Shown here: positions 1-64,000 of the stretch, in pieces
Layout of the letters: the number at the start of each line of letters is the position of its first letter
Position numbering within the stretch: the stretch's first letter is position 1
Assembly: GCA_000402775.1 (NCBI GenBank)
Contig: AQSC01000059.1
Coordinates: forward strand, 4,257 to 68,256
DNA: 64,000 nt
Direction of reading: 5' to 3'
Source of the DNA: Euryarchaeota archaeon SCGC AAA252-I15
GTDB lineage: Archaea > Altiarchaeota > Altiarchaeia > IMC4 > SCGC-AAA252-I15
Position numbers and translations under genes: made by a program
Notes under the pieces: model-generated
What the model saw: only the letters and a program-made list of their open reading frames with translations
Told to the model about the DNA's origin: nothing
Databases searched by the model: none

Positions 1-1
1 T

Positions 2-1441
2 TACCAGGTTGATGCCTACAAGTCGGGTTACTGCAAGGATACGATAACGTTTGAGATTTCGAAGAAGCTTGTTTTGACCGGACCGTTTCCGGACAAGCCG
101 CAGGCGGGCAACTCCTTCACTATGAAGGTTACGGATGAGGCCGGCAACGCATTGCATTTCATAAGAGTGGTCATAAGCCCCGACATGCACATAGCCACGT
201 CAGATTCGGACGGGTACGCGAAGTTTACGATAAACAATCCCGGCTCTTACACTGCCGCCGCGGCGTCGACCGATTATGATGACGCCATCCCAATATCATT
301 AATAGTCTACGAGATGCCGTCTCTTTCAATTGGAGTTTCACCGACAAACCCGATGGTGGGGGAGACTGTAACCTTGACTGTGACTGCAGATGGGGCTACA
401 GTAAGCGGGGCATCACTTTCCGTCACACTCCCAACTGGAACCGAGAAATCTTTCACGTCCTCATCTAGCGGGAGAGTAGCCTATACCCCACAGTATCCTG
501 GATACCACAGTATTGACGCTACAAAGGAAGACTATGATCCAGGCTCGTCAAGCTTTACGGTCTTAGATACCTTTAATGTGGCTATTCCAGACTTAGCCTC
601 AAAACAGGCGGGAGACGAGGTTTCCGTGATAGTCAAGGATAGTTCCGGCAACCCCGTTTCCGGGGCAATGGTCTCAGTCCTCGGAACCGCTATAGCGGGG
701 TCAACCGGCTCTTCAGGACAATATAAATTCAATCTACCCAAAACCGGGACCTACACGCTACATGTATCTAAAGACTCGTATACCCCAAAAGACATACCAC
801 TGAACTCTCTGGGAGCCCTAATACTTCAGCTTAGCAGTAAAAACGTTGGAGTTGGTGAAATCGTCAAGGTCACAGTCATGGATGATTCAGCAATGAAAGT
901 CTACGGAAACATCCAAATCACAAAACCAGACGGAACCAGGGATACTGTAATAAAAGACGAATACGACTACATTCCGCACGAACCCGGCACATACGCAATA
1001 ATAGTGTCAAAGGAAAACTATGCATCAGCCTCAGACACATTCGAAGTAACACTAAGCTCAATAATATTCGAACTTTCCCTTGAAAAAAACACCCTTAAAA
1101 TAATGGCAACAAGCGAAGGAGAACCCGCAAGCGACGTAACAATAACAGTTACAACACCCACGGGCGCCCGCAAGGAAGTTGTGACAGACAACGAGGGGAT
1201 AGGGCTCCTTAAGGCGGATGAAAACGGCCGATACTCAGTAACAACAAACGACCCCTCCTATGAAAGCGGCACCGTCACAATTGAAAAACAGGGAATAAGC
1301 TCCTATATCTGGTGGATAATACTTGCAATAATCATGGTCTTATTCTTCATCCTGGTCGTGGGAGCCGGAATATTCCACTGGCACTTCAAAAAAAAGGGCA
1401 AAGTCATTAAAGTAGGCGGGAAAAAACCGAGTCTGGGCTGA
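2..1441 (+). CDS. Surface protein, 5'-truncated by the window edge. Tandem Ig-like/carboxypeptidase-regulatory-like beta-sandwich repeats, C-terminal TM anchor and Lys-rich tail.
   Basis: The frame stays open to nt 2 (YQVDAYKSGYCKDTITFEISKK...), so the ORF-track TTG start at 74 is artificial. Repeated units fit the pattern P.vGetVtltVt..dG. Hydrophobic YIWWIILAIIMVLFFILVVGAGIF is followed by KKKGK. Paralog of 13605-15707. Confidence 0.75.
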   Translation, partial: YQVDAYKSGYCKDTITFEISKKLVLTGPFPDKPQAGNSFTMKVTDEAGNALHFIRVVISPDMHIATSDSDGYAKFTINNPGSYTAAAASTDYDDAIPISLIVYEMPSLSIGVSPTNPMVGETVTLTVTADGATVSGASLSVTLPTGTEKSFTSSSSGRVAYTPQYPGYHSIDATKEDYDPGSSSFTVLDTFNVAIPDLASKQAGDEVSVIVKDSSGNPVSGAMVSVLGTAIAGSTGSSGQYKFNLPKTGTYTLHVSKDSYTPKDIPLNSLGALILQLSSKNVGVGEIVKVTVMDDSAMKVYGNIQITKPDGTRDTVIKDEYDYIPHEPGTYAIIVSKENYASASDTFEVTLSSIIFELSLEKNTLKIMATSEGEPASDVTITVTTPTGARKEVVTDNEGIGLLKADENGRYSVTTNDPSYESGTVTIEKQGISSYIWWIILAIIMVLFFILVVGAGIFHWHFKKKGKVIKVGGKKPSLG

Positions 1442-1445
1442 ATAA

Positions 1446-2534
1446 ATGATAAGTCTCTCAACCAATGTTTTAGGAGTTTTTGCCCTAAAAGAAGGTCGAC
1501 TAATAAAACATTTCACTTTTTCGGATAATCCTAAAGAGATTGCTAAAGAATTTTCCAAAACTCGTGAGGGAATCTGTGACCTTGAAGAAAAGATAATCAA
1601 AGAGCTTGCAGGATCAGGGATCAATGAATTATTTGTCGATAATCCGAAACGCTTCTACTACCTGGATTTGGACGTGTCATTTACTCCTGATAAAAATCCT
1701 GCTGATGTTTATTCAATTGCGGAGGAAATAGGCTTTGATACTAAAAACATTCAGGGATTAATCCATTCAGTCAACAGGGAATTGGTTAGAACCCAACTTC
1801 AATCCCCCGAGCGTGACCAGCTTGTAGTCCAAGCAGTTAAATCATTGGACGAGCTTGAAGAGTCTGTAAACATTTTGTCTGAAAGGCTTCGGGAATGGTA
1901 TTCCCTGCATTTCCCTGAATTAAATTACATAGTACCCAAAAACGAGATTTACGCACATATCGTATCAGAAGCAGGGGATAGGATAAACATTAAGGAATTA
2001 AAGATTGGTTTGGATACAGGTTATATGGAAAAAATTGTCCTAGCAAGTTTGGATTCCTTTGGATTCGAGTTTAAAAAAGAAGATGCGGTAGGGATTAAAT
2101 CGATAGCTCAATCTATTGTGTCTCTTCACAGTGCAAGGACTCAAACCGAAAAATATCTTGGAAATCTTATGGGCGATATCGCACCCAACATCACCCACCT
2201 TATTGGCCCGCAGCTTGGGGCAAGATTGATTGCGAAAGCCGGAAACTTAAACCGGCTTGCAAGGCTTCCCGCCGGGACCATACAGGTTCTCGGAGCCGAA
2301 GACGCATTCTTCCGATTTCTAAAGACGGGGGAAAACCCCCCAAAACACGGTTTAATATTCACCCATCCTGACATTCGAAGCGCGAACAAGAAAGTGCGGG
2401 GTAGGCTCTCACGGACGTTAGCCGCAAAGATCGCCCTCGCAGCCAGGTCTGACGCCTTCCACGGTGAGTTTATTGCAGATAAACTCCTAGCGAAATTCAA
2501 GGAGAGAGTTTACTCTCAAAAACGGGCTTCATAG
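1446..2534 (+). CDS. nop5: Nop5 (Nop56/58 homolog), C/D box sRNP core protein
   Basis: Nop-domain signature GPQLGARLIAKAGNLNRLARLPAGTIQVLGAEDAFFRFLKTGENPPKHGLIFTHPDI. Lys/Arg-rich C-terminus. Confidence 0.9.
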   Translation: MISLSTNVLGVFALKEGRLIKHFTFSDNPKEIAKEFSKTREGICDLEEKIIKELAGSGINELFVDNPKRFYYLDLDVSFTPDKNPADVYSIAEEIGFDTKNIQGLIHSVNRELVRTQLQSPERDQLVVQAVKSLDELEESVNILSERLREWYSLHFPELNYIVPKNEIYAHIVSEAGDRINIKELKIGLDTGYMEKIVLASLDSFGFEFKKEDAVGIKSIAQSIVSLHSARTQTEKYLGNLMGDIAPNITHLIGPQLGARLIAKAGNLNRLARLPAGTIQVLGAEDAFFRFLKTGENPPKHGLIFTHPDIRSANKKVRGRLSRTLAAKIALAARSDAFHGEFIADKLLAKFKERVYSQKRAS

Positions 2535-2572
2535 ATTATTTAAACCGCGAGTAGTAATTCTTTAAGCGAAGA

Positions 2573-5500
2573 ATGCAGCCCAAAAAGTTACCCCTAAAAG
2601 CCGAGTTTATATGGTTGATTTCCGTTAGCCTACTACTCTTTCCAACCTTATGTTCAGCCCAACCGACTGATGAACCAGTCGCCTACGAATTTTCCTACAT
2701 AAAATTTGCCATGTTCTACAATGGGGTTAACCTCTCCACTATTGAGAACATGATAAAAACATATATTGAGGCTAAGGGCGCTCAACAATTCACATTATTC
2801 GACAACTCCACGGCAGTATCCTCCCTTGAGGAATATGACGTAATAATCCAAATCGGCAATTACTTGAACACCACTCAAATAGATGCGATTGAAGATGCAA
2901 ACGGGAGTCTTATCCTCATACACGAGGGATTAACGAACATTAACACTACTCGGTGGGGCATCGAACAAGTATACCCGCCCGAAAACATTTCAAACTTATC
3001 GTTTATGATAGGCGCAGATTCCGGTCCAACACGAGGATATCCCGTGAACTCAACTTTTTCAATCCTAAAAACCAGTGCTGTATCCTTTAATGTAACTGGA
3101 AGTCACACTCAAAACCTTATAAACACGAACAACTCAAGAGCGGTTGTCGCAAGCAAACAACAACAAGTGGGGGGTAAGACAATCCTAATCGGATTTAATT
3201 TAACATCCTACCACGAAATTCGAATCTTAGATAAGGCAATATACTGGATTGAAGGTAAATCCCCGACAGTACAGCAAAACTCAAGATACTGTCTCTACGA
3301 ATGTCTTTCCCCCACAGTATGCAGATCCTGCTCTGATGCCGTAGTAGTCATCGAAGATCCCAGTGCAGTAACGCCACAAGAAAACTCATCCTACTACTTC
3401 ATCTATATCCAACACGGAGACATCGTAAATAAAATCGAGTATTCAGAGTTCACGCTCGCAAACCTGTCTGAAACCAAACTTATTGTTGTTCCAAAAGAAA
3501 ATAAAATAACCTCTCAGATACCCTCACTTAGATCCGATAACAAGAGTCTCATGTTCGTCCACCAAGGGGCGTTTGAGGCGTGGAATGACCACTTCAATGG
3601 ATTTGCATCCGAACTGGTTAATAAAACGAATATTACTAACGGCGACGCAATAATCGTGCAAAACAGGGAATATGAATTAACTTATGGTTATCCAGTGTCA
3701 TCTCACATTTACACTCAAAACGAAAGCACAAGGGTTTTAGCCGAAGTCCCCGGATTTACAACCCTTGTGAACACTTCTGATGGAAGTTTGTTGTCCTATG
3801 TGAACGGATCATCAAAAGTGGTTTTCTATGGATTCGATCCTTACGCAAGCCAAAGTACTCAATGTATGCCCATGGGTTATCATGGGGGGGTACTATATCT
3901 TAGGGCGGTTGAATGGGCGTTGGGTAATCTAAATGTCGGCCTACAACAACCCAACGAAATAACTTTTATTGTATACAACAACAATGTTATGGGCTTTTAT
4001 GGTTGTGGTAATACTCTCACCTTATCTGAAAATTCCACAGCGAATCGGCTTACTGGAAGGTATGAGTCTGGAACTGTTTCATTCATTGACTTATCGCTTG
4101 CTAATGCCACAAATTATTCAGCAACTTCGGTTGTGATTTCGATTTCTAGTGAGAGGGTTTCATCCAAGATTTCGGATTGGGTTAGCCTCAACAAAAGTTT
4201 ACTGTTGTTATATGAGGGTGCAGTGGACGTAAACATCACGTTACTCGGCGGGTCGAGTGAAAATGACTTTACATCCACGGGACCGGGTTATATCAGGGGT
4301 AATGTTGCAGGAAGTATATCGAGGGGATACCCCTACAATGCATACGTTCACACTCAAAATGATTCAGTGAGATATCTAACAGACACTCCCGGATTCTCTT
4401 CAATAGTAAATTACGGGTCAAAAGACATACTACAATCTAGAGAATCAGGGAATCGTATCGTAGCTTATGGATTCGATCCTTACCAGGCAGACGTAGACTC
4501 AACACCCCTCTGTCTTGGATACCACGGCTGGAAGCTTTTTGATAGGAGTGTGGACTGGCTGTTGTACTCTTTGAATATCTCAGCTCCGCAAGCTAAGCGA
4601 ATTGCAATACAATTTTACGGTGCGAATGAAAGCTGGTACTGTGATACTGGGCAGGAAAGCAAGGCTAGAAGGAGAATATCCGGGAAGGAGTATGGTGGTG
4701 GAAACGTGAGTAGTATCGACTTGTCTGTGGCGGACTTAACTGACTACTCTAACACTGAATTAATCATTATAGGTGATAGTTGGCGGGTTACCTCCATGAT
4801 TTCTGGATGGAAAGATGGCGGTAAGGACTTAATGTTTCTCATGCATGCTACTACTGATGCGACAAATACTTTCGGAGGGTCATCAGGAATCGACCTTACA
4901 AATGACACCCGAGTGAACTTGACATCTTACGCGGGGTCATTAGGTTTTATAACTGAAGGATACTCTCCCACGGGAATAATAGAATCTGACTTTGCACTTG
5001 GAAGAACCTGGGCTGATATAAGCGGATTCGCAATACTTGGTAGGAATGTAGACTCAAATACCATTCTCTCATCAAAACACACTTTAAGCTCTGATACTGT
5101 TGTCTACACACTTAATCTAACTGAATATGATAGTCCCTGCCGCGGTTACCACGGTTGGAAGCTTTTTGATAGGTCGGTTGAATGGCTTCTTGGAGAACTT
5201 ACAGTCCCAATTCCAAGAATTGATAGGATAGGTCTTGTAGTAAACATACTGTATAATGAAACTCATCAGTGCTTGTTGGGTGAGGAAGACGTGACGTTTG
5301 AGAGGATAGAATCCCTTGAAAATGTGTCTCTTGCGGGAATAAATACCACAACATTCGAGATATCGACGATAAGCACTGCCGACTTCACTGATACGGAGGC
5401 GGTGGTAATCACCGACTCGAACATCAACGCTGTCGGAACGTACTACGAACAGATTCTAAACGGTTATACCAAGGCCACCGCAGCCTCAAACGTTCTCATG

Positions 5501-8500
5501 TTCCGAACAGGAATGGATAGGTATCGTCGAGACCATAATCAGACGCCTTGTAATAACACAATGCACTACGGCTCGCTTTACGGGCGGATTACGACCACAA
5601 ACGATCAAAACCGCCAGGGGGGGAGGCCTCCCTACGGCTACCCGTTCAATGCCAAAGTCCAGGTACACGGGGACGTAATGGATGCCTGCTACTGGTCGAA
5701 TCTACCCCAGGATTTCTTTGGTTTTTTGAAAAACGACACGGAATCAAGGGTTGAATGGATTGGGGTTGGAGTACCACCCGCATCTTCAATGTATACTAAC
5801 AAGCTTGCCATACTAGGTTATCGTCCTTACGAGGCTTGGCTGGACAACCACGATGATACGGACAATGAGTATCATCATGGTTCAACCATCTTTGACAGGG
5901 TGATAATCTGGCTTCTGGGAGATCCAGTAGTAAAGGATAAAACAAAAGATATTGTTGTCATGGTCTATAATAAAAACAATAGATTACTGAGTGAAAATGT
6001 CACTCTAAACTGGTCTATTGAAGCCTTCAATGATGAACGAGTGAGTATCCTTGACATATCCGATGTATTGTATTACGACACTTGCGGGACTTCACGTTTC
6101 ATCCCGGTAAAAGGTGATCTAGTCTCTGGAATCGTTGACCACTGGAGTGATCAACTTCGGGGAATAATATTTTTGGGGGAATCACTATATGATGCGGCGA
6201 AAGGTCTTAGTGCCTTCCCTGAAGGCAAGGTCGATCCCCTAGATGACGAATACTCTTACAGCATTTATGGGGAAGTGGTAAACACATCATATCCCAGAAT
6301 AATCAATCTAACACTTAATTCAGTCTGGGAGATTACAGAAAGCTCCACGGGTGTTTACTCCATTGAAAACATGTCTTTTTTAAATGTTAATTACACACCC
6401 TTGATATTACATGCAAACCGAAGCAGTGGAGATGAGGTTATTCTCACTGTGTCAAACACCTCAAGCCAGACTGGAATAGCATTATTCGGAATCAACACCC
6501 TCTCTACCACTGATAAGGGGAAAAACTGGACTTTAAACGCAATAGAATGGTCCAACCCACTAGATGCAATCGCTCCAAATGTGACTAGTATCGACATTCA
6601 ACCATACTCATACAGTCCAGGTGACGAGATAATCTTCAATGTTGAGATAATCGACAACAGAAACTGGAGTGTCTATTATTCTACTCTAAATTATTCGAAA
6701 AATAATGTTAATTGGACTCTTGCCAATCTGACTCACAGGGTTGACCCTGACTCGTACACTTGTGAGTCAAAACCTTTTATGAATGATTGGAATCATTCAA
6801 TAGGTCCTTTCAATGAGTCTTTTATTGTTTATACTATCTCAGCGGTTGATACAACAGGGAATAAGGATGCTACGAGAATTAGATATTATGGTGTTGAGGA
6901 TAATGATCCGCCAGAGATTGCGAATATAGGTTTTACTCCTTATATGCCAAACTCAAGTGATAACGTTGTAATCAATTGTGATACAAATGAATTTTCGAAT
7001 GCAACGGTATTCTACCGGATTAAAGGGTCTTCAGACGCTTGGACTGAAGTAATCCAATCAGAATTCAAGGTGTTTAATCATACAATAAACACTGGGACAC
7101 ATAATGCAAGTACAAGCTACGAGTTTTGGCTTGAGCTGTGTGACCTCTCTGGAAACTGTGGTAATGAAACCAACGGCGGGATATACTACTGGTTTTGCAT
7201 CGAGCCTGGTTGCGAGAAGAATCCTCCAAACATCAATAACTACACTCCTGCAAATAATACAATATTCCCTCCGAACACAACTAACATCACTCTCGAATTG
7301 TCAACAGACGAGTGGGCTGAGTGCAGGTACTCTAACACGTCAGATAATCCATACGACCTTTTAGAATACGTTTTTAATGCAACACACAACACAACAAACA
7401 TCGCGTATCTTGCGATCTATAGCCAAAGTTACTACTACATTAAATGCAAGGACATGCTCGGAAACAAGCATAATGACAGTCTAATACTGTATTACTGGGT
7501 GGATACAGTCCCTCCAACAGTTACTTTAAATAACCCTCAAAATTTTTTGACGAATAGGGGGAGTATTGTCGCCTTCAAGTACACTCCAGACGACAATGGT
7601 ATGGTGGATCGTTGTGCAGTTTACTCGAACTTCGGTGGCTGGAGTATTGAGGTTACAGAATCCGATATTACAGATGGAGTTCAATCAGAAACTAACGGCA
7701 GGCTCTGTGATGGTACCTTCATTTGGAATGTGAAATGTTGGGATAGTGTTAATAACAGCGCCTTCGCAGTTGGAAACTACACAATCATTGTTAATTCAAC
7801 CATGCCCGTTCTAGTAATAGATACTGGTGAGGGTAGCGCCCTAGGACAACTCGATCAACCTGAAGGGTTGGATATATACCAGAATAGGATTTATGTGGCA
7901 GATACAAATAATCACCGAATACAAAAATTCAGCAGTACAACAGGGACATACCTTTCAAGTTTTGGAGGGCAAGGTGGTGGCATAACTAACTTGTATTATC
8001 CAGGTGATGTTGCTGTAGGCTACATACCTTACAATAGAACTGTAAATGAGACTACAAACGAATCAGAAATAATTAATATTTCTGTAATCTATGTGGCGGA
8101 CACTCAAAACCTTAGGGGTCAAATCTACTACGATTTCAACAACACATGGAAGCAGAATATTTCATCACAGAATCCAGACGATACGCAAAACCCTTTCTAT
8201 CTCGACGACCCGCAGGGAGTGGCAGGATACGCGGAGAGGGTATTTTTCTCATCCACAGACAGGGACAAAATCAACGTCTATAACGTGACAAACCTCACAT
8301 CCGAATTCAACATATCGACTGGAGGACTAAACCGCCCGCAGGGAGTAACAACAGACGGTAATAAAATCTATGTATCCAACACGCAAAACCACAACATTCT
8401 AATATACAACATGTACGGCACCTTCCTGGATTCAATTGGATCCTTTGGATCCCAGCCAGGCCAATTCAACAAACCAGAGGACGTGGCAACAGACAGTCAA

Positions 8501-9280
8501 GGAAATATTTACGTGGCAGACACATTAAACCACAGAATACAAGTCTTCAATTCAACCAAAGGCCAAATAAAAACCCTCGGAGTATACGGCTTTGGGGAAA
8601 CGCAGTTCAGAGAACCAAAAGGGGTGGCAATAGACGAGGAAGACAAACTCTTTATCTCAGACACAGACAACAGCAGAATCCAAGTCTTCAGCCTCTGCTA
8701 CGTGTCGACCTCAAGCTCGACAACATCAACCATAACATCAACAACAACATCAACAACAACATCAACCACAACATCATCAACAACATCATCAACAACGTCG
8801 ACGACAACGACAACGTCAATCGTGAGAAAAGACGTGGCATTAAACGAAGTAATGCCTTACACTGGAGACGGGTCATATGACTGGGTTGAATTATACAATA
8901 GAGGGAATCTTGACGTTGACTTGAGTGGATGGAATATCGGGGACGCTCCCGGTGGCTCAGGAAACCTTTCAATATCCTCCGGTCTAATAAACGTTAGCGG
9001 ATTCTTTCTGTTAAACTTCTCAACAGCCGGATTCAACATAAATGCGAATCCGGGTGAAGAAGTCGTACTCTACAACGAGACCGGCCACCGCGTCGACAAC
9101 CTCACCCTCTGGGCTTGGACCAGCATCAATCAATCGTATATGCGCTCTCCAGATGGCTGGGGTGATTGGATACTATCAAGCGACGATAACCCACCCTCTC
9201 CCGGCGAACCCAATGCTATACCATTTACTGGGAACCTTGTAACTGGGTGGAATCTGATTTCAATACCCTTAATCCTTTGA
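2573..9280 (+). CDS. Giant (2235 aa) secreted, sequon-rich surface protein. Signal peptide, six DUF4350/ThuA-like modules, Ig-like domains, six-bladed NHL propeller, Ser/Thr linker, lamin-tail domain, short hydrophobic C-terminus.
   Basis: N-terminal KKLPLKAEFIWLISVSLLLFPTLCSAQP. Module ends recur (GYHGWKLFDRSVDWLL, GYHGWKLFDRSVEWLL, YHHGSTIFDRVIIWLL, ILDKAIYWIEG). NHL blades include ...IYVADTNNHRIQKF, IYVADTLNHRIQVF, LFISDTDNSRIQVF. The LTD-like segment reads LNEVMPY..DWVELYNRG..DLSGW...VVLYNETGHRVD. NxS/T sequons are very frequent. Confidence 0.9.
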   Translation: MQPKKLPLKAEFIWLISVSLLLFPTLCSAQPTDEPVAYEFSYIKFAMFYNGVNLSTIENMIKTYIEAKGAQQFTLFDNSTAVSSLEEYDVIIQIGNYLNTTQIDAIEDANGSLILIHEGLTNINTTRWGIEQVYPPENISNLSFMIGADSGPTRGYPVNSTFSILKTSAVSFNVTGSHTQNLINTNNSRAVVASKQQQVGGKTILIGFNLTSYHEIRILDKAIYWIEGKSPTVQQNSRYCLYECLSPTVCRSCSDAVVVIEDPSAVTPQENSSYYFIYIQHGDIVNKIEYSEFTLANLSETKLIVVPKENKITSQIPSLRSDNKSLMFVHQGAFEAWNDHFNGFASELVNKTNITNGDAIIVQNREYELTYGYPVSSHIYTQNESTRVLAEVPGFTTLVNTSDGSLLSYVNGSSKVVFYGFDPYASQSTQCMPMGYHGGVLYLRAVEWALGNLNVGLQQPNEITFIVYNNNVMGFYGCGNTLTLSENSTANRLTGRYESGTVSFIDLSLANATNYSATSVVISISSERVSSKISDWVSLNKSLLLLYEGAVDVNITLLGGSSENDFTSTGPGYIRGNVAGSISRGYPYNAYVHTQNDSVRYLTDTPGFSSIVNYGSKDILQSRESGNRIVAYGFDPYQADVDSTPLCLGYHGWKLFDRSVDWLLYSLNISAPQAKRIAIQFYGANESWYCDTGQESKARRRISGKEYGGGNVSSIDLSVADLTDYSNTELIIIGDSWRVTSMISGWKDGGKDLMFLMHATTDATNTFGGSSGIDLTNDTRVNLTSYAGSLGFITEGYSPTGIIESDFALGRTWADISGFAILGRNVDSNTILSSKHTLSSDTVVYTLNLTEYDSPCRGYHGWKLFDRSVEWLLGELTVPIPRIDRIGLVVNILYNETHQCLLGEEDVTFERIESLENVSLAGINTTTFEISTISTADFTDTEAVVITDSNINAVGTYYEQILNGYTKATAASNVLMFRTGMDRYRRDHNQTPCNNTMHYGSLYGRITTTNDQNRQGGRPPYGYPFNAKVQVHGDVMDACYWSNLPQDFFGFLKNDTESRVEWIGVGVPPASSMYTNKLAILGYRPYEAWLDNHDDTDNEYHHGSTIFDRVIIWLLGDPVVKDKTKDIVVMVYNKNNRLLSENVTLNWSIEAFNDERVSILDISDVLYYDTCGTSRFIPVKGDLVSGIVDHWSDQLRGIIFLGESLYDAAKGLSAFPEGKVDPLDDEYSYSIYGEVVNTSYPRIINLTLNSVWEITESSTGVYSIENMSFLNVNYTPLILHANRSSGDEVILTVSNTSSQTGIALFGINTLSTTDKGKNWTLNAIEWSNPLDAIAPNVTSIDIQPYSYSPGDEIIFNVEIIDNRNWSVYYSTLNYSKNNVNWTLANLTHRVDPDSYTCESKPFMNDWNHSIGPFNESFIVYTISAVDTTGNKDATRIRYYGVEDNDPPEIANIGFTPYMPNSSDNVVINCDTNEFSNATVFYRIKGSSDAWTEVIQSEFKVFNHTINTGTHNASTSYEFWLELCDLSGNCGNETNGGIYYWFCIEPGCEKNPPNINNYTPANNTIFPPNTTNITLELSTDEWAECRYSNTSDNPYDLLEYVFNATHNTTNIAYLAIYSQSYYYIKCKDMLGNKHNDSLILYYWVDTVPPTVTLNNPQNFLTNRGSIVAFKYTPDDNGMVDRCAVYSNFGGWSIEVTESDITDGVQSETNGRLCDGTFIWNVKCWDSVNNSAFAVGNYTIIVNSTMPVLVIDTGEGSALGQLDQPEGLDIYQNRIYVADTNNHRIQKFSSTTGTYLSSFGGQGGGITNLYYPGDVAVGYIPYNRTVNETTNESEIINISVIYVADTQNLRGQIYYDFNNTWKQNISSQNPDDTQNPFYLDDPQGVAGYAERVFFSSTDRDKINVYNVTNLTSEFNISTGGLNRPQGVTTDGNKIYVSNTQNHNILIYNMYGTFLDSIGSFGSQPGQFNKPEDVATDSQGNIYVADTLNHRIQVFNSTKGQIKTLGVYGFGETQFREPKGVAIDEEDKLFISDTDNSRIQVFSLCYVSTSSSTTSTITSTTTSTTTSTTTSSTTSSTTSTTTTTSIVRKDVALNEVMPYTGDGSYDWVELYNRGNLDVDLSGWNIGDAPGGSGNLSISSGLINVSGFFLLNFSTAGFNINANPGEEVVLYNETGHRVDNLTLWAWTSINQSYMRSPDGWGDWILSSDDNPPSPGEPNAIPFTGNLVTGWNLISIPLIL
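8700..8820 (+). repeat. Tandem ACN/TCN codon repeats encoding the Ser/Thr linker of the giant protein
   Basis: acatcaacaacaacatcaacaacaacatcaaccacaacatcatcaacaaca..., translated as STSSSTTSTITSTTTSTTTSTTTSSTTSSTTSTTTTTS. Confidence 0.9.
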
Positions 9281-9318
9281 GGATATTTAAGTTCCTATTC
9301 CAATTTGTTTTGGTTAAA

Positions 9319-9822
9319 ATGCCTGACAATCGACCATCCTGGGATGATTATTTCATGAAGATTGTGTATACTGTGGCAGAACGGGCTACATGCGATCGTG
9401 GGAAAAATGGGTGTGTGATATCAAAGGACAAGAGAATTCTGGCAACCGGTTATGTTGGAGCGCCCGCAGGGCTTGCCCACTGCGATGAAGTAGGTCATCA
9501 AATGAAGACTGTGACGCATGAAGACGGCTCTACAAGCAGGCATTGTGTTAGGACTTGTCATGCTGAGGAAAACGCGATAGTCCATTCTGCGAAAGTCGGA
9601 GTCTCCGTGGATGGTGGGACTTTATACACAAAGATGATGCCTTGCTATTCATGCGCAAAGATGATCATAAATGCTGGTATAAGAAGGGTCGTGGCAGACA
9701 AGGATTATCATGCGTCTTCTGAGTCAAAAAAGATTTTAAATGAAGCAGGAGTCGAATATTCAATATTAAAACCTGAAGTCGAATGCTACGACGACCAGTG
9801 CATTGAAAAAAAATCCAAATGA
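9319..9822 (+). CDS. dCMP deaminase (cytidine/deoxycytidylate deaminase family)
   Basis: Zinc motifs HAEENAI and PCYSCAKMIINAGIRRVV. The ATG at 9319 avoids overlap with the giant ORF; the ORF-track start at 9247 overlaps it. Confidence 0.85.
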   Translation: MPDNRPSWDDYFMKIVYTVAERATCDRGKNGCVISKDKRILATGYVGAPAGLAHCDEVGHQMKTVTHEDGSTSRHCVRTCHAEENAIVHSAKVGVSVDGGTLYTKMMPCYSCAKMIINAGIRRVVADKDYHASSESKKILNEAGVEYSILKPEVECYDDQCIEKKSK

Positions 9823-10367
9823 CGTTGGTTATTGGCCTAATCGGGCGCATCGCATCGGGGAAAGGCGAGGCTGCAAAATATCTGTCAGAAAAGTATTACG
9901 CCAAGACTTTTCGTTTTTCCGACATACTCAAAGACATCCTCGAAACATTAGGAATTGAGGATACTCGAAAAAACCTCCAACTTTTAGGGGAAACCTTGAG
10001 AAAATCATTCGGGGAAAACATTCTAGTAGACGCGATGCGGTCAAAGATTTTAAGGTCTGATTCAAAAATTATTGTAATCGATGGTATTCGATACGCTTCT
10101 GAGGCAAAAATTGTACGCTCATCCAAACCAAATTTACTATTATTCGTGGATGCTCCACTTGAAGTAAGATATGAGCGTGCTGTTTTGCGGAGTACTAGGG
10201 GGGAGTCGGATATTAGTTTGGATGATTTTAGAAAATCTGATTTCAGCGGTACTGAGGCAATGTTTGACGAGCTTGTGGGGTTGACTGATGTTGTGATTGA
10301 TAATGTTGGGGATATTGAAGAGTTTCAAGTCAAGGTTGACGAGTCTGTTAGATCACTTATTGCTTAG
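9819..10367 (+). CDS. P-loop nucleotide/nucleoside kinase (dephospho-CoA-kinase/dNMP-kinase-like)
   Basis: Walker A IGLIGRIASGKGE at the N-terminus. Small size. 4-nt overlap with the dCMP deaminase gene. Confidence 0.6.
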   Translation: MTLVIGLIGRIASGKGEAAKYLSEKYYAKTFRFSDILKDILETLGIEDTRKNLQLLGETLRKSFGENILVDAMRSKILRSDSKIIVIDGIRYASEAKIVRSSKPNLLLFVDAPLEVRYERAVLRSTRGESDISLDDFRKSDFSGTEAMFDELVGLTDVVIDNVGDIEEFQVKVDESVRSLIA

Positions 10368-10472
10368 TTAAAATTCTGGTTTTTCCATTTTTTTACGGAA
10401 GTTTAAACTTTTATAAGGTATATGTAATAGTTAAGTGTCACATTGATAAAAAATAATTGTTGGGGTGTCATA

Positions 10473-11327
10473 ATGTATGATAATGTGGCCTTATCAAACA
10501 ACAAAGAATATAATATCGAAAAAGTATTATCTCAAAGAAAACCCTTATCAGACACACATCTTATGCATTATTCCCGTGACAATACTCACCCTGTTAATGT
10601 CCGATATCTTATTAAAAACAACGACTTTTTCATCTCTGACCCATTTGAAGTTCTAAAAGACTATATTAACTCGATTGACAAGCGGCCTTTATTCATAGGA
10701 ATCGATGGTGGATCATGTGCTGGAAAAACTTTTTTTGTAAAAAAACTAGTCAAGAGGCTGACTAAATCGAAAATACACCACCACGTAATCAAAATGGATT
10801 ACTACGTAATCGGTAGGAAAAAAAGATTGCCTCCGAGTGAAAAATTCTTTGACATGAAAAAATGGTTTAAACTCACTCAAGTAGAAGAAGACCTTGAAAA
10901 AATTAGTGGCGGGGGCAAAACACTTTATATTCCAAATTATGACCACAAAACCGGGAGGGAAACAAAAAAGATAAAGCACACAATCAACAAAAACGATATT
11001 GTATTAGTAGAAGGTATGTATTCACTGGATGATTCAATAAGAAAGTACTTGAATTTAAGCATACTGATACATACAAATTCAAAAGTCAGGCTTCAAAGGG
11101 AACTATTAAGAAACACAGCTCGTGTGGATGAAACTCCAATATTCATTAAAAACCGTTTCATACTAGCCTCCGACCCATCTTACAGAAAACACTTCCGGAA
11201 AGTTAATCCCCACGCAAACATAATCATTGACAACAACGATCATAATCAACCGAAAATAATTCACATAGACGACCATATACTCAACGACACAGGATTAAGC
11301 TGGTATCGGACTGCGTTCTACTCTTAA
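10473..11327 (+). CDS. Uridine kinase/phosphoribulokinase-family protein
   Basis: FIGIDGGSCAGKTFFVKKL (P-loop), IPNYDHKTGRE and VLVEGMY motifs typical of the PRK/UDK family. GGGGTG SD lies 7 nt before the ATG at 10473. The gene is AT-rich. Confidence 0.65.
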   Translation: MYDNVALSNNKEYNIEKVLSQRKPLSDTHLMHYSRDNTHPVNVRYLIKNNDFFISDPFEVLKDYINSIDKRPLFIGIDGGSCAGKTFFVKKLVKRLTKSKIHHHVIKMDYYVIGRKKRLPPSEKFFDMKKWFKLTQVEEDLEKISGGGKTLYIPNYDHKTGRETKKIKHTINKNDIVLVEGMYSLDDSIRKYLNLSILIHTNSKVRLQRELLRNTARVDETPIFIKNRFILASDPSYRKHFRKVNPHANIIIDNNDHNQPKIIHIDDHILNDTGLSWYRTAFYS

Positions 11328-11364
11328 TTAAATATATTGTCAAACCAAGTAATACTGAATTAAA

Positions 11365-12084
11365 TTGAGATTACTAATTGATGAGAAAGGTAACACCTAC
11401 TTGGTAAACGGGAAATTCGACTTTCACACGAAATACGGATTCATAACCGGGAAGGACTTAAACTCGGCGAAACCGGGAGACGTATTAAAGTCGAATATTG
11501 GTCGAACTTTCAGGATTCTAAACCCTAATGTGGTAGACTACTTCCACAAGGCGAAGAGGGGTCCGCAGGCGGTAACGCTCAAAGATTGCGGCACAATCGT
11601 AGCGAAAACAGGCATATCCTCCAACTCAAAGGTTTTGGAATCAGGGACCGGATCCGGCTTGCTATCAATCTTTCTAGCAAACAGTGTTTCACCAGGAAAA
11701 CTCACAACCTATGAAATAAGGGATGATTTCGCGGAAATCGCAAGAAAAAACTTCGAAAGATTCAACATAAAAAACATCAACCTGAAAGCAGGAAACATTT
11801 ACGAGGGAATCAACGAGAAGAATCTAGACGCGATAATACTCGACTTGCCAGAACCATGGTTCGTCGTAGAACACGCGAAAAAAGCCTTAAAGGTTGGAGG
11901 ATACCTGACATCATACTCTCCCAGCATAACACAATCAAAAAAAATCCACGACGCCCTCGAACAAGACTTCGAATCAGAAACAATCGAAACACTCGAACGC
12001 ACATGGAACATGAAGACAGTCCGCCCAAACACAAGAATGCTCGGACACACAGGATTCATCACGATAGCAAGGTTTATGGGCTGA
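11365..12084 (+). CDS. trmI: tRNA (adenine57/58-N1)-methyltransferase TrmI (Gcd14 family)
   Basis: GPQAVTLKDCGTIVAKTGI, SAM motif VLESGTGSGLLSIFLA, ILDLPEPW. TTG start, with no in-frame ATG nearby. Confidence 0.8.
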   Translation: MRLLIDEKGNTYLVNGKFDFHTKYGFITGKDLNSAKPGDVLKSNIGRTFRILNPNVVDYFHKAKRGPQAVTLKDCGTIVAKTGISSNSKVLESGTGSGLLSIFLANSVSPGKLTTYEIRDDFAEIARKNFERFNIKNINLKAGNIYEGINEKNLDAIILDLPEPWFVVEHAKKALKVGGYLTSYSPSITQSKKIHDALEQDFESETIETLERTWNMKTVRPNTRMLGHTGFITIARFMG

Positions 12085-12122
12085 TTTTTAACTAATAAAA
12101 AAAATAATTATTAGATACTAAA

Positions 12123-12659
12123 TTGACATTCGACATTCACTTATACATTACGGACCACAAGGATTCGCTCCCTGACTTGCATACTCTTGAGCATTCCGAC
12201 GAGGTTATGGATTGGTTTAGCAAGGTTGATGACGTCTGCGTCCACCACGACCACTTCGACAAAATCGACGACAAGATTCTTACTGAAGCTCACAAGCATA
12301 AGATTCTCCAGGCTTTCGCAGTCATCTTTTATCCTCCCGGAGAGATGCTTGAGTCTGACGAGGAGGTTGGCGAGCAGTTAAAAAAACTATTTAAAGGTCA
12401 CAACATCAAGTTTTCTTGGAATCTCAGCGTGAATGATAAACTTCACGGCAATTTCTACGAAACCTACCTCGAGCTTATAGTGAGCAAGGAGGAGGTTGAG
12501 GATAAGGGGGAGGAAAAAACCGAGAAGAAGCTTTCACTGGCTGACAAGGAGAAGATGCGTTTGGGTGAACTCCATCCCGAGGCTGAGGAGGCGAACCCAG
12601 TGGAAAGGGATACTAGAAGTCTTGAGGAGAAAATCCTCGACAGACTCGACAGTAAGTAA
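12123..12659 (+). CDS. Hypothetical acidic protein
   Basis: Long ORF with coding-like composition and a Glu/Lys-rich C-terminus. No recognised motif. Start uncertain (TTG). Confidence 0.45.
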   Translation: MTFDIHLYITDHKDSLPDLHTLEHSDEVMDWFSKVDDVCVHHDHFDKIDDKILTEAHKHKILQAFAVIFYPPGEMLESDEEVGEQLKKLFKGHNIKFSWNLSVNDKLHGNFYETYLELIVSKEEVEDKGEEKTEKKLSLADKEKMRLGELHPEAEEANPVERDTRSLEEKILDRLDSK

Positions 12660-12924
12660 ATCTTTTTTAGGTCTGTTGTTGCTTACACTCTTGAAACTTA
12701 TTTTAGGATGAATTATAGCATGCCTGGAAATCGATTTAACCCTCAAAAGGAATTTAATTCTTTCCGACCACATACCACGGGCATTTCATTCAGTAACTGG
12801 GATTCCCGTGCAAGAAAAGGTTGCCTTTCATTGGGGGTTAGTGGGGAAACAATAGTTCCGAAAGTACTATTTTAATACCTGATCTTATTTACTTACTCAC
12901 ACTTCTACTTAACTCCAACTTAAG

Positions 12925-13326
12925 TTAATCTCTCCTTCTGTAATATGTTCTATGGAATCCTAGATATTTGAAATACTTCCATGTTCGCCTGTAGACGGTT
13001 TTCCAATCTAGCTCATTATAGGTGCATCCATATTGTCTCTTGAGTTTCGATGCCATATAGTCCAAACATCTATGTCCATACGCTATCCGAACATAGTCTG
13101 TTGCTGTTTCATGGTATATGGTTCCTATACTGTTCATTATCTGATCAACATAATCTCTTATCCCCGAATCAGAATGAAAATAATCCAAATCTCTATGAGC
13201 ATCAGCATATATCTTTGATCCTCTATCCATCCTTGCGTGAACAGAATTTCCATCAGTATCCGCATATATCACTCCCTTCTTTCTCAGATACTCATCAAAT
13301 TCCAGATGTCGTTTTCTTGATGGCAT
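12925..13326 (-). CDS. Hypothetical protein (133 aa, His/Tyr/Arg-rich)
   Basis: ATG-initiated ORF isolated in an AT-rich non-coding stretch. No family recognised. Confidence 0.45.
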   Translation of the reverse strand: MPSRKRHLEFDEYLRKKGVIYADTDGNSVHARMDRGSKIYADAHRDLDYFHSDSGIRDYVDQIMNSIGTIYHETATDYVRIAYGHRCLDYMASKLKRQYGCTYNELDWKTVYRRTWKYFKYLGFHRTYYRRRD

Positions 13327-13604
13327 TTACAATCACCTTTTCAACAGGATGTCAAATTGGTCAAGATTCTTCAGGGTTATTTTCATATCCATGGCTATGA
13401 TGAACTGTTAATTAAATATCCAATAGCAAATATATTAATTTAACTGAACCAAAAATTAGCTAAAAATCACTATACTGTGTTGTTGCTTTGCCGATTATTT
13501 CCCATTCGGAACTACTGTGGGAAAACCGAAAGCTTTTTATATTAGTTTGTACTTATAATATAACAGAACATTTAACTGAAAATGTATTCAATAAGGGGGT
13601 AAAA

Positions 13605-15707
13605 ATGAGAAATACTAAAAAATTGGACATTCTGGTTTTGATTAGTTGTTTTATTTTGATGGGAACAATGCTAGTGAGTGCTGAAGTTACAATCTCAACT
13701 AATATTGCTATGTCAGAGACCACAACAACTGTCTCAGCTACGACAACTACCATTCCACCGACCGAAACAACAACTTCAACCACGTACCCTTCTTGGGAAA
13801 CAACAACTTCAATCACGTACCCTACAACAACTTCGACTATATTCCCCCTAACAACTTCAACGACAATAACTGTTCCAGCTACAACAACAACCACAACCGT
13901 GCCACCAACTAACGAAATCCTCTTTTGTAATCCTGCTTGGATTAAACCAAATACTGGAGAATTAAGTTGTACATCAATAATTGATGTATATGCTAAAGTT
14001 GGTGAATTAGACAATCAAACAGTAACTATTTCTGATGCAGCACCTAGCATGGTTATAATGACACGTTTTGGCGAGAATTATTCTGGATTAAGAGTTGTTG
14101 GACGGAGTGATAGAGTACATGGAAGTCAAGAGATGTGTTTAATGATTCGTGCTGATTCAAATGAGGATGGCATATACGAAAAAGAGGTTACTAATTATTG
14201 TTGGGGTACCGTTCCATCAAATTATTCTTTTGACTCTAGTTTTGATGTTTCTGAGACAGGATCATCTATGCCTCTACTATTCTATCCTCCAACAGGTGTG
14301 ATAGCAGTAGATTATATAGCTCCGGTAATGACTACATTAACCGTCACTGGCCCATATCCAACTAACCCCCTAGTAGGAGAGTCATTTACGATAAGGGTAA
14401 CCAATGAAGCAGGAGACCCATTGCGTTTCATAAGAGTGGTCATAAGCCCCGGCCTGCACATAGCCACGTCAGATTCCGACGGTTACGCGAAATTCACGAT
14501 AAGTACCCCCGGAACATACACGGCTGCTGCGGCATCAACCCAATATGATGATGCAACCCCAATAAATGTTGTGGTATACGAGAGGCCCTCACTCTCCGTT
14601 TCAGTAGCCCCAACCGAACCTAAAATCGGGGACACAGTAACGATTACGGTGACGTCAGAAGATGGCGATCCAGTAAAGAAGGCGGATGTAAACGTCATCT
14701 ACTTGGGGCCTGAAGCGAGAGTGAACTACAAGGTCTTCTACGGAGACACTGACGAGAACGGAGAATACCAGTTCACTCCAACAAAAGAAGGTGACTACCC
14801 GATAACGGTTGTAGCGACACGCTACAGGGAGGCGGAGTTAACTGTGTCAGTAAAGTCCCGTGTTGTTACTACAACGACGGTTCCTGTGACAACAACTGTC
14901 CCAGTTACAACAACTAGCATTCTACCGACCACAACAACCATTATAGTTTCAACCACAGCAATACCACAACCAATTGACTCAGACAATGATGGAGTGACAG
15001 ATGATATAGATGCATGTCCAAACACGCCACAAAATTGTAATGTTGATTCAAGAGGTTGTGAGATAGACACAGACAAGGATGGAATCTGTGATGGAGTAGA
15101 TCAGTATCCAAGCGATTACGACAATGATGGTGTTGCGTCGAATATTGATTGCAACGACAACGATCCAAGCGAAATAAGAATCAAGGGCAATTGTGAAGTG
15201 CCGAATGTCATGGCACCGCACATCTACTCAAGAGTAGTGGATGCTGAAGTTGGCAAACCAGCGAGCATGATCGTTGACATACTAAACCCGATGGACAATC
15301 CAAATATTGAGGTTCAGGTTATGATAGATGTTCCAGATAACGTAAATGTGTTTGGCACAGATCTATCTAGTGGTGCGGCAACATACACTGGAATGTATAA
15401 TGTTCCACCAGGAGAAAGTTATCCAGTTAAGATAGAATTTACATCATATGTCGATGGCGATTACGGTATTGGAGTTACCTACCTGTGGAAGGTGAAGGGT
15501 GAAACGACGCTACATAAACTTACCGGTGTGAGGAAGATAGTGCATATCACACCTGCTGGAGTAACGCAACCACCGGCAGAAGTACCGACCAAGCCAATTT
15601 GGGAAAGTCCTATAGCATTGATAGCGGTTATTGCCGTAGTATGTCTTGGAATTGGGGTAATCCTCGGCATGAGACGGAAACCCCCAAAGGTAACTGTTGA
15701 GGAGTAG
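13605..15707 (+). CDS. Surface adhesin-like protein. Signal peptide, Thr-rich linkers, beta-sandwich repeats, thrombospondin-type-3-like Ca-binding Asp repeats, C-terminal TM anchor.
   Basis: MRNTKKLDILVLISCFILMGTMLVSAEV follows an AAGGGGGT SD. DSDNDGVTDDIDACPN...DTDKDGICDGVDQYPSDYDNDGV. C-terminal IALIAVIAVVCLGIGVILGMRRKPPK. Shares a near-identical segment with the ORF at 2-1441. Confidence 0.85.
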   Translation: MRNTKKLDILVLISCFILMGTMLVSAEVTISTNIAMSETTTTVSATTTTIPPTETTTSTTYPSWETTTSITYPTTTSTIFPLTTSTTITVPATTTTTTVPPTNEILFCNPAWIKPNTGELSCTSIIDVYAKVGELDNQTVTISDAAPSMVIMTRFGENYSGLRVVGRSDRVHGSQEMCLMIRADSNEDGIYEKEVTNYCWGTVPSNYSFDSSFDVSETGSSMPLLFYPPTGVIAVDYIAPVMTTLTVTGPYPTNPLVGESFTIRVTNEAGDPLRFIRVVISPGLHIATSDSDGYAKFTISTPGTYTAAAASTQYDDATPINVVVYERPSLSVSVAPTEPKIGDTVTITVTSEDGDPVKKADVNVIYLGPEARVNYKVFYGDTDENGEYQFTPTKEGDYPITVVATRYREAELTVSVKSRVVTTTTVPVTTTVPVTTTSILPTTTTIIVSTTAIPQPIDSDNDGVTDDIDACPNTPQNCNVDSRGCEIDTDKDGICDGVDQYPSDYDNDGVASNIDCNDNDPSEIRIKGNCEVPNVMAPHIYSRVVDAEVGKPASMIVDILNPMDNPNIEVQVMIDVPDNVNVFGTDLSSGAATYTGMYNVPPGESYPVKIEFTSYVDGDYGIGVTYLWKVKGETTLHKLTGVRKIVHITPAGVTQPPAEVPTKPIWESPIALIAVIAVVCLGIGVILGMRRKPPKVTVEE

Positions 15708-15711
15708 AACA

Positions 15712-16311
15712 GTGAAGAAGATAACTCTTGAGGGAGAGGGAGAACTGAGAATAAAACGAAAGCGAGGAAAAGTTACAATAATCAGGAAGGAGGGTTTTTA
15801 TCTATCCCCAAAAATGCTGAATTACATGCAAATTAGGACAGAGGGCGTGTTTAGACCAGGTCAAAAGGACATTGAGGTTGTTTATGCGTTATCTGGAACA
15901 CACATGAAACCAGACAGACTACATACGTTTGCGAGCAAACTCTTGCTCTATGACTCTAATACAGAAGAGGCTAAGGTAAATGTATCAGATATCTTGAGTC
16001 ATGTAATTGATGAACCAAGAAAAGACACGCCAGAGTTGCTTATAATCGTTCATACACACCCTGAAGGAATACCGGAGCCCAGCGAATACGACCTAGAGTT
16101 TTTCAGGTCAAGCGAGAAGGCAATAAAGAAAGAATTTCCTAAAATGAAGGTATTATATGGTGTGCATGCGATTAGTGGGGGCGATCGTCCTATAGGGCAG
16201 AAAGAACCAGAGAGAGTTAAGCTAAATACTGTAAAGTGGAGCAGCATAACCCATGAACATGAAGTTAGTTTTTACAATTCAGGTGGAAAAACTGTCGAGG
16301 TGGTAATATGA
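15712..16311 (+). CDS. JAB/MPN (JAMM) metalloprotease-domain protein
   Basis: Exact JAMM spacing H-T-H-PEGIPEP-S-EY-D (HxHx7Sx2D) in LLIIVHTHPEGIPEPSEYDLEFF. A GTG start just after the upstream stop is assumed. Confidence 0.7.
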   Translation: MKKITLEGEGELRIKRKRGKVTIIRKEGFYLSPKMLNYMQIRTEGVFRPGQKDIEVVYALSGTHMKPDRLHTFASKLLLYDSNTEEAKVNVSDILSHVIDEPRKDTPELLIIVHTHPEGIPEPSEYDLEFFRSSEKAIKKEFPKMKVLYGVHAISGGDRPIGQKEPERVKLNTVKWSSITHEHEVSFYNSGGKTVEVVI

Positions 16312-16817
16312 GCAATATTGAAAAGTTAATGGAATTGCTAAAGACGAAAGGCGAAAAAGGTGAAGAACTTGCAGGAAAAATTAACTCTTTGTTAGCTAAT
16401 GAGCAATCTGAAGAAATTTTTCTGGCACGTCTAAATGAAATACGGAAAGAAATTTTTACCCTAAAGCAGGAGATAATAATCAGTGCAAAAGAAAAGGCTA
16501 TCAGAGGTTATGTCTTAGAACAAAAGAAACCACCAACTACAAGTGAGATATCCAAAGCATTGGGTAAGAAGTACAAGAGCTTACAACATAGGACACACGC
16601 ATCTGTGGTTGTAAACTCATTAACAGGTAAAGGAGTGCTAGGAAAATTCAGGATAGGCCACAGTTATTACTTTACAAGCCCGGAGGGGGCTGTGAAACAG
16701 GTGATTGCCCAACGAAATGAGATACCAGAAGATTGTAATAGAGTTAAAGTGAGTGTGGAAACAGGATTACCACTGGCTACAATAAATTCAATATTAAAGA
16801 GACTGATGGTGGGCTAG
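16308..16817 (+). CDS. Coiled-coil plus winged-helix DNA-binding-like protein
   Basis: 4-nt overlap with the JAB gene. N-terminal heptad-like region, then TTSEISKALGKKYKSLQHRTHASVVVNSLTGKGVLGKF (wHTH-like). Confidence 0.5.
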   Translation: MSNIEKLMELLKTKGEKGEELAGKINSLLANEQSEEIFLARLNEIRKEIFTLKQEIIISAKEKAIRGYVLEQKKPPTTSEISKALGKKYKSLQHRTHASVVVNSLTGKGVLGKFRIGHSYYFTSPEGAVKQVIAQRNEIPEDCNRVKVSVETGLPLATINSILKRLMVG

Positions 16818-16874
16818 AAAAAGGGTTCCTTTTGGAAAATTTTTACAATTGATTGAAAGAAATGATTGACTCGA

Positions 16875-17927
16875 TCAGTAACTCAGATTCTCCCAGTATT
16901 TGTCTCCACTAATCCTTTCTCCCACGTCGACGTCGTAGAATCCTCCCACAGGCTCAAGGTGTTCTGGAGTATTCTCCCATACCGTCCTAAGCGCGCTTCG
17001 CACCATCTCAACTCCCTTTTTCGTAAGCTTTCCCAATGGCCTCTTACACGTTAACTCTTGCATTCCAAGCCCGCACATCATGGTTTTCACTGGAACCGGG
17101 TTCGGAAACTTGTAGGTGGTTTTCACGGTGCTTCCGTCAGGGAGTGTTATCTCCTCTTCGGTTGAGATGCCGACTACATTGAAAAGCGGTTGTAGTGCGT
17201 TGTCGATTATACGGGCATCATCAATCTTTCCGGCAAGTATCTGTCGAACGTATTTTTCAATCGCACCTGGAGTAATATTCGAAATAACAGAGATCACTCC
17301 AGAAGCGCTAATACCCTCGTCAGTCATCATGGAAAAAGTGTTCGGGTCATCGCCAGACAATATGTTGAAGTCGTCGTCCATAAGTTTCCTAGTCCAAATC
17401 ATCCGATCAAAATCACCAGTAGCCTCCTTAACAGCCACGATATTTGAGTGCTCACTCCTAAGTATCGCAAGATCCTCGGGCTTTAAGGCTGTAACACTTC
17501 TTCCAGGAATGACATAAGGTATGATATCCAAGTCGGGGAATTTCTCCGCGACAGTCGAGTAATACTCCCTCCTAAGCCAAAGGCTTCCAGGCTTGTTGTA
17601 GTAGCAGTCTACGAGCAAAACCGCGTCAACTCCACAATCCAAAGCCTTCCCGGTTTCGTAAACTGCTTCATCAGTGGAATTAGACCCAGTACCAGCCAAA
17701 ACGAGAGCCTTCCCTGAAGCAAGTTCACTTACCTTCTCAATGACTTGAGCGTGCTCTTCATGGGTGACTGTTGCAGACTCGCCAGTGGTTCCCATGGGAA
17801 GTAGCCCGGTCAAACCCTCTTTTACCTGAAAGGCCACGTTCCTTCCAAGCTGATTCCAGTCAACCGTATGATCGTCTTTGAATGGGGTCACAAGCGCCGT
17901 CCAGCATCCAGTGTACTTGTCGTTCAT
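16875..17927 (-). CDS. dapA: 4-hydroxy-tetrahydrodipicolinate synthase family (DapA-like) with C-terminal extension
   Basis: GLLPMGTTGESATVTHEEH, KALVLAGTGSNSTDEAV and IVAVKEATGD match class I aldolase DapA motifs. Confidence 0.8.
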   Translation of the reverse strand: MNDKYTGCWTALVTPFKDDHTVDWNQLGRNVAFQVKEGLTGLLPMGTTGESATVTHEEHAQVIEKVSELASGKALVLAGTGSNSTDEAVYETGKALDCGVDAVLLVDCYYNKPGSLWLRREYYSTVAEKFPDLDIIPYVIPGRSVTALKPEDLAILRSEHSNIVAVKEATGDFDRMIWTRKLMDDDFNILSGDDPNTFSMMTDEGISASGVISVISNITPGAIEKYVRQILAGKIDDARIIDNALQPLFNVVGISTEEEITLPDGSTVKTTYKFPNPVPVKTMMCGLGMQELTCKRPLGKLTKKGVEMVRSALRTVWENTPEHLEPVGGFYDVDVGERISGDKYWENLSY

Positions 17928-18079
17928 TCCTCAGCCTCTTTACTGTGTTTCATGCGATACAATATGATCGGTAATACTCCCCCGCGAAGGTCGTCAAATT
18001 CTTCTGCAGTAAGATTTAGGATTCTATCTCCCTCCTTGAGCAGCCAATCACCAGTATCCTTATTCTCAAAGATTTCCAT
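17924..18079 (-). CDS. Small ORF (51 aa) translationally coupled to dapA
   Basis: MEIFENKDTGDWLLKEGDRILNLTAEEFDDLRGGVLPIILYRMKHSKEAEE. Its stop overlaps the dapA ATG (GAGGAATGA). The longer ORF-track version runs antisense into glmS. Confidence 0.35.
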   Translation of the reverse strand: MEIFENKDTGDWLLKEGDRILNLTAEEFDDLRGGVLPIILYRMKHSKEAEE

Positions 18080-18161
18080 GAAATCCCCTCCTAAAGCATT
18101 AGCTTTGGGAGTATAAAATAAGGTCGTTTTTAAAATACGCAACCACCATATATTAAGCGAA

Positions 18162-19934
18162 ATGTGTGGGATAGCTGGATACGTTGGTGGGAAGAATGCA
18201 CCTGAAATACTTTTTGACATGCTAAAGCGCTTGGAATATCGGGGGTATGATTCAGCTGGTATTGCGTGCATCACTGGGGAAGAAATCATCATACCAAAAG
18301 ATAAGGGGAAGGTTGATGAAGTTCGAAGTAAAATCAAGCCCGAGGAATTAGATTCGAAAATTGGGGCGGGCCACACCCGTTGGGCAACACACGGCCGACC
18401 ATCACAACTTAATGCACACCCCCACTTAAGTCAAGACCGGAAAATTGCTGTGGTACACAACGGCATTATTGAAAACTTTCAGGAATTAAAAGAGGAGCTT
18501 ATAAAACACGGCTTTAAGTTCCAATCCGAAACTGATACCGAGGTTATCGCACACTTGATTGAACTTTATTACGAGGGGGACTTGCTCGCCGCTTTTAAGA
18601 AGGCTCTTCACCGGCTCCACGGGAGCTTTGCGTTGACTGTGATTTCACTGCACGAGCCCGATAAAATCCTGGTGGCACGAAACGAAAGCCCGCTCCTACT
18701 AGGTGTGGGCAAGCAAGAAAACTACGTAGCCTCTGATGCGCCCGCATTTTTACCTTATACTAAAAAATTGGTCATTTTAGAGGATATGGACTACGGAGTA
18801 ATCACGAAAAAATCCATCGAATTGTGGAATTTATCAACGGGTAAGAGAATCAAACCCAGAGTCGAAGAGATTAAATGGGATGTTGCGGAAGCGGAAAAAG
18901 GCGGTTTCCACCACTTTATGCTCAAGGAAATCATGGAGGAGGCTGACGCGGCAAAAAAAGCATTCAGTGGGCTAAGAGACTGTGTCAATGAAATTACTAC
19001 TGAGCTTACCGCTAGAAAGCGTATCTATCTCGTCGCATGCGGTACCGCTTACTATGCCAGTATGGTCGGTAAATATACTCTCGAAAACTTTGGCATTCAG
19101 GCAGAATCAGTCGTCGCATCTGAATTCAGGTACTCCACATTAAACACGATTGATGATAATTGTGCCGTAATCGCGATATCACAGTCTGGGGAAACTGCAG
19201 ATACGTTAGCCGCGGTCAAGGGTGCGAAATCGCGCGGAGCTTATGTTGTGGGCATCATCAATGTAGTGGGTTCTTCGCTCACCCGTATAGCCGATAAAAC
19301 AATCTACATCCACTCCGGCCCTGAGATAGGAGTAGCATCCTCGAAGGCTTACATAGGCCAGCTTGTCTGCCTTATTGGTTTAACCTTAAGTGTTGCCCTG
19401 CAAAAAAAAGCAATTTCTGAAGTGGAAGCCAAGGCGCATCTTAAGGAGTTGTCGGAAATCCACGAAAAAATATCCCTTATCTTGGGTGACGACAGCATCA
19501 AGGATCTTGCAGAAAAATACGCAAACACTAAAACTTTTTTCTACATCGGACGCAAACAAAACTACCCGACAGCATTGGAAGGCGCCCACAAGCTAAAAGA
19601 GATCAGTTATGTTCATGCCGAAGCATATCCTGCGGGGGAGTTAAAGCACGGCGCCAACGCACTACTTGAGTCTGAAGTAGTCGTTATCGCAGTATTGTCT
19701 ACTGACGAGCTCGGAAAGAAAATGCAATCCAACATCCAGGAGATGGCAGCTCGGGGAGCTTCCGTTTTGACCGTGGGGCCTAAGGGCGTCTTCAAGGTCC
19801 CTGAAGTGAATCCCTTGTTCGCACCCATACTGGATATAGTCCCCCTCCACTTGTTCGCCTACTATATTTCAGTGCTTAAGGGATTAGACCCGGACAAGCC
19901 GAGAAACCTCGCCAAGAGTGTAACTGTCGAATGA
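18162..19934 (+). CDS. glmS: Glutamine--fructose-6-phosphate aminotransferase
   Basis: N-terminal MCGIAGYVG (Ntn Cys). Two SIS domains (ISQSGETADT). C-terminal KPRNLAKSVTVE. Confidence 0.95.
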   Translation: MCGIAGYVGGKNAPEILFDMLKRLEYRGYDSAGIACITGEEIIIPKDKGKVDEVRSKIKPEELDSKIGAGHTRWATHGRPSQLNAHPHLSQDRKIAVVHNGIIENFQELKEELIKHGFKFQSETDTEVIAHLIELYYEGDLLAAFKKALHRLHGSFALTVISLHEPDKILVARNESPLLLGVGKQENYVASDAPAFLPYTKKLVILEDMDYGVITKKSIELWNLSTGKRIKPRVEEIKWDVAEAEKGGFHHFMLKEIMEEADAAKKAFSGLRDCVNEITTELTARKRIYLVACGTAYYASMVGKYTLENFGIQAESVVASEFRYSTLNTIDDNCAVIAISQSGETADTLAAVKGAKSRGAYVVGIINVVGSSLTRIADKTIYIHSGPEIGVASSKAYIGQLVCLIGLTLSVALQKKAISEVEAKAHLKELSEIHEKISLILGDDSIKDLAEKYANTKTFFYIGRKQNYPTALEGAHKLKEISYVHAEAYPAGELKHGANALLESEVVVIAVLSTDELGKKMQSNIQEMAARGASVLTVGPKGVFKVPEVNPLFAPILDIVPLHLFAYYISVLKGLDPDKPRNLAKSVTVE

Positions 19935-20002
19935 CTTGGTGAGGGATTGAGCGAATGCATGTGAGCGAGGCAGATCTTGTGAAAAGTGTCCTGGTTGAGT
20001 GA

Positions 20003-20593
20003 CTAATTCATTTTTCGTTTCTGGGAACGGGTTCTAATCCTGCTAAACTCCATTTTCGATAATCCAATTTCCCTTGTAAGGATTTGCCTGCCTTCTTTTA
20101 TCAGAGTCTTTGCTACTTCAGGCTCAATGCCCCAGCGCTCGGAAATATCATCGACTGAATCACCATCCATCCACGAGCAAGTAACTCGCATGTTCACCTC
20201 AATCTCAGGTTGCTCTTTTCCAATTCGCTCCACCTGATTCTGAATCGCTTTTTTCCGAAAAGCTAAAATATCCTCTTCTGAAAGATTGGCGTCTTTCTGC
20301 AACATTATCATCCCCCTCCGGACGATTTGGCGTATGGTATCAAGACTTACCCCCTCATCCCTTCCGATTTTCGCATATCCAAAACCCTTCAGAAGCCAAG
20401 CCTTCACACGCCTTTCATAATCCTCCTTATCTAATGACTGCTCAAAAGTCATCTTTTCCATTATCTTCATAAAACACTCCTCCGGAGTCTCTCCCAGAAT
20501 AAGCGCACTCTCATTCATTAATGCCCTTTCCACGGGCCCGGGGCTTGGATCAATAACAACTCGCTCCTTACTCCTTTTCCTAAAGATTGCCAT
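20003..20593 (-). CDS. Putative DNA-binding protein with two HTH-like segments
   Basis: KGFGYAKIGRDEGVSLDTIRQIVRRG and GDSVDDISERWGIEPEVAKTLIKEGRQIL resemble sigma70-region4/LuxR-type HTHs. Basic tail. Confidence 0.5.
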   Translation of the reverse strand: MAIFRKRSKERVVIDPSPGPVERALMNESALILGETPEECFMKIMEKMTFEQSLDKEDYERRVKAWLLKGFGYAKIGRDEGVSLDTIRQIVRRGMIMLQKDANLSEEDILAFRKKAIQNQVERIGKEQPEIEVNMRVTCSWMDGDSVDDISERWGIEPEVAKTLIKEGRQILTREIGLSKMEFSRIRTRSQKRKMN

Positions 20594-20633
20594 TTAATTC
20601 AGTATTTATTCCTAATGAGTAATTTAATACACA

Positions 20634-21329
20634 ATGAATATTTTATGCATCGCAGACATCCACGGCGACCAGGATGGACTGGTTCTCGCGCGCAACTTCG
20701 TAGTACAGCGGGACATTACAACTTCGGATGTAGAAGATATAGACTACATAATCCTAATGGGCGACTACAGCGTCGGCTTCAAGGATCCGAAACAAAATCT
20801 GATCGACACAAAATACGCCCTAGAATTTCTGAAAGACGATGCTAAACTTCTCACCATGCCCGGAAACTGTGATCAACCAGAAATCGTCGACATAATGAAA
20901 AAACATGATATGAACTTCCACGAAAAAGTAGTCGAATTAGACGGAACCTCATTTATCGGGCTTGGAGGAAGCAATCCAACACCATTCGAAACACCAATGG
21001 AACTGAGCGAAGAAGAAATAAGTGAGAAATTAACGAAACTCTTCGAACAGGCAAAAACAGAAAAAATAGTATTAGTAACCCACTTCCCACCGAAAGACAC
21101 TAAATGCGATAGAGTACCTTCAGGAGCGCACGTAGGCTCAACATCCCTCCGAAAAATAATCGAGGATAAAAGACCATCCGCGTGCATATGCTCGCACATT
21201 CACGAGTCGGCGGGGGAAGAAGACTTCATTGGGGAGACTAAAATAGTGAATGTTGGCATGTTATCCCACGGAAATGGAGTTGTCATCAAGACGAACCCAT
21301 TTGAAGTGGAACACGTAAAAATCAAATAA
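20634..21329 (+). CDS. Calcineurin-like metallophosphoesterase
   Basis: MNILCIADIHGD, ILMGDY, GNCD, VTHFPP and SHIHES form the canonical metallophosphatase motif series. Confidence 0.8.
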   Translation: MNILCIADIHGDQDGLVLARNFVVQRDITTSDVEDIDYIILMGDYSVGFKDPKQNLIDTKYALEFLKDDAKLLTMPGNCDQPEIVDIMKKHDMNFHEKVVELDGTSFIGLGGSNPTPFETPMELSEEEISEKLTKLFEQAKTEKIVLVTHFPPKDTKCDRVPSGAHVGSTSLRKIIEDKRPSACICSHIHESAGEEDFIGETKIVNVGMLSHGNGVVIKTNPFEVEHVKIK

Positions 21330-21338
21330 AATCTGATT

Positions 21339-21935
21339 TCAAGCTTTCCCCCGGGAATGACCCGACACTATTCCCGACGCAATCAAATGCGCAACCCGTA
21401 TCGGCTCGGGAATAAGGCTTCTAGTAGAAGAAATAATTATTATCTTTTTCGCATCCTCAAGATCTAATCCCGCGCATTGCATGTAAATGAACTTGTTTTT
21501 CCCAGTCTCGACTTTCACCGGCTCCCCGGCATTTTTAATGATTCTAGACCTCTCAATCTTTCGGTCAATATTATCTAAAGCCTTGTCTATCTCCTTGAAA
21601 TCCGGTTTCTTTCGGACGACAACTATCACGGGCAAACCCGTCTCCTTGTAAACCCGTTTTATGTCTACAAGGTTGAATCCCCCGAAACCCAGGCCGTCAA
21701 GCATTATCACCCTCAAATCCTTGAAACTGCAATTGTTTACGAGCTCGATAACCTTTTTTGTCGCGTCGAGTCCGTCAACCAAAATTTTGGTTGAGAGTAC
21801 TCCGTCAATAAAGTTTCCACCCCGAAACACGGTTCCGACGACGATTACTTCCTTATCACCTCTTTTAAAGGGTCCGTCATCCAAACCTAAAATTCTGACT
21901 TCCTTTTTAATCCTGTAAAAACGAATTTTTTTCAT
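21339..21935 (-). CDS. UPF0215/DUF99 family protein (endonuclease-V-like fold)
   Basis: KEVRILGLDDGPF...VVGTVFRGG..IDGVLST.I.VDGLDAT...LRVIMLDGLGFGGFN is the typical DUF99 pattern, as I recall it. Confidence 0.65.
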   Translation of the reverse strand: MKKIRFYRIKKEVRILGLDDGPFKRGDKEVIVVGTVFRGGNFIDGVLSTKILVDGLDATKKVIELVNNCSFKDLRVIMLDGLGFGGFNLVDIKRVYKETGLPVIVVVRKKPDFKEIDKALDNIDRKIERSRIIKNAGEPVKVETGKNKFIYMQCAGLDLEDAKKIIIISSTRSLIPEPIRVAHLIASGIVSGHSRGKA

Positions 21936-21968
21936 TTATTTAACTATTTGAAATACTTTTCTTATATT

Positions 21969-23378
21969 ATGAATCCTGTTGGCGTCGTAGTATCCTCTCA
22001 TGGAAGAGAGCTTGAAGTCCAGGTTCAAGGGGGGGAGCTTGAGCTTGGGAGCATCGTGAAGATTTCAGATAATTTCGGGATTGTAGCGTCAATGCATTAT
22101 GTCGAGGACGAAAAAATAGGGGCCAAGCAAAAGCTTATTGCGGAAGTTCAGGTTTTCGGATCGCTTGTGAATGGGAGGCTTAAGCGTTTGAAAAAACCTT
22201 TGAAGCCTTATCTTGAAGTTTTTCTAGTCGATAAAAGTGATCTTGAGGGAATTCTTTCGGTCTCGGATTCAATAAGTCTTGGAACGGTTCATGGTACGAG
22301 TGCGAGGGCTTTTCTTAATGCTAGTGAATTCGACCGTCACACCGCAATTCTTGCAAGCACTGGATCCGGGAAATCCTATACAGCGTCGAATCTTATAAAA
22401 GAATTCGGTTTACTGTCACTTCCCGTAGTAGTGGTAGACACGCATGGGGAATACGCAAGAATCCTGTCTAAACTCGCATCTGAAAACCCCTTTAAGATTG
22501 AAGTGCACACTGTTAAAAGGACTCGGCAAGGCGTTTCACAGCTGAAAATTCCGGTTTCAAATCTTGAGGCAACAGACTATCACCACTTCCTCCATTTAAC
22601 GGAACCGCAGGAGTCTGCGCTCGTGGAAATACTCGGTAATCTATCCGGCGACTACAATCTAAGTGACGTTGTCTCGGGCACAAGCAAGCTTAACGTAAAC
22701 GTCTACCACGAAGGAACAATCGCAGCCTTAACCCGCAAGCTCAAGACACTCGAACGAGTGTTTAAAGACGTTTTCGACAAATTCGGTACCGACATTTCAA
22801 ATCTTGTAGAGCCAGGCCAGGTCACGATAATCGACTGTTCGCTCGCTTCCCAGAATGTAAGGCGTTCCGTGGTCTCATACCTTTCTAAAGAGCTTTTGTC
22901 ATCCCGTATCAACAAACTAAACGATTTCGATGGGGAAAAAATAGATTACCCGCTACTTCTAGTCGTTGAGGAAGCCCACAACTACGCTGGATCGAATCTC
23001 TCCCACTCCTGTAAGAAACAGCTTCAAAGAGTTGCCTCTGAAGGTAGGAAATTCGGCATCGGATTGTGCGTCATAAGCCAGAAGCCCAGCAAAATCGACG
23101 AGGAAATCCTATCTCAATGCAATACCGGAATCTACATGCACATCACAAACCCACGCGACAAAGACCACATCCGTAGAAGCTTCGAATCAATAAACGACGC
23201 AATAATCTCAGACCTCGACAGCCTTGACGTCGGAGAATGCATCATAGCGGGAGCCATGCTCGACATACCGTTTCTCGTGTGCCAAGTCGACCGGATAGAG
23301 CTTAAAAAGGAGAAGAAAAGCAAATTCGACTTCAAAAAAAAAGCGGAAGTAAAACACGCGAAAGCAGACTACGTATGA
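21969..23378 (+). CDS. HerA-like (DUF87) hexameric ATPase
   Basis: Walker A ILASTGSGKSY, VVVDTHGEY, Walker B LLLVVEEAHNYA, EGRKFGIGLCVISQKPSKIDEEILSQCNTGIYMHITNPRD. Confidence 0.8.
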   Translation: MNPVGVVVSSHGRELEVQVQGGELELGSIVKISDNFGIVASMHYVEDEKIGAKQKLIAEVQVFGSLVNGRLKRLKKPLKPYLEVFLVDKSDLEGILSVSDSISLGTVHGTSARAFLNASEFDRHTAILASTGSGKSYTASNLIKEFGLLSLPVVVVDTHGEYARILSKLASENPFKIEVHTVKRTRQGVSQLKIPVSNLEATDYHHFLHLTEPQESALVEILGNLSGDYNLSDVVSGTSKLNVNVYHEGTIAALTRKLKTLERVFKDVFDKFGTDISNLVEPGQVTIIDCSLASQNVRRSVVSYLSKELLSSRINKLNDFDGEKIDYPLLLVVEEAHNYAGSNLSHSCKKQLQRVASEGRKFGIGLCVISQKPSKIDEEILSQCNTGIYMHITNPRDKDHIRRSFESINDAIISDLDSLDVGECIIAGAMLDIPFLVCQVDRIELKKEKKSKFDFKKKAEVKHAKADYV

Positions 23379-24431
23379 TTAAATTTCTTTTTTTATGTTG
23401 AAAATTTTTTTCACCAGAGGTGCGCAACGAAGTTTCAAATGGTTTCTAATCTGGTTTACCGGGATGATTTTTATGGTCGGATCTTTCGCCAAGAAATGGT
23501 TTCTCGTGTATTGGCTTATTAACTGACCTAAGGTTTTTTCAAAGCTTGAGTAGTTGTTGAAAGCGGACAGAAGAATGCTCTCCATGTTCCCCGAGATTAT
23601 CAAATACTGGGACCCCTCTCTTATGACCTGCTCCACACCCTTAATCCTCTCTTTTAAGGATACCCTCGGATTCATAAATACGTGGCTGAATGAAATAATT
23701 TCGAACCCTAGTCTGCCTAGATCAGGGAATCTAACCGTTGAAACGAGTTTTTTCGACTCAATTTTCTGCCTAATGGTGTTTATCCTCTGTCTAGTTAGAG
23801 ATAACTTGTCTGCAATATCCTTATCCTTTATCGACCCATACTTTACCATTGCATACAAGACAAGCTTTTCAGTGTCTGTTAACCCTACAACCTCAGTTTC
23901 ACGGAATTTAGTGTCTAAACTAAATTTCTCGTTAAACCCGAGGTTAAAGTGTTTGTTGAGAAGAGGGGCGAAATCGAAAAAAAGGAAGAGTTTACTCAAT
24001 CCTAAGGGAAAATAGATGTGTTTAATACCGTTTGCAGTCAAGAAATTATGGGTAGCGTGCCTGTGCTCCGCCGCATCCAAATACCTTCTAACTTCAGTGA
24101 AGTTTTCGGCTGCTGCAAGACTTATGCGGCACGTGTCGGTGGATATCCTATAGAAAAGCACTGGCTCCCTGCTTGCAAACCGCTCTCTATTACCCCACGG
24201 AGTCAAGGGGTTGAAATCACCATATCTTGCAACTAAGAGTTCACAACCAATCTTTCCAAGATTTGGTAGGGTAAGTTCTGTGAAATAGCCTTTCGCAACT
24301 AACTTGTTTCTTATGGCAGTTACGGTAGGCCTTTTAACATCGATTTTATCGCTTAGTTCAATATCGTTTAGGTTCGGCCATCTAACGAGGCCGTAGAAGA
24401 CGATCTTCTCCTTGTCTGTGAGTTTGATCAT
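23379..24431 (-). CDS. Transcriptional regulator with two duplicated winged-helix modules
   Basis: LTDKEKIVFYGLVRWPNLNDIELSDKIDVKRPTVTAIRNKL and LTDTEKLVLYAMVKYGSIKDKDIADKLSLTRQRINTIRQKI show an internal duplication. Confidence 0.6.
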   Translation of the reverse strand: MIKLTDKEKIVFYGLVRWPNLNDIELSDKIDVKRPTVTAIRNKLVAKGYFTELTLPNLGKIGCELLVARYGDFNPLTPWGNRERFASREPVLFYRISTDTCRISLAAAENFTEVRRYLDAAEHRHATHNFLTANGIKHIYFPLGLSKLFLFFDFAPLLNKHFNLGFNEKFSLDTKFRETEVVGLTDTEKLVLYAMVKYGSIKDKDIADKLSLTRQRINTIRQKIESKKLVSTVRFPDLGRLGFEIISFSHVFMNPRVSLKERIKGVEQVIREGSQYLIISGNMESILLSAFNNYSSFEKTLGQLISQYTRNHFLAKDPTIKIIPVNQIRNHLKLRCAPLVKKIFNIKKEI

Positions 24432-24522
24432 TTCAGTATTAAAGGGTGGGTATTTTGTGTTTAAATAAAGGGTGTTGGTATAACTAATTCTTTTTGAATA
24501 CTAAAAGACAAGGGTTTTTTAG

Positions 24523-25359
24523 ATGATTGAAGTTGACGTGAGATGGGGGGATGAGGTAAGTGAAAAACAATTTAAATCCCCGGGAAGGGAATTAGTGGTC
24601 ATTGTAGACACTCTCAGAGCAACCTCAACCATCCCTGTAGCCTTAAGTTGCGGAGCAAGTAGTGTAACTGTTTTAAGCGATTTAACAAGGTCTTTAAAGC
24701 TTAAGGCATCTCATCCTCACGCGATTCTTGCTGGAGAGCGGAGCGGTGTCAAGATTTGCGACTTTGATGTGGGAAACTCACCGTTTAAAATCAAAACGTT
24801 ATTGACTGGAGGCGGCAAGTCGGTTTCGGAGGTCATATTAAACACCAGTAATTTTTCCAGGGTGCTTGAGGAAGTATCGGGTTTGACTAATCAACCGGTT
24901 ATTGCTGCAAGCCTTGTGAATTCAACCAGGATTTCCAAGTTTATCTTGGACAATGAGGGTATGCTGGATGGTCTTTTTTTCGTTCCTGTTGGAACGTACT
25001 TGATGGGTGGTCGGGAGCTTGAAAGGCCTAAACGGTTTTGTGAGGATTGTCTTGCAGCCTTTCACGTAATTGAAAAACTTACGGATGGTGGTTGTGATCT
25101 GGATTTTATAGGTGGTGCAAAAAACTGTATGGCCGAGTCAAAGTATAAGGGGTCTTTAAGTGATGATTTGGCTGTTGTTGACTACCTTTGGGGGACTGAG
25201 TATGTGACATATCTTCTTGAATTAGACTCGTCTTCCGGTGTTGATGATAATCGAAGGGATATTGAAGTCTGTTTTAGTGTTGACTCACACCCCACCGTCC
25301 CCTTGCTTTTTCGCAATAAAAGTATTCTCTCCTTTAAGGAGTCGCCTGATACGTTGTGA
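24523..25359 (+). CDS. comB: 2-phosphosulfolactate phosphatase family (ComB-like)
   Basis: VVIVDTLRATSTIPVAL and GERSGVKICDFDVGNSP are characteristic ComB motifs. Confidence 0.7.
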   Translation: MIEVDVRWGDEVSEKQFKSPGRELVVIVDTLRATSTIPVALSCGASSVTVLSDLTRSLKLKASHPHAILAGERSGVKICDFDVGNSPFKIKTLLTGGGKSVSEVILNTSNFSRVLEEVSGLTNQPVIAASLVNSTRISKFILDNEGMLDGLFFVPVGTYLMGGRELERPKRFCEDCLAAFHVIEKLTDGGCDLDFIGGAKNCMAESKYKGSLSDDLAVVDYLWGTEYVTYLLELDSSSGVDDNRRDIEVCFSVDSHPTVPLLFRNKSILSFKESPDTL

Positions 25360-25414
25360 TGTATGCCCTCTGATTATTGTATTTATTTCCACCCTTCCAA
25401 TTTCTTTTTAGACT

Positions 25415-26902
25415 ATGGAATTACATCCTCATGAAGTCAAGGTCTTAAAAGCACTGTCTAACGGCGAGTGGTCTAATCCTGAAAAAACATCTTCAGAGAC
25501 GGGATTAGACTCTGATGCGGTCTTGCGTGCAGTCTCCTGGCTGAAGACTAAGGAATTTATCGAATCTCCAGAAGAGATTAGGATTGAAGTTTCTTTAGGA
25601 GATGAGGGAATAGAGTACGCAAAAAAAGGCCTGCCTGAAAGAAGGCTAATGAACGCGATTGGGAAAGAAATTGGAATTGCCGAGCTGAAAAAAAAGGTCG
25701 ACTCCGAGACCTTCAAAATCGGTTTTGGCTGGCTCAGGAAAAAAGGAGTAATAACTTTTTCTGAAGGGTTGGTGAAAATCATAGACTCATCCGAAACCGA
25801 GGATGAAAAACTCCTAATACTTCTTAAGGAAAAGAGAAAACTTATCGTAAATGATTTATCTAAAAAGGAACAAGAGGCAGTTGAACAGTTAAAGGCTAGG
25901 AAGAACGTCATAAAATTGAGCGAGGAGAAGATTATAAAGTTCAAGGCAACAAAAAAAGGAATTTCAGCATCGAAATCATTGAAAATAGGGGATAGCTTGT
26001 CCCAACTCACCCCAGAGCTTATAACGTCTTCAGGTTGGAAGAACAAGAAGTTCCGCCCTTATGATGTCTCAGTTTACGTGAAACCCGAGTATCCTGCTAA
26101 AAAACACCCGCTTCAAGTTGAATTAGAGCGTATTAGAAGGATTTTCATTTCAATGGGATTCTCTGAGATTTCTGGCAATTTCGTTGAATCGTCTTTCTGG
26201 AACTTTGACGCGTTGTTCACCGCCCAGGATCATCCAGTCCGGGACATGCATGATACGTTCTACCTTAAAAAACCTTCTAAAATCGATATCCCCGGATTTG
26301 ACAGGCTTTGGAAGGATGTCGCCAAAACCCATGAATCGGGAGGTTCTACTGGTTCGGCGGGTTGGCAGTACAAGTGGGATAAGTCCAAGTCTTACCGAAC
26401 AGTTCTTAGAACTCACACTACGGCCGTGACTGCAAGGTATCTTAGCGGTCTCTCTCCCGAGGATCTTCCCGTCAAGGTTTTTTCTCTGGGTAAAACCTTC
26501 CGAAACGAGTCACTGGATTACAAGCACCTTCCAGAGTTTTACCAAGTCGAAGGTATTGTTGTGGACAAGAATGCGACTTTCAGAAACCTTCTTTCAATCC
26601 TTAAGGAGTTTTACGACCAGATGGGCTTTAAAGTGCGGTTTAGGCCTGCATACTTCCCGTACACTGAGATGAGTGTTGAACCTGAAGTGTATTTTGAGGA
26701 GAAGGGCGAGTGGATCGAGCTTGGGGGTTCGGGGATATTCAGACCCGAAGTTGTAAGGCCGCTTCTTGGATTTGATTGTCCGGTTTTAGCCTGGGGTCTT
26801 GGGGTGGATCGTGTGGTGGCTTTAAAGCTTGGTCTGAAAGATATTCGAAATCTTTATGTCAGCGACTTGGACTGGCTTAGAAAGACCAAAACTCAGTTCT
26901 GA
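25415..26902 (+). CDS. pheS: Phenylalanine--tRNA ligase alpha subunit
   Basis: Class II core FDALFTAQDHPVRDMHDTFY, RTHTTAV, GKTFRNE, GSGIFRPEV, AWGLGVDR. Confidence 0.95.
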   Translation: MELHPHEVKVLKALSNGEWSNPEKTSSETGLDSDAVLRAVSWLKTKEFIESPEEIRIEVSLGDEGIEYAKKGLPERRLMNAIGKEIGIAELKKKVDSETFKIGFGWLRKKGVITFSEGLVKIIDSSETEDEKLLILLKEKRKLIVNDLSKKEQEAVEQLKARKNVIKLSEEKIIKFKATKKGISASKSLKIGDSLSQLTPELITSSGWKNKKFRPYDVSVYVKPEYPAKKHPLQVELERIRRIFISMGFSEISGNFVESSFWNFDALFTAQDHPVRDMHDTFYLKKPSKIDIPGFDRLWKDVAKTHESGGSTGSAGWQYKWDKSKSYRTVLRTHTTAVTARYLSGLSPEDLPVKVFSLGKTFRNESLDYKHLPEFYQVEGIVVDKNATFRNLLSILKEFYDQMGFKVRFRPAYFPYTEMSVEPEVYFEEKGEWIELGGSGIFRPEVVRPLLGFDCPVLAWGLGVDRVVALKLGLKDIRNLYVSDLDWLRKTKTQF

Positions 26903-26927
26903 AAGTCAACTGGTTTAATAAATTAGT

Positions 26928-27593
26928 ATGAAAGACGTGTTTTGCGGGATAGACGAGGCTGGAAGAGGCCCAGTGATTGGATCCCTAGTTATGGCTTGTG
27001 TATGTCTCGACGAGAAAAGCATTAGAAAACTTAAGGGTCTTGGAGTCAGGGACTCTAAGAAGATGACTCCTAAAAAACGCGAGGAACTTGAGCCCGTGAT
27101 AAAGGAATTAGCCCTTGAATGGTCTACAATAAAAATTACCCCCCAAGAGATCGATAAACTTCGGAAAAAAAAGTCTTTAAATGTAATTGAAGCCGACAAG
27201 ACCGCTGAACTCATCCTGTCTCTTACGGTCAAGCCTTCAAAGATTTTCGTGGACGCGACCGACAGTATTGCGAAAAACTACGAGAAAAAAATAATCGACC
27301 AGATAGTAAAGCTCAATCCCGAATACAAGATCCCCAAGATGGTTTGCGAGCACAGGGCGGACGACAAATACATCCCGGCGTCGGCTGCCTCAGTAATAGC
27401 CAAAGTTGAACGAGACCGGGAGATTGAAGAGCTTAAGAAAGAATACGGCAACATTGGAAGCGGCTATCCAAGCGACGAGCGCACCCAAAAGTTTGTGAGA
27501 AAGCTTGTGAGAGAAGGTAGTCTTCCAAGTTTTGTTCGAAGAAGCTGGGGTACGGTAAACAAGTTAAAGCAGTCGAGTCTAAGCGAGTTTTAA
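26928..27593 (+). CDS. rnhB: Ribonuclease HII
   Basis: GIDEAGRGPVIGSLV, VRDSKKMTPKKRE, ASVIAKVERD. Confidence 0.9.
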   Translation: MKDVFCGIDEAGRGPVIGSLVMACVCLDEKSIRKLKGLGVRDSKKMTPKKREELEPVIKELALEWSTIKITPQEIDKLRKKKSLNVIEADKTAELILSLTVKPSKIFVDATDSIAKNYEKKIIDQIVKLNPEYKIPKMVCEHRADDKYIPASAASVIAKVERDREIEELKKEYGNIGSGYPSDERTQKFVRKLVREGSLPSFVRRSWGTVNKLKQSSLSEF

Positions 27594-28171
27594 ACCCCTT
27601 TAAACTCAATAAGATCAGTTACCACTGCATACAAACCGTCTTGCGCGGAGAGTTCGGTCTTCCCAAAGGAGATGACTACGACATCACCTTCGCTCAAATC
27701 GAGAGTTGAAACCTTTCTCTTCGTCTCGGATAACTCATCCATGCTCGAATCATGTATCGGGAACTTAAGCTCCCCTCCTTTATAGATCATGACTACTGCC
27801 CCGTCGGCGCCAGCCTTTACTGCAGTGTCTCTCTCATCCAAGCCTTTTTTTATATTTGCGGCGGCATCATGCACTGAAGTCACGTATTTGGGGCTTCCAC
27901 ACGCAAGGTCGAAGGACTCTAATCTCACAGGTTCAGTGAATCTTTCAAGAAAATCCTTGATGAATTCCTCTCCAAGAGGGGTTAGGGTGTGGCCCTGCTT
28001 TACTGACGCGATGAAACCCTTATTCTTCAGTTTCTTTAGTATAGTCCGCACACTTCCTTCCCCCAAACCCAGTTCCCTCACAAGTTTCTTGCGGCCGCAT
28101 CTTTTACTCTTAAGTTTCACGAAAGTCTTCAAAACGTGCCGGTCCTCGAAACTCGGGCGTGCTCCAACCAT
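27590..28171 (-). CDS. wHTH regulator with DUF4443-like C-terminal domain
   Basis: GRKKLVRELGLGEGSVRTILKKLKNKGFI (HTH) followed by a beta-rich domain. 4-nt overlap with the rnhB end. Confidence 0.55.
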   Translation of the reverse strand: MVGARPSFEDRHVLKTFVKLKSKRCGRKKLVRELGLGEGSVRTILKKLKNKGFIASVKQGHTLTPLGEEFIKDFLERFTEPVRLESFDLACGSPKYVTSVHDAAANIKKGLDERDTAVKAGADGAVVMIYKGGELKFPIHDSSMDELSETKRKVSTLDLSEGDVVVISFGKTELSAQDGLYAVVTDLIEFKGV

Positions 28172-28227
28172 TATAATGTATTGTAGGGGGCATTTTTAAA
28201 TCCTGATTACATTATTAGTAGTCTGAA

Positions 28228-28767
28228 ATGGCTAAACGTATTCGTCCTGGAAGATGCTACAGGTGGGATACTCCCGCATACTCGCGGGTTTCAAATAATC
28301 CTGCAGACTCTTTCATTACTGGAATCCCCGGGTCGAAGATAACCCGGTTTGACATGGGCAACGTCTCAGGGACATTTGACTCCACCCTAGCAATCGCGGT
28401 GAAAGACGATATCATCATTAGACACAACTCGATTGAGGCTGCCCGAATCGTAATACAAAAAAAGATCGAGAAGGCTGTTGGCGCTGCAAACTACCATTTC
28501 AAAATAAACATTTACCCGCACCACATAATCAGGGAGAATACTATGGCCACTGGTGCTGGGGCGGACCGGGTCCAGGACGGCATGAGAAAGTCCTACGGCA
28601 AGCCCATTGGGCGCGCAGCCAGGGTCTACAAGGGTCAGCCAGTGTTCACAGTCTACTTCAACCACACGGACGATCGTTTCAACCGTGTAAAAGGCGCTCT
28701 TCGCGCGGCTTCCAAGAAGCTTCCAGGCAATTTTTTCTTTGTTGAAAAAAGGAGTGTTGCAGCTTAA
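28228..28767 (+). CDS. rpl10e: 50S ribosomal protein L10e (uL16)
   Basis: MAKRIRPGRCYRW...GAGADRVQDGMRKSYGKPIG. Confidence 0.95.
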   Translation: MAKRIRPGRCYRWDTPAYSRVSNNPADSFITGIPGSKITRFDMGNVSGTFDSTLAIAVKDDIIIRHNSIEAARIVIQKKIEKAVGAANYHFKINIYPHHIIRENTMATGAGADRVQDGMRKSYGKPIGRAARVYKGQPVFTVYFNHTDDRFNRVKGALRAASKKLPGNFFFVEKRSVAA

Positions 28768-28768
28768 A

Positions 28769-29041
28769 ATGGTTGAACTTAATGTTGTCGCAAAGGTTAA
28801 GGTATTGCCTGAGGGTGTTGACGTCGATTTGGAGGTTATACAGAAAAAACTTTCCGAGATCGTCTCCGATTACGGTAAAATCCACTCTCTCGAGGTCAAG
28901 CCCGTAGCGTTCGGATTAAATTGTATTGAAGCAAACCTTCTTTTAAGCGACTCGGAAGGCGGGCTCGAAGAAATCGAGCGGAAGGTCGCAGATCTAGCTG
29001 GTGTTTCAGACGTAAACGTGTTAGACGTAAACAGGCTCTAA
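28769..29041 (+). CDS. Elongation factor 1-beta (aEF-1B)
   Basis: VVAKVKVLPEGVDVDL...VKPVAFGLNCIEANLLL. The ATG at 28769 comes directly after the L10e stop. Confidence 0.85.
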   Translation: MVELNVVAKVKVLPEGVDVDLEVIQKKLSEIVSDYGKIHSLEVKPVAFGLNCIEANLLLSDSEGGLEEIERKVADLAGVSDVNVLDVNRL

Positions 29042-29050
29042 AAAGAATTA

Positions 29051-29136
29051 GTTTACATGTTTTTATAAAATTTTGTAAACATTAATTCAGATTCCACCCA
29101 TATACGTCTTTTTTCACGTGTAAACTATTTACACGT
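29051..29136. terminator. Convergent-gene terminator region with two hairpins and a T-run
   Basis: GTTTACA(29051-57)/TGTAAAC(29074-80). ACGTGTAAA(29116-24)/TTTACACGT(29128-36) spans the cdc6 stop. An oligo-T run (tctttttt) lies just upstream of the second hairpin. Confidence 0.4.
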
Positions 29137-30255
29137 TTTAACATGATCTTGGATGTCTTGAGCCTTATACCGCAACACAATCTTCCTGCTCCTGCCCCGC
29201 TCTCCCTCAAGATGCACTGTATCAACAAGCTTTAAGTGCTCTAACTTTTTAACCATCTCATTATACTTTTTAATTCCAACACCCGTCTCCTCCTTGAATC
29301 TCTCATAGACGACTCCAGAAACCTCCTCGCCCGAAGACGCAAGGTATGAAAGCAGGCTCCTCTCAGTATCATCCAAACCTCTGATAGTATTCTTTAAAGC
29401 CAGCATCTGAGATCCCCCCCCAAAAGCCTCGTCAACCTGCTTTACGGTTATCTCGCGCTTGGCATCCCGCTCGGCGACCAACCCGCTCCGCCTTAAAAGA
29501 TCAATTCCAATACGCAAATCCCCAAGGGAAAAAGTCCTATCAACCATATAATCCAAAACCTTCCTAGACACAACTCCCTGATAATATGCATGTTTCACAC
29601 GCTCCGACAAAATCTCGAAAAGCTCGTCCCGAGTGTAAGGCTCAAAGAAAACACGTTCTGGGTTGAAAACACTCCTAGTCTTGTCGTCAAGCTTCGCCAT
29701 AAACCTCTCGTCGATCATGGCACCGAAAACACCTACCCTGTCAAAACCGTAAGTCGTATGTGCTTTTAAAAGATCCACGAGAATCTTGTCGACGTTTTTT
29801 TTGATGAACAGTTGATCCAATTCATCCAAGGCAACAATTAAACCCTTATCCTCCTTTAAAAGCTTCGAAAAAATCTTCTCCTTCACCGACTCAATGGGTT
29901 TACCAGTGTCCGGGGGACTCGTCCCGAAAAGCATTTCATGAATCCTCGCAAATACTGCGAAACGCGTGTTCGCGTCTTCACAGTTAATGTATACTGTGAC
30001 AATCTTTCCCGAAGCCTCGTTAGCCTGGTCGAAGAGGTGTTTTATTATGGTGGTCTTTCCGGTCCCTGGAGGGCCGTACACTAGTGTGTTTATGGGGTTT
30101 AGTCCTCGAAGGCCGGGTTTAAGGGCGTATGACAGTGCCTTGAGTTGTTCGTCACGGTGTTGTATGTTTTCGGGTACGTATCCGGGGGTTAAAACTTTTC
30201 CGTTTCTAAAGAGGGTTTCCTCGTCCAATAGTATGTCTTTTGCGTCCACTGTCAT
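29125..30255 (-). CDS. cdc6: Orc1/Cdc6 replication initiator
   Basis: Walker A VYGPPGTGKTT, Walker B LIVALDELD, C-terminal winged helix. Confidence 0.95.
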   Translation of the reverse strand: MTVDAKDILLDEETLFRNGKVLTPGYVPENIQHRDEQLKALSYALKPGLRGLNPINTLVYGPPGTGKTTIIKHLFDQANEASGKIVTVYINCEDANTRFAVFARIHEMLFGTSPPDTGKPIESVKEKIFSKLLKEDKGLIVALDELDQLFIKKNVDKILVDLLKAHTTYGFDRVGVFGAMIDERFMAKLDDKTRSVFNPERVFFEPYTRDELFEILSERVKHAYYQGVVSRKVLDYMVDRTFSLGDLRIGIDLLRRSGLVAERDAKREITVKQVDEAFGGGSQMLALKNTIRGLDDTERSLLSYLASSGEEVSGVVYERFKEETGVGIKKYNEMVKKLEHLKLVDTVHLEGERGRSRKIVLRYKAQDIQDHVKTCK

Positions 30256-30550
30256 ATTATATCATTTCTTAAAGAAATAGTGAGGGCGTGAATTTCTGAC
30301 CCTATTTAATTTCATGGGAAGATGAATTTTAGGGGTTTTGCGGTGCCGATGCAAATGGGTTTTTTAATCATTTTTTTTCACGCCCTCATGATCCAAGTGG
30401 ATTGTGACCACATCACCCCATTTCAAACTTAGCTTCTCCTTCTATTAAAAAATCATCCAAGAGAGCAAAGGAAAAGTATCCCTACTCATTTTGTGGTAAC
30501 TAATCATTTTTTTGTATTTTTATACTTGCCTACATATTACCTACAATACC
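30256..30550. promoter_or_regulatory. Candidate replication origin (cdc6-adjacent intergenic region with inverted repeats)
   Basis: Perfect 12-bp inverted repeat TGAGGGCGTGAA (30281-30292) / TTCACGCCCTCA (30377-30388) flanks an 84-bp spacer with A/T runs. The AT-rich stretch 30430-30530 also holds the divergent promoters. Confidence 0.5.
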
Positions 30551-31215
30551 ATGGAAAACATAGAAAAATCGCTTAAGGCACTTCAAGACGGCTCTTTCAT
30601 ACTCGTGCACGATTCCTCTGGGAGAGAAGACGAAACCGATCTTATAGTCGCCGCCGAAAAAATCACTCCAGCTCACGTACGCACGATGAGAAACGAGGGG
30701 GGAGGATTGATATGCACTGCCCTGGCAAAAGATTTAGCCGAAAAATTAAGTCTAGTCTTCATCCAAGACATATACCAAGCCGCAGCAAAATCCTTTCAAA
30801 TCCTCCCGGAACTTAAAGCCGACGACATACCCTACGACGAAAAATCATCTTTTTCCATAACCGTAAACCACAGGAAAACATTCACAGGAATAACCGACAC
30901 AGACAGGGCGCTCACCATACGGGAACTAGCCTACATCGCGAAAGCCGAGCCAAACCCACAGGCGTTTGGCTTGAATTTCCGAACACCCGGGCACATTCCA
31001 CTTCTTATCTCTTCAGGATTGGGCAAGCGGGAGGGACACACAGAACTTTCAATAGGACTTCTTGAGATGGCGGGGCTTACTCCAGTCTCCGTGGTTTGTG
31101 AGATGATGGACGATGAAACCTTCAAAGCCTTGACGGCGGAGAAGGCGAAGGCTTATGCAGAGAAAAACGGTCTAGTATTCCTTGAAGGATCTGAAATTCT
31201 AAATGCATATGAGAA

Positions 31216-31228
<13 letters not shown>
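30551..31228 (+). CDS. ribB: 3,4-dihydroxy-2-butanone-4-phosphate synthase
   Basis: VHDSSGREDETDLIVAAEKITPAHVRTMRNEGGGLICTAL and RTPGHIPLL. Confidence 0.9.
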
Positions 31229-32314
<1,086 letters not shown>

Positions 32315-32325
32315 GGTGGAAAAAA

Positions 32326-32745
32326 ATGACTGAGAAAATAAGTTTAGGTATTGTGGCAAGCGAATTCAACTACGACATAACGTACGCCATGGTAGAGCTT
32401 GCGAAAGAGCACGCCGACTTTCTGGGGGCCAGCGTCTCCCAGGTCGTTAAGGTTCCGGGAGTCTTCGACATGCCGCTTGCAGTCAAGAAGCTATTGGAGA
32501 AGAAGGACGTTGACGCGGTCGTAACACTTGGGTGCGTCATCGAAGGCCAGACAGAACACGACGACGTGGTCATACAGCACGCCAGCCGAAAGATTGCGGA
32601 CTTGGCCTTGGAATACGACAAGCCCACCGCACTCGGAATCTCAGGCCCCGGCATGAGCAGGCTCGAAGCTCACAAGAGGGTGGAATACGCAAAACGGGCC
32701 GTAGAAGCGGCTGTGAAAACAGTCAAAGTATTAAAGGCGATTTAA
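32326..32745 (+). CDS. ribH: 6,7-dimethyl-8-ribityllumazine synthase
   Basis: [15 protein letters not shown]...[15 protein letters not shown]...[28 protein letters not shown] lies before the ATG at 32326. Confidence 0.9.
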
Positions 32746-32949
32746 GGCGGCTAAGCGAGCGGTAGCGAGCGCACACAGTAGACTTTTAGTTTGGTGTGTG
32801 TCCTACTTTAGTCGGCCACATGTCGCCTCTTTGCCTCCGGCTAACTCCGACCAGTTTAGGCGGTGAAGGTTGTGCTGGTGTTTTTATCCTGTTATCCGGT
32901 GATGACTCCATGAATCCTTTTTTTATTTCTTGCTTTCCCATACTTATTC

Positions 32950-33099
32950 ATGACAGAGCCGTCTTCCGCGCCTGTGCCGGGTGAGTCGGAGCGCGAGTGG
33001 ACTATCGAAGATGACTTGAGAATCCAGGAGTTGTTGAGGTTGCTTGAGGATTCCTTAAAGAGGCTTAAGGATTTGAACAAAAAAAATCGGGGTGAATAA
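32950..33099 (+). CDS. Small ORF (49 aa) preceding tandem paralog 1
   Basis: MTEPSSAPVPGESEREWTIEDDLRIQELLRLLEDSLKRLKDLNKKNRGE. A degenerate, frameshifted copy (ILRLLADALKET.. / LRRLNKKKDQGE) precedes paralog 2. Confidence 0.35.
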   Translation: MTEPSSAPVPGESEREWTIEDDLRIQELLRLLEDSLKRLKDLNKKNRGE

Positions 33100-33105
33100 A
33101 GGAAA

Positions 33106-33714
33106 ATGCATAAAAAAACAGTGCTAACGGAAACAGCTAAATTGTTGCGCAAAGGATTGGATAAAAGAACTGGGGAAGTCGGTGGTACTCTCGAAGAGAG
33201 AAGTGAAGCGGAATTCAAGCGGATGCTCGACCCAAACACTGATACGGGTCGGATGGTGGGTGAATTAGTCAAAGAAATAGTAGATACGGCCTCACGCCTA
33301 ACACATAGTGACCCCCTCGCCAAGGTAATAAGTGACTTGGGTGGTGTTCCAGTACAATTGTTTAAATTTATTACCGGGCGACCCGAACTTGACTATCCCA
33401 ACAGGGAAGGAGCCCGTGATCCCAGATCCGCCATATTTGAAGATGGTAGACCCGCCTTCAAACTATCTGGAGGTAAAGTGTCTGATGGACAAAGCTTGCT
33501 GCTTCTCGGAGAAATGGGTAATAAAAAAATCGGATTTCACTACAGGACGCCTGATCCCGCGGCAGAACTTTCAGCAGCGATAAGAGGTCGCTATACCACA
33601 CTAAACAATGTGGATCCCTTAAACCATAGGGTAAGCCCGCAATCCGTTTACGAGCATCTATTGAGTGCTGCCGATGCAATGGAAAAAACGCAAAGAAGAT
33701 TAGCATTCACGTAA
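33106..33714 (+). CDS. Hypothetical protein, tandem paralog 1 (202 aa)
   Basis: Conserved blocks shared with 33795-34409 (RMLD..T.TG, GVPVQ, LG....GF, VY...L.AA.A.EK). GGGTGA SD. Confidence 0.7.
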   Translation: MHKKTVLTETAKLLRKGLDKRTGEVGGTLEERSEAEFKRMLDPNTDTGRMVGELVKEIVDTASRLTHSDPLAKVISDLGGVPVQLFKFITGRPELDYPNREGARDPRSAIFEDGRPAFKLSGGKVSDGQSLLLLGEMGNKKIGFHYRTPDPAAELSAAIRGRYTTLNNVDPLNHRVSPQSVYEHLLSAADAMEKTQRRLAFT

Positions 33715-33794
33715 AATCTTGAGGTTGCTTGCGGACGCCTTAAAGGAAACTTAAGGCGTCTAAACAAAAAAAAAGATCAGGGTGAACGGAAAAA

Positions 33795-34409
33795 ATGCCA
33801 ACAGTAATACAGAAAGATTTGGAGCATTTTAAGGGGCTTCGTGATTCCTCGCTTAGGGCTGAGTTGTTGCAGGGCAGGCACGGTGACAGAAACCTAGAGA
33901 TGAAGGAGTCTGGGACAGGGTTTACCGAACGAAACGGGCAAGAGTTGGATAGAATGCTCGATGCGACAACTGCCACTGGAGCGATGATGACAGCTTTAGT
34001 TGACGAGCTTGTCGGAAGCGGCAGGCAAGGGCCTCTCGCCAGCGCAATGCAAGGTTTTAATGGCGTTCCAGTGCAGGTGTTAGAGCACCTTGGTAGTACA
34101 GACGAAATCTATCAACGATCACCCGCGGTTGATGATGAAGGCGAGCTCACTTTCATGATGAACTCTGACGGGCGAATAATGAAAAGGACAAGGGGTTTAT
34201 CAGGATCCAATGTCCAGGATGTGTTGTTTCTAGGCAAAACAAAGGGTGGAGGACTTGGTTTTTTTGTTGAATATAATAGCAAGGAATTTCCTGGAAGGAC
34301 TAACATAAGGGCTGCAACAGAGGGAGAGAAAACAAATATTAGTGCGACAGACGTATACGGCCAGTTTTTACACGCCGCACACGCAATAGAAAAAGCCCCC
34401 ACAATCTGA
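33795..34409 (+). CDS. Hypothetical protein, tandem paralog 2 (204 aa)
   Basis: Paralog of 33106-33714. The upstream ~80 nt, including the SD context, is also duplicated. Confidence 0.7.
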   Translation: MPTVIQKDLEHFKGLRDSSLRAELLQGRHGDRNLEMKESGTGFTERNGQELDRMLDATTATGAMMTALVDELVGSGRQGPLASAMQGFNGVPVQVLEHLGSTDEIYQRSPAVDDEGELTFMMNSDGRIMKRTRGLSGSNVQDVLFLGKTKGGGLGFFVEYNSKEFPGRTNIRAATEGEKTNISATDVYGQFLHAAHAIEKAPTI

Positions 34410-34458
34410 CCTAAACATGATGGGTTGGGTTCCGAAAAAAAAGGTTTGATTTAAATAC

Positions 34459-35121
34459 GTGTTCAAAATACTATTCGGTGGTTTTAGGGTGCAACCGCAT
34501 GTAATACTCAATTCTGCGATGAGCCTGGACGGGCAGATCGGAAAAAAGGGCCAGCAGATAGTATTCTCTAACAGGATCGACAACTACCGGGTGCAGGAGC
34601 TTCGCGGAAGCGTTGACGCCGTCATGGTGGACGTCGAGACCATCATAAAAGACAACCCTGACTTGCATGCTCCAAGCGCTGCCGAGAAAGCACCCGTCAA
34701 AGTCGTCGTCGACAAAAACTGTGAAATCCCCCTGGACTCGAAAGTACTTGAAGGCGAAGACGAAGTGATAATCGTAGTCGCCGCAACAGCAACAAAAAGC
34801 CGCACCGAAAAACTAACCAAGCTTCGCGAACGAATCGAAGTCTTAACTTCAGGGAAAAACGCAGTAAACCTTGAAAACCTGCTTTGGACGCTCTATGAGC
34901 GGAGGATCAGGAAAATACTGCTTGAAGGCGGCCGGGCCCTAAACCGCAGGATGCTCGACGAAGGCTTGGTAGACGAAATTTATTTGACTGTCGCGCCCAT
35001 GCTCATCGGCGAAGGCTTGAACTTTTATGAGAGCAAGGAAAAGCAGAAGATAGAGCTTAATCTCGAGGGGATTTTACAGTACGGCGACCAGGTTGTCTTG
35101 CACTATCACGTCAAGAAGTAG
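34459..35121 (+). CDS. RibD C-terminal-domain reductase (archaeal diaminohydroxyphosphoribosylaminopyrimidine reductase type)
   Basis: HVILNSAMSLDGQIGKKG...LLEGGRALNRRMLDEGLVDEIYLTVAPMLIG. The true start may be the GTG at 34489. Confidence 0.8.
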   Translation: MFKILFGGFRVQPHVILNSAMSLDGQIGKKGQQIVFSNRIDNYRVQELRGSVDAVMVDVETIIKDNPDLHAPSAAEKAPVKVVVDKNCEIPLDSKVLEGEDEVIIVVAATATKSRTEKLTKLRERIEVLTSGKNAVNLENLLWTLYERRIRKILLEGGRALNRRMLDEGLVDEIYLTVAPMLIGEGLNFYESKEKQKIELNLEGILQYGDQVVLHYHVKK

Positions 35122-35130
35122 CGGTTTTTC

Positions 35131-36312
35131 ATGGAGCGTATTCTAGTCTGCGGTTTGAATTGCCGTCCAGTCGCGCTTTCCGCGAAAGCATTGGGTTTTG
35201 AAGTTCACGTTGTCGATTTCTTCGGGGATGTAGACTTAAAGCGTAATGTCGACAAGCTTTATTCCCTTGGAGGGGAATATGACTCGCAAAAGCTTTGTGA
35301 TCTGGCAGTCTCGGTTACGGAAAAAGGCTCTTTCGACGGTGTTTTTCTGACTTCAGAGCTAGGTTGTAATGCAAGTTATGTTAAAGCATTCGAGCCTTGC
35401 GGGTCAATTTTGGGAAATGACTCGAAAACCGTTGCTGCTGTGAGAGACTGGAAGGCTTTTTTCGAAAAGCTTTCGGAGCTTGACATACCCCACCCGAAAA
35501 CACGGGTAGTGTCGAGTGAGGGCGAGGTTGCTGGGGTGGTGGGTGAGATTGGTTTTCCCCTCGTGGTCAAGCCAACTCACGGTTCGGCAGGTTTTGGGGT
35601 GATATTGGCTGAAACTGAAAGTGAAGTCTATGATTCACTAAAACATTATGGAGTGATACTCGTCCAAGAATACATTCAAGGGGTTGATGCGAGCGTTAGC
35701 GCGTTGGGATCTGGCGGGGCAGTTAAGTCCTTGTCTTTTAACAGGCAGTTTCTAGGCCTTGAGTTTCTGGGTTGCACTCTTCCCTTCCAATACTGCGGGA
35801 ACATGGTACCCGTAAAACATGGGCTTGCATCTGAATGCAAGCGAATAACTGAACTGATTGGATCCCAATTCAATCTGAAAGGATCCTTTGGAATAGACTT
35901 TGTAATCGCCGACAAACCCTACGTCATCGAAGTAAACCCCCGGTTTCAAGACACATTAGAGTGCGTTGAAAGAGCATATGGGGTAAACCTGGTTGAACAG
36001 CACCTTAATTCGCTTGAAGGAAGACTCCCAAACAATATGGAAGCCTCAAAAGTCTGTGCAAAAGGAATCCTCTATGCTGTTTCCGACCTCACGGTTTCAG
36101 GGGATCTCACAAAAATTTCCGATGTCGCAGACATCTACAAGCCGGGGACGAAAGTAAGCAACGGCGAGCCGGTCTGCAGCGCCTTCAGCACGGGATCTTG
36201 TGAAGACGAAGCGCTTAATAATCTTAAAATCAAAGTAGGAGAAATCCAAAAGAATCTTTTGAAGGTGAATCAATGTTGGCAATCATCGCAGGATACTTCA
36301 TCCTCCTGCTAG
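35131..36312 (+). CDS. ATP-grasp superfamily ligase (carboligase-like)
   Basis: FPLVVKPTHGSAGFGV, ILVQEYIQG, GSFGIDFVIADKPYVIEVNPRF. Confidence 0.7.
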   Translation: MERILVCGLNCRPVALSAKALGFEVHVVDFFGDVDLKRNVDKLYSLGGEYDSQKLCDLAVSVTEKGSFDGVFLTSELGCNASYVKAFEPCGSILGNDSKTVAAVRDWKAFFEKLSELDIPHPKTRVVSSEGEVAGVVGEIGFPLVVKPTHGSAGFGVILAETESEVYDSLKHYGVILVQEYIQGVDASVSALGSGGAVKSLSFNRQFLGLEFLGCTLPFQYCGNMVPVKHGLASECKRITELIGSQFNLKGSFGIDFVIADKPYVIEVNPRFQDTLECVERAYGVNLVEQHLNSLEGRLPNNMEASKVCAKGILYAVSDLTVSGDLTKISDVADIYKPGTKVSNGEPVCSAFSTGSCEDEALNNLKIKVGEIQKNLLKVNQCWQSSQDTSSSC

Positions 36313-37610
36313 TTATGGGATTTTACACTAGGAAAACCAAGACCCTGAGCGAGTTCATGCTCGCGGGAAAAAATTTATCCTTCTGGGTTCTCGTAGCCTC
36401 GATTGCAACCACATTCTACGGTGCGACAGCAATCCTTGGCGGGGCAGAACTCTCATTCTACTTTGGTTTGGGTGCCCTCTGGTTTATGATTCCATTCTAC
36501 CTTGGAAACATCTTAGTGTTTTATTTCATTGGAAGAATTGAAAAATCCCAAGCTGAGACGCTTCCCGACTTTCTAGGGCAATTCTACGGAAGCAAGACAG
36601 TGGTCGCATCCGCACTATTACTCTCGTTTCTATGTCTCGTCCCCGGTTCAATCATCGCTGCCGGAAAAATAATGCACTTCATCCAGCCAGTATCACCGGA
36701 ATTTTGGATGACTGCAGTCACGGCAGTTATTACAGTCTACACTCTCTTGGGAGGGATGAGGGCTGTATCCTACTCAGACGTACTACAGTTTGTGATAATG
36801 ATCGCAGGGCTGCTCATACTACTCCCCTTTGCACTGCAATATTCTCCCGACTTCATAAACCAAATTCCTGCTGAGAGTAAAAACCCTTTTTCATATTCTT
36901 CAATGTTTCCCCAAAACGCCTTAAGATGGGCGATACTTCTTCTCTTTCTGCCCATAACTTCAGCCCCCCTCTATCAAAGGTTTTTCGCAACGCAGCCGAA
37001 AGTAAACCGGAAGAAAGCAATAGTCTACACAATACTCTTCTACATGATAGTTGACGTAATAGTATTGACTTCAGGACTCATCGCCCAAGCGAACGCCGAA
37101 ACCTTAGGGATTTCCGAAGAAAACGCGGACATAGCCTTCATAATACTCGGGCTTACAATACTACCCGCCCCCATAAAAATATTATTCTCACTGGGGATGC
37201 TTGCCGCAATAATGAGCACCGCCGACTCATGGCTTCACGCCGGAGGATCATCGCTCGCCCACGATGTGCTAAGAAAATTAAGCAAGACTTCCGAAGAAAA
37301 GCTCGTAGTTGCTTCCAGGATACTCATCCTGGCTCTAGGACTTGTCAGTCTAGCACTCGCCTTATACTTCAACGACTTCTTAACAGCCTTAACCTTCCTT
37401 CTCACAGTCTGGATTTCGGGAATACTCGTTCCCACGCTCGCAATACTTTCGAATAAAAAAATAACCGAAAAAAGCGCATTTTACGCAATAATTGCCGGTG
37501 GATTATCCTCAATAATCTGGGGGCTTATAAATCCACTTCCAATAGACCCCCTGTTTGTCGGACTAGCATTCTCATTTTCCGAAGCCCTTCTTTTTAACCG
37601 GCAACCCTAA
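36273..37610 (+). CDS. Sodium:solute symporter family transporter
   Basis: About 12 predicted TM helices. FMLAGKNLSFWVLVASIATTFYGATAILGGAE is typical of the SSS N-terminus. Substrate unknown. Confidence 0.7.
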   Translation: MLAIIAGYFILLLVMGFYTRKTKTLSEFMLAGKNLSFWVLVASIATTFYGATAILGGAELSFYFGLGALWFMIPFYLGNILVFYFIGRIEKSQAETLPDFLGQFYGSKTVVASALLLSFLCLVPGSIIAAGKIMHFIQPVSPEFWMTAVTAVITVYTLLGGMRAVSYSDVLQFVIMIAGLLILLPFALQYSPDFINQIPAESKNPFSYSSMFPQNALRWAILLLFLPITSAPLYQRFFATQPKVNRKKAIVYTILFYMIVDVIVLTSGLIAQANAETLGISEENADIAFIILGLTILPAPIKILFSLGMLAAIMSTADSWLHAGGSSLAHDVLRKLSKTSEEKLVVASRILILALGLVSLALALYFNDFLTALTFLLTVWISGILVPTLAILSNKKITEKSAFYAIIAGGLSSIIWGLINPLPIDPLFVGLAFSFSEALLFNRQP

Positions 37611-37626
37611 AAGAATAACGAAGAAA

Positions 37627-39057
37627 ATGGGCGATAAACTCAAACTTCCCGGCAATCCCAAAGACGTCGTCATGCGGTTCGCACCGAACCCGAACGGCCC
37701 CTTAACATTAGGCCACGCGCGAGGAGTAGTCGTAAACAGTGAGATGGTTGCAAAATACGGGGGAAAATTAATCTTGCGCTTTGACGATACTGACCCCCGG
37801 ATTAAAAAACCGCTTCTTACCGCATACGATTGGATTGAGAAGGATATGGAATGGCTTGGTGCTAAACCAGATGAAATCGTCATCGCCTCCGACCGGATTC
37901 CAGTCTACTACGAGCATGCTGAAAAGCTTATCGGATTGGGGAAGGCTTACGTATGTGAGTGTGAGCGGGAGGAATTCAAGAGCCGGAAAGCCCAAGGCCA
38001 GGTCTGCGCGTGCAGGGAGTCGGAGGAATCCCTGGATGGCTGGAAGCAGATGATTGAAGGCAAGTTCGAGGAAGGTGAAACAGTTCTTAGGATAAAGACT
38101 GACATGCATCATCCAAATCCCGCATTGCGTGACTGGGTCGCATTTCGCATAATAAAGGAGGATCATCCGCGAGTGGGGGGGAAATACGTCGTGTGGCCGA
38201 TGCTTGATTTCGAGTCCGCGATAGAAGACCACTTGCTCGGAATAACCCACATAATACGCGGCAAGGATCTTTCGGACTCTGAGAAAAAACAGGGGTTTGT
38301 ATACGGCTACTTAGGCTGGGATTACCCTTCCGTCATCCACTGGGGAAGGCTTGCGATACACGAGTACGGTAAATTCTCCACATCAGAAATGTCAAAGGCA
38401 ATAGCGGAAGGAAGATACTCCGGTTGGGATGATCCAAGCCTTCCAACCTTAAGGTCCCTCAAGCGCCGGGGAATACAAGCTGCGGCCATCCGGACCCTAA
38501 TGACGGATCTGGGCTTAAGCCTCTCAGATATTACAGTAAGCCTTGAAAACCTTTACGCTGAAAACAGAAAGCTTATTGACGGAACATCAAACAGGTACTT
38601 TTACGTGGAAGACCCGGTGAAAGTCACAGTAAAAAACTCACCGTGCAAGACCTTCAGGATGCCGCTTCACCCCGTACACAGGGGCAGAGGAGTCCGGGAA
38701 TACGCGTTAAGCAATAAGAATGGGGAGGCGGAAGTATTCATTTCAAATGATGACGCGTGCAAGCTGGAAAAAGGTGACGTACTCCGGCTTATAGGATACT
38801 GTGCTGTCGAAGTTGAATCAGTCGAAGGAAATCCAGTATGCAAGACTTCAAACGAAAAAACGAAGGGTAAAATCCAGTGGATACAAGATGGAGTCAACTG
38901 TAAAATTGCAAAACCAGAGGGAACCACACATGGATTATGCGAGAAAAAATGCACGGAACTTAAAGTCGGTGACGTAATCCAGTTCGAAAGATACGGATTT
39001 GTCAAGCTAGACGAAAAAAAAGAGGGTGAACTAGTCTTCTACTACGCCCACAGATAA
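37627..39057 (+). CDS. gltX: Glutamate--tRNA ligase (archaeal type)
   Basis: RFAPNPNGPLTLGHARG (HIGH region), LRFDDTDP, GITHIIRGKDL, KFSTSEM (KMSKS-like). Confidence 0.9.
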   Translation: MGDKLKLPGNPKDVVMRFAPNPNGPLTLGHARGVVVNSEMVAKYGGKLILRFDDTDPRIKKPLLTAYDWIEKDMEWLGAKPDEIVIASDRIPVYYEHAEKLIGLGKAYVCECEREEFKSRKAQGQVCACRESEESLDGWKQMIEGKFEEGETVLRIKTDMHHPNPALRDWVAFRIIKEDHPRVGGKYVVWPMLDFESAIEDHLLGITHIIRGKDLSDSEKKQGFVYGYLGWDYPSVIHWGRLAIHEYGKFSTSEMSKAIAEGRYSGWDDPSLPTLRSLKRRGIQAAAIRTLMTDLGLSLSDITVSLENLYAENRKLIDGTSNRYFYVEDPVKVTVKNSPCKTFRMPLHPVHRGRGVREYALSNKNGEAEVFISNDDACKLEKGDVLRLIGYCAVEVESVEGNPVCKTSNEKTKGKIQWIQDGVNCKIAKPEGTTHGLCEKKCTELKVGDVIQFERYGFVKLDEKKEGELVFYYAHR

Positions 39058-39142
39058 AAAAAAATTTTTATTTTTAAAGCACAACTACCATATTCTTGAC
39101 CTGAATTTTAGATGATCCGATGAATTAAATGAGGTGATAATT

Positions 39143-39502
39143 ATGAATTACGTAAAGTTTGAAGCTCCAAAGGAATTAGTAGATAATTCCTTGGAAGCTC
39201 TGGAGATTGCAAGAGACTCCGGGAAAACCAGGAAAGGAACCAATGAAGTTACGAAAGCCTGCGAGAGAGGCACAGCCAAACTCGTATTAATCGGCTCCGA
39301 CGTAGACCCACCAGAAATAGTCATGCACCTTCCAATGCTGTGCGAGGAAAAAGAGATCCCCTACATCTACGTGGCAAAAGCGGAGATAGGGGAGTCAATC
39401 GGAATACACGTTCCCACAGCCTCAGCATGCATTATCGAGGAAGGAAAAGCTAAAGACCTTATCGAAGAAGTTAAGAAAAAACTCTCCGAAATCAAGAAGT
39501 AA
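39143..39502 (+). CDS. rpl7ae: 50S ribosomal protein L7Ae
   Basis: [55 protein letters not shown]. Confidence 0.95.
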
Positions 39503-39504
39503 AG

Positions 39505-39699
39505 ATGGTTAACGCTGAAGTAGTGAAAATTATCGGTCGAACCGGAATATACGGGGAAGTCATACAAGTCATGTGCAAGATAAAAGAAGGCGAAACAGAA
39601 GGACGAGTAATCCGCCGAAACGTCCGAACACCCGTAAGACAAGGAGACATACTAGACCTTCGAGAATCTGAGAGAGAGGCAAAACCAATCAACAGGTAA
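39505..39699 (+). CDS. rps28e: 30S ribosomal protein S28e
   Basis: [21 protein letters not shown]...[27 protein letters not shown]. Confidence 0.95.
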
Positions 39700-39703
39700 A
39701 AAA

Positions 39704-40054
39704 ATGGATTGCACATTCTGCAGTAAAAAAATCGAGAAGGGAACAGGCCTAATACACATAAACCGGGCGGGAAAAGCCCTAAACTTCTGCTCCTCAAAAT
39801 GCAGGAGAAACCAGCTAGACCTAAAAAGAAAACCCCGGAAAGTCAAGTGGACTAAAACCTACCGGGAAGAAAAAGAAATCAGGGTGCGCGCTCAAACTCC
39901 AGTTAAAGAGACTCAAACACCAGTTAAAGAGACTCAGACTACAGTGAAAGAGAAAAAAGAGGAGACTCCAAAACCAATAAAAACCGAGAAAAAGAAGAAC
40001 AAGCCAACTCCAGTGAAAAAGGCTTCCGAAAAGAAACCGAAACCTAAAAAATGA
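39704..40054 (+). CDS. rpl24e: 50S ribosomal protein L24e with Lys-rich repeat tail
   Basis: MDCTFCSKKIEKGTGLIHINRAGKALNFCSSKCRRN, then TPVKETQ x3 and KKxKP repeats. Confidence 0.9.
   Translation: MDCTFCSKKIEKGTGLIHINRAGKALNFCSSKCRRNQLDLKRKPRKVKWTKTYREEKEIRVRAQTPVKETQTPVKETQTTVKEKKEETPKPIKTEKKKNKPTPVKKASEKKPKPKK
39893..39955 (+). repeat. Three tandem 21-nt repeats inside the L24e tail
   Basis: actccagttaaagagactcaa / acaccagttaaagagactcag / actacagtgaaagagaaaaaa. Confidence 0.8.
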
Positions 40055-40497
40055 ACACCTTGATAATCATTAAACCCTGGGCAGTTCAAAGAGGATTGGT
40101 TGGTGAAATACTCGCAAGATTCGAAAGACACGGGATTAGGATTGCCGCAGTAAAAGCAGTACTCTTGTCAAAAGATAAAGCTGAAAAACTATACGCAGTA
40201 CACGAAGGCAAACCCTTCTTCAAAGATGTGGTCGGACACATGACATCAACCCCCATCGTGGCCGCCGTCCTTGAAACCGACATGCTTGATGATGAAGCCG
40301 CGGTCGCATTAGTCAGGAAAATCGTGGGCGTGACAGACCCCACGAAAGCCGAGATGGGCACCATCCGAGGAGACTTTGGAATGAGAAAAGACCGCAATAT
40401 AATCCATGCGTCCGACTCGCCCGAATCCGCTGAATACGAAATACCACTATTCTTCACTAAAAATGATATAGTATCCTATGTAAAACAGGTGATTTAA
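40051..40497 (+). CDS. ndk: Nucleoside diphosphate kinase
   Basis: LIIIKPWAVQRGLVGEILARFERHG...GTIRGDFG...NIIHASDS. Confidence 0.9.
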   Translation: MNTLIIIKPWAVQRGLVGEILARFERHGIRIAAVKAVLLSKDKAEKLYAVHEGKPFFKDVVGHMTSTPIVAAVLETDMLDDEAAVALVRKIVGVTDPTKAEMGTIRGDFGMRKDRNIIHASDSPESAEYEIPLFFTKNDIVSYVKQVI

Positions 40498-40501
40498 CAA
40501 T

Positions 40502-40936
40502 ATGACAACAGCATTTGAGATAAAACCAGACAAACTGATAAAGGCAGTAGCCATTGATCTGAAAGACAACGTGAAAATTCCAAAACCTGATTGGTCAGAC
40601 ACAGTCAAAACAGGCTCCAACAAGGAAAGAGCTCCAGACGACCCCAACTGGTGGTGGATGCGCACTGCATCAATACTCCGGAAAATATATATTGGAGGGC
40701 CAGTGGGTGCAAGCAAACTCCGAGTAGAGTATGGTAGTGCGAAAAATCGAGGTAGAAGACCAGAACAATTCCGCAAGGCAGGAGGCAAAGTCATCCGCAC
40801 GATACTGCAGCAGCTCGATGAGGCAGGATTCACCGAAAAAGACACAAACAAATTCCGCGGGAGGAAACTCACACCAAAGGGGTGCTCATACCTTGATAAA
40901 ATAGCCTCGAAGCTCGAAAAAACCGACAATGTCTGA
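40502..40936 (+). CDS. rps19e: 30S ribosomal protein S19e
   Basis: PDWSDTVKTGSNKERAPDDPNWWWMRTASILRKIY..GPVG...YG. Confidence 0.9.
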   Translation: MTTAFEIKPDKLIKAVAIDLKDNVKIPKPDWSDTVKTGSNKERAPDDPNWWWMRTASILRKIYIGGPVGASKLRVEYGSAKNRGRRPEQFRKAGGKVIRTILQQLDEAGFTEKDTNKFRGRKLTPKGCSYLDKIASKLEKTDNV

Positions 40937-41267
40937 GCTAGACGAACTTAGGGCAAAGCGCATGCAGGAACTTTTACAGTCTCAGGGTGCGCAGGATCCT
41001 CAACAGCAGATTCAGCATCAGATGCAGCAGCAGGAGGTTGAACGTCAAATCCACCAGATTATCTCTCAAGTACTTTCTCCAGAGGCTCGTGAGAGGCTGG
41101 GAAATATTCGTGCTGCACGGTCGGAGCATGCGCGTCAGATAGAGGTTTTATTGATTCAACTCGCCCAATCCGGAAGGCTTCCCGCGAAAATTTCTGATGA
41201 TCAGTTCAAAGAGATTTTGGGGAAACTTAAAGGGCAGCAGAGGGATACTAAGATTTCTAGGAGATAA
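40929..41267 (+). CDS. PDCD5/TFAR19-like dsDNA-binding protein
   Basis: ELDELRAKRMQEL...ISQVLSPEARERLGNIRAARSEHARQIEVLLIQLAQSGRL...ISDDQFKEIL. Confidence 0.8.
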   Translation: MSELDELRAKRMQELLQSQGAQDPQQQIQHQMQQQEVERQIHQIISQVLSPEARERLGNIRAARSEHARQIEVLLIQLAQSGRLPAKISDDQFKEILGKLKGQQRDTKISRR

Positions 41268-41271
41268 TCTT

Positions 41272-42444
41272 TCAAATGTCTGCCAGTTCCTTGTCTAATT
41301 CGTCTGTGTCTATCTCGTCTGAGTCCTCTCCCCCTGGTTTATCCTCTTCTTCGAACTCGTAGCCTAACTCACCTAAAATGTCGTCCTCCCTCTTTTTCTC
41401 TGCATGGATTCCCCCACCTCTTCTGGCAACGACTAAGGCTGCGCCTAGTATGAAGAATCCGGCTAAAACAATAGCCCACTGGTTCCTTGTGAAAGGCCCG
41501 ATTTTCCCGCGTAAAATCTCCGCTAGTTGGCTTGAAACATCGTATAAATTGGAACTCAATACTGTTTTTTCCCTCTCAAGGTTTTCTATTTGCGATTCAA
41601 GTCCGCCTCTGTCGTTTTCCATTCGAAGTTTTTCCAGTTTAAGCTGTCCTATCATGACCTGACACTCTTCATAGCTGAAGTTTCCTCTAACATCGGGTAC
41701 GGTGATGCTAAGCCAGTCTATTATGTTCTGGGCGAATACCATGTTGTCGTGTAGTTTGATGTTGGAGTCGATTAGCATGTCAGAGTCTGAAAGACCGAAC
41801 ACTAGTCCTTTGCTGAACAGGGTGGCTGCCGCAACACAGGGGTAGCTTCCAGTCTGGAATGATTGTGTGTCCGAGTAAGTGTCGCTGTCTCCCGAAACAA
41901 TGCATTCTGCGTTTCCTGATATGAACATTCCGTGTCCATTGTAGAAACCCAGTTTCGAAATTCCCTTCCTGATAATCCTGGTTGTCTCACTTTCAGTGAA
42001 CCTGTCTATCACGAAGTTTTTGGAATCCATTTCAGGTATTGTGTCGGTTGCGTCGACGAGTACTCCGTCGTCCATTGTCATTCCGAATGGAATCATAAGT
42101 TGGTTCGAATCAGAGGGCTCTCCCCCTAAAATTAAGACGCCGCCGCCCTTAGTAGCAACAAACCATAGTATTGCGGATAATTCCTCAATTTTTAGTTGAG
42201 CGCTAGGTCTGATAATTAATAGGTCATATGTTGAAAGGGATTCTCTTGAAAGCCCTCCCTTGCTGATTGAGGCAATCTCGTATCCTTCAGCCCTGATTTT
42301 CCTTGCGAACTCGGATAATCCCCCATCCTTTGTATAAGTTCCGGGAGTGTTTATTTCATAGAAAATTATTTTTTTAACAGACTGTACACTAGAGGATAAA
42401 AGTACTATAACCAATAAAATCATTAAATTCTTCTTAAAATCCAT
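41272..42444 (-). CDS. Membrane-anchored DUF4350-like ectodomain protein with coiled coil, TM helix and acidic tail
   Basis: Signal/anchor MILLVIVLLSSSVQS. YDLLIIRPSAQLKIEELSAILWFVATKGGGVLILGG...DNMVFAQNIIDWLS. TM WAIVLAGFFILGAALVVA. Tail EEEDKPGGEDSDEIDTDELD. Confidence 0.7.
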   Translation of the reverse strand: MDFKKNLMILLVIVLLSSSVQSVKKIIFYEINTPGTYTKDGGLSEFARKIRAEGYEIASISKGGLSRESLSTYDLLIIRPSAQLKIEELSAILWFVATKGGGVLILGGEPSDSNQLMIPFGMTMDDGVLVDATDTIPEMDSKNFVIDRFTESETTRIIRKGISKLGFYNGHGMFISGNAECIVSGDSDTYSDTQSFQTGSYPCVAAATLFSKGLVFGLSDSDMLIDSNIKLHDNMVFAQNIIDWLSITVPDVRGNFSYEECQVMIGQLKLEKLRMENDRGGLESQIENLEREKTVLSSNLYDVSSQLAEILRGKIGPFTRNQWAIVLAGFFILGAALVVARRGGGIHAEKKREDDILGELGYEFEEEDKPGGEDSDEIDTDELDKELADI

Positions 42445-42485
42445 CTACGTCAACTAAATATTACTTTAATAAATTAAAAAATCCG

Positions 42486-43760
42486 TCATTTACTCAATAA
42501 CTCTCTCGCCCTTTGTTTCCAGATTCCAATCCTCTCCTCGGAAATCCCAGTATTTTCGACCATCCAATCAATATCCACCTCAACGAGTTTTTCAAGAGAG
42601 TCGACTCCACCGTATCTCAGCCTGTCTTGGGCGACCCTCCCTATACCTTCAATGTCTGTTAACGAGTATTCCATCTTAGATTTTTGAACGGTTTTTGGAG
42701 TTAGATCATCCTCGTCTCCTCCACTCCTCCTCAAAACTCTTATGTAGAGGAAAAAGATTGCGAATACAACACCGAAGACTAGTGCGAAAATGATTGCGAA
42801 AATTGTTGTTGAGCTAAATTCACCCGAATCTTGAGTTTCTTCTTCTTCCATGCCAACAATTACCTTAAGGCTTGTTGATGTGGATGATGTTGACGTTTTT
42901 TCGACCGATGTTGTGGCGGGCTTAAGGCTGCTTGAGCTTGATTCTTCCACATCAATTGTCGTGGATTTGGATTGGGGTGTTGTGGTTGTTGAAGTCGTTT
43001 GAACTGAGGTTGTTGAAGTCTCGACAATCTCGGAACCCAAAAGTATCTCACCGTCATAAGCCTTAATCTCATTAGCCTTCTCAATCAAACCGTCTAGAAT
43101 GCTCGCAATCTTTGTGTCCGTCACTATGAAATCCTGTTTATGGGAAACCTTCTTGCTCTGGCCGGCCCGAGGCTCCCAATACTCGTAAACACACTTGTTT
43201 CTGACACTCCAATCACCATTCGTCCAAATCACCTCATCAACCTTCGACTTGAAGTATTCAGCACACTGCTCATTTTCTATTGTTATCTGGTACGGTTGGA
43301 AAAATCTTTTTGAATAATAGTCTGCCCCAATGCAAAAGGCGTAAAGTCTAGTACACTCTCCTGCAAGGTTCCTAGATTTCGTAAACCAGTTTTCAGCCTG
43401 AACTTTCGCAGGAGCAGCGTCTTTACTCCCACACAAGTATCCTCCTGCAAGCCCCCTCACCGGACATTGGGAATAGTCGTGGTGCTTTGAATCATCCTGA
43501 AATACATCGTCTACCACGCTCCAAGGCATGACGGTGAGGTCTTCACACAAATCCTTGTAACCACCGTCTAGGAGTGAGCACATCTCCTCGATTCTAGTGC
43601 TTACAAAACACTTGGCGTAGGTATCTTCCCCGAAAGCTTGTGACACGGCTTGCCTGCAAAAGTATTCACGAGTATCCGGCCCCCACGCTGAGGATGTGGT
43701 GGTAAAAAGAATAATTACTATCAAACAAAAGGATTTTTTCACGCAACTCATGGTTATCAA
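42486..43760 (-). CDS. Membrane protein: Cys-rich ectodomain, Ser/Thr linker, TM helix, cytoplasmic helix-hairpin-helix (DUF4332-like) domain
   Basis: Signal peptide FCLIVIILFTTTSSAWG. Multiple Cys. TSTTTTPQSKSTT linker. TM IFAIIFALVFGVVFAIFFLYI. C-terminal LTDIEGIGRVAQDRLRYGGVDSLEKLVEVD. Confidence 0.7.
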   Translation of the reverse strand: MITMSCVKKSFCLIVIILFTTTSSAWGPDTREYFCRQAVSQAFGEDTYAKCFVSTRIEEMCSLLDGGYKDLCEDLTVMPWSVVDDVFQDDSKHHDYSQCPVRGLAGGYLCGSKDAAPAKVQAENWFTKSRNLAGECTRLYAFCIGADYYSKRFFQPYQITIENEQCAEYFKSKVDEVIWTNGDWSVRNKCVYEYWEPRAGQSKKVSHKQDFIVTDTKIASILDGLIEKANEIKAYDGEILLGSEIVETSTTSVQTTSTTTTPQSKSTTIDVEESSSSSLKPATTSVEKTSTSSTSTSLKVIVGMEEEETQDSGEFSSTTIFAIIFALVFGVVFAIFFLYIRVLRRSGGDEDDLTPKTVQKSKMEYSLTDIEGIGRVAQDRLRYGGVDSLEKLVEVDIDWMVENTGISEERIGIWKQRARELLSK

Positions 43761-43782
43761 TTTACTCGGAAGGAAAAATAAA

Positions 43783-44712
43783 CTAATTTAAGTTAATCTC
43801 ACCCCTTAAACTATGCTTTGCGAAGTTTTCACCGACAACATTCTTGTAGGAGATTTCAACTCCAATCCGACGATAATCCGAATCGACCACAGTCATGGGA
43901 GGACAACCCTTAAATTCCACTATAAAAGATTTAGCCCCCTGAGAAATCTCAACTCCCACATCAGTTAAATTCTCACCACTCACCATAACGTCGCCTGAAC
44001 ATTTACGTGAATTCTCAGCATTAAAAGCCTGGGCGGATACTAAAACCATCTTCAAGTTCGGTTTAATAAACTCAATATGAATATCTCCTGAAGGGGAAAC
44101 AGTAGTTCCGGGCAAAGGCTTGACCGCTCCAAAACCCACAAGTGTCTCCCGTCCACTGAACATCCTTACTGCGAATTTTCTGGCAGAAGAAAGCATATTC
44201 TCCTTGTCCGGCTTTTCAAAAGGTTTTTTAACGAAATCCAATACCATCTCCGTAAAATGCAAGTCAACCTCCAACACACAAGTCACGTAAAAAAATATCA
44301 AGAAAAAAACAGCTATAACAGACACGACTGCGTGTTTTCTAAGCACCACAACCTTTGGTTTATCAACCACATCCAAACTGTCAATATTGTTTTTACCCGC
44401 CTTCAAAGCAGTCAACTCGCGAGTAAACTCGGCTAGAGCCTCCTGAAGTCCAACATGCTCGTCATGGTATGCGGTTTCATCCACATTACCTTCAGAGAAT
44501 TCTTCTTCAAGATTGTGCAACCTGAAAGTCTCAGACTCCTTCTGTTTTTCAATGTTTTTAATCTTTGAGTCGAGGAGTTTGTTCAATTCGGAAGAGATCT
44601 TTTTCTTCCCATCGTAATACTCCTGCTTGCTGATTACTTTCGCGCTCCCCCCTCTTTTCAATGACTCATATTCAGCGAGCTTCTTCTTAATCTTTTCATC
44701 CAGAAAATCCAT
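43783..44712 (-). CDS. Coiled-coil / single-TM / beta-rich ectodomain protein
   Basis: N-terminal heptad-rich 130 aa. TM AVVSVIAVFFLIFFYVTCVL. No family recognised. Confidence 0.6.
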   Translation of the reverse strand: MDFLDEKIKKKLAEYESLKRGGSAKVISKQEYYDGKKKISSELNKLLDSKIKNIEKQKESETFRLHNLEEEFSEGNVDETAYHDEHVGLQEALAEFTRELTALKAGKNNIDSLDVVDKPKVVVLRKHAVVSVIAVFFLIFFYVTCVLEVDLHFTEMVLDFVKKPFEKPDKENMLSSARKFAVRMFSGRETLVGFGAVKPLPGTTVSPSGDIHIEFIKPNLKMVLVSAQAFNAENSRKCSGDVMVSGENLTDVGVEISQGAKSFIVEFKGCPPMTVVDSDYRRIGVEISYKNVVGENFAKHSLRGEINLN

Positions 44713-44716
44713 TGTC

Positions 44717-45910
44717 TTAAAGTATTGAAAGGGTGAAACCTGCGATACTCATCAAGATTATTAGTGGTGCAAGCATTATATAGACTCTTCTAACGTCTGC
44801 CTTAAAGTATTCCCGAGTCAAGACCAGGCACAGGTGTACTGGCGATAGAAAAAGTCCCATAAGGCCTCCGCAGTAGGCAAGAAGGGCGGCGTCAAGACTT
44901 GATAGAAATGGAAGGATTATGGGGAAGCTTATCCCCACCATCGCCCAACTGTATCCCGTCAATAATCCGACAATAAATGGGATGGAAAAAATTATGACTG
45001 GAATCGGGATGGAAAGTTCGGTGAATATTTGGGGGAGGTTCACTGCTGCTTGAGACGTCTCAACCATTGACTTGAATATCATGGCGGAAAAGACGAGGAT
45101 GATAAGTCTGGTAGCATTAACTTGATTGAACATTTTTAATGCATCAACTAATTTAACCTTCCTTGAAGCTGCGAAAAATGTTATCGTAACTATGAGGGAG
45201 GCTAAAAGGTTTACCTTAAAGAGGAGGGCTAATATTATTACTAAGGCTACCGGCCACACATCTTTTATCAAAACAACCCCGTTTTCAAAAAAACTTTTTT
45301 CTACAACTAGATAGCCCTTACCTCTAATTCTCGTGCAAATTAAAAGAAAACCAACGACTACTGCAATAATCGTCAAAGGAAACTGATTCACGCAAATCTC
45401 GGAATACGGGACCTCAAGGATTGCGGCTGCTAAGATAATTGCGGGATACAAAGGAAAGCTAAACTCCCAAATATGCCTAAACCAGTAGTTTACGACAGTC
45501 TTCTGTTCAGGTGAAATACCTACTTTGTCTCCCAACTCCCCGACGAAAGGAGCCGAAACCATAGCTCCCGCAGGCATTGGCAAAAGCCCGATAAACGCGG
45601 GAATCCCCATTAAAGCAACTCTCGCATCACCAAACAAACCATTTAATGAATCCACAATATTAGATAAACTTTCGACATGCTTCATCAAGACTCCTAAAAA
45701 AGTAATCAAAACAACAATTAAAGCAAGCTCGACAGTATCAGCATCCAAGAAAGCACGGAAGGAAACCTGAAGTATCTCAGCCAAACCCAAGCCAAAAATC
45801 AACCCCAAAAAAACTGCACTGGAAAAAATCGTGTACTCGACCCTAACATTTTTGTAAATTAAGAAGACCGCGACTGCCAGGACCAAAAAAATCTTTAAAA
45901 GCTCAATCAT
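44717..45910 (-). CDS. Polytopic membrane protein (DUF401/permease-like)
   Basis: About 10-12 hydrophobic helices throughout the 397 aa. 4-nt spacing to the downstream gene. Confidence 0.65.
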   Translation of the reverse strand: MIELLKIFLVLAVAVFLIYKNVRVEYTIFSSAVFLGLIFGLGLAEILQVSFRAFLDADTVELALIVVLITFLGVLMKHVESLSNIVDSLNGLFGDARVALMGIPAFIGLLPMPAGAMVSAPFVGELGDKVGISPEQKTVVNYWFRHIWEFSFPLYPAIILAAAILEVPYSEICVNQFPLTIIAVVVGFLLICTRIRGKGYLVVEKSFFENGVVLIKDVWPVALVIILALLFKVNLLASLIVTITFFAASRKVKLVDALKMFNQVNATRLIILVFSAMIFKSMVETSQAAVNLPQIFTELSIPIPVIIFSIPFIVGLLTGYSWAMVGISFPIILPFLSSLDAALLAYCGGLMGLFLSPVHLCLVLTREYFKADVRRVYIMLAPLIILMSIAGFTLSIL

Positions 45911-45916
45911 ATTCCC

Positions 45917-46759
45917 TCAGCTACCCCCAACATCCTCGAAAAACTCGGGAGGAAGGCGCCGGACCAATGCGAAAAAACGACACTTGTTCCTAAGCTCCTC
46001 TTCCGTTTCAGGCTTAATCCTCCTAGATTGCGCATCCGCCTCCAATATTCCCATCGGGGCTGCTTCAACATAATCCTGCTGGCCCACAACGACCTCACCC
46101 TCAATCCGTGAAGCCGCTCGAATCCTCTCTGCTTCCAGCCTGAGGCGGCCTGCCTCTCCCGGCCGGGAACCATACACCTCAACGAGAAAATCACCGCTAT
46201 TATCGAATTTAACTCGAAGGTCGCTTTCATTCTCCACAAGCAGGTTGAGATCATCCAACACGTCAGTTTGAAGCATCCTCCTCTTGGAAGAGACGAGCAG
46301 GTTGAAGGCCTTTCGGAGTTCGGGCATGGTTTTCGGGTCGGGAGCTTGTCCCAGAATTTTCTCAACTTGATGCGCTGGGGGATCTCGTAGATGGCATAAG
46401 AAATCGTATGTGTCAGAGAGGGTTACACTTGTATCGTCCGGTTTCTCACCTGCCGCGGTTGAGACGGGACGACCCTCAAGCCAGGCAACAGCCCTCGCAT
46501 ACTGGGCGCACTGCTGAATCTTGTCGGCGTCTCTTCCAAAAACCGTGAGGTGGAATAAATCCCTCGCAGGCCTGCCTGGGATAGTGGGCTCCCCGCTTTT
46601 ACCTCGATGGCTTTTTGCAAAGTCAAGCTCTTTTTCTACATGCATGTTGCCAAATTTTGTTAGTAAGTAAAGGATGTATGGGTCATCGATTAGAGTGCTT
46701 TGAGCTTGGGTAATTTCCCGGACTGCTTTGTGTTCAGGAATGTTTTCTTGTTTTTGCAT
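45917..46759 (-). CDS. Hypothetical cytosolic protein (280 aa), first gene of the envelope operon
   Basis: Long ATG ORF with locally elevated GC. No motif recognised. Confidence 0.55.
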   Translation of the reverse strand: MQKQENIPEHKAVREITQAQSTLIDDPYILYLLTKFGNMHVEKELDFAKSHRGKSGEPTIPGRPARDLFHLTVFGRDADKIQQCAQYARAVAWLEGRPVSTAAGEKPDDTSVTLSDTYDFLCHLRDPPAHQVEKILGQAPDPKTMPELRKAFNLLVSSKRRMLQTDVLDDLNLLVENESDLRVKFDNSGDFLVEVYGSRPGEAGRLRLEAERIRAASRIEGEVVVGQQDYVEAAPMGILEADAQSRRIKPETEEELRNKCRFFALVRRLPPEFFEDVGGS

Positions 46760-46962
46760 GTTAATTTATCGCGTAAATGCCTTGAAAAAGTCGTATGTTT
46801 TTATATAGTAAACTCTAATAATACATGTTCATAATTGTTTGCCATAAGGTAAACAAAGTACAAGATTATCGATGGGTGGTTGGTAATTGTGGAAAATAAA
46901 TCATTGAGTGGGGAGCGAATTATTCCGGGTACTACTCCTTCAATTTATGGGGTGGTATCTTT

Positions 46963-47151
46963 ATGAAGTGTATTTTTTGTTGTTCCCTGCTGACACCTGG
47001 TGTGCGGCAAATCACGGATGGGGGGAGATTAACTTTGTGTGACGCCTGCTGTGACAAACTCGCTGAAAACGGATTTCTAAATTGTGTTGATGATAAAATC
47101 GAATTGCAAAAACCTTTAAAAGATATTCTGGTTGGCTACTCCTCCTTGTAA
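46963..47151 (+). CDS. Small Cys-rich (zinc-ribbon-like) protein
   Basis: MKCIFCCSLL...LTLCDACCDKL (CxxC...CxxC). GGGGTGGT SD upstream. Confidence 0.45.
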   Translation: MKCIFCCSLLTPGVRQITDGGRLTLCDACCDKLAENGFLNCVDDKIELQKPLKDILVGYSSL

Positions 47152-47573
47152 TTCAATCCCAAAAGCCAGATATCAACGTCTTTAACACCATCAACAGACA
47201 TAATCTTATCGTGTAGTTCTCTAATGTCTTGGTGGTTTCTAAACCTGCATTTAATCAATAAGTCGAATGTTCCGGCACTAATGTCCCATATGCCAAATAC
47301 GTTCTTATCTTTTTCGATCTTTCCGGTGAGATTCTTGATGGAATCATTCAGACAGATCACTCCGACGTAACCGTCAAGGTCGTAGCCTAGTTTCTCCCAA
47401 TCCAGTTCAGGTCGATAACCCTTAATGATTCCGTTTTTCTCTAAATTAGTTACTCTGAGATTTACTGTGCTACGGTGCTCCTTAAGCTCTGTTGCAAGTT
47501 CGGTGAGTCTGGGTCTTATACCGACACCTTTCTGCATTGTATCGAGAATTCGGTCATCAAGTTCGTCTGTCAT
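47136..47573 (-). CDS. lrp: Lrp/AsnC family transcriptional regulator
   Basis: LDDRILDTMQKG..RPRLTELATELKEHRSTVNLRVTNLEKNGIIKGY followed by a RAM-like domain. Start set at MTDELDD. Confidence 0.8.
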   Translation of the reverse strand: MTDELDDRILDTMQKGVGIRPRLTELATELKEHRSTVNLRVTNLEKNGIIKGYRPELDWEKLGYDLDGYVGVICLNDSIKNLTGKIEKDKNVFGIWDISAGTFDLLIKCRFRNHQDIRELHDKIMSVDGVKDVDIWLLGLNYKEE

Positions 47574-47693
47574 TTTGTCATAATAATATGTCATTAATAC
47601 TCTAAAAAAATGACACGGCATCTTGAAAAATAACATTGTTCTAAAAATATATTAAAATATCATATTTTGTTCATTACAACCTTCGCAAGGATA

Positions 47694-47802
47694 CTGCGAC
47701 CTTTAGGTCGCAGAGGAATTGCGTACTATTTTTCCCCACCTTGTGTTTTCCTCCTCTGTTTTTAATGTATTACCAAAGCGGCGCCCCCCCAAAGGGGGGC
47801 GC
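47694..47802 (+). promoter_or_regulatory. Two perfect GC-rich hairpins in the lrp/LTD-gene intergenic region
   Basis: CTGCGACC-TTTA-GGTCGCAG (47694-47713) and GCGCCCCCC-CAAA-GGGGGGCGC (47781-47802). Confidence 0.5.
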
Positions 47803-47904
47803 AAAAAAACGCTGTCCAGATACTCTGAACAGCTACCGTGGTTGGGGTGTATCAACCCACTACCCTTAGGTAAATACCCAAAGGTAAAGGAGGAAAAGAT
47901 AAAA

Positions 47905-48481
47905 ATGAATGCACTAAAAATAGTGATTACCGCAATGACCTTAATGGCATTAATCGGTCTAGTATCAGCAGGAAGCGGAAACAACGTTCCAACAAACGCC
48001 GACCTATCAGGCTGCTCAAACCCACCTTGGATCAAGGCTAAGTTCGAGCTAAACGACGACGGTGACGATTGGATTGAGCTATTCAACAATGAGGCAATAC
48101 AAAACGATATTGGCGACTGGATTCTGGCACATAAAAACGGGGCGTACACAGCCTACAAGATCCCGCAAGGAACGGTTATTAATGCGAAAAGTTTCCTAAT
48201 CTTCTACAGGAACAAGACTAGCATAAACCTGAATGAATCAGAAGGCGATATAATGCTCTATAACCCCGAGTGTAATACTTATGGGCTCGGTGAAATACAA
48301 TTCCACACACTTCAACAACACTTGGGCTCAGTTCCCAATAAACACCTCACTGTGGAGGAACGAGTCGGGACTATGGGGTATCCGAGGAAACCCCAACCTT
48401 GATCCAACAGGCCCACGGGAAACCTGCAAACTCCTATCCCTAACCAACGGATGGAACCTGGTCTCAATAACCTGTATTTGA
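47905..48481 (+). pseudogene. Secreted lamin-tail-domain protein, interrupted by a frameshift near 48280
   Basis: AAAGGAGG SD, then MNALKIVITAMTLMALIGLVSAGSG. DWIELFN...ILAHKNG...MLYNPECNTY in frame 1. SVKYNSTHFNNTWAQFPINTSLWRNESGLW...TNGWNLVSITCI in frame 2 (48281-48481). Confidence 0.7.
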
Positions 48482-48538
48482 ACAATAACAAGTCTATTTG
48501 AACGGCTACTTATCTTTCTTTGATACCAAAGTACTAGT

Positions 48539-49246
48539 ATGGTTCATAAAGAAATCAATCCACAACCAGGTACAGTCAAGTGGGTTGAAATAGGTTCTGG
48601 AGGCGAAGCCTGCTGCCAGAAAGGCAATCCAAACGAGCTTGAAGGAATCGGCGGAACTCTAAAAGTCGAAAAACCACTCGCCGCAGTAAAAAGGGTCAAT
48701 CACATGAGCACATCCCAGATAGTGGGGGAAGGATTGTTTCTAAAGCACCTTTGCGCTAAAATCCTCGACGACCACTTCGTTGCCGAGGGCGTGTATGATA
48801 CAAGCCATGTCACGTCACCGCTTGGATCTTTCCCAGGCGGATACTACTATGAGTATGCGGTTGGAAGTGACGGTTTTTATTGGGAAGATACAGAATTAAG
48901 CGGATTCATAAAATTCACCAATAATCTGTCAAATGCAGGGATAAGCGTGGGTGATGACACAACCGATGTGGACGATGCGAGATGGTCAAAAAACATAGTC
49001 CATGATTCCGGACACCCAGCAAACTGGAAGAGGATAGACTTTGGAGGTTCAAGCTGCCCTACTCGAGCCGAGAAATTCAAAACATTCCTTGAATCCAACC
49101 CTCAGTTGGAGCAGAAGATGGGGTGGAAACACGAGCTGCTAACACTTGCAGGTCGAAAAAGCATACTCCAAGAAACCCTTAAACCCCCCGAAGAAGAACG
49201 GTTAACCAGTCTTTCGAGAAAATACCGGGAAAGTATTCTTAAGTAA
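48539..49246 (+). CDS. Hypothetical protein (235 aa)
   Basis: ATG ORF with coding-like composition. No motif recognised. Confidence 0.5.
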   Translation: MVHKEINPQPGTVKWVEIGSGGEACCQKGNPNELEGIGGTLKVEKPLAAVKRVNHMSTSQIVGEGLFLKHLCAKILDDHFVAEGVYDTSHVTSPLGSFPGGYYYEYAVGSDGFYWEDTELSGFIKFTNNLSNAGISVGDDTTDVDDARWSKNIVHDSGHPANWKRIDFGGSSCPTRAEKFKTFLESNPQLEQKMGWKHELLTLAGRKSILQETLKPPEEERLTSLSRKYRESILK

Positions 49247-49259
49247 AAAGGGGTTTGTT

Positions 49260-49333
49260 GGGTCCGTCGAGATTTGAACTCGAGTTCCTAGCTCCCAAAG
49301 CTAGAAGGATGGGCCAAGCTACCCCACGGACCC
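49260..49333 (-). tRNA. tRNA-Pro (anticodon UGG), no intron, CCA not encoded
   Basis: Minus strand: GGGUCCG UG GGGU AGCUUGGCCC AUCC U(U) CUAGC UUUGGGA GCUAG GAAC UCGAG UUCAAAU CUCGA CGGACCC, folded as a cloverleaf by hand. Confidence 0.85.
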
Positions 49334-49417
49334 TTCCGTGTCATCGAGCCGTAGCGAAGATGGCACCCGCATGTCAACTGGGCGTGACAGTTGGGGGTCA
49401 AGCTACCCCACGGACCC
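49334..49417 (+). repeat. 65-nt two-hairpin insert plus a 19-nt duplicate of the tRNA-Pro 5' end
   Basis: caagctaccccacggaccc occurs at 49315-49333 and again at 49399-49417. Hairpins GTGTCATC/GATGGCAC (49338-66) and TCAACTG/CAGTTGG (49374-94) lie between. Confidence 0.8.
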
Positions 49418-49483
49418 GGTGGAGAGAGAAATTGGTTTATTAATTCAGGGTGTTGGATTTAAAAAATGATTTTTTTAATAACC

Positions 49484-50212
49484 TTAGATTCGCCGTCCTC
49501 TCCTAGTTTCTTCTTGTCCGAATTTTGATGCGGCGATTACTTTGTCGGCGAGCCTTGAAAACGGGAGTGTTTGGAGTATTACTTTTCCGGGTCCTGTGAG
49601 GGTTGCGAAAAAGAGGCCTTCCCCCCCGAAGAGGGCGGATTTAACCCCTCCAACAAACTTTATGTCGTAGTGGACTGACTCTGAGAAGGCTACCAAACAA
49701 CCCGTGTCAACGCGCACTTCCTCACCGGGAGCAAGCTCAAGCTTGATCATAGTCCCCCCAGAGTGGAGGAATACTTTACCTTCCCCATGAATCTTCTGGA
49801 GGATGAATCCTTCCCCGCCGAAGAGTCCCGCGCCAAACCGCTTCGTAAACCCTACGGATACTTCGACTCCTTCGGTAGAGCAAAGGTAAGCGTCTTTCTG
49901 GCAGAGGAAGCTGCGCTCGGGTGTAACTTTGATCGGAGTGATCTTTCCCGGGTAAGGCCCTGAAAAGCTTACTGTACCAGCCGCCCCCTCGCACGTGAAA
50001 GAGGTTATGAAAAAGCTTTCGCCAGTAATTGTTCGCTTCAAACCCTTGATCAACCCCCCTCCAGTGTGAGTGTCCATCTTGATAGTAGAGTCCATGTAAA
50101 TCATGGCTCCCGCTTCGGCTCGAATATTCTGTCCACTTGCAAGGTTGAACTTCACAGCCTGCATGTCATCCCCTACAATCTCATAATTAAGCTCGTGCAT
50201 CCTCTTAAACAA
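49484..50212 (-). CDS. AIM24/DUF124 (TIGR00266-like) family protein
   Basis: YEIVGDDMQAVKFNL..GQNIRAEAGAMIYMD...GESFFITSF...GGEGFILQKI.G.G.VFL. Confidence 0.75.
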   Translation of the reverse strand: MFKRMHELNYEIVGDDMQAVKFNLASGQNIRAEAGAMIYMDSTIKMDTHTGGGLIKGLKRTITGESFFITSFTCEGAAGTVSFSGPYPGKITPIKVTPERSFLCQKDAYLCSTEGVEVSVGFTKRFGAGLFGGEGFILQKIHGEGKVFLHSGGTMIKLELAPGEEVRVDTGCLVAFSESVHYDIKFVGGVKSALFGGEGLFFATLTGPGKVILQTLPFSRLADKVIAASKFGQEETRRGRRI

Positions 50213-50325
50213 TTGTTTTCGAGTTTTTTAAATCACAACAGGCAGCCCAAGGATTCGAGTTCACATTCCCCTTAAAAAAGTGAGAAGACACCCTGAAAAA
50301 AGGAAAGCTTTTTATAGTAGAGTGA

Positions 50326-50386
50326 GTAATTAGTTACTAGTTAGTTACTGATTAGTAAATAGTTATTAACTAATTAGTTACTAATA
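50326..50386. promoter_or_regulatory. Operator-like TTAGTTACT repeat cluster upstream of the RHH gene
   Basis: TTAGTTACT at 50331-39, 50342-50 and 50375-83, plus TTAGTAA/TAGTTATTAACTAAT variants, downstream of the TATA-like TTTTATAG (50311-18). Confidence 0.55.
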
Positions 50387-50434
50387 TGTAAGCAGGGGTG
50401 TTTACGGGGTTAAACATGAAAAGTGTCGTAAACC

Positions 50435-50599
50435 ATGAGCAAGTTGATAGGGATCCGAGTAAGCGCAGGGATAGACGACATCCTGGACGAGATCTCTGGG
50501 AAACTAGGAAAGAAGAAATCGGTCTTAGCGCGCGAGCTTATGGAGCAGCGACTCTTCGAGATGAGTTTGGTTTCCACGAAACTTAAGAAAACAATGTAA
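50435..50599 (+). CDS. Ribbon-helix-helix (CopG-like) protein, 54 aa (below the ORF-track cutoff)
   Basis: MSKLIGIRVSAGIDDILDEISGKLGKKKSVLARELMEQRLFEMSLVSTKLKKTM has a beta-strand/helix/helix pattern. It competes with the overlapping ORF-track frame 50398-50586. Confidence 0.6.
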   Translation: MSKLIGIRVSAGIDDILDEISGKLGKKKSVLARELMEQRLFEMSLVSTKLKKTM

Positions 50600-50893
50600 G
50601 GCTCACATCGCTTAGTTGTGTGTGATTCAGCCACATCACCCCAACCACCTGGTGTGCCCGCTCAGTAGGGGGGTGGGCACACCGCATGGGGGGTGGATGA
50701 ATTTCTAGGATTTCTAATTCAGGATTATCGAGCCGCGAAGCGGTGAAGATAGTCCATTTGATGAACCTTTAGTAAAGGTTCTGCGAAAGAGAGCTGAAAC
50801 CAACCTTTTTCTTTGTCGGAGTTTCCCGACGAGAAACCGCGAGTTAATTGAGGGGTCTTACCGACCCCCCGGTAACGCACATTATAGAAGTAT
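50600..50893 (+). repeat. 290-nt non-coding hairpin array containing relatives of all three gene-5' inserts
   Basis: Hairpins GGTGTGCCC/GGGCACACC (50651-83), GGATTATC/GATAGTCC (50722-55), GAACCTTT/AAAGGTTC (50763-81), a ...GTCGG/CCGAC... hairpin within the 50811-50835 stretch, and a GGGGTC-ttacc-GACCCC hairpin at about 50851-50867. No ORF. Confidence 0.75.
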
Positions 50894-51649
50894 TTATTCT
50901 GTTTTCACTATCCGCCAGAGTTTGGCGGGCGCTCCCGCTCCGCCGACTGCGTGGATGCTGGTTTTTAGTTCATAACCTTCAAATTTTTCCATGTGCTGCT
51001 GAACCACTCTGTCGAATTTTTCAGCAAATTCTTTTCCCTCCTGAAATTTCATCCCTATGAGAACGCTCGCGCCATTCGGATTGCATGTGCCGGAGACATT
51101 GAGTTTCTGAAGCATGAGCCTGGCTAATTCCTCACCAGAGCCAGCAGATGGGAAACGGCAAGTCATCTGGTCGAAATGAGAGTTAGGGTGCTTAAGTAGT
51201 ATTTCCCCGAGAGAACCTTGCTTGACTATCAGATTCTGGCCTTCTGAAGGAATCCCCAAACGAGCCCACTCCGCCTTACGATGCTGAAAACGCTCTGTCC
51301 AAGCGTGGTATGTATTGGCTGCAATGGCCACGTCTATTGCATCGCTTTGGGCGAGAAGACACGCAAGAGGAGTTAATGGGGCAACCCTTTTACTCGTTGG
51401 TTTGAAGTGGCGGGGAATAGGCCCGGTTATGGTTTGGTACCGCCTGCCGCTTGCTTCAATGTCAGGGCCGATACCAGTTCCGAATAACTCATCGACGTAG
51501 CCCCCGTAAGCCATCTGTCTCTGGATTCTCTTTTGCGGATCAGTGACACGGATTATTTCTTGTAGAACACGCATTGCTGGATTTACAGGTATGGACCCTA
51601 CACCGTGTTTTAGAGCCTGAGGTGTTTGATCATGTCTGTAGATTGGCAT
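50894..51649 (-). CDS. Hypothetical protein (251 aa)
   Basis: ATG ORF with elevated GC. No motif recognised. Confidence 0.55.
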   Translation of the reverse strand: MPIYRHDQTPQALKHGVGSIPVNPAMRVLQEIIRVTDPQKRIQRQMAYGGYVDELFGTGIGPDIEASGRRYQTITGPIPRHFKPTSKRVAPLTPLACLLAQSDAIDVAIAANTYHAWTERFQHRKAEWARLGIPSEGQNLIVKQGSLGEILLKHPNSHFDQMTCRFPSAGSGEELARLMLQKLNVSGTCNPNGASVLIGMKFQEGKEFAEKFDRVVQQHMEKFEGYELKTSIHAVGGAGAPAKLWRIVKTE

Positions 51650-51711
51650 GGTAGGTGGAAAAAGTTATTCCCAATTATTTAATACACCCTCAGACAAATA
51701 AATGCTGTAGT

Positions 51712-52749
51712 ATGAACACCCAAAGTATTTTATCTGTTGATGATGACCTGATTTTTAATCCTTCAAACAGGCGGGATTCCGCATTAAGGCTTTTGGACGG
51801 GGAGAAGGTTTTTGAGAAAATCACCCCGCATTTCTTGTCTTTCTACAACCTCTATTTCATATGGGTTTATTTAATGCTTTTAAGCGGGGTGATACTCCTT
51901 TACTACGACGTATTAATCGACAACTTAAAGTGGATTTTATCCGGCGCTACAGGAGTCTTCAAACTGCCCTTCGGGGATCTGGGAATGCTTTCAGAAGTCG
52001 GTTTTTTCAGTAACATACAATTATTTCTGTATGTTTTAATGGGTCAGGCATCATATATCATAAATAGCAGTGAATTCATTCTAGCAATACTCTGGCTTGT
52101 ACCAATCGCCTTCTTCTCAACAGTATTTTCCATACTTCGAATAGAGTGGAAATGGATACTAGTGATGATAGGTGTTGGAGCGGCAAGCATATTAATCACT
52201 TTTTTACTTGAGCTTCCCGGTGAATCAGTTTACTATATCTCAATAATAATCTCAATTTTAGGTTGTGTTGGAGTTGACTTGTATAGGAGGGCTCACAGAT
52301 TTTACATCACAAACTATAGGATAATAACCGAGCTGAAGTTTCTGGGTGTGAAGCAAAACACGTTAAGCTATGACAAGATAAACAATCTCATCGTGGAACA
52401 ATCCTTGATTGCAAGGATTTTTGATTTCGGGACTGTAATCCCGATTACTGCTTCTGGTTTGGGTATGGGCGAGGACTCGGCTTCAGTGAGCATTGGGGCG
52501 GCAGGAAGACTTGGAGGTAAAGGATTCATTGGAGGTGCCGTTACAGGAGGTAGAAGCATCGACATTCCAAGGACGAGGAGCCAGTACGCCCTGTTCGGGG
52601 TTTCTAATCCCAAGAGGATTTACCACATCCTGTCAAAGTTCATGCAAGAGTATGTGGAAGCACCTTATCTTAAGGACATGAGCGTGAATATTCGAAAGCT
52701 TTTAGAGGCGCAGGAAAAAAGAGTGGGTAAAGACGGCGAGCTACTTTAA
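51712..52749 (+). CDS. Membrane protein with bacterial PH-like (DUF304/YdbS-type) domain
   Basis: Four or more TM helices, then HRFYITNYRIITELKFLGVKQNTLSYDKINNLIVEQSLIARIFDFGTV. Gly-rich segment. Start at MNTQSIL preferred. Confidence 0.65.
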   Translation: MNTQSILSVDDDLIFNPSNRRDSALRLLDGEKVFEKITPHFLSFYNLYFIWVYLMLLSGVILLYYDVLIDNLKWILSGATGVFKLPFGDLGMLSEVGFFSNIQLFLYVLMGQASYIINSSEFILAILWLVPIAFFSTVFSILRIEWKWILVMIGVGAASILITFLLELPGESVYYISIIISILGCVGVDLYRRAHRFYITNYRIITELKFLGVKQNTLSYDKINNLIVEQSLIARIFDFGTVIPITASGLGMGEDSASVSIGAAGRLGGKGFIGGAVTGGRSIDIPRTRSQYALFGVSNPKRIYHILSKFMQEYVEAPYLKDMSVNIRKLLEAQEKRVGKDGELL

Positions 52750-53991
52750 AGCTTCTGGTATTTTTTGTTCCGCTATCAGGTCGCTGTAGGATCTTCGGGT
52801 TCTAATCAACTCGCCAATTCCACCCCTCACCAAAACTTCGCAGGGTAGGGGTTGGCTGTTGTATTCGCTCGCCATGGCAAACCCGTAGGCCCCGCAATCT
52901 TTTATTGAGATTATGTCTCCAACACTTGTTTTTGGAAGACTTCTGTCTCTTCCCAGTATGTCGCCGCTTTCACAAACGTTTCCTGCAACATCAACTAGTT
53001 CCTCATTCCCGGATTTTCCTAAAACAGTCATGTGATGGTAGGCGTCGTACAATGTAGGTCTTGCAAGAGTGTTGAAACCTGCATCCACGTTAACGAAATT
53101 TTTGTAGGGGGTCTTCTTCACAGAATTAACTTTAGTCAAGAGTACTCCAGCAGGGCCCACAATGTATCTTCCCGGCTCAAGGTACAGGTAGGGTTCATTT
53201 GAAAGATCTTCGAGTCCATTTAAAAAGTTTGGAAGTATTGCTTCAGCAAACTCTTTTGGAGTTAGAGTTTTCTCGCCTTGATGGGATATTCCAAGACCCC
53301 CTCCAAGGTCAATGAAATCCAACTCAACCCCTAATTCCTTTTTAAGCATAACCGCGAAGTCCATAAGCTTTGAAACCGCCTCTTCAAATGCTTGAGACTC
53401 GTGAATTTGAGATCCAATATGAGCGTGAACCCCAATGGGTTTCACACCATTTAATTCCAAGGCTTTTTCATAGGCCTTTAACGCAATATCACCTTCAAGG
53501 TGCAATCCAAATTTCGAATTCTTAAGACCCGTTGCAATCTTCGGGTGAGTCTTGGAGGAAACATCAGGATTCACCCTGAAACAAATTCTCGCAGTCTTCC
53601 CCCTTTCCTCTGCAATCGAAGAAAAAGTCAACAATTCCGAGACATTCCCGTGAGTTACGATAACATCCTCCTCTAAAGCCAATTCAAGCTCTTGCACGGT
53701 CTTGCTGCTTGAAGTGAAGATTATGTCTTCAGATTTAATTCCTGCCTTGCGAGCGATAAAAAGCTCCCCCCCTGATACAACGTCTGCCCCACAACCCTGC
53801 TTTGCCAGAAGTCGAAGCAGCGCCAGCGATGAATTGGCCTTAACCGCGTACATGACCTTCGTCTTCTTATATCTGCTCTTGAAGGCTTTGAGGAAACTAT
53901 TATACCTAGCTACAACTTCATCCCCATCGTAGACGTAAAGAGGAGTCCCGTAATCCTTTGCCAGTTGCACGAGCAGGGTGTCTTCAATCAT
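52741..53991 (-). CDS. lysA: Diaminopimelate decarboxylase
   Basis: GTPLYVYD, YAVKANSSLALLRLL (PLP Lys), HIGSQ, DLGGGLG, GRYIVGPAG, CESGD. Confidence 0.9.
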   Translation of the reverse strand: MIEDTLLVQLAKDYGTPLYVYDGDEVVARYNSFLKAFKSRYKKTKVMYAVKANSSLALLRLLAKQGCGADVVSGGELFIARKAGIKSEDIIFTSSSKTVQELELALEEDVIVTHGNVSELLTFSSIAEERGKTARICFRVNPDVSSKTHPKIATGLKNSKFGLHLEGDIALKAYEKALELNGVKPIGVHAHIGSQIHESQAFEEAVSKLMDFAVMLKKELGVELDFIDLGGGLGISHQGEKTLTPKEFAEAILPNFLNGLEDLSNEPYLYLEPGRYIVGPAGVLLTKVNSVKKTPYKNFVNVDAGFNTLARPTLYDAYHHMTVLGKSGNEELVDVAGNVCESGDILGRDRSLPKTSVGDIISIKDCGAYGFAMASEYNSQPLPCEVLVRGGIGELIRTRRSYSDLIAEQKIPEALK

Positions 53992-54007
53992 GGTAAGATA
54001 TAGGTTC

Positions 54008-54716
54008 TTATCTATTAATCTTTTCGGAAATCTTTCTGAAAACACCTATTAGAGTGAAAGCCTCCCTACCCGACACGAACGCCCTGCCTAAAAGACTTCG
54101 AAAAGTTTTTTTCGCAAGCCCCCTCTCATAATCCCCGACGTGAACGGAATCAATTACAGAATCATACTTTTCAATCAACACATCTTTTTCCACCTTGTTG
54201 AGTCTCCTAAACTTTTTCCGCTTGTGTAATTTTTTTTCAAACTCGCTTCTCTTAAGCTCATAGAGTATGATGGCTGCCGACTGAGCTATATTGAGTGTGG
54301 GATAACTCGGGTTTGCGGGAATGCAAACTAGCACATCACATGACTTGATTTCATAATTGTTTAAACCATGGTCTTCACGTCCAAACACCAGTCCGATTTT
54401 ACCTGAAGTCTTAAGGGATTCCTGAAGGTGTTCAGGGGTAACTGGGTTTCTCATACTGTTTTTATCAGTGGCTGATATCGCGGAAGTTGCAACAAGAAAA
54501 TCAAACTCATTTTTCACTTCCTTAAAGTTTTTGAAAACGCGGGCGTTTTCAAGGACGTCAATGGCATGCATGCTCATCTTCCTTGCTTCCCCCCCCAAGT
54601 TTTGGGGGGTTTACGAGAACCAATTCTTCGAAACCGAAGTTTTTCATGATGCGGGCGATAGAACCTATGTTCCCATCATACAAGGGTTCGACCAAGACTA
54701 CGGAGTATTCTGCCAT
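54008..54716 (-). pseudogene. SpoU/TrmJ-like RNA 2'-O-methyltransferase, reading frame broken in an 8-nt homopolymer
   Basis: N-terminal part [37 protein letters not shown] (frame a). Remainder [19 protein letters not shown]...GLVFGREDHGL...CIPANPSYPTLNIAQSAAIILYEL (frame b). The frames join if the C8 run at 54589-96 is 7 nt. Confidence 0.75.
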
Positions 54717-54784
54717 TTTATTAGGTATCGTCGAGCAAGCGGGAGCGAGCGAAGACGGCACATTTGTCGTCGGCAAACTCCGAC
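54717..54784 (+). repeat. 68-nt two-hairpin insert between the trmJ-like 5' copies
   Basis: GTATCGTC/GACGGCAC (54725-61) then ATTTG and GTCGG/CCGAC (54769-84). 54763-87 matches 50811-35 at 23/25 in reverse-complement orientation; the segment is near-palindromic. Confidence 0.75.
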
Positions 54785-54870
54785 AAACCGAAGTTTTTCA
54801 TGATTCGTGCGATAGAACCTATGTTCCCATCATACAAGGGTTCGACCAGGATGATTGAGTAATCCGCCAT
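54721..54870 (-). other. Decoy ORF: diverged duplicate of the first 28 codons of the trmJ-like gene fused to insert sequence (49 codons)
   Basis: [28 protein letters not shown] + [28 protein letters not shown] double stop ends 1 nt before the downstream ATG at 54716. Confidence 0.6.
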
Positions 54871-54913
54871 AGTATTAATTTATTGTGGTTTATTGAAATA
54901 ACTTAATTGATTC

Positions 54914-56425
54914 ATGAAACAAGTCGGCAAGATTCACGGTCCGGTTAAACCCACGACGTTTCAGATTCTTCTTTCTGATTTGTCGACTGAGAGGGGAAGT
55001 TACATCAAGGTCAACCACGACGTATACGGGTGGGTGCTGGCGAAAATCGAGTCTATGAAGCGGTATTTAGACGACTTTGATGATGAGGTGATGCTTGCTG
55101 AAGCGCGAACGGTGGGTTATAAACGGGATGATAACGTTCTCATACCGAAAACTCCGTTCAAGCCTGGAGAAAAAGTTTACACTGCGGATAAATCGCTTAT
55201 CATGAGTATTCTCGGACTTCGCAGGGATAAGAAAGATAGTATGTACATTGGAATGCTTGAAGGCCATGACATTCCAGTATACCTTGACGTGAAAAAGACT
55301 ATTGGAAAACACACTTCCGTGCTTGCTAAAACCGGGGCTGGAAAGTCTTATACAGTTGCAGTGCTTTTGGAGGAGTTGATAAAAAATGATGTCGCCATCG
55401 TAATCATTGACCCTCACGGGGAATACGGGTCCTTAAGGATTGAAAATGACGACTACGACGCAATGTTAAAATACAACATCAAGGCTGCGTCCTATGCCGA
55501 TAAGGTGGTTGAGTACGCCACAAATCGGAGGGTGAATCCGAATGCTGGAAAACTTATACTTCCCTCCGACTTTGATTTAATCGAACTAACCGAGATTATG
55601 CCCATGAGTCTGGGTGACCGGCAGAAATCGACTTTGTATTCGGCGCTTCGCGATCTTGAAGGTGAAAGATATACTTTGAAAGATCTTATGGTGAGGGTTG
55701 AGCAGGAGCCTACCCAGGCGAAGTGGAAGGTGATGTCAGGGCTTGAGGGTTTGGACGAAAGCGGAATATTTGAGGGGGATCCTATCGCGCTGGAAGATCT
55801 CGTTCAAAAGGGTCAGGCCACGATAATTAATCTTTTGGGGACTGAACACCACATCCAAGAGCTTGTTGTCGCAAAGCTTGCCCGCATGCTCTTTGACGGG
55901 ATTAGGGTCGGTAAGATTCCGGAATTTTTCTTTCTGGTTGAGGAAGCCCATAATTTTTGTCCGGAGAGGGGTTTCGGGGATTCTATTTCATCTTCGATTT
56001 TGCGCGATATTGCGTCGGAGGGTAGGAAGTTTGGTTTTCACTTGTGTGTTGTGAGCCAGAGGCCTGCCAGGGTCGACAAGAATGTTTTGTCTCAGTGTAA
56101 CACTCAGATTATTCTTAAAGTTACGAACCCGAATGACTTGCGGGCTATAAGCCATTCAATTGAGGGTTTTACTCCGGGGATGGAGAAGGAGATTCGTCAG
56201 CTTTCGGTGGGCCATGCTTTGATTGTTGGGGAGTCTGTGGAGCAGCCGATCACTGTTGACATAAGGGTTAGGGAGACTAAGCATCATACGTCTCATGTGA
56301 GGGCGATGGTGGCTGAACAATCGTCTGACGAAGATGATGTTGGTGGGACTTTTTCAGGAGAGGATATTGTTGAGGGGTCATCTTCAAGTTTTTTAAGATT
56401 ACTTAAAAGAATATTTCTGAAATAG
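54914..56425 (+). CDS. HerA-like (DUF87) hexameric ATPase, second copy
   Basis: VLAKTGAGKSY, IIDPHGEYG, FFLVEEAHNFCP, EGRKFGFHLCVVSQRPARVDKNVLSQCNTQIILKVTNPND. Confidence 0.8.
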   Translation: MKQVGKIHGPVKPTTFQILLSDLSTERGSYIKVNHDVYGWVLAKIESMKRYLDDFDDEVMLAEARTVGYKRDDNVLIPKTPFKPGEKVYTADKSLIMSILGLRRDKKDSMYIGMLEGHDIPVYLDVKKTIGKHTSVLAKTGAGKSYTVAVLLEELIKNDVAIVIIDPHGEYGSLRIENDDYDAMLKYNIKAASYADKVVEYATNRRVNPNAGKLILPSDFDLIELTEIMPMSLGDRQKSTLYSALRDLEGERYTLKDLMVRVEQEPTQAKWKVMSGLEGLDESGIFEGDPIALEDLVQKGQATIINLLGTEHHIQELVVAKLARMLFDGIRVGKIPEFFFLVEEAHNFCPERGFGDSISSSILRDIASEGRKFGFHLCVVSQRPARVDKNVLSQCNTQIILKVTNPNDLRAISHSIEGFTPGMEKEIRQLSVGHALIVGESVEQPITVDIRVRETKHHTSHVRAMVAEQSSDEDDVGGTFSGEDIVEGSSSSFLRLLKRIFLK

Positions 56426-56515
56426 TATTATTATTGTATATAAGTTACAATAGTATTTTACTCTGTTTAATAATTTTTTCGATAAAATTGAGAATCAATA
56501 AAATTTTAGTTATTA

Positions 56516-56929
56516 TTATTGTATTTTATTTACAATAATGTCTTGAAATTCAACTGAATAATTCCTCTTCAAGACTAAAAACAGGTAAATCTTCTTAAAT
56601 TGCGGATAAATTAAGTAAAAAAGACGAATCTTCCACTCATCAAACATTGAAATCCTCCCGTAATCCGAAAAGATCAGCTTGTCATCACGCTTCCCATCAT
56701 CGATTAATTTCACCTTACCCACAATAGGACACTCAACAACTTCACCCTGCTTAAGCCTTCGACCTAAAACTATCGCATCCTCCCCCAAACCATCCTCTGA
56801 AACAGTGCCTTCCACAAAACCATAATTGAATGGATTCGGAAACGGGGAAAACAACTCCTTGACAAATTCATTCCCCTCCAACCTATACTTCACAAAACTC
56901 CACTTCGGAGTCTCGACGACGACTCGCAT
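56516..56929 (-). CDS. Inorganic pyrophosphatase-like protein (short, divergent)
   Basis: VVVETPKWSFVKYRLE...PFPNPFNYGFVEGTVSEDGLGEDAIVLG...GKVKLIDDGKRDDKLIF resembles family I PPase, but DGDPLD is replaced by DGLGED. Confidence 0.55.
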   Translation of the reverse strand: MRVVVETPKWSFVKYRLEGNEFVKELFSPFPNPFNYGFVEGTVSEDGLGEDAIVLGRRLKQGEVVECPIVGKVKLIDDGKRDDKLIFSDYGRISMFDEWKIRLFYLIYPQFKKIYLFLVLKRNYSVEFQDIIVNKIQ

Positions 56930-56974
56930 GGAAAAGTATTTAGTATTATACCATAAAACCATTATACGTATGCG

Positions 56975-58633
56975 ATGAGATTTAAGGAACTGACTGACGT
57001 ATTCGAGAAGATTGACGGCACCTCAAAGAGACTAGAGAAAACCGACATCATCGCAGAATTTCTAGGGAAAACCGACGACTACCTCATACCCACGTTATGT
57101 AATTTCCTGCAGGGAAGAGTCTTCCCCTTGTGGAGTGAAAGGGAGTTGGGCGTCGCTCAAAAGCTCATGGTGAAGTGCATTTCAACTGTTTCCGGCCGGG
57201 CCGAGAAGGAGATTGAAGGTGAGGTTAAGAATTTAGGCGACACGGGGGCTGCGGCGGAAAAAGTGTTATTAACTAAAAAACAGACTACCTTGTATTCAAG
57301 AACTCTTAATGTCGAAGACGTTGAAAACAGTTTGAAAAGACTGGCAGACCTTGGAGGGAAGGGAAGCCAAGACAAGAAGATGGCATACATCAAGGAGCTC
57401 TTGTCGTCTGCTGAAGGAAATGAGGCGAAGTTTATCGTAAGGATAATTTTAGGGGAGCTTCGACTTGGAGTTGGAGACGGCATAGTCAGGGACTCGATAG
57501 TCAAGGCCTTTGAAGTGCCGGTCGAGGAAGTTGAGAGGGCATATTACCTGACATCTGATTTGGGTGAAGTAGCTCGAACAGTGAAGATAAATGGTGTTTC
57601 AGGTTTGAAGGAGATTTCAATGGAGCCTGGAAGGCCCATCAAGGTGATGTTGGCGCAGAAAAAACAGGGTGTTAGGGAGGCTGTCGAAGATTTGGGTGAA
57701 GCAGCCTACGAAATAAAATATGATGGTGCAAGAGTCCAGATTCACAAGAAGGGGGATGAGGTTGTCCTTTACACTCGAAGACTTGAGAACGTGACCGACC
57801 AGTTTCCAGAGATAGTGAATGCCGCGAGAGACCACGTAAAAGTTGCGGCTGCGATAATTGAGGGGGAAATTGTCGCCATCACGATGATGGGGGATAGGAC
57901 TCCGCGCCCATTCCAAGATTTATCGCGAAGGATTAAGAGAAAATACAATATAGGTGAAGTTCAGAAGAAGATTCCAGTGGAAGTAAACTTATTCGACGTC
58001 CTATACATTGATGGAGAGAATACGCTCTCAACCCCTTTTTCCGAGCGTAGAAAGCTGTTGAAAAAGATTATCGATGCAACGGCTATTTTCAGGGTTGCCG
58101 AGCAGAAAGTCACCGCGAATCCCGACATAGCTGAAAATTTCTACAATCATGCACTCTCGATGAAACATGAGGGGGTGATGGTGAAGGTCTTAAACGCCCC
58201 GTACAAGCCGGGTTCTAGAGTCGGCTACATGTATAAGGTAAAGCCGATTATGGAGACTTTAGACTTGGTTGTTGTGGGAGCGACTTGGGGTGAAGGCCGC
58301 CGAGCAAACTGGCTTGGGTCTTACCTCCTAGCAGTTTTTGATGCGAACACCGGGGAGTTTCAGACTATTGGCCGCATGGCAACTGGCTTATCAGACCAGC
58401 AACTTGAAGAATACACTGAACTATTCAAACAATACATTATAAGAGAGTCCGGTCAAGACTTATCCATTAAACCTCACATAATATTTGAAGTCGCCTACGA
58501 AGAGATTCAGAAAAGCCCGACTTATGATTCAGGGTATGCGCTTAGGTTTCCAAGGCTTGTGCGCCTTCGAGACGATAAGGGACCTCAAGACGCAGACTCC
58601 CTTGAGAGAGTTGAGGAGATACTTAAAAAATGA
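56975..58633 (+). CDS. lig: ATP-dependent DNA ligase
   Basis: Adenylation motif EIKYDGARVQIHK, plus EGEIVA, LFDVLYIDGE, EGVMVK, RFPRLVRLRDDK. Confidence 0.95.
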   Translation: MRFKELTDVFEKIDGTSKRLEKTDIIAEFLGKTDDYLIPTLCNFLQGRVFPLWSERELGVAQKLMVKCISTVSGRAEKEIEGEVKNLGDTGAAAEKVLLTKKQTTLYSRTLNVEDVENSLKRLADLGGKGSQDKKMAYIKELLSSAEGNEAKFIVRIILGELRLGVGDGIVRDSIVKAFEVPVEEVERAYYLTSDLGEVARTVKINGVSGLKEISMEPGRPIKVMLAQKKQGVREAVEDLGEAAYEIKYDGARVQIHKKGDEVVLYTRRLENVTDQFPEIVNAARDHVKVAAAIIEGEIVAITMMGDRTPRPFQDLSRRIKRKYNIGEVQKKIPVEVNLFDVLYIDGENTLSTPFSERRKLLKKIIDATAIFRVAEQKVTANPDIAENFYNHALSMKHEGVMVKVLNAPYKPGSRVGYMYKVKPIMETLDLVVVGATWGEGRRANWLGSYLLAVFDANTGEFQTIGRMATGLSDQQLEEYTELFKQYIIRESGQDLSIKPHIIFEVAYEEIQKSPTYDSGYALRFPRLVRLRDDKGPQDADSLERVEEILKK

Positions 58634-59280
58634 GGTTTAAAAGAATTTTCCCGGGAGTATACGAGATAAACGGAAGACTCGCCACAAAAAACAGCACTAA
58701 AGGATTTCGAGTATACGATGAAAAGCTCATTAAATTCAGAAAGGATGAATACAGGGAGTGGGAGCCGACTCGAAGCAAGCTTGCTGCCGCTATTTTAAAG
58801 GATTTAAGGAAGCTTCCCATAAAAGAGCACTCCCCAATACTGTATCTTGGTGCTTCTTCAGGTACGACTGCAAGCCACATTGCAGACGTCACAGACGGCC
58901 TAGTTTTTTGCGTGGAGTATTCGAAGCGAATGATGCGTGAGCTTCTTTTTGTGTGCGAGGTTAAGAAGAATATGATTCCGATACTCGGTGATGCTAATCT
59001 CCCGCAATCTTTCGCGCACATGACGTCTAGAGTCGATGTAGTCTACCAGGATGTGGCCCAGAAAAACCAGACCGAGATTTTTATTAAGAACATGGATTAC
59101 TTCAAGGCGAGAAATGGTTTGCTTGCTATCAAGGCCCGGAGTATTGACTGCGTTGAAAAACCTAAAAACATTTTCAAGCGGGAAGTATCCAAGCTTGAGG
59201 GCAAATTTGACGTTTTAGATGTTATTGAACTATCTCCTTTCGAGAAAGACCACGTATTGGTTTCTGTTCAGGTGGCTTAG
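58630..59280 (+). CDS. flpA: Fibrillarin-like rRNA/tRNA 2'-O-methyltransferase
   Basis: YREWEPTRSKLAAAI, ILYLGASSGTTASHIADV, DVAQKNQ. 4-nt overlap with lig. Confidence 0.9.
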   Translation: MRFKRIFPGVYEINGRLATKNSTKGFRVYDEKLIKFRKDEYREWEPTRSKLAAAILKDLRKLPIKEHSPILYLGASSGTTASHIADVTDGLVFCVEYSKRMMRELLFVCEVKKNMIPILGDANLPQSFAHMTSRVDVVYQDVAQKNQTEIFIKNMDYFKARNGLLAIKARSIDCVEKPKNIFKREVSKLEGKFDVLDVIELSPFEKDHVLVSVQVA

Positions 59281-59790
59281 ATGGGCCTTGAAGTCGAGTT
59301 GAAAGCTCCCTGCGACGGAAAAATACTTGAGATGCTTAAGGGCGTTGGTGCGAAATTCAATAGAGAAGAAATCCAAGTCGACAGGTATTTCAACCATCCG
59401 TCAAGGGACTTTAAGAATACTGATGAGGCATTAAGAATTCGTTGTGTGGGAAACTGCTTTTACTTGACCTACAAGGGGCCTAAGCTTTCTGGGAAGTTGA
59501 AGGTTAGAGAGGAGTATGAAATGCCAGTCACAAAAGACTTTAAAATGGTTTTGGAAAAACTCGGTTTCAGTGAAGTAGGCAAGATCGGAAAGACTAGGAG
59601 GATTTACGATTTTGAAGGATTGATCATTTGTATTGACCGTGTTGATGGTCTGGGATTATTTATTGAAATTGAATCAGAATCCCTGGAGATGGAGGGAAAA
59701 ATCATTGAAACACTATCAAAATTGGGAGTGGATGAGAAAACTTGCACTACAAACTCGTATCTAGAACTAATTCTTGAAAAAAAAGGTTAA
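59281..59790 (+). CDS. CYTH-domain protein (class IV adenylate cyclase/triphosphatase family)
   Basis: N-terminal LEVELKA (ExExK), ALRIR, LTYKGPK, FIEIE. Confidence 0.75.
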   Translation: MGLEVELKAPCDGKILEMLKGVGAKFNREEIQVDRYFNHPSRDFKNTDEALRIRCVGNCFYLTYKGPKLSGKLKVREEYEMPVTKDFKMVLEKLGFSEVGKIGKTRRIYDFEGLIICIDRVDGLGLFIEIESESLEMEGKIIETLSKLGVDEKTCTTNSYLELILEKKG

Positions 59791-60212
59791 GTGCACTTTA
59801 TCACTATTTGTTTCGAAGCCTCAACTTCATAAACAGTCTCATTAAAGGTTACATCAGTAAGATCAGTTATCGTGGGTTCACAATCTGGTTTGCATGCGAG
59901 ACACCCTAAACCCGGAATTGAAAGCGAATCGGGATCCCCCGCAAACTTGCCATTACAATACAAGTGGGCGTAAGAATCCTGTCTTGAAGTCATATCCAAA
60001 AAAGCTTCGTCTTGAGTGTCTCCAACACCGTATACTTGAAATCCCGAGAAATAGCAGTCCGTAATGTTTAATGACTGGCCTGTGAACTTTCCAATCGGAA
60101 AAGCCGCGTCCATGAAAATGAACATGAGATTAATAACCAGTATAATGAATATCAAGCCGATGATGATCCACTGGGTTTTTAACACCCTGTCAACTTCCTC
60201 CTTCGACATCAT
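59787..60212 (-). CDS. Hypothetical N-terminally anchored Cys-containing secreted protein
   Basis: TM WIIIGLIFIILVINLMFIFM. Six Cys in the ectodomain. Confidence 0.5.
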   Translation of the reverse strand: MMSKEEVDRVLKTQWIIIGLIFIILVINLMFIFMDAAFPIGKFTGQSLNITDCYFSGFQVYGVGDTQDEAFLDMTSRQDSYAHLYCNGKFAGDPDSLSIPGLGCLACKPDCEPTITDLTDVTFNETVYEVEASKQIVIKCT

Positions 60213-60216
60213 TTTT

Positions 60217-60543
60217 TTACCTTAATATTATGTCTAGTATGGGGTTTACGACGATCTTGAATAAGAGAGCCGCAACCATTATCATAACTCCCCAACCAAT
60301 GAACTGTATTCCCTTGTCCATGAAACTTAGGGGAAGCATCACATATAAATATAATTTAGGCCACAACCACATGCAAAATCCTATAAACACAAAAAGCAGG
60401 CCAAACCCCATCGCCTTGCGAGGCAGAACATTCCTAGCCTTATGGACGTGGGAAATGTTTGAAGATTTCTCATCTTCCTCAATCAGCTCTATGTCCCCTA
60501 TTGTGCCAGAAGCATCCACACCAGAACGATCCCTACCCTTCAT
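60217..60543 (-). CDS. Hypothetical membrane protein (2-3 TM)
   Basis: Hydrophobic segments GFGLLFVFIGFCMWLW and IGWGVMIMVAALLF. Confidence 0.45.
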   Translation of the reverse strand: MKGRDRSGVDASGTIGDIELIEEDEKSSNISHVHKARNVLPRKAMGFGLLFVFIGFCMWLWPKLYLYVMLPLSFMDKGIQFIGWGVMIMVAALLFKIVVNPILDIILR

Positions 60544-60589
60544 CCTAGTTTAATCATTCGCATTAATGTATTTATAGACGGTATCCACG

Positions 60590-61819
60590 TCAATCTTTAA
60601 AGCGGACTGAAATACTTTCCTTGTGTTTCACAAGGCCTTCCGCTTCAGCGAGTGTTTCAATTGTTTCCTTAAGGTTTTCCAATCCTTCCTTTTCAATGCG
60701 TGTTATCTGTGTTGTTTTCAAAAAATCTCTGACTGAAAGCGGAGACGCATAACGTGCGGAGCCGGCCGTAGGCAGCACGTGGTTTCCGCCGGAAGCATAG
60801 TCACCAGCCGCAACCGGGGAATAATGGCCGACAAAGATTGCTCCGGCATTTTTGATTTTTTTTGCCACATCCTTGGCATTCCTAGTCATTATCTCAAGGT
60901 GTTCGGGGGCGAGTCCGTCCACGACTTCAATTGCACGGTCAATAGAGTCGACGGTTATGGCAGTAAACTGTTTGCCATCTGCGTCCACCTTTCTGGGGAG
61001 GTTTTTTTCAGTAGTTACGAGAATGCATCTTGCGTCGGGGTCGTGTTCAGCTTGCGCGAGTAAATCAGCGGTAATAAACTCTGGATTTGCCGTCTCATCC
61101 GCTATTATCGCAATCTCGCTTGGACCTGCGGACATGTCAATGTCGACTTTCCCGTATACTAGCGTTTTAGCTGCCATGACGTATTTGTTGCCGGGACCCA
61201 CGATCTTTGACACTGACTGGATTGATTCCGTACCCCACGCGAGCGCGCCAATTGCCTGGGCGCCTCCGACACAGTAGAGCTCATCCACTCCGACTAGAGA
61301 ACATGCCGCACGGACTTCAGGACTGATGGGAGGTGGCGACACTACGACGATTCGCTCAACACCCGCGACTTTAGCCGGGATGCAGTTCATAAGAACGGTC
61401 GAAGGATAAGAAGCTCTTCCCCCGGGCACATAGCAACCCACAGAGTCTATTGGATTGACTCGCTCTCCAACTAGAACTCCACTTTCAATTTCTTCATCCC
61501 ATGATAAGTTTACTTTCTCAAATTGTTTCTCGTGGAATTTTTTTATGTTTTTTTGGGCGTGTTTTAAGGCCTTAAAAAATTTTTCGTCGACTTTTTTTAG
61601 TGAGTCTTCGATTTCCTTTGAACTTACAGTTAGATTCTGTTTGTTTAATTGAAAGTCATCGAATTTTTCCGTGAATTTGAATAATGCAGTGTCGCCGTCT
61701 TTTCTGACTTCGTCTATGATGGATGCAACAACATCGGATAATTCAGGGAATCGTTGACTTCCCAAGCTGACTATTCTTTCTATTTCAGCCGCATCTTCAA
61801 AGTAATCAATGATTTTCAT
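60590..61819 (-). CDS. hisD: Histidinol dehydrogenase
   Basis: VGCYVPGGRASYPSTVLM, GGAQAIGALAWGT, GPGNKYV, AGPSEI, QAEHD, APEHLE. Confidence 0.95.
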   Translation of the reverse strand: MKIIDYFEDAAEIERIVSLGSQRFPELSDVVASIIDEVRKDGDTALFKFTEKFDDFQLNKQNLTVSSKEIEDSLKKVDEKFFKALKHAQKNIKKFHEKQFEKVNLSWDEEIESGVLVGERVNPIDSVGCYVPGGRASYPSTVLMNCIPAKVAGVERIVVVSPPPISPEVRAACSLVGVDELYCVGGAQAIGALAWGTESIQSVSKIVGPGNKYVMAAKTLVYGKVDIDMSAGPSEIAIIADETANPEFITADLLAQAEHDPDARCILVTTEKNLPRKVDADGKQFTAITVDSIDRAIEVVDGLAPEHLEIMTRNAKDVAKKIKNAGAIFVGHYSPVAAGDYASGGNHVLPTAGSARYASPLSVRDFLKTTQITRIEKEGLENLKETIETLAEAEGLVKHKESISVRFKD

Positions 61820-62850
61820 AAGTCCTCCAAAGCCGCGAATAAAATTTCGTTTTCCGAAGAAGTTCCCACAGTAACCCTTACGTATTCTCCAGGAAAACCT
61901 TTAAAGGACCCGAACGCCCTCACAACAAAATCTTTATCAAGAAACTTGTTAAAACAGTCCTGAGCGCTCAATGGAGAAGTATCAAACAGCAAGAAGTTCG
62001 CTTCAGAAGGGAAAACCTTGAATTTATTTGAAATTGCTTTTTCTAAAATACTTCGGTCGGCCTTTATTTTCTCGACACAATCTCTCATGTATTCCAAATC
62101 ATCAAGAGCCGTAAGAACTGCTTCTTGGGCTAGATTATTAACGTTGAACGGTGGCTTCGTCCGGATTATTAATGAGATAACCTCTGGGCTTGCTATCGCG
62201 TATCCGACTCGGAGCCCTGCGAGTGCGAAGGCTTTGGCGAAAGTCCGAATGATTATCAGGTTGTCGTATTTTGGTAGTAGTGAAAGTGAAGTTTTGTTTG
62301 AGAATTCATAGTATGCTTCGTCAACCACAGTGGGTTTGCCAAGGTTAAGCACTTCCTCAATATCTTTGGGGGAAATTATGTTTCCGGTTGGATTGTTGGG
62401 ACTGCACAAGAAAAGAAGGTTAGCTTTGTCAGCAGCTTTTAAAAATTCTTCCAAGGGGAATGTGAAATCCCCCTTTAACTGAACTTCATCGTATTCCATG
62501 CCATTTGTCGCGGACACGATCCCATACTCTGAAAACGAGGGGTAAACTCCCAGAGACGGTCCCCTAAAAGTCTTTACGATAAGATCAATTAGCTCGTCTG
62601 AACCATTTCCAATGATTACATTTTCGGGTGCCACACCAGCGTATTCAGCCGTCTTAACCCTCACCAACTCGTCTTTGTAAGGATACCTGTAAATAGAGGG
62701 CACGCTACCTTTAAGCGTCTCAATCACCTTCGGTGAGGGACCGTAATTATTTTCATTCGAGGAAAGCTTCACAGCCCCCTCCACGGTCCTTCCCGGAGTA
62801 TAGGTTGCTATCCCCCTAATCCATGGTTTCATACTATCTTCGGCTTCCAT
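61816..62850 (-). CDS. hisC: Histidinol-phosphate aminotransferase
   Basis: KLSSNENNYGPSP, GNGSDELIDL, NPNNPTG, RTFAKAFALAGLRVGY (PLP Lys). 4-nt overlap with hisD. Confidence 0.9.
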   Translation of the reverse strand: MEAEDSMKPWIRGIATYTPGRTVEGAVKLSSNENNYGPSPKVIETLKGSVPSIYRYPYKDELVRVKTAEYAGVAPENVIIGNGSDELIDLIVKTFRGPSLGVYPSFSEYGIVSATNGMEYDEVQLKGDFTFPLEEFLKAADKANLLFLCSPNNPTGNIISPKDIEEVLNLGKPTVVDEAYYEFSNKTSLSLLPKYDNLIIIRTFAKAFALAGLRVGYAIASPEVISLIIRTKPPFNVNNLAQEAVLTALDDLEYMRDCVEKIKADRSILEKAISNKFKVFPSEANFLLFDTSPLSAQDCFNKFLDKDFVVRAFGSFKGFPGEYVRVTVGTSSENEILFAALEDL

Positions 62851-62936
62851 CCTAGTTTACTTTTTTCATATACCAAGATAAATACGGGTTCATCCCCGTC
62901 GCATTGAACACAAATGTTTTTTTGATTATCCTCCAT
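62829..62936 (-). CDS. Small ORF (35 aa) overlapping the hisC start
   Basis: GGAGGTG SD, then MEDNQKNICVQCDGDEPVFILVYEKSKLGWKPKIV. The stop lies 20 nt inside hisC. Confidence 0.3.
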   Translation of the reverse strand: MEDNQKNICVQCDGDEPVFILVYEKSKLGWKPKIV

Positions 62937-62964
62937 TTTTCTTTAATACACCTCCAAATCTTTC

Positions 62965-63048
62965 CTAACTTTCTTTCTCGTGCTTCCACTCAAGCGGCAA
63001 CACGTTGTATGGATCAAATTCCAGTTTCTTTTTCAAATGTTTTTCCAT
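62965..63048 (-). CDS. Small ORF (27 aa)
   Basis: GGAGGTGAAAGGAAA precedes the ATG. MEKHLKKKLEFDPYNVLPLEWKHEKES. Confidence 0.25.
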   Translation of the reverse strand: MEKHLKKKLEFDPYNVLPLEWKHEKES

Positions 63049-63566
63049 TTTCCTTTCACCTCCAAAATTTTTGTATGGAACTTTGCGTGAACCTGTGATA
63101 AGCGTCGAAAAAAGCATCAAAGCCAAACCAAGAGCTTGATACCGAACTCAAAAAGAGAATTTAGACGCTCACACACACTTAGCACACAATTTGCGTGCCA
63201 GTGCATGTGGTTTTAGTCACATACGGCACCCACACTAAACCATTCATGGCCTGGGCTTCCCGCCCTCTTAAAAAGTGTGGGTACAAAAATTCCATTCTTT
63301 CGACTATGTTATACGCAATACATATATAAAAAACATTTCGAAAACAATTAGGTCTTAAAAACCTTCTTAAATAAGTATATTCAATACAATAATTAATTGA
63401 ATTTATTTGGAGGAACTTAAAACAACACAATGTATAATAATATGGTTTTTTCAGGTTTCTCTAAGTATCTGGCGTTATTACCCCATGATTATTCTCAATG
63501 CATCAATAAATCACACCCAATTCATCCGTTAATTAATGTGTGTAAATCCAAAAGGAGGTGAATGAC

Positions 63567-63776
63567 ATGGTAGCGAAAAAGAAAAAGACTGTGAAGAAAA
63601 AAGTTGTGAAGAAAAATCCGATGAAAAAAGTAGTGAAAAAGAAGGTAGTGAAAAAAGTAGTCAAGAAAAAAGTTGTGAAAAAGATGCCTGTGAAAAAAGT
63701 TGTGAAAAAAAAGACAGTAAAGAAAAAACCGGTTAAAAAAACAGTCAAGAAAAAAACGACGAAGAAGAAGAGATAA
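63567..63776 (+). CDS. Extremely Lys-rich repeat protein (histone-H1-like low-complexity, 69 aa)
   Basis: AAAGGAGGTGA SD lies 6 nt before the ATG. MVAKKKKTVKKKVVKKNPMKKVVKKKVVKKVVKKKVVKKMPVKKVVKKKTVKKKPVKKTVKKKTTKKKR. Confidence 0.65.
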   Translation: MVAKKKKTVKKKVVKKNPMKKVVKKKVVKKVVKKKVVKKMPVKKVVKKKTVKKKPVKKTVKKKTTKKKR

Positions 63777-64000
63777 AAGCGTTTGTTGAGGTTTTACTTG
63801 TTACCCTCACCGCATATTTTTTTTTTAACTCACTTATCTGAATTCCCTCTAAAGCCTCAGCTTCAGGTAATCCAGAAACCATCGCAAGCTGAAGCGCCTG
63901 CTCTTGACTGATCAAATCCTTGTGAGAGTGAGCGTCAGTGTCAACGATAAAAGACGCACCTGCCAAAAGGCCCACTTCCGCAACATGCTTATTACCTGTA
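63745..64000 (-). CDS. PHP-domain phosphoesterase, 5'-truncated by the window edge
   Basis: The frame is open to nt 64000 (...TGNKHVAEVGLLAGASFIVDTDAHSHKDLI), matching the C-terminal PHP His/Asp motif. Could be a HisJ-type histidinol phosphatase, unproven. Confidence 0.5.
   Translation of the reverse strand, partial: TGNKHVAEVGLLAGASFIVDTDAHSHKDLISQEQALQLAMVSGLPEAEALEGIQISELKKKYAVRVTSKTSTNAFISSSSSFFS

Follow-up and report, generated by a model that had tools for sequence, protein, structure and literature searches.

A partial tRNA-Pro copy upstream of the intact gene

The window analysed here is a 64,000-nt stretch of Euryarchaeota archaeon SCGC AAA252-I15 (GCA_000402775.1, contig AQSC01000059.1, positions 4,257-68,256 of the forward strand), and all coordinates below are counted within it. 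On its minus strand it carries a complete tRNA-Pro(UGG) gene that is preceded by a second copy of its own 5' end, with 65 nt of unrelated sequence between the two copies. Listed from the tRNA toward its upstream region, the features are as follows.

49259..49333, minus strand: complete, intron-less tRNA-Pro(UGG) (ARAGORN; Rfam tRNA, 50.9 bits)
49315-49333, minus strand: repeat copy 2, the first 19 nt of the intact tRNA-Pro
49334..49398, minus strand: inserted element, short form, 65 nt; absent from the sister-species contig L004 and identical in three other assemblies
49338..49366, minus strand: second hairpin of the insert (hp2), GTGCCATCTTCGCT-ACG-GCTCGATGACAC, weak and imperfect
49375..49393, minus strand: first hairpin of the insert (hp1), CAACTG-TCACGCC-CAGTTG, with a perfect 6-bp stem
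49395..49417, minus strand: repeat copy 1, a fragment of the tRNA-Pro 5' end (19 nt perfect at 49399-49417; 23 nt with one mismatch)
49436..49466, minus strand: AT-rich boxes upstream of copy 1, putative promoter elements

ARAGORN calls a single tRNA at the locus, and a local search with Rfam RF00005 aligns the gene to model positions 1-71. It is the downstream copy that has the cloverleaf and anticodon of a tRNA gene and that tRNA models find; its absence from a gathering-threshold Rfam search of the whole window is read as a filter effect. The repeat search pairs 49311-49333 with 49395-49417 (23 nt, 96%, spacing 84), and the mismatch is a G-to-A change. By our own arithmetic, a perfect 19-mer repeated less than 400 nt apart is expected ~1e-4 times by chance in 64 kb.

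The preliminary description of this DNA had reported an intact minus-strand tRNA-Pro(UGG), a perfect recurrence of its first 19 nt beyond 65 nt of intervening sequence, and TATA-like boxes upstream of the partial copy only. The first follows from the ARAGORN and Rfam results, and repeat search and alignment agree on the second. The boxes, TTTTTTAAAT at 49457-49466 and TTAATAAA at 49436-49443 on the minus strand, both lie upstream of copy 1, and no AT-rich box was found inside the insert. The same description drew the insert as two hairpins. Its outline stands (ACCCC, hp1, the spacer ACATGCGG, hp2 and GGAA), as does the perfect stem of hp1, but hp2 is a weak hairpin with an imperfect stem, and the 65 nt as a whole do not exceed shuffled sequence in stability (z = +0.14).

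The insertion is recent

The same tRNA-Pro structure is present in JGI contig L001, from a strain that is 99.74% identical, and in the Logan assemblies L002 and L003, so that the locus reads the same, base for base, in four assemblies from three samples. Assembly can be broken or misled by short repeats, and contigs of a sister-species metagenome-assembled genome (MAG) do terminate within the trmJ and ribC repeats described below; copy 1 plus the insert can also be drawn as a loose cloverleaf, as a decayed tandem tRNA duplicate might be. Nonetheless, either origin is barely credible given the concordant assemblies, an insert that lacks tRNA similarity beyond nucleotide 23 and is homologous to inserts at non-tRNA loci, and the failure of ARAGORN and Rfam to find a second tRNA. 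The structure, whose possible origin in assembly had been raised at the outset, is real sequence.

In a sister species (contig L004; 95% AIM24 protein identity and ~92% flank DNA identity), the upstream region (...AATTTCTCTCTCCACC) is identical and joined straight to tRNA +1 without the 84 nt. This is the empty site that had been sought among relatives: the promoter region abuts the tRNA, the AT-rich boxes are kept at equal distance to the tRNA start, and copy 1 of the window occupies the position of the sister's tRNA 5' end. The sister's gene has an intron at 37/38 with a strict hBHBh' motif, and its spliced product is identical to the tRNA-Pro of the window. Every assembly of the window species that was examined has the insert, and the one sister-species contig lacks it; because of this absence, the insertion is, on sequence comparison, recent. 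An insertion at tRNA position 19/20 with a 19-nt duplication, as first suggested, is supported by the empty site and by the homology of the insert to others.

Related inserts at trmJ and ribC

Two protein genes of the window have a comparable layout.

54631..54723, minus strand: trmJ 5' end, downstream copy, with which the full-length gene begins
54724..54784, minus strand: 61-nt insert in the trmJ 5' end, the second family member (hp1 at 54769-54784, hp2 at 54725-54761)
54785..54877, minus strand: upstream partial copy of the trmJ 5' end (-8 to +85)
31215..31253, plus strand: upstream partial copy of the ribC start (-1 to +38), including the ribB stop codon
31254..31384, plus strand: four-hairpin insert of 131 nt between ribB and ribC (z = -3.75), without hp2
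31385..31423, plus strand: downstream copy, the beginning of full ribC

The trmJ repeats are 93 nt long at 88% identity with a spacing of 154 nt, and the partial copy keeps the native 43-nt distance from the divergent herA. Within the window, TGCCRTCTTCGCT and GCTCGAYGAYAC occur free of mismatches only at the tRNA-Pro and trmJ inserts. The trmJ insert is also found in the sister-species contig L025 and is missing in the more distant relatives L020 and L023. Gene callers have prolonged trmJ by 15 codons into the insert. A diversity-generating retroelement was considered for this locus and set aside, as the differences between the copies are not adenine-specific.

At ribC (archaeal riboflavin synthase), the repeats measure 39 nt at 95% identity with a spacing of 170 nt, and the sister MAG is polymorphic, with an empty allele (L156) and a filled one (L155). 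The claim that both protein genes repeat the tRNA-Pro layout thus applies to the arrangement of copies at each, and to the insert itself at trmJ; the ribC insert shares with the other two only an hp1-like first hairpin, which resembles hp1 of the short element in L150, and has no hp2.

An hp1-hp2 family in low-GC contigs

Further copies of the insert, a search suggested at the outset, were found in metagenomes as well as at trmJ. A first, loose DNA pattern was too unspecific, and a tightened version was used for the metagenome scan. It returned 70 matches, 62 of which we take as chance because they lie in high-GC contigs (50-71% GC) without hp1 and without the ...GACAC end. Full hp2 is present in eight low-GC contigs (L095, L097, L103, L107, L117, L118, L150 and L151); at least eight such family contigs come from about six metagenomes, most with archaeal marker genes, and L150 holds a second copy of the element. 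Seven of the eight have hp1 directly upstream of hp2, and in L103 it is not visible because the contig begins 3 nt before hp2.

The two hairpins differ in how they are conserved. hp1 has at least six different stem sequences, every one of them perfect (5-9 bp), and cannot be aligned by sequence across the family; the nearest relative of the tRNA-Pro hp1 is that of the L150 tRNA-Phe element. hp2 is the near-invariant family signature, GTGCCRTCTTCGCT-loop-GCTCGAYGAYAC, with an invariant C/A mismatch and one covarying pair (A-T/G-C). Its two conserved blocks form a 26-nt motif kept across organisms of 27%-48% GC, and conservation across such lineages must serve some function. Coding was rejected as that function, since loop lengths differ by numbers not divisible by 3.

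Copies of the element lie in either orientation, at genes and in intergenic DNA, and two contigs speak for mobility: the 37-nt hp1-hp2 start is identical in L097 and L117, yet the flanking repeats differ, with the former copy at the 5' end of a tRNA-Ser gene and the latter at the 3' end of a tRNA-Arg gene. Perfect flanking repeats in the family measure 19, 22, 20, 18, 18 and 17 nt. Outside the window, where detectable, they are 17-22 bp long and lie at tRNA-Ser, tRNA-Phe, tRNA-Arg and the ends of protein genes; none of at least 11 nt was detected at L095 and L107. The repeats consist of target gene ends, i.e., tRNA-Pro 1-19, tRNA-Ser -2 to +20, tRNA-Phe -5 to +15, and, in L117, tRNA-Arg from A58 to +2 (18 nt). 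No motif is common to the nine different flanking repeats, the bases at the left junction differ as well (TTG, TTT, CAT, ATT, CAC, AAC, CTT), and the outer repeat boundary falls 0-8 nt beyond the gene end in every genic case.

Searches for known relatives of the element gave little. Rfam 15 returned only tRNA and chance-level matches (E up to 10 at the window locus, E up to 1 at five related loci), so that C/D or H/ACA sRNAs, ribozymes and other known RNA families were rejected; the C/D-like strings GAUGA and CUGA are separated by 2 nt on one strand, and therefore no K-turn is possible. No true match to the element was found in IMG/VR or in phage and plasmid collections, where all 57 IMG/VR matches to the loose pattern were due to chance and phages and plasmids yielded none, and a viral origin was rejected. 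The literature on Altiarchaeota introns, archaeal miniature elements at tRNA genes, long target-site duplications and the motif strings held nothing relevant. We could not match the element family to anything described.

Leader or intron

The 84 nt from position 20 of copy 1 to position 19 of copy 2 could be read as a non-canonical D-loop intron, cut by EndA and ligated by RtcB, with copy 1 as the 5' exon. In such a transcript, AGCU (14-17) of copy 1 would pair with AGCU of copy 2, flanked by ACCCC/GGGGU and GGG(U)/(G)CCC, and the two UG bulges would coincide with the ends of the perfect repeat. This pairing, GGGT/AGCT/TG/ACCCC ... GGGGT/AGCT/TG/GCCC at a spacing of 84, is the top result of a BHB scan of the locus, and BHB splicing is used in the lineage, as the intron of the sister tRNA-Pro attests. 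Folding predictions lean the same way: the enforced intron fold is modeled at -65.8 kcal/mol and a free leader plus canonical cloverleaf at -61.8, while the unconstrained minimum of -69.0 would use the acceptor strand of copy 1, which also speaks against a simple leader.

Other properties of the locus nevertheless make splicing unlikely. Helices of 4 and 5 bp flank a central AGCU/AGCU helix of 4 bp, but the bulges (UG, UG) have 2 nt instead of 3, unless two closing pairs open, which leaves the opposite bases unpaired and is not the canonical 3-4-3 arrangement. The AGCU pairing is not independent evidence, because it arises automatically on duplication of a D-arm that contains the palindrome AGCU, and that the tRNA results from joining nucleotides 1-19 of copy 1 to nucleotide 20 onward of copy 2 is a necessary consequence of the repeat. 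In the tRNA-Ser case (L097), a palindromic 4-mer is lacking where one would be needed. The scan candidates at trmJ and ribC are low-scoring and wobble-rich, and BHB splicing was rejected at both: the in-frame candidate at trmJ is made almost wholly of G-U pairs and spans 157 nt against a repeat spacing of 154, and the best at ribC span 40-49 nt against 170. Finally, the element also occurs in both orientations and in intergenic DNA, and splicing is unnecessary given a complete downstream tRNA.

Comparison with known mobile elements

No transposase or integrase could be tied to any copy of the element, and within the 61-400 nt between repeats we found no long open reading frame (ORF), except a copied gene-end fragment in L151. 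The sole integrase ORF seen (L097, 1259-2464; Pfam) lies outside the repeats, on the other side of the tRNA. Inspection by eye of short and long forms and an inverted-repeat search on L151 gave no convincing terminal inverted repeats.

Integrative elements that target tRNA genes do so through tyrosine-recombinase att sites, for which anticodon-loop and T-loop sublocation classes are distinguished. As in these elements, the direct repeats here run from a stem-loop to the gene terminus and the gene is regenerated, and the tRNA-Arg case (18 nt from the T-loop to the 3' end) looks exactly like an att site. The family differs in the lack of an integrase between the repeats, in a unit of 61-400 nt, in most tRNA cases lying at the 5' end (D-loop) with the gene parted from its promoter, and in having, rather than one conserved target, many unrelated ones that include the starts and ends of protein genes.

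The tRNA-Pro insert might accordingly be the remnant of a larger tyrosine-integrase element that entered the D-loop with its own tRNA 5' end as attP and lost its interior, leaving attL, ~65 nt and attR. Repeats that span a D-loop or T-loop to the gene end agree with this, as do the T-loop position of the tRNA-Arg repeat and the 23 nt of copy 1 with one mismatch, as attP-type homology often shows. The copies at trmJ, ribC and the L118 hairpin, moreover, differ by synonymous or compensatory changes, as if drawn from different functional alleles. We consider this origin quite improbable. One site-specific integrase could not serve at least nine targets without shared sequence, independent internal deletions would not each leave 60-75 nt (window A and B, L118, L150a), and no copy holds an integrase fragment, with the L097 ORF lying beyond the tRNA. 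The synonymous-type differences can also stem from homologous recombination with empty alleles, as the ribC alleles and L001 show. That the partial copies are translated or foreign, which these differences might also suggest, was rejected, as recombination suffices.

Miniature inverted-repeat elements (MITEs) have short, fixed target-site duplications, and IS200/IS605 elements cause none. Like MITEs and the PATEs derived from IS200/IS605, which are non-autonomous and end in hairpins, the present elements are small, non-coding, multi-copy, hairpin-bearing and found in both orientations, with insertion polymorphism and probable movement in trans. Unlike MITEs, they lack terminal inverted repeats and have duplications of 17-93 nt instead of a fixed length; unlike IS200/IS605, they duplicate long stretches and have no conserved target tetra- or pentanucleotide, as the differing junction bases indicate.

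Casposons produce target-site duplications of 14-15 bp and use tRNA-Pro 3' ends as targets, and Cas1-Cas2 prefers palindromic DNA. Unusually long duplications, tRNA targets and a palindrome at the target are common to the two; terminal inverted repeats and an internal cas1 are absent here, and the duplication is longer and variable. The L151 element does lie ~380 nt from a cas1-cas2 pair, but we rejected a Cas1 link and treat the pair as a neighbor only, as this copy is flanked by a 17-nt repeat of its own and no cas genes lie close to the other copies. IS1634-type elements are DDE elements of ~1.5-2 kb with inverted repeats, a transposase gene and long, variable direct repeats. The long, variable duplication on insertion is shared; the tiny size and the lack of inverted repeats and of a transposase gene are not.

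In the Thermoproteales, transposition has reportedly been proposed for non-canonical BHB tRNA introns. Such introns likewise place extra sequence in the D-loop or T-loop, a helix-bulge-helix-bulge-helix can be drawn at tRNA-Pro, and the lineage has BHB introns; the 2-nt bulges, the duplicated exon, the complete downstream tRNA and the presence of the same element in protein genes and intergenic DNA set the family apart.

A proposed small mobile element that duplicates gene ends

We propose that the 65 nt at 49334-49398 are probably one copy of a mobile element that is small, non-coding and non-autonomous and that duplicates the gene end on insertion. This builds on what is observed, namely the insertion, its recent date, the relatedness of the inserts and the repeated occurrence of duplicated gene ends. 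The element would have entered the tRNA-Pro D-loop after nucleotide 19, at the conserved G18/G19 pair, and duplicated the whole stretch between its point of entry and tRNA +1. The old promoter would now be followed by a dead 19-nt (23-nt) 5' fragment, the element and a complete tRNA gene. Transcription would still begin at the old promoter, upstream of the partial copy, so that tRNA-Pro is probably made with a leader of at least 84 nt, which RNase P would remove at the 5' end of the complete copy. An enzyme encoded elsewhere may have moved the element in trans, either by cuts staggered by about two helical turns and then filled in, or by recombination at a hairpin or palindrome, with a copy of the gene end that the element itself carries.

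The inconstant length of the duplication (mostly 17-22 nt, 39 at ribC, and 93 at 88% identity at trmJ) counts against a mobile element and is explained by no standard cut-and-fill transposase. Outer boundaries so near to gene ends would not be expected from random staggered cuts either. The boundary pattern fits selection acting together with a preference for hairpin loops, or a gene end carried by the element; intragenic insertions would come to notice only if the duplication extends as far as the gene end, since no others leave the gene working.

A product of repair or replication (FoSTeS/MMBIR type), in which the fork is held up at a hairpin of a highly transcribed gene, continues on a hairpin-rich template elsewhere and then comes back upstream, would accommodate the variable length. 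It would also suit the junction filler of 0-5 nt (possibly up to 14 nt), the 4-nt microhomology GTTG at the L150 tRNA-Phe junction, an inner boundary that is always at a hairpin or palindrome, and the pieces of earlier flank held by some copies (L151 vs L103). Such an event leaves unexplained, however, both the base-for-base conservation of hp2 in organisms of 27% to 48% GC and the near-identical elements at different tRNA genes, and we regard it as very unlikely.

Beyond the mobile element proposed for the 65 nt, one may speculate, with low confidence, that the hp1-hp2 unit represents a new kind of archaeal mobile DNA. It would insert at hairpin loops and copy whatever lies from there to the gene end; at tRNA genes, this duplication would by itself create a BHB-like fold, and the cell could handle the insert as leader or intron. 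An enzyme recognising hp2, possibly a Cas1-like one or a structure-specific recombinase, would move it, and the locus would show, in progress, a route to non-canonical (D-loop or T-loop) tRNA introns and disrupted tRNA genes.

Implications

If the mobile-element reading is true, the uncultivated archaea concerned, Altiarchaeota-like organisms and three or more other low-GC populations, host a tiny hairpin element that is tolerated inside essential genes, where it is survivable because insertion duplicates the gene end. For annotation, such insertions yield false start sites and upstream ORFs, and assemblies break at the repeats. The 17-93 bp duplications, the lack of inverted repeats and the conserved 26-nt motif point to a putative insertion enzyme. 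For tRNA biology, the locus presents a tRNA gene parted from its promoter by its own fragment and 65 nt, and with it a natural test of the choice that archaeal RNase P and splicing endonuclease make between two competing folds. It thereby bears on the long-standing question of the origin of non-canonical tRNA introns and split tRNA genes.

A partial copy of tRNA-Pro precedes the complete gene

The preliminary description reported that the first 19 nt of the tRNA-Pro gene recur perfectly upstream with 65 nt in between, and both the sequence and a repeat search confirm it.

Features of the tRNA-Pro locus
49466-49457, minus strand: AT-rich box TTTTTTAAAT, upstream of copy 1
49443-49436, minus strand: AT-rich box TTAATAAA, upstream of copy 1 and followed by an 18-nt spacer
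49417-49399, minus strand: copy 1 (the partial gene-end copy), GGGTCCGTGGGGTAGCTTG; the identical 19 nt reappear where the complete tRNA begins
49334-49398, minus strand: 65-nt insert between copy 1 and the complete tRNA-Pro, with a variable perfect hairpin (hp1) and a near-invariant hairpin (hp2)
49259-49333, minus strand: tRNA-Pro(UGG), the sole tRNA gene of the window (Rfam tRNA, 50.9 bits)

By our own arithmetic, about 1e-4 perfect 19-mers repeated at such close range are expected in 64 kb, and the repeat, which reaches 23 nt in the repeat search if one G-to-A mismatch is allowed, is not due to chance. Plus-strand ORFs called across the locus are antisense to the tRNA and are regarded as spurious. 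When the whole window was searched against Rfam at gathering thresholds, no match came back and even this tRNA was missed; a local search gave it 50.9 bits (cut-off 29). Negatives from the fast filter should therefore not be trusted for short RNAs. Other repeats in the window are coding tandem repeats (8696-8818, 13722-14966 and 63581-63775), comprising Thr/Ser-rich repeats, with 12-nt units, in secreted or surface proteins of very large size and, near the window end, a Lys/Glu-rich repeat with a 12-15-nt unit.

Three further assemblies of the window population, reached via the adjoining AIM24-family gene, all keep the duplication and insert unchanged (identity is 99.74% across 12.7 kb for one, a JGI contig, and about 100% for the others, both Logan assemblies), so the structure is real and not an assembly artefact. 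An empty site is found in the sister species, which in GTDB is a species representative under the label 'Methanobacteriota archaeon'; TrmJ homologues place the group with the Altiarchaeales. There, the same upstream region, with both AT-rich boxes and ...TTTCTCTCTCCACC, directly joins tRNA +1, and the 84 nt are missing. Since the identical region abuts the sister tRNA, the promoter region stayed with copy 1, as the preliminary description had supposed. All window-species assemblies examined have the insertion, and the one sister-species contig (L004) lacks it.

In the sister species, a 74-nt intron interrupts tRNA-Pro(UGG) (L004 6781-6929) at the canonical position 37/38, with a strict hBHBh' form of the bulge-helix-bulge (BHB) motif of archaeal splicing. 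The window gene has no intron and is identical to the predicted spliced product of the sister gene; intron loss and element gain thus set these two very close species apart.

The same layout at trmJ and ribC

The preliminary description mentioned the same layout at two protein genes of the window; these are trmJ and ribC.

Features of the protein-gene loci
54785-54877, minus strand: trmJ partial copy, 93 nt (positions -8 to +85), with native spacing to the divergent herA
54724-54784, minus strand: trmJ insert, 61 nt, followed by the full trmJ gene
Plus strand: ribC duplication, 39 nt (-1 to +38), around a 131-nt four-hairpin insert

More distant relatives have a herA-trmJ gap of 36-43 nt without an insert, and the trmJ insert is present in the sister species, whose contig begins within it. 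The ribC insert occurs in 6/6 contigs of the window species. In a sister MAG (GCA_043823295.1), the ribB-ribC junction is empty on contig L156 (2960-3246), where the two genes overlap as in other archaea, and filled on contig L155 (1-420). Because presence and absence differ at trmJ, ribC and tRNA-Pro, the three insertions differ in age; the trmJ insertion is older than the species split and the ribC insertion is still polymorphic.

Differences between the partial and functional copies of trmJ and ribC are mostly synonymous, which was first taken as support for an element-borne gene end. In the JGI contig, the variants of copy 1 are precisely those found in the functional copy of the sister species, and the filled L155 ribC allele has SNPs like those of the window over about 130 nt past the insert, beyond which it is identical to the empty allele; the latter appears to reflect either introgression of the insertion through homologous recombination or a mixture of two strains in the bin. 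Together, these patterns suggest that homologous recombination with other alleles refreshes the duplicated segments. Synonymous differences then do not discriminate between insertion routes.

The window trmJ is frameshifted by one extra G in a G run (54589-54596), and the JGI contig, with one G fewer, has an intact 235-aa ORF; the extra G could reflect a sequencing error or a run that is truly phase-variable. Gene callers begin trmJ 15 codons early, within the insert. Directly downstream of herA lies a 34-nt AT-rich direct repeat (56426-56544; 82% identical, spacing 85). Synteny with the sister species is broken in this region (window 50600-50893 and 60498 versus L004 1-5338): L004 connects window 60498-64000 to 50782-50252, so that a segment of about 10 kb with trmJ and herA has a different position. 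Just past the break, hairpin GTCGGAGTTTCCCGAC (50815-50830) shares 17/18 positions with hp1 of the trmJ insert and is accompanied by several other intergenic hairpins.

A family of elements with one conserved hairpin

The tRNA-Pro and trmJ inserts have in common the blocks TGCCRTCTTCGCT and GCTCGAYGAYAC, which occur without mismatch nowhere else in the window, and in both a perfect hairpin of unrelated sequence stands before the block pair. A first, loose pattern was unspecific in IMG/VR, and a metagenome collection was scanned with a tighter one. Of its 70 matches, 62 were taken as chance, lying on contigs of 50-71% GC without the upstream hairpin and ...GACAC end. The other eight contigs (27-48% GC: L095, L097, L103, L107, L117, L118, L150, L151) have complete hp2, with the consensus GTGCC(A/G)TCTTCGCT - 2 to 11 nt - GCTCGA(C/T)GACAC. 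A perfect hairpin lies 4-10 nt upstream of hp2 in seven; L103 begins 3 nt before hp2, and hp1 is not visible there. A further, slightly divergent copy lies on L150. Most of these contigs bear archaeal genes (proteasome and exosome subunits, Cbf5, HisRS, an archaeal rib operon); such markers were not found on L103 and L151, which are therefore only putatively archaeal.

At least six distinct stem sequences occur in hp1, each fully paired over 5-9 bp. By contrast, hp2 is nearly invariant, with a constant C/A mismatch and one pair alternating A-T/G-C, with two A/C exceptions. Neither hairpin is unusually stable on folding, so what is conserved in hp2 is its sequence, as would be expected if a protein recognises it. 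Short forms of 61-75 nt (the window's two copies, L118 and one L150 copy) consist of hp1, a spacer, hp2 and a few bases; long forms of 138-400 nt add an AT-rich stretch and extra hairpins. In three of the latter (L097, L117 and the second L150 copy), a T-rich, terminator-like hairpin closes the far end. Family copies revealed no ORF of their own and, on inspection, no convincing terminal inverted repeats, and the element matched neither Rfam nor annotated phages and plasmids.

L097 and L117 have the same 37-nt hp1-hp2 start, at a tRNA-Ser 5' end and a tRNA-Arg 3' end respectively, with different flanking repeats; the pair is evidence that the element has probably moved. The L151 unit (66-350) holds the final ~20 codons of a gene found complete in L103, so the element has taken along a piece of a former flank. 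In L103 (1-1055), from a 27-28% GC organism, the element lies within a 150-290 nt unit present in two copies, the second with a degenerate hp1 and the first five hp2 bases replaced.

Flanking repeats and possible routes of insertion

Flanking direct repeats of the element (perfect part only; L151 at 88% identity)
Window tRNA-Pro: 19 nt, tRNA positions 1-19
L097 tRNA-Ser: 22 nt, -2 to +20
L150 tRNA-Phe: 20 nt, -5 to +15
L117 tRNA-Arg: 18 nt, A58 to 2 nt beyond the discriminator
L150 short copy: 18 nt, the final 18 nt of an ORF, stop included
L151: 17 nt (88% identical), an AT-rich palindrome

The intergenic copies on L095 and L107 have no detectable repeat of at least 11 nt. Either orientation of the element relative to the gene occurs. 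The repeat's inner end falls inside a hairpin loop or palindrome (three D-loops, one T-loop, CTTCG-GTTT-CGAAG in trmJ, TCGCGA in ribC), and the outer end only 0-8 nt beyond the gene.

Insertion, a multi-copy family, different targets and gene-end duplication are thus established, and three routes were weighed. Transposition in which the cuts are offset by about two helical turns and hairpin loops are preferred accounts for the 17-22 nt mode of repeat lengths and for insertion into D- and T-loops alone in tRNA genes, these being the sole loops within reach of a gene end, but leaves the 39- and 93-nt repeats unexplained. tRNA-targeting integrative elements work by recombination with an element-borne gene-end copy; an equivalent recombination at the palindrome accounts for repeats that stop at the gene boundary and for the tRNA-Arg case, which resembles a classical T-loop att site, but not for a single family that has no integrase and uses many unrelated targets. 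Template switching in replication or repair accounts for variable length, filler bases and 4-nt microhomology, but not for an invariant hp2. Under any of these routes, selection accounts for the fact that a duplication reaching the gene end is always present in genic copies.

Several neighbouring features were also recorded. In L151 (502-2323), cas1 (Pfam 4e-70) and a putative Cas2-like ORF, identified by eye, adjoin the element, with no CRISPR array visible in the 500 nt past them; they are considered neighbours only, since the element has its own flanking repeat. Beside these two genes, 41 nt of an acyl-CoA synthetase gene 3' end are repeated at 78% identity, 486 nt apart, which is another gene-end duplication around an insert, with hp2 absent. 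In L097, a Phage_integrase-family ORF (1259-2464) lies directly 3' of the tRNA-Ser that bears the element at its 5' end, and a 32-nt repeat (5599-5780; 81% identical, spacing 150) surrounds a T-rich terminator-like hairpin.

Transcript and maturation of tRNA-Pro

The tRNA-Pro insert contains no AT-rich box and the upstream region is conserved, so transcription most likely still begins at the pre-insertion site upstream of copy 1. The primary transcript would then comprise the 5' fragment, hp1, hp2 and the complete tRNA, and in the simplest maturation RNase P would cut at the 5' end of the complete copy. Predicted folding makes such leader removal appear less than obvious: a 'free leader + cloverleaf' fold reaches -61.8 kcal/mol, the minimum-energy fold, with copy 1 as the acceptor 5' strand, -69.0 kcal/mol, and a fold pairing the D-arms of both copies -65.8 kcal/mol. 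In the last, AGCU/AGCU stands between UG bulges located exactly at the perfect-repeat ends, similar to a BHB motif but with 2-nt instead of 3-nt bulges.

This predicted fold would allow the cell to handle the 84 nt as an intron. The pairing is, however, an automatic result of duplicating an AGCU-containing D-arm and is not independent evidence for splicing. As the tRNA-Ser case has no such palindrome, and a BHB scan of trmJ and ribC gave only low-scoring, wobble-rich candidates whose spacings differ from the repeat spacing, we rank the intron second, after a leader.

Relation to known mobile elements

In the way it works, the element resembles a MITE or miniature integrative element, yet it departs from the definition of each family considered. 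MITEs have inverted termini and a fixed short duplication, att-flanked islands an integrase and a single target, and IS200/IS605 derivatives a fixed target tetranucleotide without duplications; the present element differs on each count. It lacks the cas1 of casposons, and its duplications are of the wrong and a variable length. Compared with BHB introns, the bulge size is non-canonical and the complete gene copy is redundant at the present locus. A literature search of incomplete coverage found nothing describing such an element, which is absence of evidence only.

The observation in the preliminary description was thus correct and its interpretation is supported. The locus is filed as a small non-autonomous mobile element, distinguished by long duplications that restore the gene end and by a conserved hairpin.

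Follow-up and report, generated by a model that had tools for sequence, protein, structure and literature searches.

A structurally conserved double hairpin in Altiarchaeota that appears to be the end of small mobile DNA insertions

The locus and its hairpin modules

The sequence analysed here, referred to as the window, is a 64,000-nucleotide stretch from Euryarchaeota archaeon SCGC AAA252-I15 (GCA_000402775.1 AQSC01000059.1:4257-68256). Its gene content is archaeal housekeeping—fibrillarin, ATP-dependent DNA ligase, Cdc6, L7Ae, HerA, and others—and the closest genomes are Altiarchaeota, some of them labelled 'Methanobacteriota archaeon' at NCBI. Among these genes lie three plus-strand modules that share an 8-bp outer stem, an internal loop with GA on the 5' side and GAA on the 3' side, an inner hairpin of variable length, a 7-nt linker, and a second hairpin. 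The features discussed in this report are as follows; M1 to M3 are the canonical modules, M6 is a divergent module, and A and B are the two copies of the longest duplication.

49259..49333, minus strand: intact tRNA-Pro(UGG), whose 5' end lies 4 nt from M1; nucleotides 1-23 (49311-49333) are the left copy of a duplication.
49338..49394, plus strand: module M1; hairpin 1 is GTGTCATC / GA / GCCGTAGC / GAA / GATGGCAC, the linker is CCGCATG, and hairpin 2 is TCAACTG-GGCGTGA-CAGTTGG (class c).
49395..49417, minus strand: duplicate of tRNA-Pro nt 1-23 (22/23 identical), starting directly after hairpin 2 of M1; an AT-rich, promoter-like stretch, read by eye, lies just beyond it.
50722..50781, plus strand: module M2; hairpin 1 is GGATTATC / GA / GCCGCGAAGCGGT / GAA / GATAGTCC, the linker is ATTTGAT, and hairpin 2 is GAACCTTTAGTAAAGGTTC (class a, the commonest type); it has no flanking duplication.
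50756..50782, no strand assigned: linker plus hairpin 2 of M2, one breakpoint of a rearrangement.
50815..50880, minus strand: divergent module M6, tail-to-tail with M2; an 8-bp outer stem with a C·U mismatch at position 4, a 2x3 internal loop CC/AAU, an 8-bp inner hairpin, the linker GGTTTCTC, and hairpin 2 GTCGGGAAACTCCGAC (class b, matching that of M3).
54631..54723, minus strand: left copy (A) of a 93-nt duplication, covering 8 nt upstream of the ATG plus the first 85 nt of a SpoU-family methyltransferase gene and continuous with the rest of that gene (54008-54716).
54725..54784, plus strand: module M3; hairpin 1 is GTATCGTC / GA / GCAAGCGGGAGCGAGC / GAA / GACGGCAC, the linker is ATTTGTC, and hairpin 2 is GTCGG-CAAACT-CCGAC (class b).
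54785..54877, minus strand: right copy (B) of the 93-nt duplication, 88% identical to A overall; a 64-nt block next to hairpin 2 is 97% identical, and the ATG-proximal 29 nt differ at 9 positions.

The three plus-strand modules had been singled out from the sequence alone, and this observation holds: each is present, and each folds in the expected way as the minimum-energy structure on the plus strand with both RNA and DNA parameters. The pattern TCGAGC-N(4-22)-GAAGA occurs 5 times in the window against 0.67 expected; three of these are the modules, and the other two (7200 and 27718) have no stem and are chance matches. Thermodynamic z-scores alone are weak for M1 and M3 (RNA -1.4 and -1.1) and strong for M2 (-6.0), hence the real support comes from covariation, as described below. 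A generic structural descriptor (8-bp stem, 2x3 loop, inner hairpin, second hairpin) gives about 240 hits in shuffled sequence, and is useless without the sequence core. No Rfam 15 family matches the modules at the gathering score or at E<=10; only the tRNA matched.

Some details of the original prediction required correction. In M3, stem position 3 is an A·C mismatch rather than a compensated pair; it is G-C in L007, a strain whose flanking DNA is about 95% identical to the window. The T·G wobble at stem position 4, described as invariant, holds for the three window copies; however, across the 33 copies collected here it is T·G in 17, C-G in 14, and other in 2. The flanking duplications (23 nt around M1 and 93 nt around M3) and the minus-strand module M6 had not been noticed.

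Additional copies and distribution

Contigs of near-identical strains carry the same three modules. Just beyond the window end, in sequence L002, lie a canonical minus-strand copy, M5 (L002:10500-10555, 1.3 kb beyond the end), and a further plus-strand copy, M4 (L002:10627-10680). The M3 orthologue is conserved at the same locus in L035, a genome whose HerA protein is 78% identical, and a distant Altiarchaeales genome (L010) has one copy.

The original prediction had named a wider scan with a covariance model as a test, with the absence of further copies and of supported covariation counting against it. A covariance model built on eight copies found nothing else in about 460 kb of Altiarchaeota loci syntenic with or adjacent to the window, and nothing in 725 kb of other archaea. 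In contrast, one pattern scan of JGI metagenome contigs returned 118 stretches, of which about 20 distinct true modules remained after filtering for stem complementarity; the model then found further copies on the same contigs, with E-values of about 1e-8 to 1e-13 at more than 30 loci overall. Two of these contigs were checked for origin—one shares a >90%-identity protein cluster with a Candidatus Altiarchaeota genome, the other with a 'Methanobacteriota archaeon' genome—and several others come from the same JGI samples as contigs matching the window. Two pattern scans of viral contigs returned only coding-sequence coincidences, with no episomal copy. In total, 33 copies were collected from this lineage.

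Conservation of structure

Base pairing in the module is maintained by compensatory change. In an alignment of hairpin 1 from eight sequences (A2), 95% of cells are paired, 6 of 10 pairs show changes on both sides, 0/500 shuffles were as good, and slid controls were 22-60% paired. In an alignment of both hairpins from 18 class-a copies (A3), 98.5% of cells are paired, 9 of 18 pairs are compensatory (40 cells), 0/500 shuffles were as good, and slid controls were 28-47% paired. The linker and core nucleotides are conserved, and hairpin 2 comes in at least three sequence classes, each with its own linker. The possibility that these are coincidental or purely thermodynamic hairpins, such as terminator-like palindromes with no shared origin, has only the unremarkable z-scores of M1 and M3 in its favor; it is refuted by the covariation, which exceeds every shuffle, by the model E-values, and by the absence of hits in 725 kb of other archaea.

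The 33 copies carry 25 different outer stems, and in those stems there are 25 G·T pairs and only 2 A·C pairs. The module-sense strand is therefore the one that folds, either as RNA or as single-stranded DNA; however, many of the position-4 T·G pairs may be inherited rather than independent, so the number of independent events is smaller than 25. By eye, about two thirds of the 3-nt inner loops are GNA, including GCGAAGC, which is typical of very stable DNA mini-hairpins and speaks against an RNA motif of the host—this is a hint rather than a test.

These features could also be explained by a functional plus-strand RNA motif of the host, such as a protein-binding hairpin with tandem sheared G·A pairs (an L7Ae-like ligand), a 3'-end stabiliser or terminator, or a scaffold joined to an antisense 'guide', which would have spread by duplication. 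The covariation, the G·U wobbles, and purine-rich GA/GAA loops that resemble known RNA motifs speak for it, but comparison with individual families gave no match. The 3' strand reads GC-GAA-GA-U, like the ribosomal kink-turn Kt-7, yet a k-turn register (C-stem, 3-nt bulge, tandem G·A/A·G pairs, NC-stem) is shifted by 2 nt from the pairs that covary (positions 5 and 6 with 3' and 4'); this rests on direct reading only. Of the hammerhead core (CUGANGA ... GAAA around three helices), only GA-[helix]-GAA is shared, the upstream bases are YRUC rather than CUGA, and position 15.1 is G. For archaeal box C/D sRNA (C box RUGAUGA, D box CUGA), UGAUGA spans the linker and hairpin 2 in only some copies and is UGAUCA in others, and there is no CUGA. 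Finally, GAGCCGUA begins like group II intron domain V, but there is no matching 3' strand, and this reading was rejected.

Genomic context

Copies abut gene starts and stops in all four strand configurations, lie inside tRNA introns, and lie in the 16S-23S spacer—the behaviour of an insertion, not of a host-transcript motif. In two cases the complement of hairpin 2 supplies the stop codon of the neighbouring gene: a metallo-beta-lactamase-fold gene at M5 and a thermosome gene in contig L279. Seven of eight tRNA-adjacent copies are antisense to the tRNA; the exception, in L216, is in sense orientation inside the rRNA operon transcript, 1 nt upstream of tRNA-Ala in the 16S-23S spacer. Two copies lie between the halves of intron-containing tRNA genes, and in one such locus, L200, the intron still pairs with the anticodon loop in the classical way.

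No conserved promoter precedes the copies, and their orientation relative to host transcripts and ORFs is mixed. This argues against a plus-strand RNA gene or a host cis-RNA element, although the sense copy in L216 and the several copies in which the sequence after hairpin 2 is antisense to a gene's 5' end can be read in favor of one; we consider this explanation unlikely. The same evidence does not exclude an RNA transposition intermediate, and the data do not distinguish RNA from single-stranded DNA as the folded form. The uniform plus-strand orientation, which the original prediction took as a possible sign of a replication-strand-dependent mechanism, is a local accident: two of the six copies in and just beyond the window are on the minus strand. 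Dependence on the replication strand itself was not tested, because no origin could be placed—a search near the cdc6 gene gave no convincing repeats and no skew shift.

Flanking duplications

Twelve of the 33 copies have direct repeats on both sides, of 13, 19, 19, 20, 20, 23, 26, 33, about 55, about 87, and 93 nt, plus a 19-nt pair 3.4 kb apart; no duplication was detectable around the other 21. In each of the twelve, the right-hand repeat begins at, or within one base of, the end of hairpin 2, while the left-hand repeat lies 0-135 nt, and once about 580 nt, before hairpin 1. The extra left-hand material is not random. In three cases it is a second conserved unit, made up of a polypyrimidine/polypurine hairpin, the dinucleotide TG, two variable hairpins, and a purine run; once it also includes a 141-codon ORF.

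The duplicated segments are gene termini or promoters. The 5' ends are tRNA-Pro nt 1-23, tRNA-Lys nt 1-22 plus 11 leader bases, and SpoU -8..+85; the 3' ends are those of tRNA-Arg, tRNA-Lys, and one ORF; and the promoter case is the TATA motif shared by hsp20 and thermosome genes. A different hairpin element in L200, of the polypyrimidine/polypurine family, is flanked in the same way by 21 nt of a tRNA 5' end.

The SpoU duplication is the longest of these. The ATG of copy B opens a 49-codon ORF that reads through M3 and stops 4 nt before the real ATG; a coding explanation for the module was nevertheless rejected, because M1 lies beside a tRNA and other copies are in all frames and contexts. 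Among 16 Altiarchaeota loci that carry this gene, only the window lineage (the window and L007) and L035 have two N-termini, and the other thirteen show the uninterrupted, empty-site state. In the two long coding cases at SpoU, a block next to hairpin 2 is 97% identical, whereas the part nearest the ATG is much more diverged. Differences between the two copies are biased to third codon positions, with 16 synonymous against 9 non-synonymous codons over three pairs; this is suggestive of both copies having once been functional, but by our rough estimate it is not clearly above what one functional plus one decaying copy would give. A diversity-generating retroelement was rejected, because the A/B differences are not adenine-specific and lie at the 5' end of the gene. 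Logan contigs end inside the 93-nt repeat.

One explanation for these repeats is a non-autonomous transposon or retroposon, in which the repeats are true target-site duplications made by staggered nicks about 20 bp apart or more, the 3' end is precise and the 5' end variably truncated as in target-primed reverse transcription of SINE-like elements, and the conserved hairpins are the 3' recognition structure of an RNA intermediate. The exact 3' junction, the 5' extent of 0 to about 600 nt, the repeat lengths with a mode near 20 nt, and the G·U-tolerant, one-strand structure would all fit, as would the similar duplication made by the different hairpin family and the three independent tRNA insertions that break at D-loop position 19-23 and near position +1. 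However, no reverse transcriptase or transposase was seen in any module-bearing locus, of which only part was screened, and we know of no prokaryotic element that uses this mechanism. In addition, the 3.4-kb member described below carries genes on both strands plus an integrase. No near-identical copies were seen at unrelated sites, so there is no sign of a recent burst, and copies differ by compensatory changes, which implies long residence. We regard this explanation as unlikely, though it is kept alive by the weak points of our preferred reading.

A second alternative is a REP/REPIN-like or IS200/IS605-like palindromic element, mobilised as single-stranded DNA by an HUH (Y1) transposase encoded elsewhere in the genome. 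One-strand-specific imperfect hairpins, clustering with other hairpins in intergenic arrays, positions just after gene ends, and the presence of both orientations speak for it. In contrast, the four bases upstream of hairpin 1 vary, with no conserved 5' GTAG-type tetranucleotide; the two hairpins of a module are unrelated, so there is no left-end/right-end pair; and those families do not make long flanking duplications. No Y1/HUH gene was seen in the Pfam listings of the loci examined, which cover about 100 kb of this organism, so its genome was not tested for a cognate enzyme. This alternative is likewise improbable, though the same weak points keep it, and a functional plus-strand RNA, alive.

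Links to recombination

The original prediction stated that no transposase is present at the locus and proposed looking for a recombinase elsewhere whose ends carry the module. No transposase or recombinase was found in Pfam listings for the window, and the search elsewhere was positive once. Contig L239 reads, along its plus strand: tRNA-Lys; 3 nt; the module (reverse complement); a 256-residue tyrosine recombinase (PF00589, 72 bits; best solved relatives archaeal XerA, then IntI4 and XerD); two more genes; and a 19-nt copy of the tRNA-Lys 3' end followed by a second module. A third module with a 33-nt duplication lies upstream of the same tRNA. This 3.4-kb unit has the same layout as the small ones—repeat, hairpins, cargo, module, repeat. 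A protein more than 90% identical to a neighbouring gene of this contig is encoded in sequencing run SRR3951959, a run that also carries window sequence. An SSV-type split integrase was rejected on direct reading, because the reading frames across the two att copies differ.

Two further observations connect the module with recombination. In L279, two near-identical modules sit at the same position of two homologous heat-shock promoter motifs, and the sequences at the left ends of the two insertions are also homologous. Strain L007, about 95% identical to the window across 10.6 kb of flanking DNA, differs by a rearrangement, most simply an inversion, that joins position 65343 in window coordinates to position 50782 in inverted orientation. 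The 27-bp overlap at the junction is exactly the linker plus hairpin 2 shared by M2 and M5, whose near-identical stretches lie 14.6 kb apart on opposite strands.

The association with an integrase must be weighed against its rarity. Only one of about 35 copies is next to an integrase, and integrases 33-42% identical to it in other archaea (three look-ups) sit next to tRNAs without any module, so the module is not a general feature of that integrase family. The L239 element could therefore be an ordinary tRNA-integrating element that landed beside resident modules. No excised circle, empty-site polymorphism, or free attP was seen, including no empty-site or excised variant of the L239 element among 8 contigs; movement through a circular attP form was not assayed here.

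Interpretation

We tentatively read the module as the conserved, structured end of a lineage-restricted family of small integrative DNA elements in Altiarchaeota. In this view, an integrated element lies between two direct copies of a short host sequence, here called O (13-93 bp, mostly 19-26), which is nearly always the very end of a gene—a tRNA 5' or 3' end, the first or last codons of an ORF, or a promoter—and one intact gene copy survives. The left side of the element varies, and can be nothing (M1, M3), a second set of hairpins, a small ORF, or three genes including a Xer/IntI-like tyrosine recombinase. We propose that the unit 'module + O' is an attP-like site; that the recombinase, supplied in trans for gene-less mini versions such as M1 and M3, recognises the module as a folded single strand, in parallel with integron attC sites and the CTX-phage attP hairpin; and that exchange happens in or next to linker/hairpin 2, within sequence shared with the target. 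The one-strand bias suggests this recognition as a folded single strand. The small copies might instead depend on host recombination.

The analysis itself establishes the structure and its covariation, the one-strand wobble bias, the duplications and their right-hand boundary, the restriction to this lineage among the sequences sampled, one integrase-bearing member, and rearrangement breakpoints inside the module. Recognition by the recombinase, the single-stranded DNA form, mobilisation in trans, and homology-directed target choice are our inferences. A tyrosine recombinase does not by itself explain how each gene-less copy came to carry a different O, and the clustering of repeat lengths near 20 bp would also fit target-site duplications made by a staggered cut. 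The interpretation given in the original prediction, of selection on a structure acting either as a plus-strand RNA or as a DNA hairpin recognised by a recombinase or transposase, is partly supported: selection acts on structure and the plus (module-sense) strand is the one that folds, whereas the uniform orientation does not generalise.

A bolder and less likely possibility is that Altiarchaeota harbour 'att-only' mini-integrative elements, gene-less units of about 60-220 nt consisting of a folded single-strand recognition hairpin plus a copy of a host gene end, moved in trans by a Xer/IntI-like tyrosine recombinase. This would be an archaeal counterpart of integron attC or CTX-type single-strand recombination that targets the starts and ends of genes and tRNAs; alternatively, these may be the first SINE-like retroposons of an archaeon.

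If our reading is right, the module is a compact, sequence-flexible, and structure-defined recombination signal in an uncultivated archaeal phylum. It would show how very small elements can colonise a dense genome without killing genes, by duplicating the gene end they hit, with some copies even supplying the stop codon. It would extend single-strand, structure-guided site-specific recombination, so far known from integrons and CTX-type phages, to Archaea outside integrons. It also identifies concrete causes of genome rearrangement and of assembly breaks in these metagenome-assembled genomes.

Comparison with known systems

Among small structured units in archaea, the MITE-like C/D-box sRNA elements of Pyrobaculum calidifontis (PMC6009581) have also multiplied and overlap gene ends in both orientations; however, C/D boxes are absent here and no guide function is evident. 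SINE/LINE-type retroposition shares the exact 3' end carrying a conserved stem-loop, the variable 5' extent, and the variable-length flanking duplications. It differs in that no reverse transcriptase was found, there is no 3' tail, the mechanism is not known in prokaryotes, and the full-size relative encodes an integrase.

MITEs and REP/REPIN elements (bacterial extragenic palindromes mobilised by RAYT transposases) are likewise short, non-coding, intergenic, hairpin-forming, clustered with other hairpins, and lineage-specific. A census paper already ranks Ca. Altiarchaeum hamiconexum first among archaea for the density of miniature inverted-repeat elements, without characterising any family (PMC11602168), and our reading would give content to that result. 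In contrast to these elements, the module has no terminal inverted repeats in the usual sense, its ends being unrelated hairpins; flanking repeats are long and variable rather than a fixed 2-10 bp; no GTAG motif or RAYT gene was found; and copies differ by compensatory substitutions rather than random decay.

Archaeal and bacterial tRNA-targeting integrative elements resemble the family described here in having direct repeats of tRNA or ORF termini that leave one intact gene, with a repeat length that differs from element to element. L239 is a textbook case, with tRNA-Lys, an integrase, and a 19-nt repeat; an integrase gene inside the element was seen there but not at M1-M6 or the other ~30 copies, which leaves assignment on this feature undecided. 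Most copies have no genes at all (about 61-220 nt), they share a conserved structured arm, and 5' ends of genes are targeted as often as 3' ends.

Integron attC sites and the CTX-phage attP hairpin, on which tyrosine recombinases act as folded single-stranded DNA, share design principles with the module: an imperfect hairpin with an unpaired central region (here a 2x3 internal loop) and a variable terminal structure (here an inner hairpin of 6-18 nt), conservation of structure while sequence drifts by compensatory change, and one active strand. The only associated enzyme found is also Xer/IntI-like. The module lacks RYYYAAC/GTTRRRY boxes—the outer six stem positions vary freely, and the invariant bases are TC-GA...GAA-GA next to the internal loop—and there is no cassette array and no attI; the window and related loci carry housekeeping genes between copies and no intI. 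Furthermore, copies are flanked by duplicated host gene ends, which attC insertion does not produce, and a second, unrelated hairpin is part of the unit. We therefore class the module as part of a miniature mobile or integrative element with an unusual, structure-defined end, with a smaller chance that it is something more novel.

Features of the window and of related strains

The SpoU methyltransferase gene (minus strand, 54008-54716) is frameshifted in the window by a run of 8 G at 54590-54597; in contrast, contig L001, which is 99.7% identical, has 7 G and an intact gene. The frameshift is probably a homopolymer assembly error, or possibly a strain-specific pseudogene. The 93-nt repeat affects assembly: four independent Logan assemblies (contigs L002 and L004-L006) break at the same base inside it, with all four contigs starting at window position 54819. 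The duplication therefore fragments short-read assemblies of this organism.

Two further features lie upstream of M2, one of the double-hairpin modules of the window.

50321-50386: a tandem array of an 11-nt AT-rich unit (AGTTACTAGTT-like, 4-6 copies), in the spacer upstream of M2.
50600-50720: a GC-rich structured stretch, GTGTGCCC...GGGCACAC within CCACC...GGTGG, directly upstream of M2.

The tandem array gave only weak, chance-level Rfam matches, and the GC-rich stretch gave no Rfam match. The GC-rich stretch travels with M2 in the rearranged strain L007—it could be the left part of the M2 element or a separate small RNA.

Short GTTTAC/GTAAAC-type repeats and a palindrome lie just downstream of the cdc6/orc1 gene, at window 29003-29130. 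These could be origin-recognition boxes. Cumulative GC skew shows no clear turning point.

Comparison with related sequences revealed two differences in gene content. Relative to window position 56943/56944, the related strain L007 has an insertion of ~790 nt (L007:2237-3029) between the pyrophosphatase and DNA ligase genes, which carries one ORF of about 245 codons and has no module and no obvious flanking repeat. A related contig, L088, carries an extra 501-residue GlnE-like gene (L088:15254-16759) that is absent from the window at the corresponding point (~23378).

In other Methanobacteriota / Methanophagaceae, a conserved GAGCCYCGAAGGGCRTGAAGATGCG stretch resembles the inner part of M2 (L063:4200-4234 and L073:6201-6235). 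This stretch did not score with the covariance model, and is probably a coding coincidence.

A promoter-like motif, tRNA introns, and a second hairpin family

A conserved promoter-like motif, TTTTATATACATYCAAACC, occurs four times in contig L279 (4231-4258, 4871-4897, 5479-5497, and 5631-5650), where it precedes a small membrane-protein gene, hsp20, and the thermosome gene. The motif is probably a heat-shock promoter or operator, and two of the four copies directly follow modules.

Modules were also observed within tRNA genes. Contigs L200 (5240-5400) and L293 (2100-2330) have intron-containing tRNA genes—tRNA-Arg UCG in L200—whose intron holds the module in reverse complement. In L200 the intron 3' part CCGGAG still pairs with the anticodon loop CUUCGG. 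ARAGORN did not call these genes.

We also observed a second abundant hairpin family, which consists of a polypyrimidine arm, a 3-nt loop, and a polypurine arm (CCTTTCTTTTT-AGA-AAAAAGAAAGG). The hairpin is often followed by TG...TTTCATCCCCAAAGAAAGAAAA, a second purine run that could in principle form a triplex. Members of this family were seen at the following positions, on the contigs indicated and in the window.

L200: 5130-5260
L211: 31-60
L248: 4370-4440 and 12050-12090
L279: 4269-4300
L035: 4895-4925
L216: several
Window: ~28731

In L200, one such element is flanked by a 21-nt duplication of a tRNA-Arg 5' end. In L216, the 16S rRNA gene (9588-11213) carries an insertion of about 125 nt (10215-10342, minus strand) that is built from two polypyrimidine/polypurine hairpins, and the bases AAAC are duplicated. 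In the same locus, about 5.5 kb separates tRNA-Ala from the 23S gene. The insertion sits between GCTGAAAC and AAACTTAAAGGAATTGGCGGGGG, near E. coli position 908, which is a known archaeal rRNA intron site.

Follow-up and report, generated by a model that had tools for sequence, protein, structure and literature searches.

A hairpin-rich intergenic spacer in an Altiarchaeota-like genome as a possible nest of modules related to inserts at duplicated gene ends

Analysis of a 64-kb stretch of archaeal DNA (hereafter the window) showed that a 290-base gap between two converging genes (50600-50893) holds relatives of the hairpin inserts found at ribC, at a tRNA-Pro gene and at a trmJ-like gene, which bears out an observation made in a preliminary description of this DNA. 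We see about an even chance that the spacer is a non-coding nest of at least three abutting copies of a two-hairpin module, in mixed orientation and belonging to a lineage-specific family. Three parts of the spacer (blocks b and d and positions 50839-50886, see below) are members of that family, and among related genomes the family's sites are filled in some and empty in others, with duplicated gene ends whose differences are biased towards synonymous changes. An earlier suggestion that the spacer comprises several abutting elements or is an insertion hotspot gained support, as the spacer resolves into at least three module copies that differ in orientation and each have relatives elsewhere.

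No gene was called in 50600-50893, and the mechanical ORF list for this region contained only a 51-aa ORF at 50725..50880 on the minus strand, besides the beginning of a 70-aa ORF. The spacer was present at 100% identity in 10 of 10 metagenome copies, and none of these ten independent annotations of the identical sequence called a gene between the 54-aa ORF on the left and the 251-aa gene on the right, in agreement with the non-coding status proposed previously. The 54-aa ORF, earlier labelled RHH, gave no Pfam match even at E<=10. The spacer had been described as holding five hairpins; it is indeed hairpin-rich, but six were found (50600-32, 50634-50700, 50722-55, 50763-81, 50808-36 and 50849-70). 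The whole region folded at -121.2 kcal/mol (z -6.4) on the plus strand and -104.3 kcal/mol (z -4.3) on the minus strand, the left part being more stable on the plus strand and the right hairpin (50840-78) on the minus strand. The parts of the array are as follows.

50600-50632, plus strand: hairpin h0, directly after the stop codon of the 54-aa ORF (-10.4 kcal/mol on the plus strand, -6.3 on the minus strand).
50634-50702, plus strand: unit U1 (block a), in which the tail GCATGGGGGGTGGATGAAT comes after a long, imperfect hairpin.
50703-50721, no strand assigned: AT-rich short spacer, read from the sequence as the meeting point of the U1 (plus) and U2 (minus) tails.
50722-50755, plus strand: unit U2, hairpin Y (family hp1; block b), -19.1 kcal/mol on the plus strand and -10.8 on the minus strand.
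50756-50781, plus strand: unit U2, linker CATTTGAT (ATCAAATG on the minus strand) and hairpin X, GAACCTTTAGTAAAGGTTC.
50782-50810, no strand assigned: spacer between U2 and U3, including block c, CAACCTTTTT (50801-10).
50811-50835, plus strand: unit U3, hairpin X (block d, GTCGGAGTTTCCCGAC core), an inverted relative of the trmJ-insert hairpin at 54763-87.
50836-50886, plus strand: unit U3, linker, hairpin Y' (GGGGTC TTACC GACCCC, 50852-68) and tail.

A covariance model (R1) was trained exclusively on the copies at tRNA-Pro, trmJ and L015, leaving out the array copy. The model found 50720-50760 on the plus strand at 30.9 bits (E ~4e-7), with a runner-up in the 64 kb of 12.8 bits, confirming the proposed identity of block b with the module of tRNA-Pro and the trmJ-like gene. 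Block d had been reported to match the reverse complement of 54763-87, and this too held, at 23/25 positions by eye, 20/21 by BLAST (E = 0.001) and p<0.001 against shuffled sequence; the same hairpin is also present in the trmJ insert of relative L015. A further relationship, absent from the preliminary description, is the homology of 50839-50886 to a module at the ribH 3' end of relative L161 (2715-2788, reverse complement), where a 49-nt alignment scored 33 against a null of 14.2 +/- 2.0 (p<0.001). U3 and the L161 module have the same orientation relative to the adjoining stop codon, the right end of U3 lying 7 nt short of that of the 251-aa gene (50894-96, minus strand), and the linker and Y' part of U3 folded at -17.5 kcal/mol on the minus strand and -15.2 on the plus strand.

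U1 (core stem 50651-59/50675-83; -43.1 kcal/mol on the plus strand, -36.1 on the minus strand) parallels the last hairpin and Shine-Dalgarno-like tail of that insert (31342-31387), whose matching tail, GAGGTGGATGA (GAGGAGGATGA in relative L156), lies directly 5' of the ribC ATG. The parallel drawn earlier between block a and the insert's 3' end stood as far as the common motif CACC-GCATG-(GGGG/A)-GGTGGATGAAT is concerned, but the local alignment gave p ~0.009 (1000 dinucleotide shuffles) and, as one of six tests, is suggestive only. Likewise, block c is exactly identical to the start of the ribC insert as stated previously (50801-10 = 31254-63), but an exact match of this length is no more than chance would give (E = 14); as indirect support, the ribC insert opens with this conserved 10-mer in three genomes (window, L156 and L158), and a related GAACC(C)TTTTC opens the ribH insert (L158, L161), the L016 insert and the L057 intron. 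The U2 linker and hairpin X resemble the first hairpin and ATCAAAAATG linker of ribC inserts, and the U2 minus strand AAAGGTTCATCAAA agrees with AAAGGTTGATCAAA of the L158 ribC insert at 13/14 positions. As a member of hp1 the ribC hairpin scored only 6.8 bits with R1, so that its link is one of architecture rather than of score. Hairpin h0 had no significant match elsewhere and no relative was found for it. A split match of 20 identical nt to the dCMP deaminase gene (9576-9595; p ~0.0125) was set aside as probably chance.

The hp1 hairpin, as defined here, combines an outer stem of 8 bp, whose fourth pair is U.G, with a GA / GAA internal loop and an inner stem-loop that varies between copies, and block b conforms to this definition. 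Pairing of hp1 is strand-specific: across five copies, compensatory changes occurred in 4/8 outer-stem pairs, the U.G was invariant and 96% of cells were paired. An interpretation of hp1 as a kink-turn was rejected, the GA/GAA loop having no k-turn register unless the 8-bp stem is broken. Three hp1 copies were present in the 64 kb and none in approximately 20 kb from each of several relatives, and R1 matches occurred only at duplicated-terminus junctions or 3' of the 251-aa gene. Simple patterns for three of four hairpin families, searched in 175 kb of clade sequence, were almost confined to the same two settings; the exceptions were a match to the stem alone inside L015 and two G-rich hairpins of generic type. 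The simple stems of X and Y' (AACCTTT.. and GGGGTC..GACCCC) are generic, their patterns occurring in >120 and 53 unrelated viral contigs respectively, and therefore only matches reaching into the flanks were counted. Hairpin X of U2 is of this simple type, common in unrelated DNA. A viral origin was considered and rejected: the 15 viral matches to the hp1 pattern were all coding-like and lacked stems, and the many viral matches to GGGGTC..GACCCC and AACCTTTTT..AAAAGGTT are consistent with generic hairpins. The block-d and tRNA-Pro 23-mers each had 0 matches in viral contigs.

Every gene-5' insert was flanked by a duplicated gene start, a feature that the preliminary description lacked and that is the key to the nature of the modules. 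In this genome and five Altiarchaeota-like relatives, modules from these families lie at junctions where the first or last 20-90 nt of a gene are duplicated, at ribC, ribH, the trmJ-like gene and tRNA-Pro. The sites in the window are as follows.

31215-31423, plus strand: ribC (riboflavin synthase), with a copy of the 5' end on either side of a four-hairpin insert of 131 nt.
49311-49417, minus strand: tRNA-Pro(UGG), first 23 nt present twice (22/23) around a 61-nt insert of hairpin X and hp1.
54630-54870, minus strand: trmJ-like (SpoU) gene, with a copy of the first 87 nt on either side of an insert of 68 nt that consists of hairpin X and hp1.

The two ribC 5'-end copies (31215-53 and 31385-423) are 37/39 identical, both differences being synonymous; the window, L156 and L158 carry an insert at this site, which is empty in L157, L159, L160 and L161. 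The upstream copy at the trmJ-like gene ends TAATAA, 1 nt 5' of the real ATG; this site is filled in the window, L011 and L015 (homologous insert) and empty in L012. The ribH 3' site is filled in L161 and empty in L158, two genomes whose ribC genes share 88% nucleotide identity. At tRNA-Pro, L016 has a duplication with the same end point as in the window around a different, 206-nt insert; this second tRNA-Pro duplication emerged from a search with AIM24. Duplicated gene ends around inserts were also seen in L015, L158 and L161, and the flanking repeats measure 23, 39 and 87 nt in the window and 17-36 nt in relatives. In total, eight filled sites in six genomes hold 61-206 nt each between the repeats, with no gene fragment. 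The gene-end copies differ by approximately 24 synonymous versus 8 conservative non-synonymous codon differences, counted partly from hand alignment. In L158 and L161 the displaced ribH start, MDKINLG, is like that of L157, L159 and L160, which have no insert, and the working start, MKEKISLG, resembles MTEKISLG of the window lineage. The modules share a common plan of hairpin X, CAAATG-like linker, hairpin Y and tail, and at gene-end junctions the tail always points toward the intact gene and hairpin X toward the displaced remnant. A metagenome scan with the 5' 19 nt of tRNA-Pro returned mostly unrelated archaeal tRNA-Pro genes, many with D-loop introns, and only L057 and L078 were informative contigs. 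Two contigs of a 96%-identical reference genome start exactly at gene-end duplications.

Duplicated termini, fixed orientation, synonymous differences and one working copy resembling that of another lineage make the modules look like parts of cassettes. They may represent the non-coding portion of tiny insertion cassettes by which a gene terminus is replaced, the replacement perhaps proceeding by recombination inside a conserved gene motif and the cassettes being gained and lost between close relatives. Direct repeats with the insert-borne copy joined to the gene were present at the ribC, ribH, trmJ and tRNA-Pro sites, and none were found flanking the array, of which neither an excised form nor an empty allele was seen. 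As the array lacks a flanking duplication, arrival of its copies by the same insertion process is proposed by analogy with these sites. U3 (50811-50886) adjoins the stop codon of the 251-aa gene exactly as its homologue adjoins the new ribH end in L161, and U2 (50722-50781, minus) and U1 (50634-50702, plus) meet tail to tail. A spacer between two gene 3' ends is a harmless place, so that insertions or their leftovers could pile up there, and the spacer would be a nest and not a master gene. The hairpins presumably act single-stranded, as ssDNA or RNA, in the role of a recombination or recognition site; as for the route, a small circle could integrate in Campbell fashion, or a molecule bearing the gene motif at each end could anneal.

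The foremost alternative, to which we give a real but minor probability, is that the hairpins are native 3'-UTR structures of both converging genes, functioning in 3'-end formation, stability or protein binding. The left half would serve the 54-aa ORF (plus strand) and the right hairpin the 251-aa gene (minus strand), and the gene-5' inserts would be similar merely through use of the same functional hairpin type. The strand preferences in folding fit this layout, and GC-rich hairpins of such kind are common terminator-like features. In addition, the orthologue of the 251-aa gene in L012 is followed by a similar GGGGTC..GACCCC hairpin on the gene-sense strand, so that U3 could be an old, possibly functional 3'-UTR element. 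However, most gene ends lack such hairpins, the matches in 175 kb being nearly restricted to junctions and this spacer, and module presence varies between close relatives. In the trmJ and tRNA-Pro inserts hp1 is antisense to the gene, which makes a 3'-UTR role impossible there. A terminator-like scan of 50600-50893 likewise detected no hairpin followed by a T run. Bacterial-type terminators are not the rule in archaea.

It is improbable, in our judgement, that the spacer is instead the scar of a larger integrated element or rearrangement, with the hairpins as the element's terminal sequences and the 54-aa ORF block, its TAGTTACT repeat region and the hairpins as a remnant beside an old attachment site. 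Gene order shared with relatives does stop exactly at the 251-aa gene, where the spacer lies: two related genomes keep this gene followed by a different spacer, with a C/D box sRNA and a PGM/PMM gene in place of the hairpins, 54-aa ORF, AIM24 and tRNA-Pro of the window. The gene-end duplications also follow the logic of elements that bring a substitute gene end, for example the dusA-specific islands (PMC4482086). Against this, random decay of large elements would not be expected to leave all eight filled sites within 61-206 nt and free of gene fragments, no direct repeat surrounds the 54-aa ORF block, and no integrase, transposase, recombinase or reverse transcriptase was found among the window genes. 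The 251-aa protein has only two distant homologues, and hence there is no close relative of the spacer for comparison; AIM24 relatives are not syntenic and give no view of it.

A discrete structured ncRNA gene on the plus strand, for example a degenerate, hairpin-interrupted C/D box sRNA, is very improbable. The plus-strand fold (z -6.4) is favourable to it, as are the canonical C/D box sRNA of the relatives in the corresponding spacer and strand and the presence of fibrillarin and Nop5 genes in the window. Candidate boxes are GGAUGA at 50695, UGAUGA at 50759 and CUGA at 50794, with exactly 12 nt in front of CUGA once the X hairpin is subtracted. However, the D' box would be UCUA, the C box is imperfect, UGAUGA and CUGA (C'-D) are 29 nt apart and the relatives' sRNA has no sequence similarity to the window, so the C/D assignment was rejected. 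The preliminary description had offered, besides abutting elements, a structured ncRNA gene as the source of the inserts, and had proposed checks against Rfam and against synteny in relatives. The first yielded no known RNA family in 50600-50893, at gathering thresholds or E<=10, and with the second showing a different spacer in both relatives that have the 251-aa gene and a break in shared gene order exactly at the spacer, a source ncRNA gene is unsupported. Furthermore, the sub-blocks have independent relatives in opposite orientations, and the orientation of blocks b and d to each other is the reverse of that seen for their partners in the trmJ insert, which therefore cannot have been copied simply from the array. 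The split in strand preference between the left part and the right hairpin is a further point against a source ncRNA gene. Chance similarity among GC-rich palindromes in a hairpin-rich spacer would account for block c and many 10-11-mers, for the marginal block a and for the simple stems widespread in unrelated DNA, but is hardly credible overall and is ruled out for block b by its E value and compensatory changes and for block d and 50839-86 by p<0.001 each, flanks included.

Returning to the array as a nest of module copies, a bolder extension can be offered tentatively: the modules may belong to undescribed, enzyme-less cassettes of about 60-200 nt that replace gene termini and spread between archaeal lineages through recombination in conserved motifs of genes, with the spacer as a landing pad or as a depot for cassette hairpin ends. 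Each cassette would consist of a hairpin pair with a substitute start or end of a housekeeping gene, and the depot would be functionally comparable to an integron cassette array. If the nest interpretation itself is correct, the spacer would be the densest local sample of a module family that, in an archaeal lineage of which little is known, reshapes the starts and ends of essential genes, among them genes for riboflavin synthesis, an RNA methyltransferase and a tRNA. The duplicated ends differ as orthologues do, which points to horizontal replacement of gene termini over tens of nucleotides, a scale of gene transfer otherwise normally known only from large integrating elements. In practical terms, gene-end duplications break metagenome assemblies and create spurious short ORFs and mis-called gene starts. 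The array is of value mainly as a module catalogue, and also as a case for RNA versus single-stranded DNA action.

Several known systems resemble the modules in part. Integron attC sites, including those of CALIN, which occur in archaea too (PMC9668308), similarly form clusters of imperfect hairpins without a nearby enzyme gene, in which one folded strand would be recognised. However, attC boxes (RYYYAAC / GTTRRRY) are absent from the array, with AAC/GTT only at the outer ends of X and lacking the RYYY/RRRY extension, orientation is mixed and there are no cassette ORFs, and on these grounds an attC reading was rejected; integrons moreover insert without gene-end duplication. As for archaeal BHB introns, the duplications end at positions where introns are known (before ATCC in the D arm, and 37/38 in L078), and the L016 tRNA-Pro insert has approximately 50 nt in common with the genuine 37/38 intron of the L057 tRNA-Pro. 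A custom scan that found the L057 control (h=5, h'=7) detected no convincing splice-competent motif with a fitting intron length at any of the duplicated sites, arguing against BHB introns, and the array differs further in having no exon context.

Phage 21 and e14 in icd are integrative elements that carry a substitute gene end. In the dusA-specific genomic islands, as at the sites described here, direct repeats correspond to the crossover region, and the insert supplies the working gene end with mainly silent differences, leaving the native end as a remnant (PMC4482086). Those elements are 10-100 kb long and encode an integrase, whereas only hairpins of 61-206 nt lie between the repeats here, with integrase and cargo genes absent at all eight filled sites; in addition, one module family is found at several genes, and the array has no repeats. 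MITEs are likewise small, non-coding and non-autonomous, and within the same phylum-level lineage Ca. Altiarchaeum hamiconexum has MITE-like elements at 146 per Mb, the highest density reported among archaea (PMC11602168). Filled and empty sites among relatives, as expected of MITEs, were seen at ribC, trmJ and ribH, with none seen for the array itself, but the units lack terminal inverted repeats, and no short, fixed-length target-site duplication was found. The repeats flanking the modules differ in being a gene terminus of 23-87 nt whose copies are orthologue-like and not a fresh duplication.

In REP/BIME systems, to which the array is also comparable, RAYT transposases are known, but none was seen here, and no HUH or Y1 transposase domain was present among the window ORFs (64 kb of genome). 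The array differs further in being archaeal, in the compound hp1 hairpin with its internal loop, in an apparently low copy number and in having module relatives tied to duplicated gene termini, which REPs are not; the unpaired GTAG or CGTC tag of REPs is also absent, as GTAG occurs in no hairpin and CGTC only inside the block-d type stem. Nevertheless, both comprise short imperfect palindromes, with several families per genome and close units in opposite orientation (PMC3733652), and both lie downstream of ORFs between converging genes, the 19-38 nt hairpins of the array in both orientations agreeing with the 20-40 bp alternating palindromes of REP/BIME. In both, strand-specific wobble pairs suggest action as a single strand.

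The 294-nt spacer at 50600-50893, which holds the hairpin array, lies between two converging reading frames.

50435..50599, + strand: 54-aa ORF, left neighbour of the spacer
50894..51649, - strand: 251-aa ORF, right neighbour of the spacer

No gene was called in the gap between them in any of 10 independent metagenome assemblies with identical sequence, in agreement with the earlier claim that the spacer is without a gene, and the array sequence was identical in all 10 population copies. A Pfam search with the 54-aa product, previously described as an RHH protein, gave no match even at E<=10; upstream of this ORF, at 50320-50385, several TAGTTACT- and TTAGTTAC-like words occur in direct and inverted orientation, possibly representing an operator region. 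Folding of the spacer gave -121.2 kcal/mol for the + strand (z -6.4 versus shuffled sequence) and -104.3 kcal/mol for the - strand (z -4.3 versus shuffled sequence). The hairpin-rich folding noted in the preliminary description was thus observed, but with six stable hairpins rather than five. The four leftmost were more stable on the + strand, the 50720-57 hairpin had -19.1 kcal/mol on the + strand versus -10.8 on the -, and the rightmost (50840-78) slightly favoured the - strand. The possibility that the region is a known RNA family found no backing, as Rfam gave no family in the spacer, whether gathering scores or E<=10 was applied. With long inputs, fast Rfam search filters can drop true matches: the tRNA-Pro gene at 49259-49333 was missing from the whole-window search at gathering thresholds, and a search limited to 3.5 kb recovered it at 50.9 bits (cut-off 29).

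Sequences related to the array occur as inserts at the 5' ends of three genes in the window, and every gene-5' insert lies between direct repeats of the gene start, a feature absent from the preliminary description.

31215-31423, + strand: ribC site, 39 nt duplicated (37/39 identical), insert of 131 nt
49311-49417, - strand: tRNA-Pro site, 23 nt duplicated (22/23 identical), insert of 61 nt
54630-54870, - strand: trmJ-like site, 87 nt duplicated (last 64 nt, 62/64 identical), insert of 68 nt

Each site has the order native promoter region, partial upstream copy, insert and intact gene. The trmJ upstream copy forms a 51-codon ORF whose TAATAA end lies 1 nt before the real ATG, and the ribC upstream ORF is open through the entire insert. 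Read from displaced remnant to intact gene, the inserts follow a common plan of hairpin X, a linker (e.g. GACAAATG, ATCAAATG or ATCAAAAATG), hairpin Y and a short tail abutting the gene, hairpin Y being either the type termed hp1 or one with a GTGGGGT..ACCCCAC stem and a related loop. The trmJ-like (SpoU) gene also has a frameshift at 54591-54609, in an 8-G run within a CCCCCC..GGGGGG hairpin, likely a homopolymer error or variant; other assemblies from this population give an intact 250-aa protein, and in the 96% relative the hairpin reads CCCTCC..GGGAGGG.

Simple stems of the modules are generic, the GTGGGGTC..GACCCCAC pattern being present in >120 unrelated viral contigs and AACCTTTTT..AAAAGGTT in 53, so only matches that included flanks or passed a model were counted as evidence. 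Block b (50722-81), previously equated with the module of the tRNA-Pro and trmJ-like inserts, is the best supported of four claimed resemblances. A covariance model of hp1 (R1) was built from the tRNA-Pro, trmJ and L015 copies (L-numbers denote comparison contigs) with the array copy left out, and a filter-free search of the window returned 50720-50760(+) at 30.9 bits (E ~4e-7), with the runner-up at 12.8 bits. Among five distinct hp1 copies, 96% of cells are paired, the outer stem has both-sided changes in 4/8 pairs and the fourth pair is an invariant U.G; this wobble exists on the window + strand only, of which hp1 is therefore a single-strand feature. Block d (50811-35) was likewise borne out as an inverted relative of 54763-87, matching its reverse complement at 20/21 by BLAST (E 0.001) with p<0.001 against shuffles. 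The parallel between block a (50651-50702) and the 3' end of the ribC insert is only suggestive, since its alignment p of ~0.009 comes from one of six shuffle tests, and the exact 10-mer match of block c (50801-10), although real, is alone expected by chance. Within the dCMP deaminase gene, 20 nt (9576-9595) equal array 11-mers 50748-58 and 50779-89, which are separated by the X hairpin; with a shuffle p of ~0.0125 this identity is probably chance.

The array can be read as an extra hairpin (h0) and module units U1-U3.

50600-32: h0, no relative found
50634-50702, + strand: U1, Y-like long hairpin and tail GCATG..GGTGGATGA
50722-50781, unit orientation on - strand: U2, hairpin X (GAACCTTTACTAAAGGTTC), linker ATCAAATG and hp1
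50811-50886, + orientation: U3, hairpin X (block d), linker, hairpin Y' (GGGGTC TTACC GACCCC) and tail

The equivalent of the U1 tail in the ribC insert is the ribosome-binding stretch directly 5' of the ATG, and U1 is weakly supported as a module unit; its tail faces that of U2 at a distance of ~20 nt. The U3 tail reaches to within 7 nt of the 251-aa stop codon, and 50839-50886 forms a 49-nt alignment with the module at the ribH 3' end of L161 (score 33 versus null 14.2 +/- 2.0, p<0.001) in equal orientation relative to the stop codon. At that ribH 3' end the module is flipped with its tail still against the gene, so that on the wobble strand the unit always runs 5'-3' outward from the gene. 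No duplicated gene end was found within the array.

The window belongs to an uncultivated archaeon. The nearest named relatives of its proteins are labelled Candidatus Altiarchaeota, and the comparison contigs show that inserts come and go among relatives. The window, L011 of the 96%-identical reference genome (the contig start falling inside the insert) and L015 all carry the trmJ insert; it is absent in L012, where the gene is directly 3' of the conserved promoter. For ribC, the window and L156 carry the insert, L158 has a shorter version lacking two internal hairpins, and L157, L159, L160 and L161 are without it. Other sites with duplicated gene ends were as follows.

L158 1922-2132 and L161 2140-2350: ribH (lumazine synthase) 5' site, insert of similar kind and duplicated ribH start
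L161 2682-2821: ribH 3' site, in this contig only, 33-nt duplication, new stop codon from the insert
L016 5276-5583: tRNA-Pro(UGG) site, 25-nt 5' duplication (nt -2 to +23), insert of 206 nt
L078 21-245 (GC-rich lineage): tRNA-Pro(UGG) site, at least 20 nt of upstream flank and nt 1-37 duplicated, ending at the intron position

The ribH 3' insert is without counterpart in L158, which is close to L161 (ribC 88% nucleotide identity). tRNA-Pro(UGG) is a recurrent site; the L016 duplication has the same end point as that in the window with a different insert, the first 50 nt of which are homologous to the genuine canonical 37/38 tRNA-Pro intron of L057. Two contigs of the reference MAG GCA_043823295.1 start exactly inside duplications (L011 1-60, trmJ; L156 1-170, ribC), indicating that such repeats break short-read assemblies.

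Codon differences over all copy pairs comprised ~24 synonymous versus 8 conservative replacement changes (partly by hand alignment). The trmJ and ribH copies diverge strongly over their first 15-30 nt and are near-identical next to the insert. The displaced ribH start in L158 and L161 encodes MDKINLG, like insert-free L157, L159 and L160, and the working start encodes MKEKISLG, one codon longer and like MTEKISLG of the window lineage. The silent-biased differences and the two ribH starts indicate that the inserted piece came with a gene start of its own; the gene-end copies are not fresh target-site duplications. Some inserts also brought a Shine-Dalgarno-like sequence and a TATA-like stretch.

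Gene order is common with two related lineages through histidinol dehydrogenase, fibrillarin, DNA ligase, HerA-like, SpoU, lysA, bPH and the 251-aa gene, and stops exactly at the spacer, beyond which a C/D box sRNA and PGM/PMM follow in the relatives, and the 54-aa ORF, AIM24 and tRNA-Pro in the window. The relatives' spacers contain other members of the array's hairpin types, namely, in L012, a homologue of the L161 module with the pattern GTGGGGTC..GACCCCAC and, in L015, a T-rich/A-rich hairpin.

L012 10876-10934 (-) and L015 5836-5892: canonical C/D box sRNA, GTGATGA-12 nt-CCGA ... TGTGACGA-12 nt-CTGA

This sRNA is 90% conserved between both contigs, lies in the spacer corresponding to the array and has no homologue in the window. 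Database searches gave no close relative of the spacer and two homologues of the 251-aa protein at ~50% identity. In 175 kb of clade sequence (64-kb window for the genome itself), patterns of three of four hairpin families were nearly confined to duplication junctions or this spacer, the exceptions being a single match in L015 to the stem only and two G-rich hairpins of generic type; hp1, searched with R1, was found at duplication junctions or this spacer only. A second hairpin-rich spacer, between diverging AsnC-like and LTD-domain genes (47690-47870), contains CTGCGACCTTTAGGTCGCAG, GCGCCCCCCCAAAGGGGGGCGC, GCTGTCCAGATACTCTGAACAGC and GTTGGGGTGTATCAACCCAC, the last similar to the second hairpin in the ribC insert of L158. 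Coding tandem repeats occur at 63580-63760 near the window end (lysine-rich 27-nt units, GAAAAAAGTTGTGAAAAAG...) and at 8720-8810 within a 2235-aa NHL/LTD protein (ACAACATCAAC-type units).

Of the two readings offered previously, abutting elements are supported and a source ncRNA gene is not: each sub-block has relatives of its own, in opposite orientations, the region as a whole has no conserved homologue, and no known RNA family matches. We regard the spacer as a nest made up of module copies at a harmless position; U3 may be old, given the similar hairpin that L012 carries at the corresponding gene end. The modules could move by Campbell-type integration of a small circle bearing a conserved gene motif, or by annealing of a single-stranded molecule with the gene motif at both ends; larger integrated elements collapsed to modules are a further option, against which the uniformly tiny insert size speaks. 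The strand-specific wobble and compensatory changes argue for recognition of the modules as a folded single strand, RNA or ssDNA. The structured strand is + at all window sites regardless of gene direction, and all insert sites lie to the right of a Cdc6/Orc1 gene.

28.8-29.1 kb: non-coding, could be a replication origin
29125-30255: Cdc6/Orc1 gene, may mark an origin left of the insert sites
30.3-30.5 kb: non-coding, could be a replication origin

Given such an origin the structured strands would be on the lagging-strand template, which with four sites is only a hint.

The interest of the array lies mainly in its context, the link between module and gene-terminus duplication. To our knowledge a tie of such hairpin modules to homeologous duplication of gene termini has not been described. 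Altiarchaeum genomes are reported to be the most MITE-dense of archaea (PMC11602168), so small repeats there are not new in themselves. The dusA-specific islands are integrating elements with a substitute gene end (PMC4482086), which the inserts resemble in this respect; unlike them, the inserts measure only 61-206 nt between repeats at all 8 filled sites, with no enzyme gene among them. Although archaeal and without tags or transposase, the array is closest in form and position to a bacterial BIME/REP cluster (PMC3733652).
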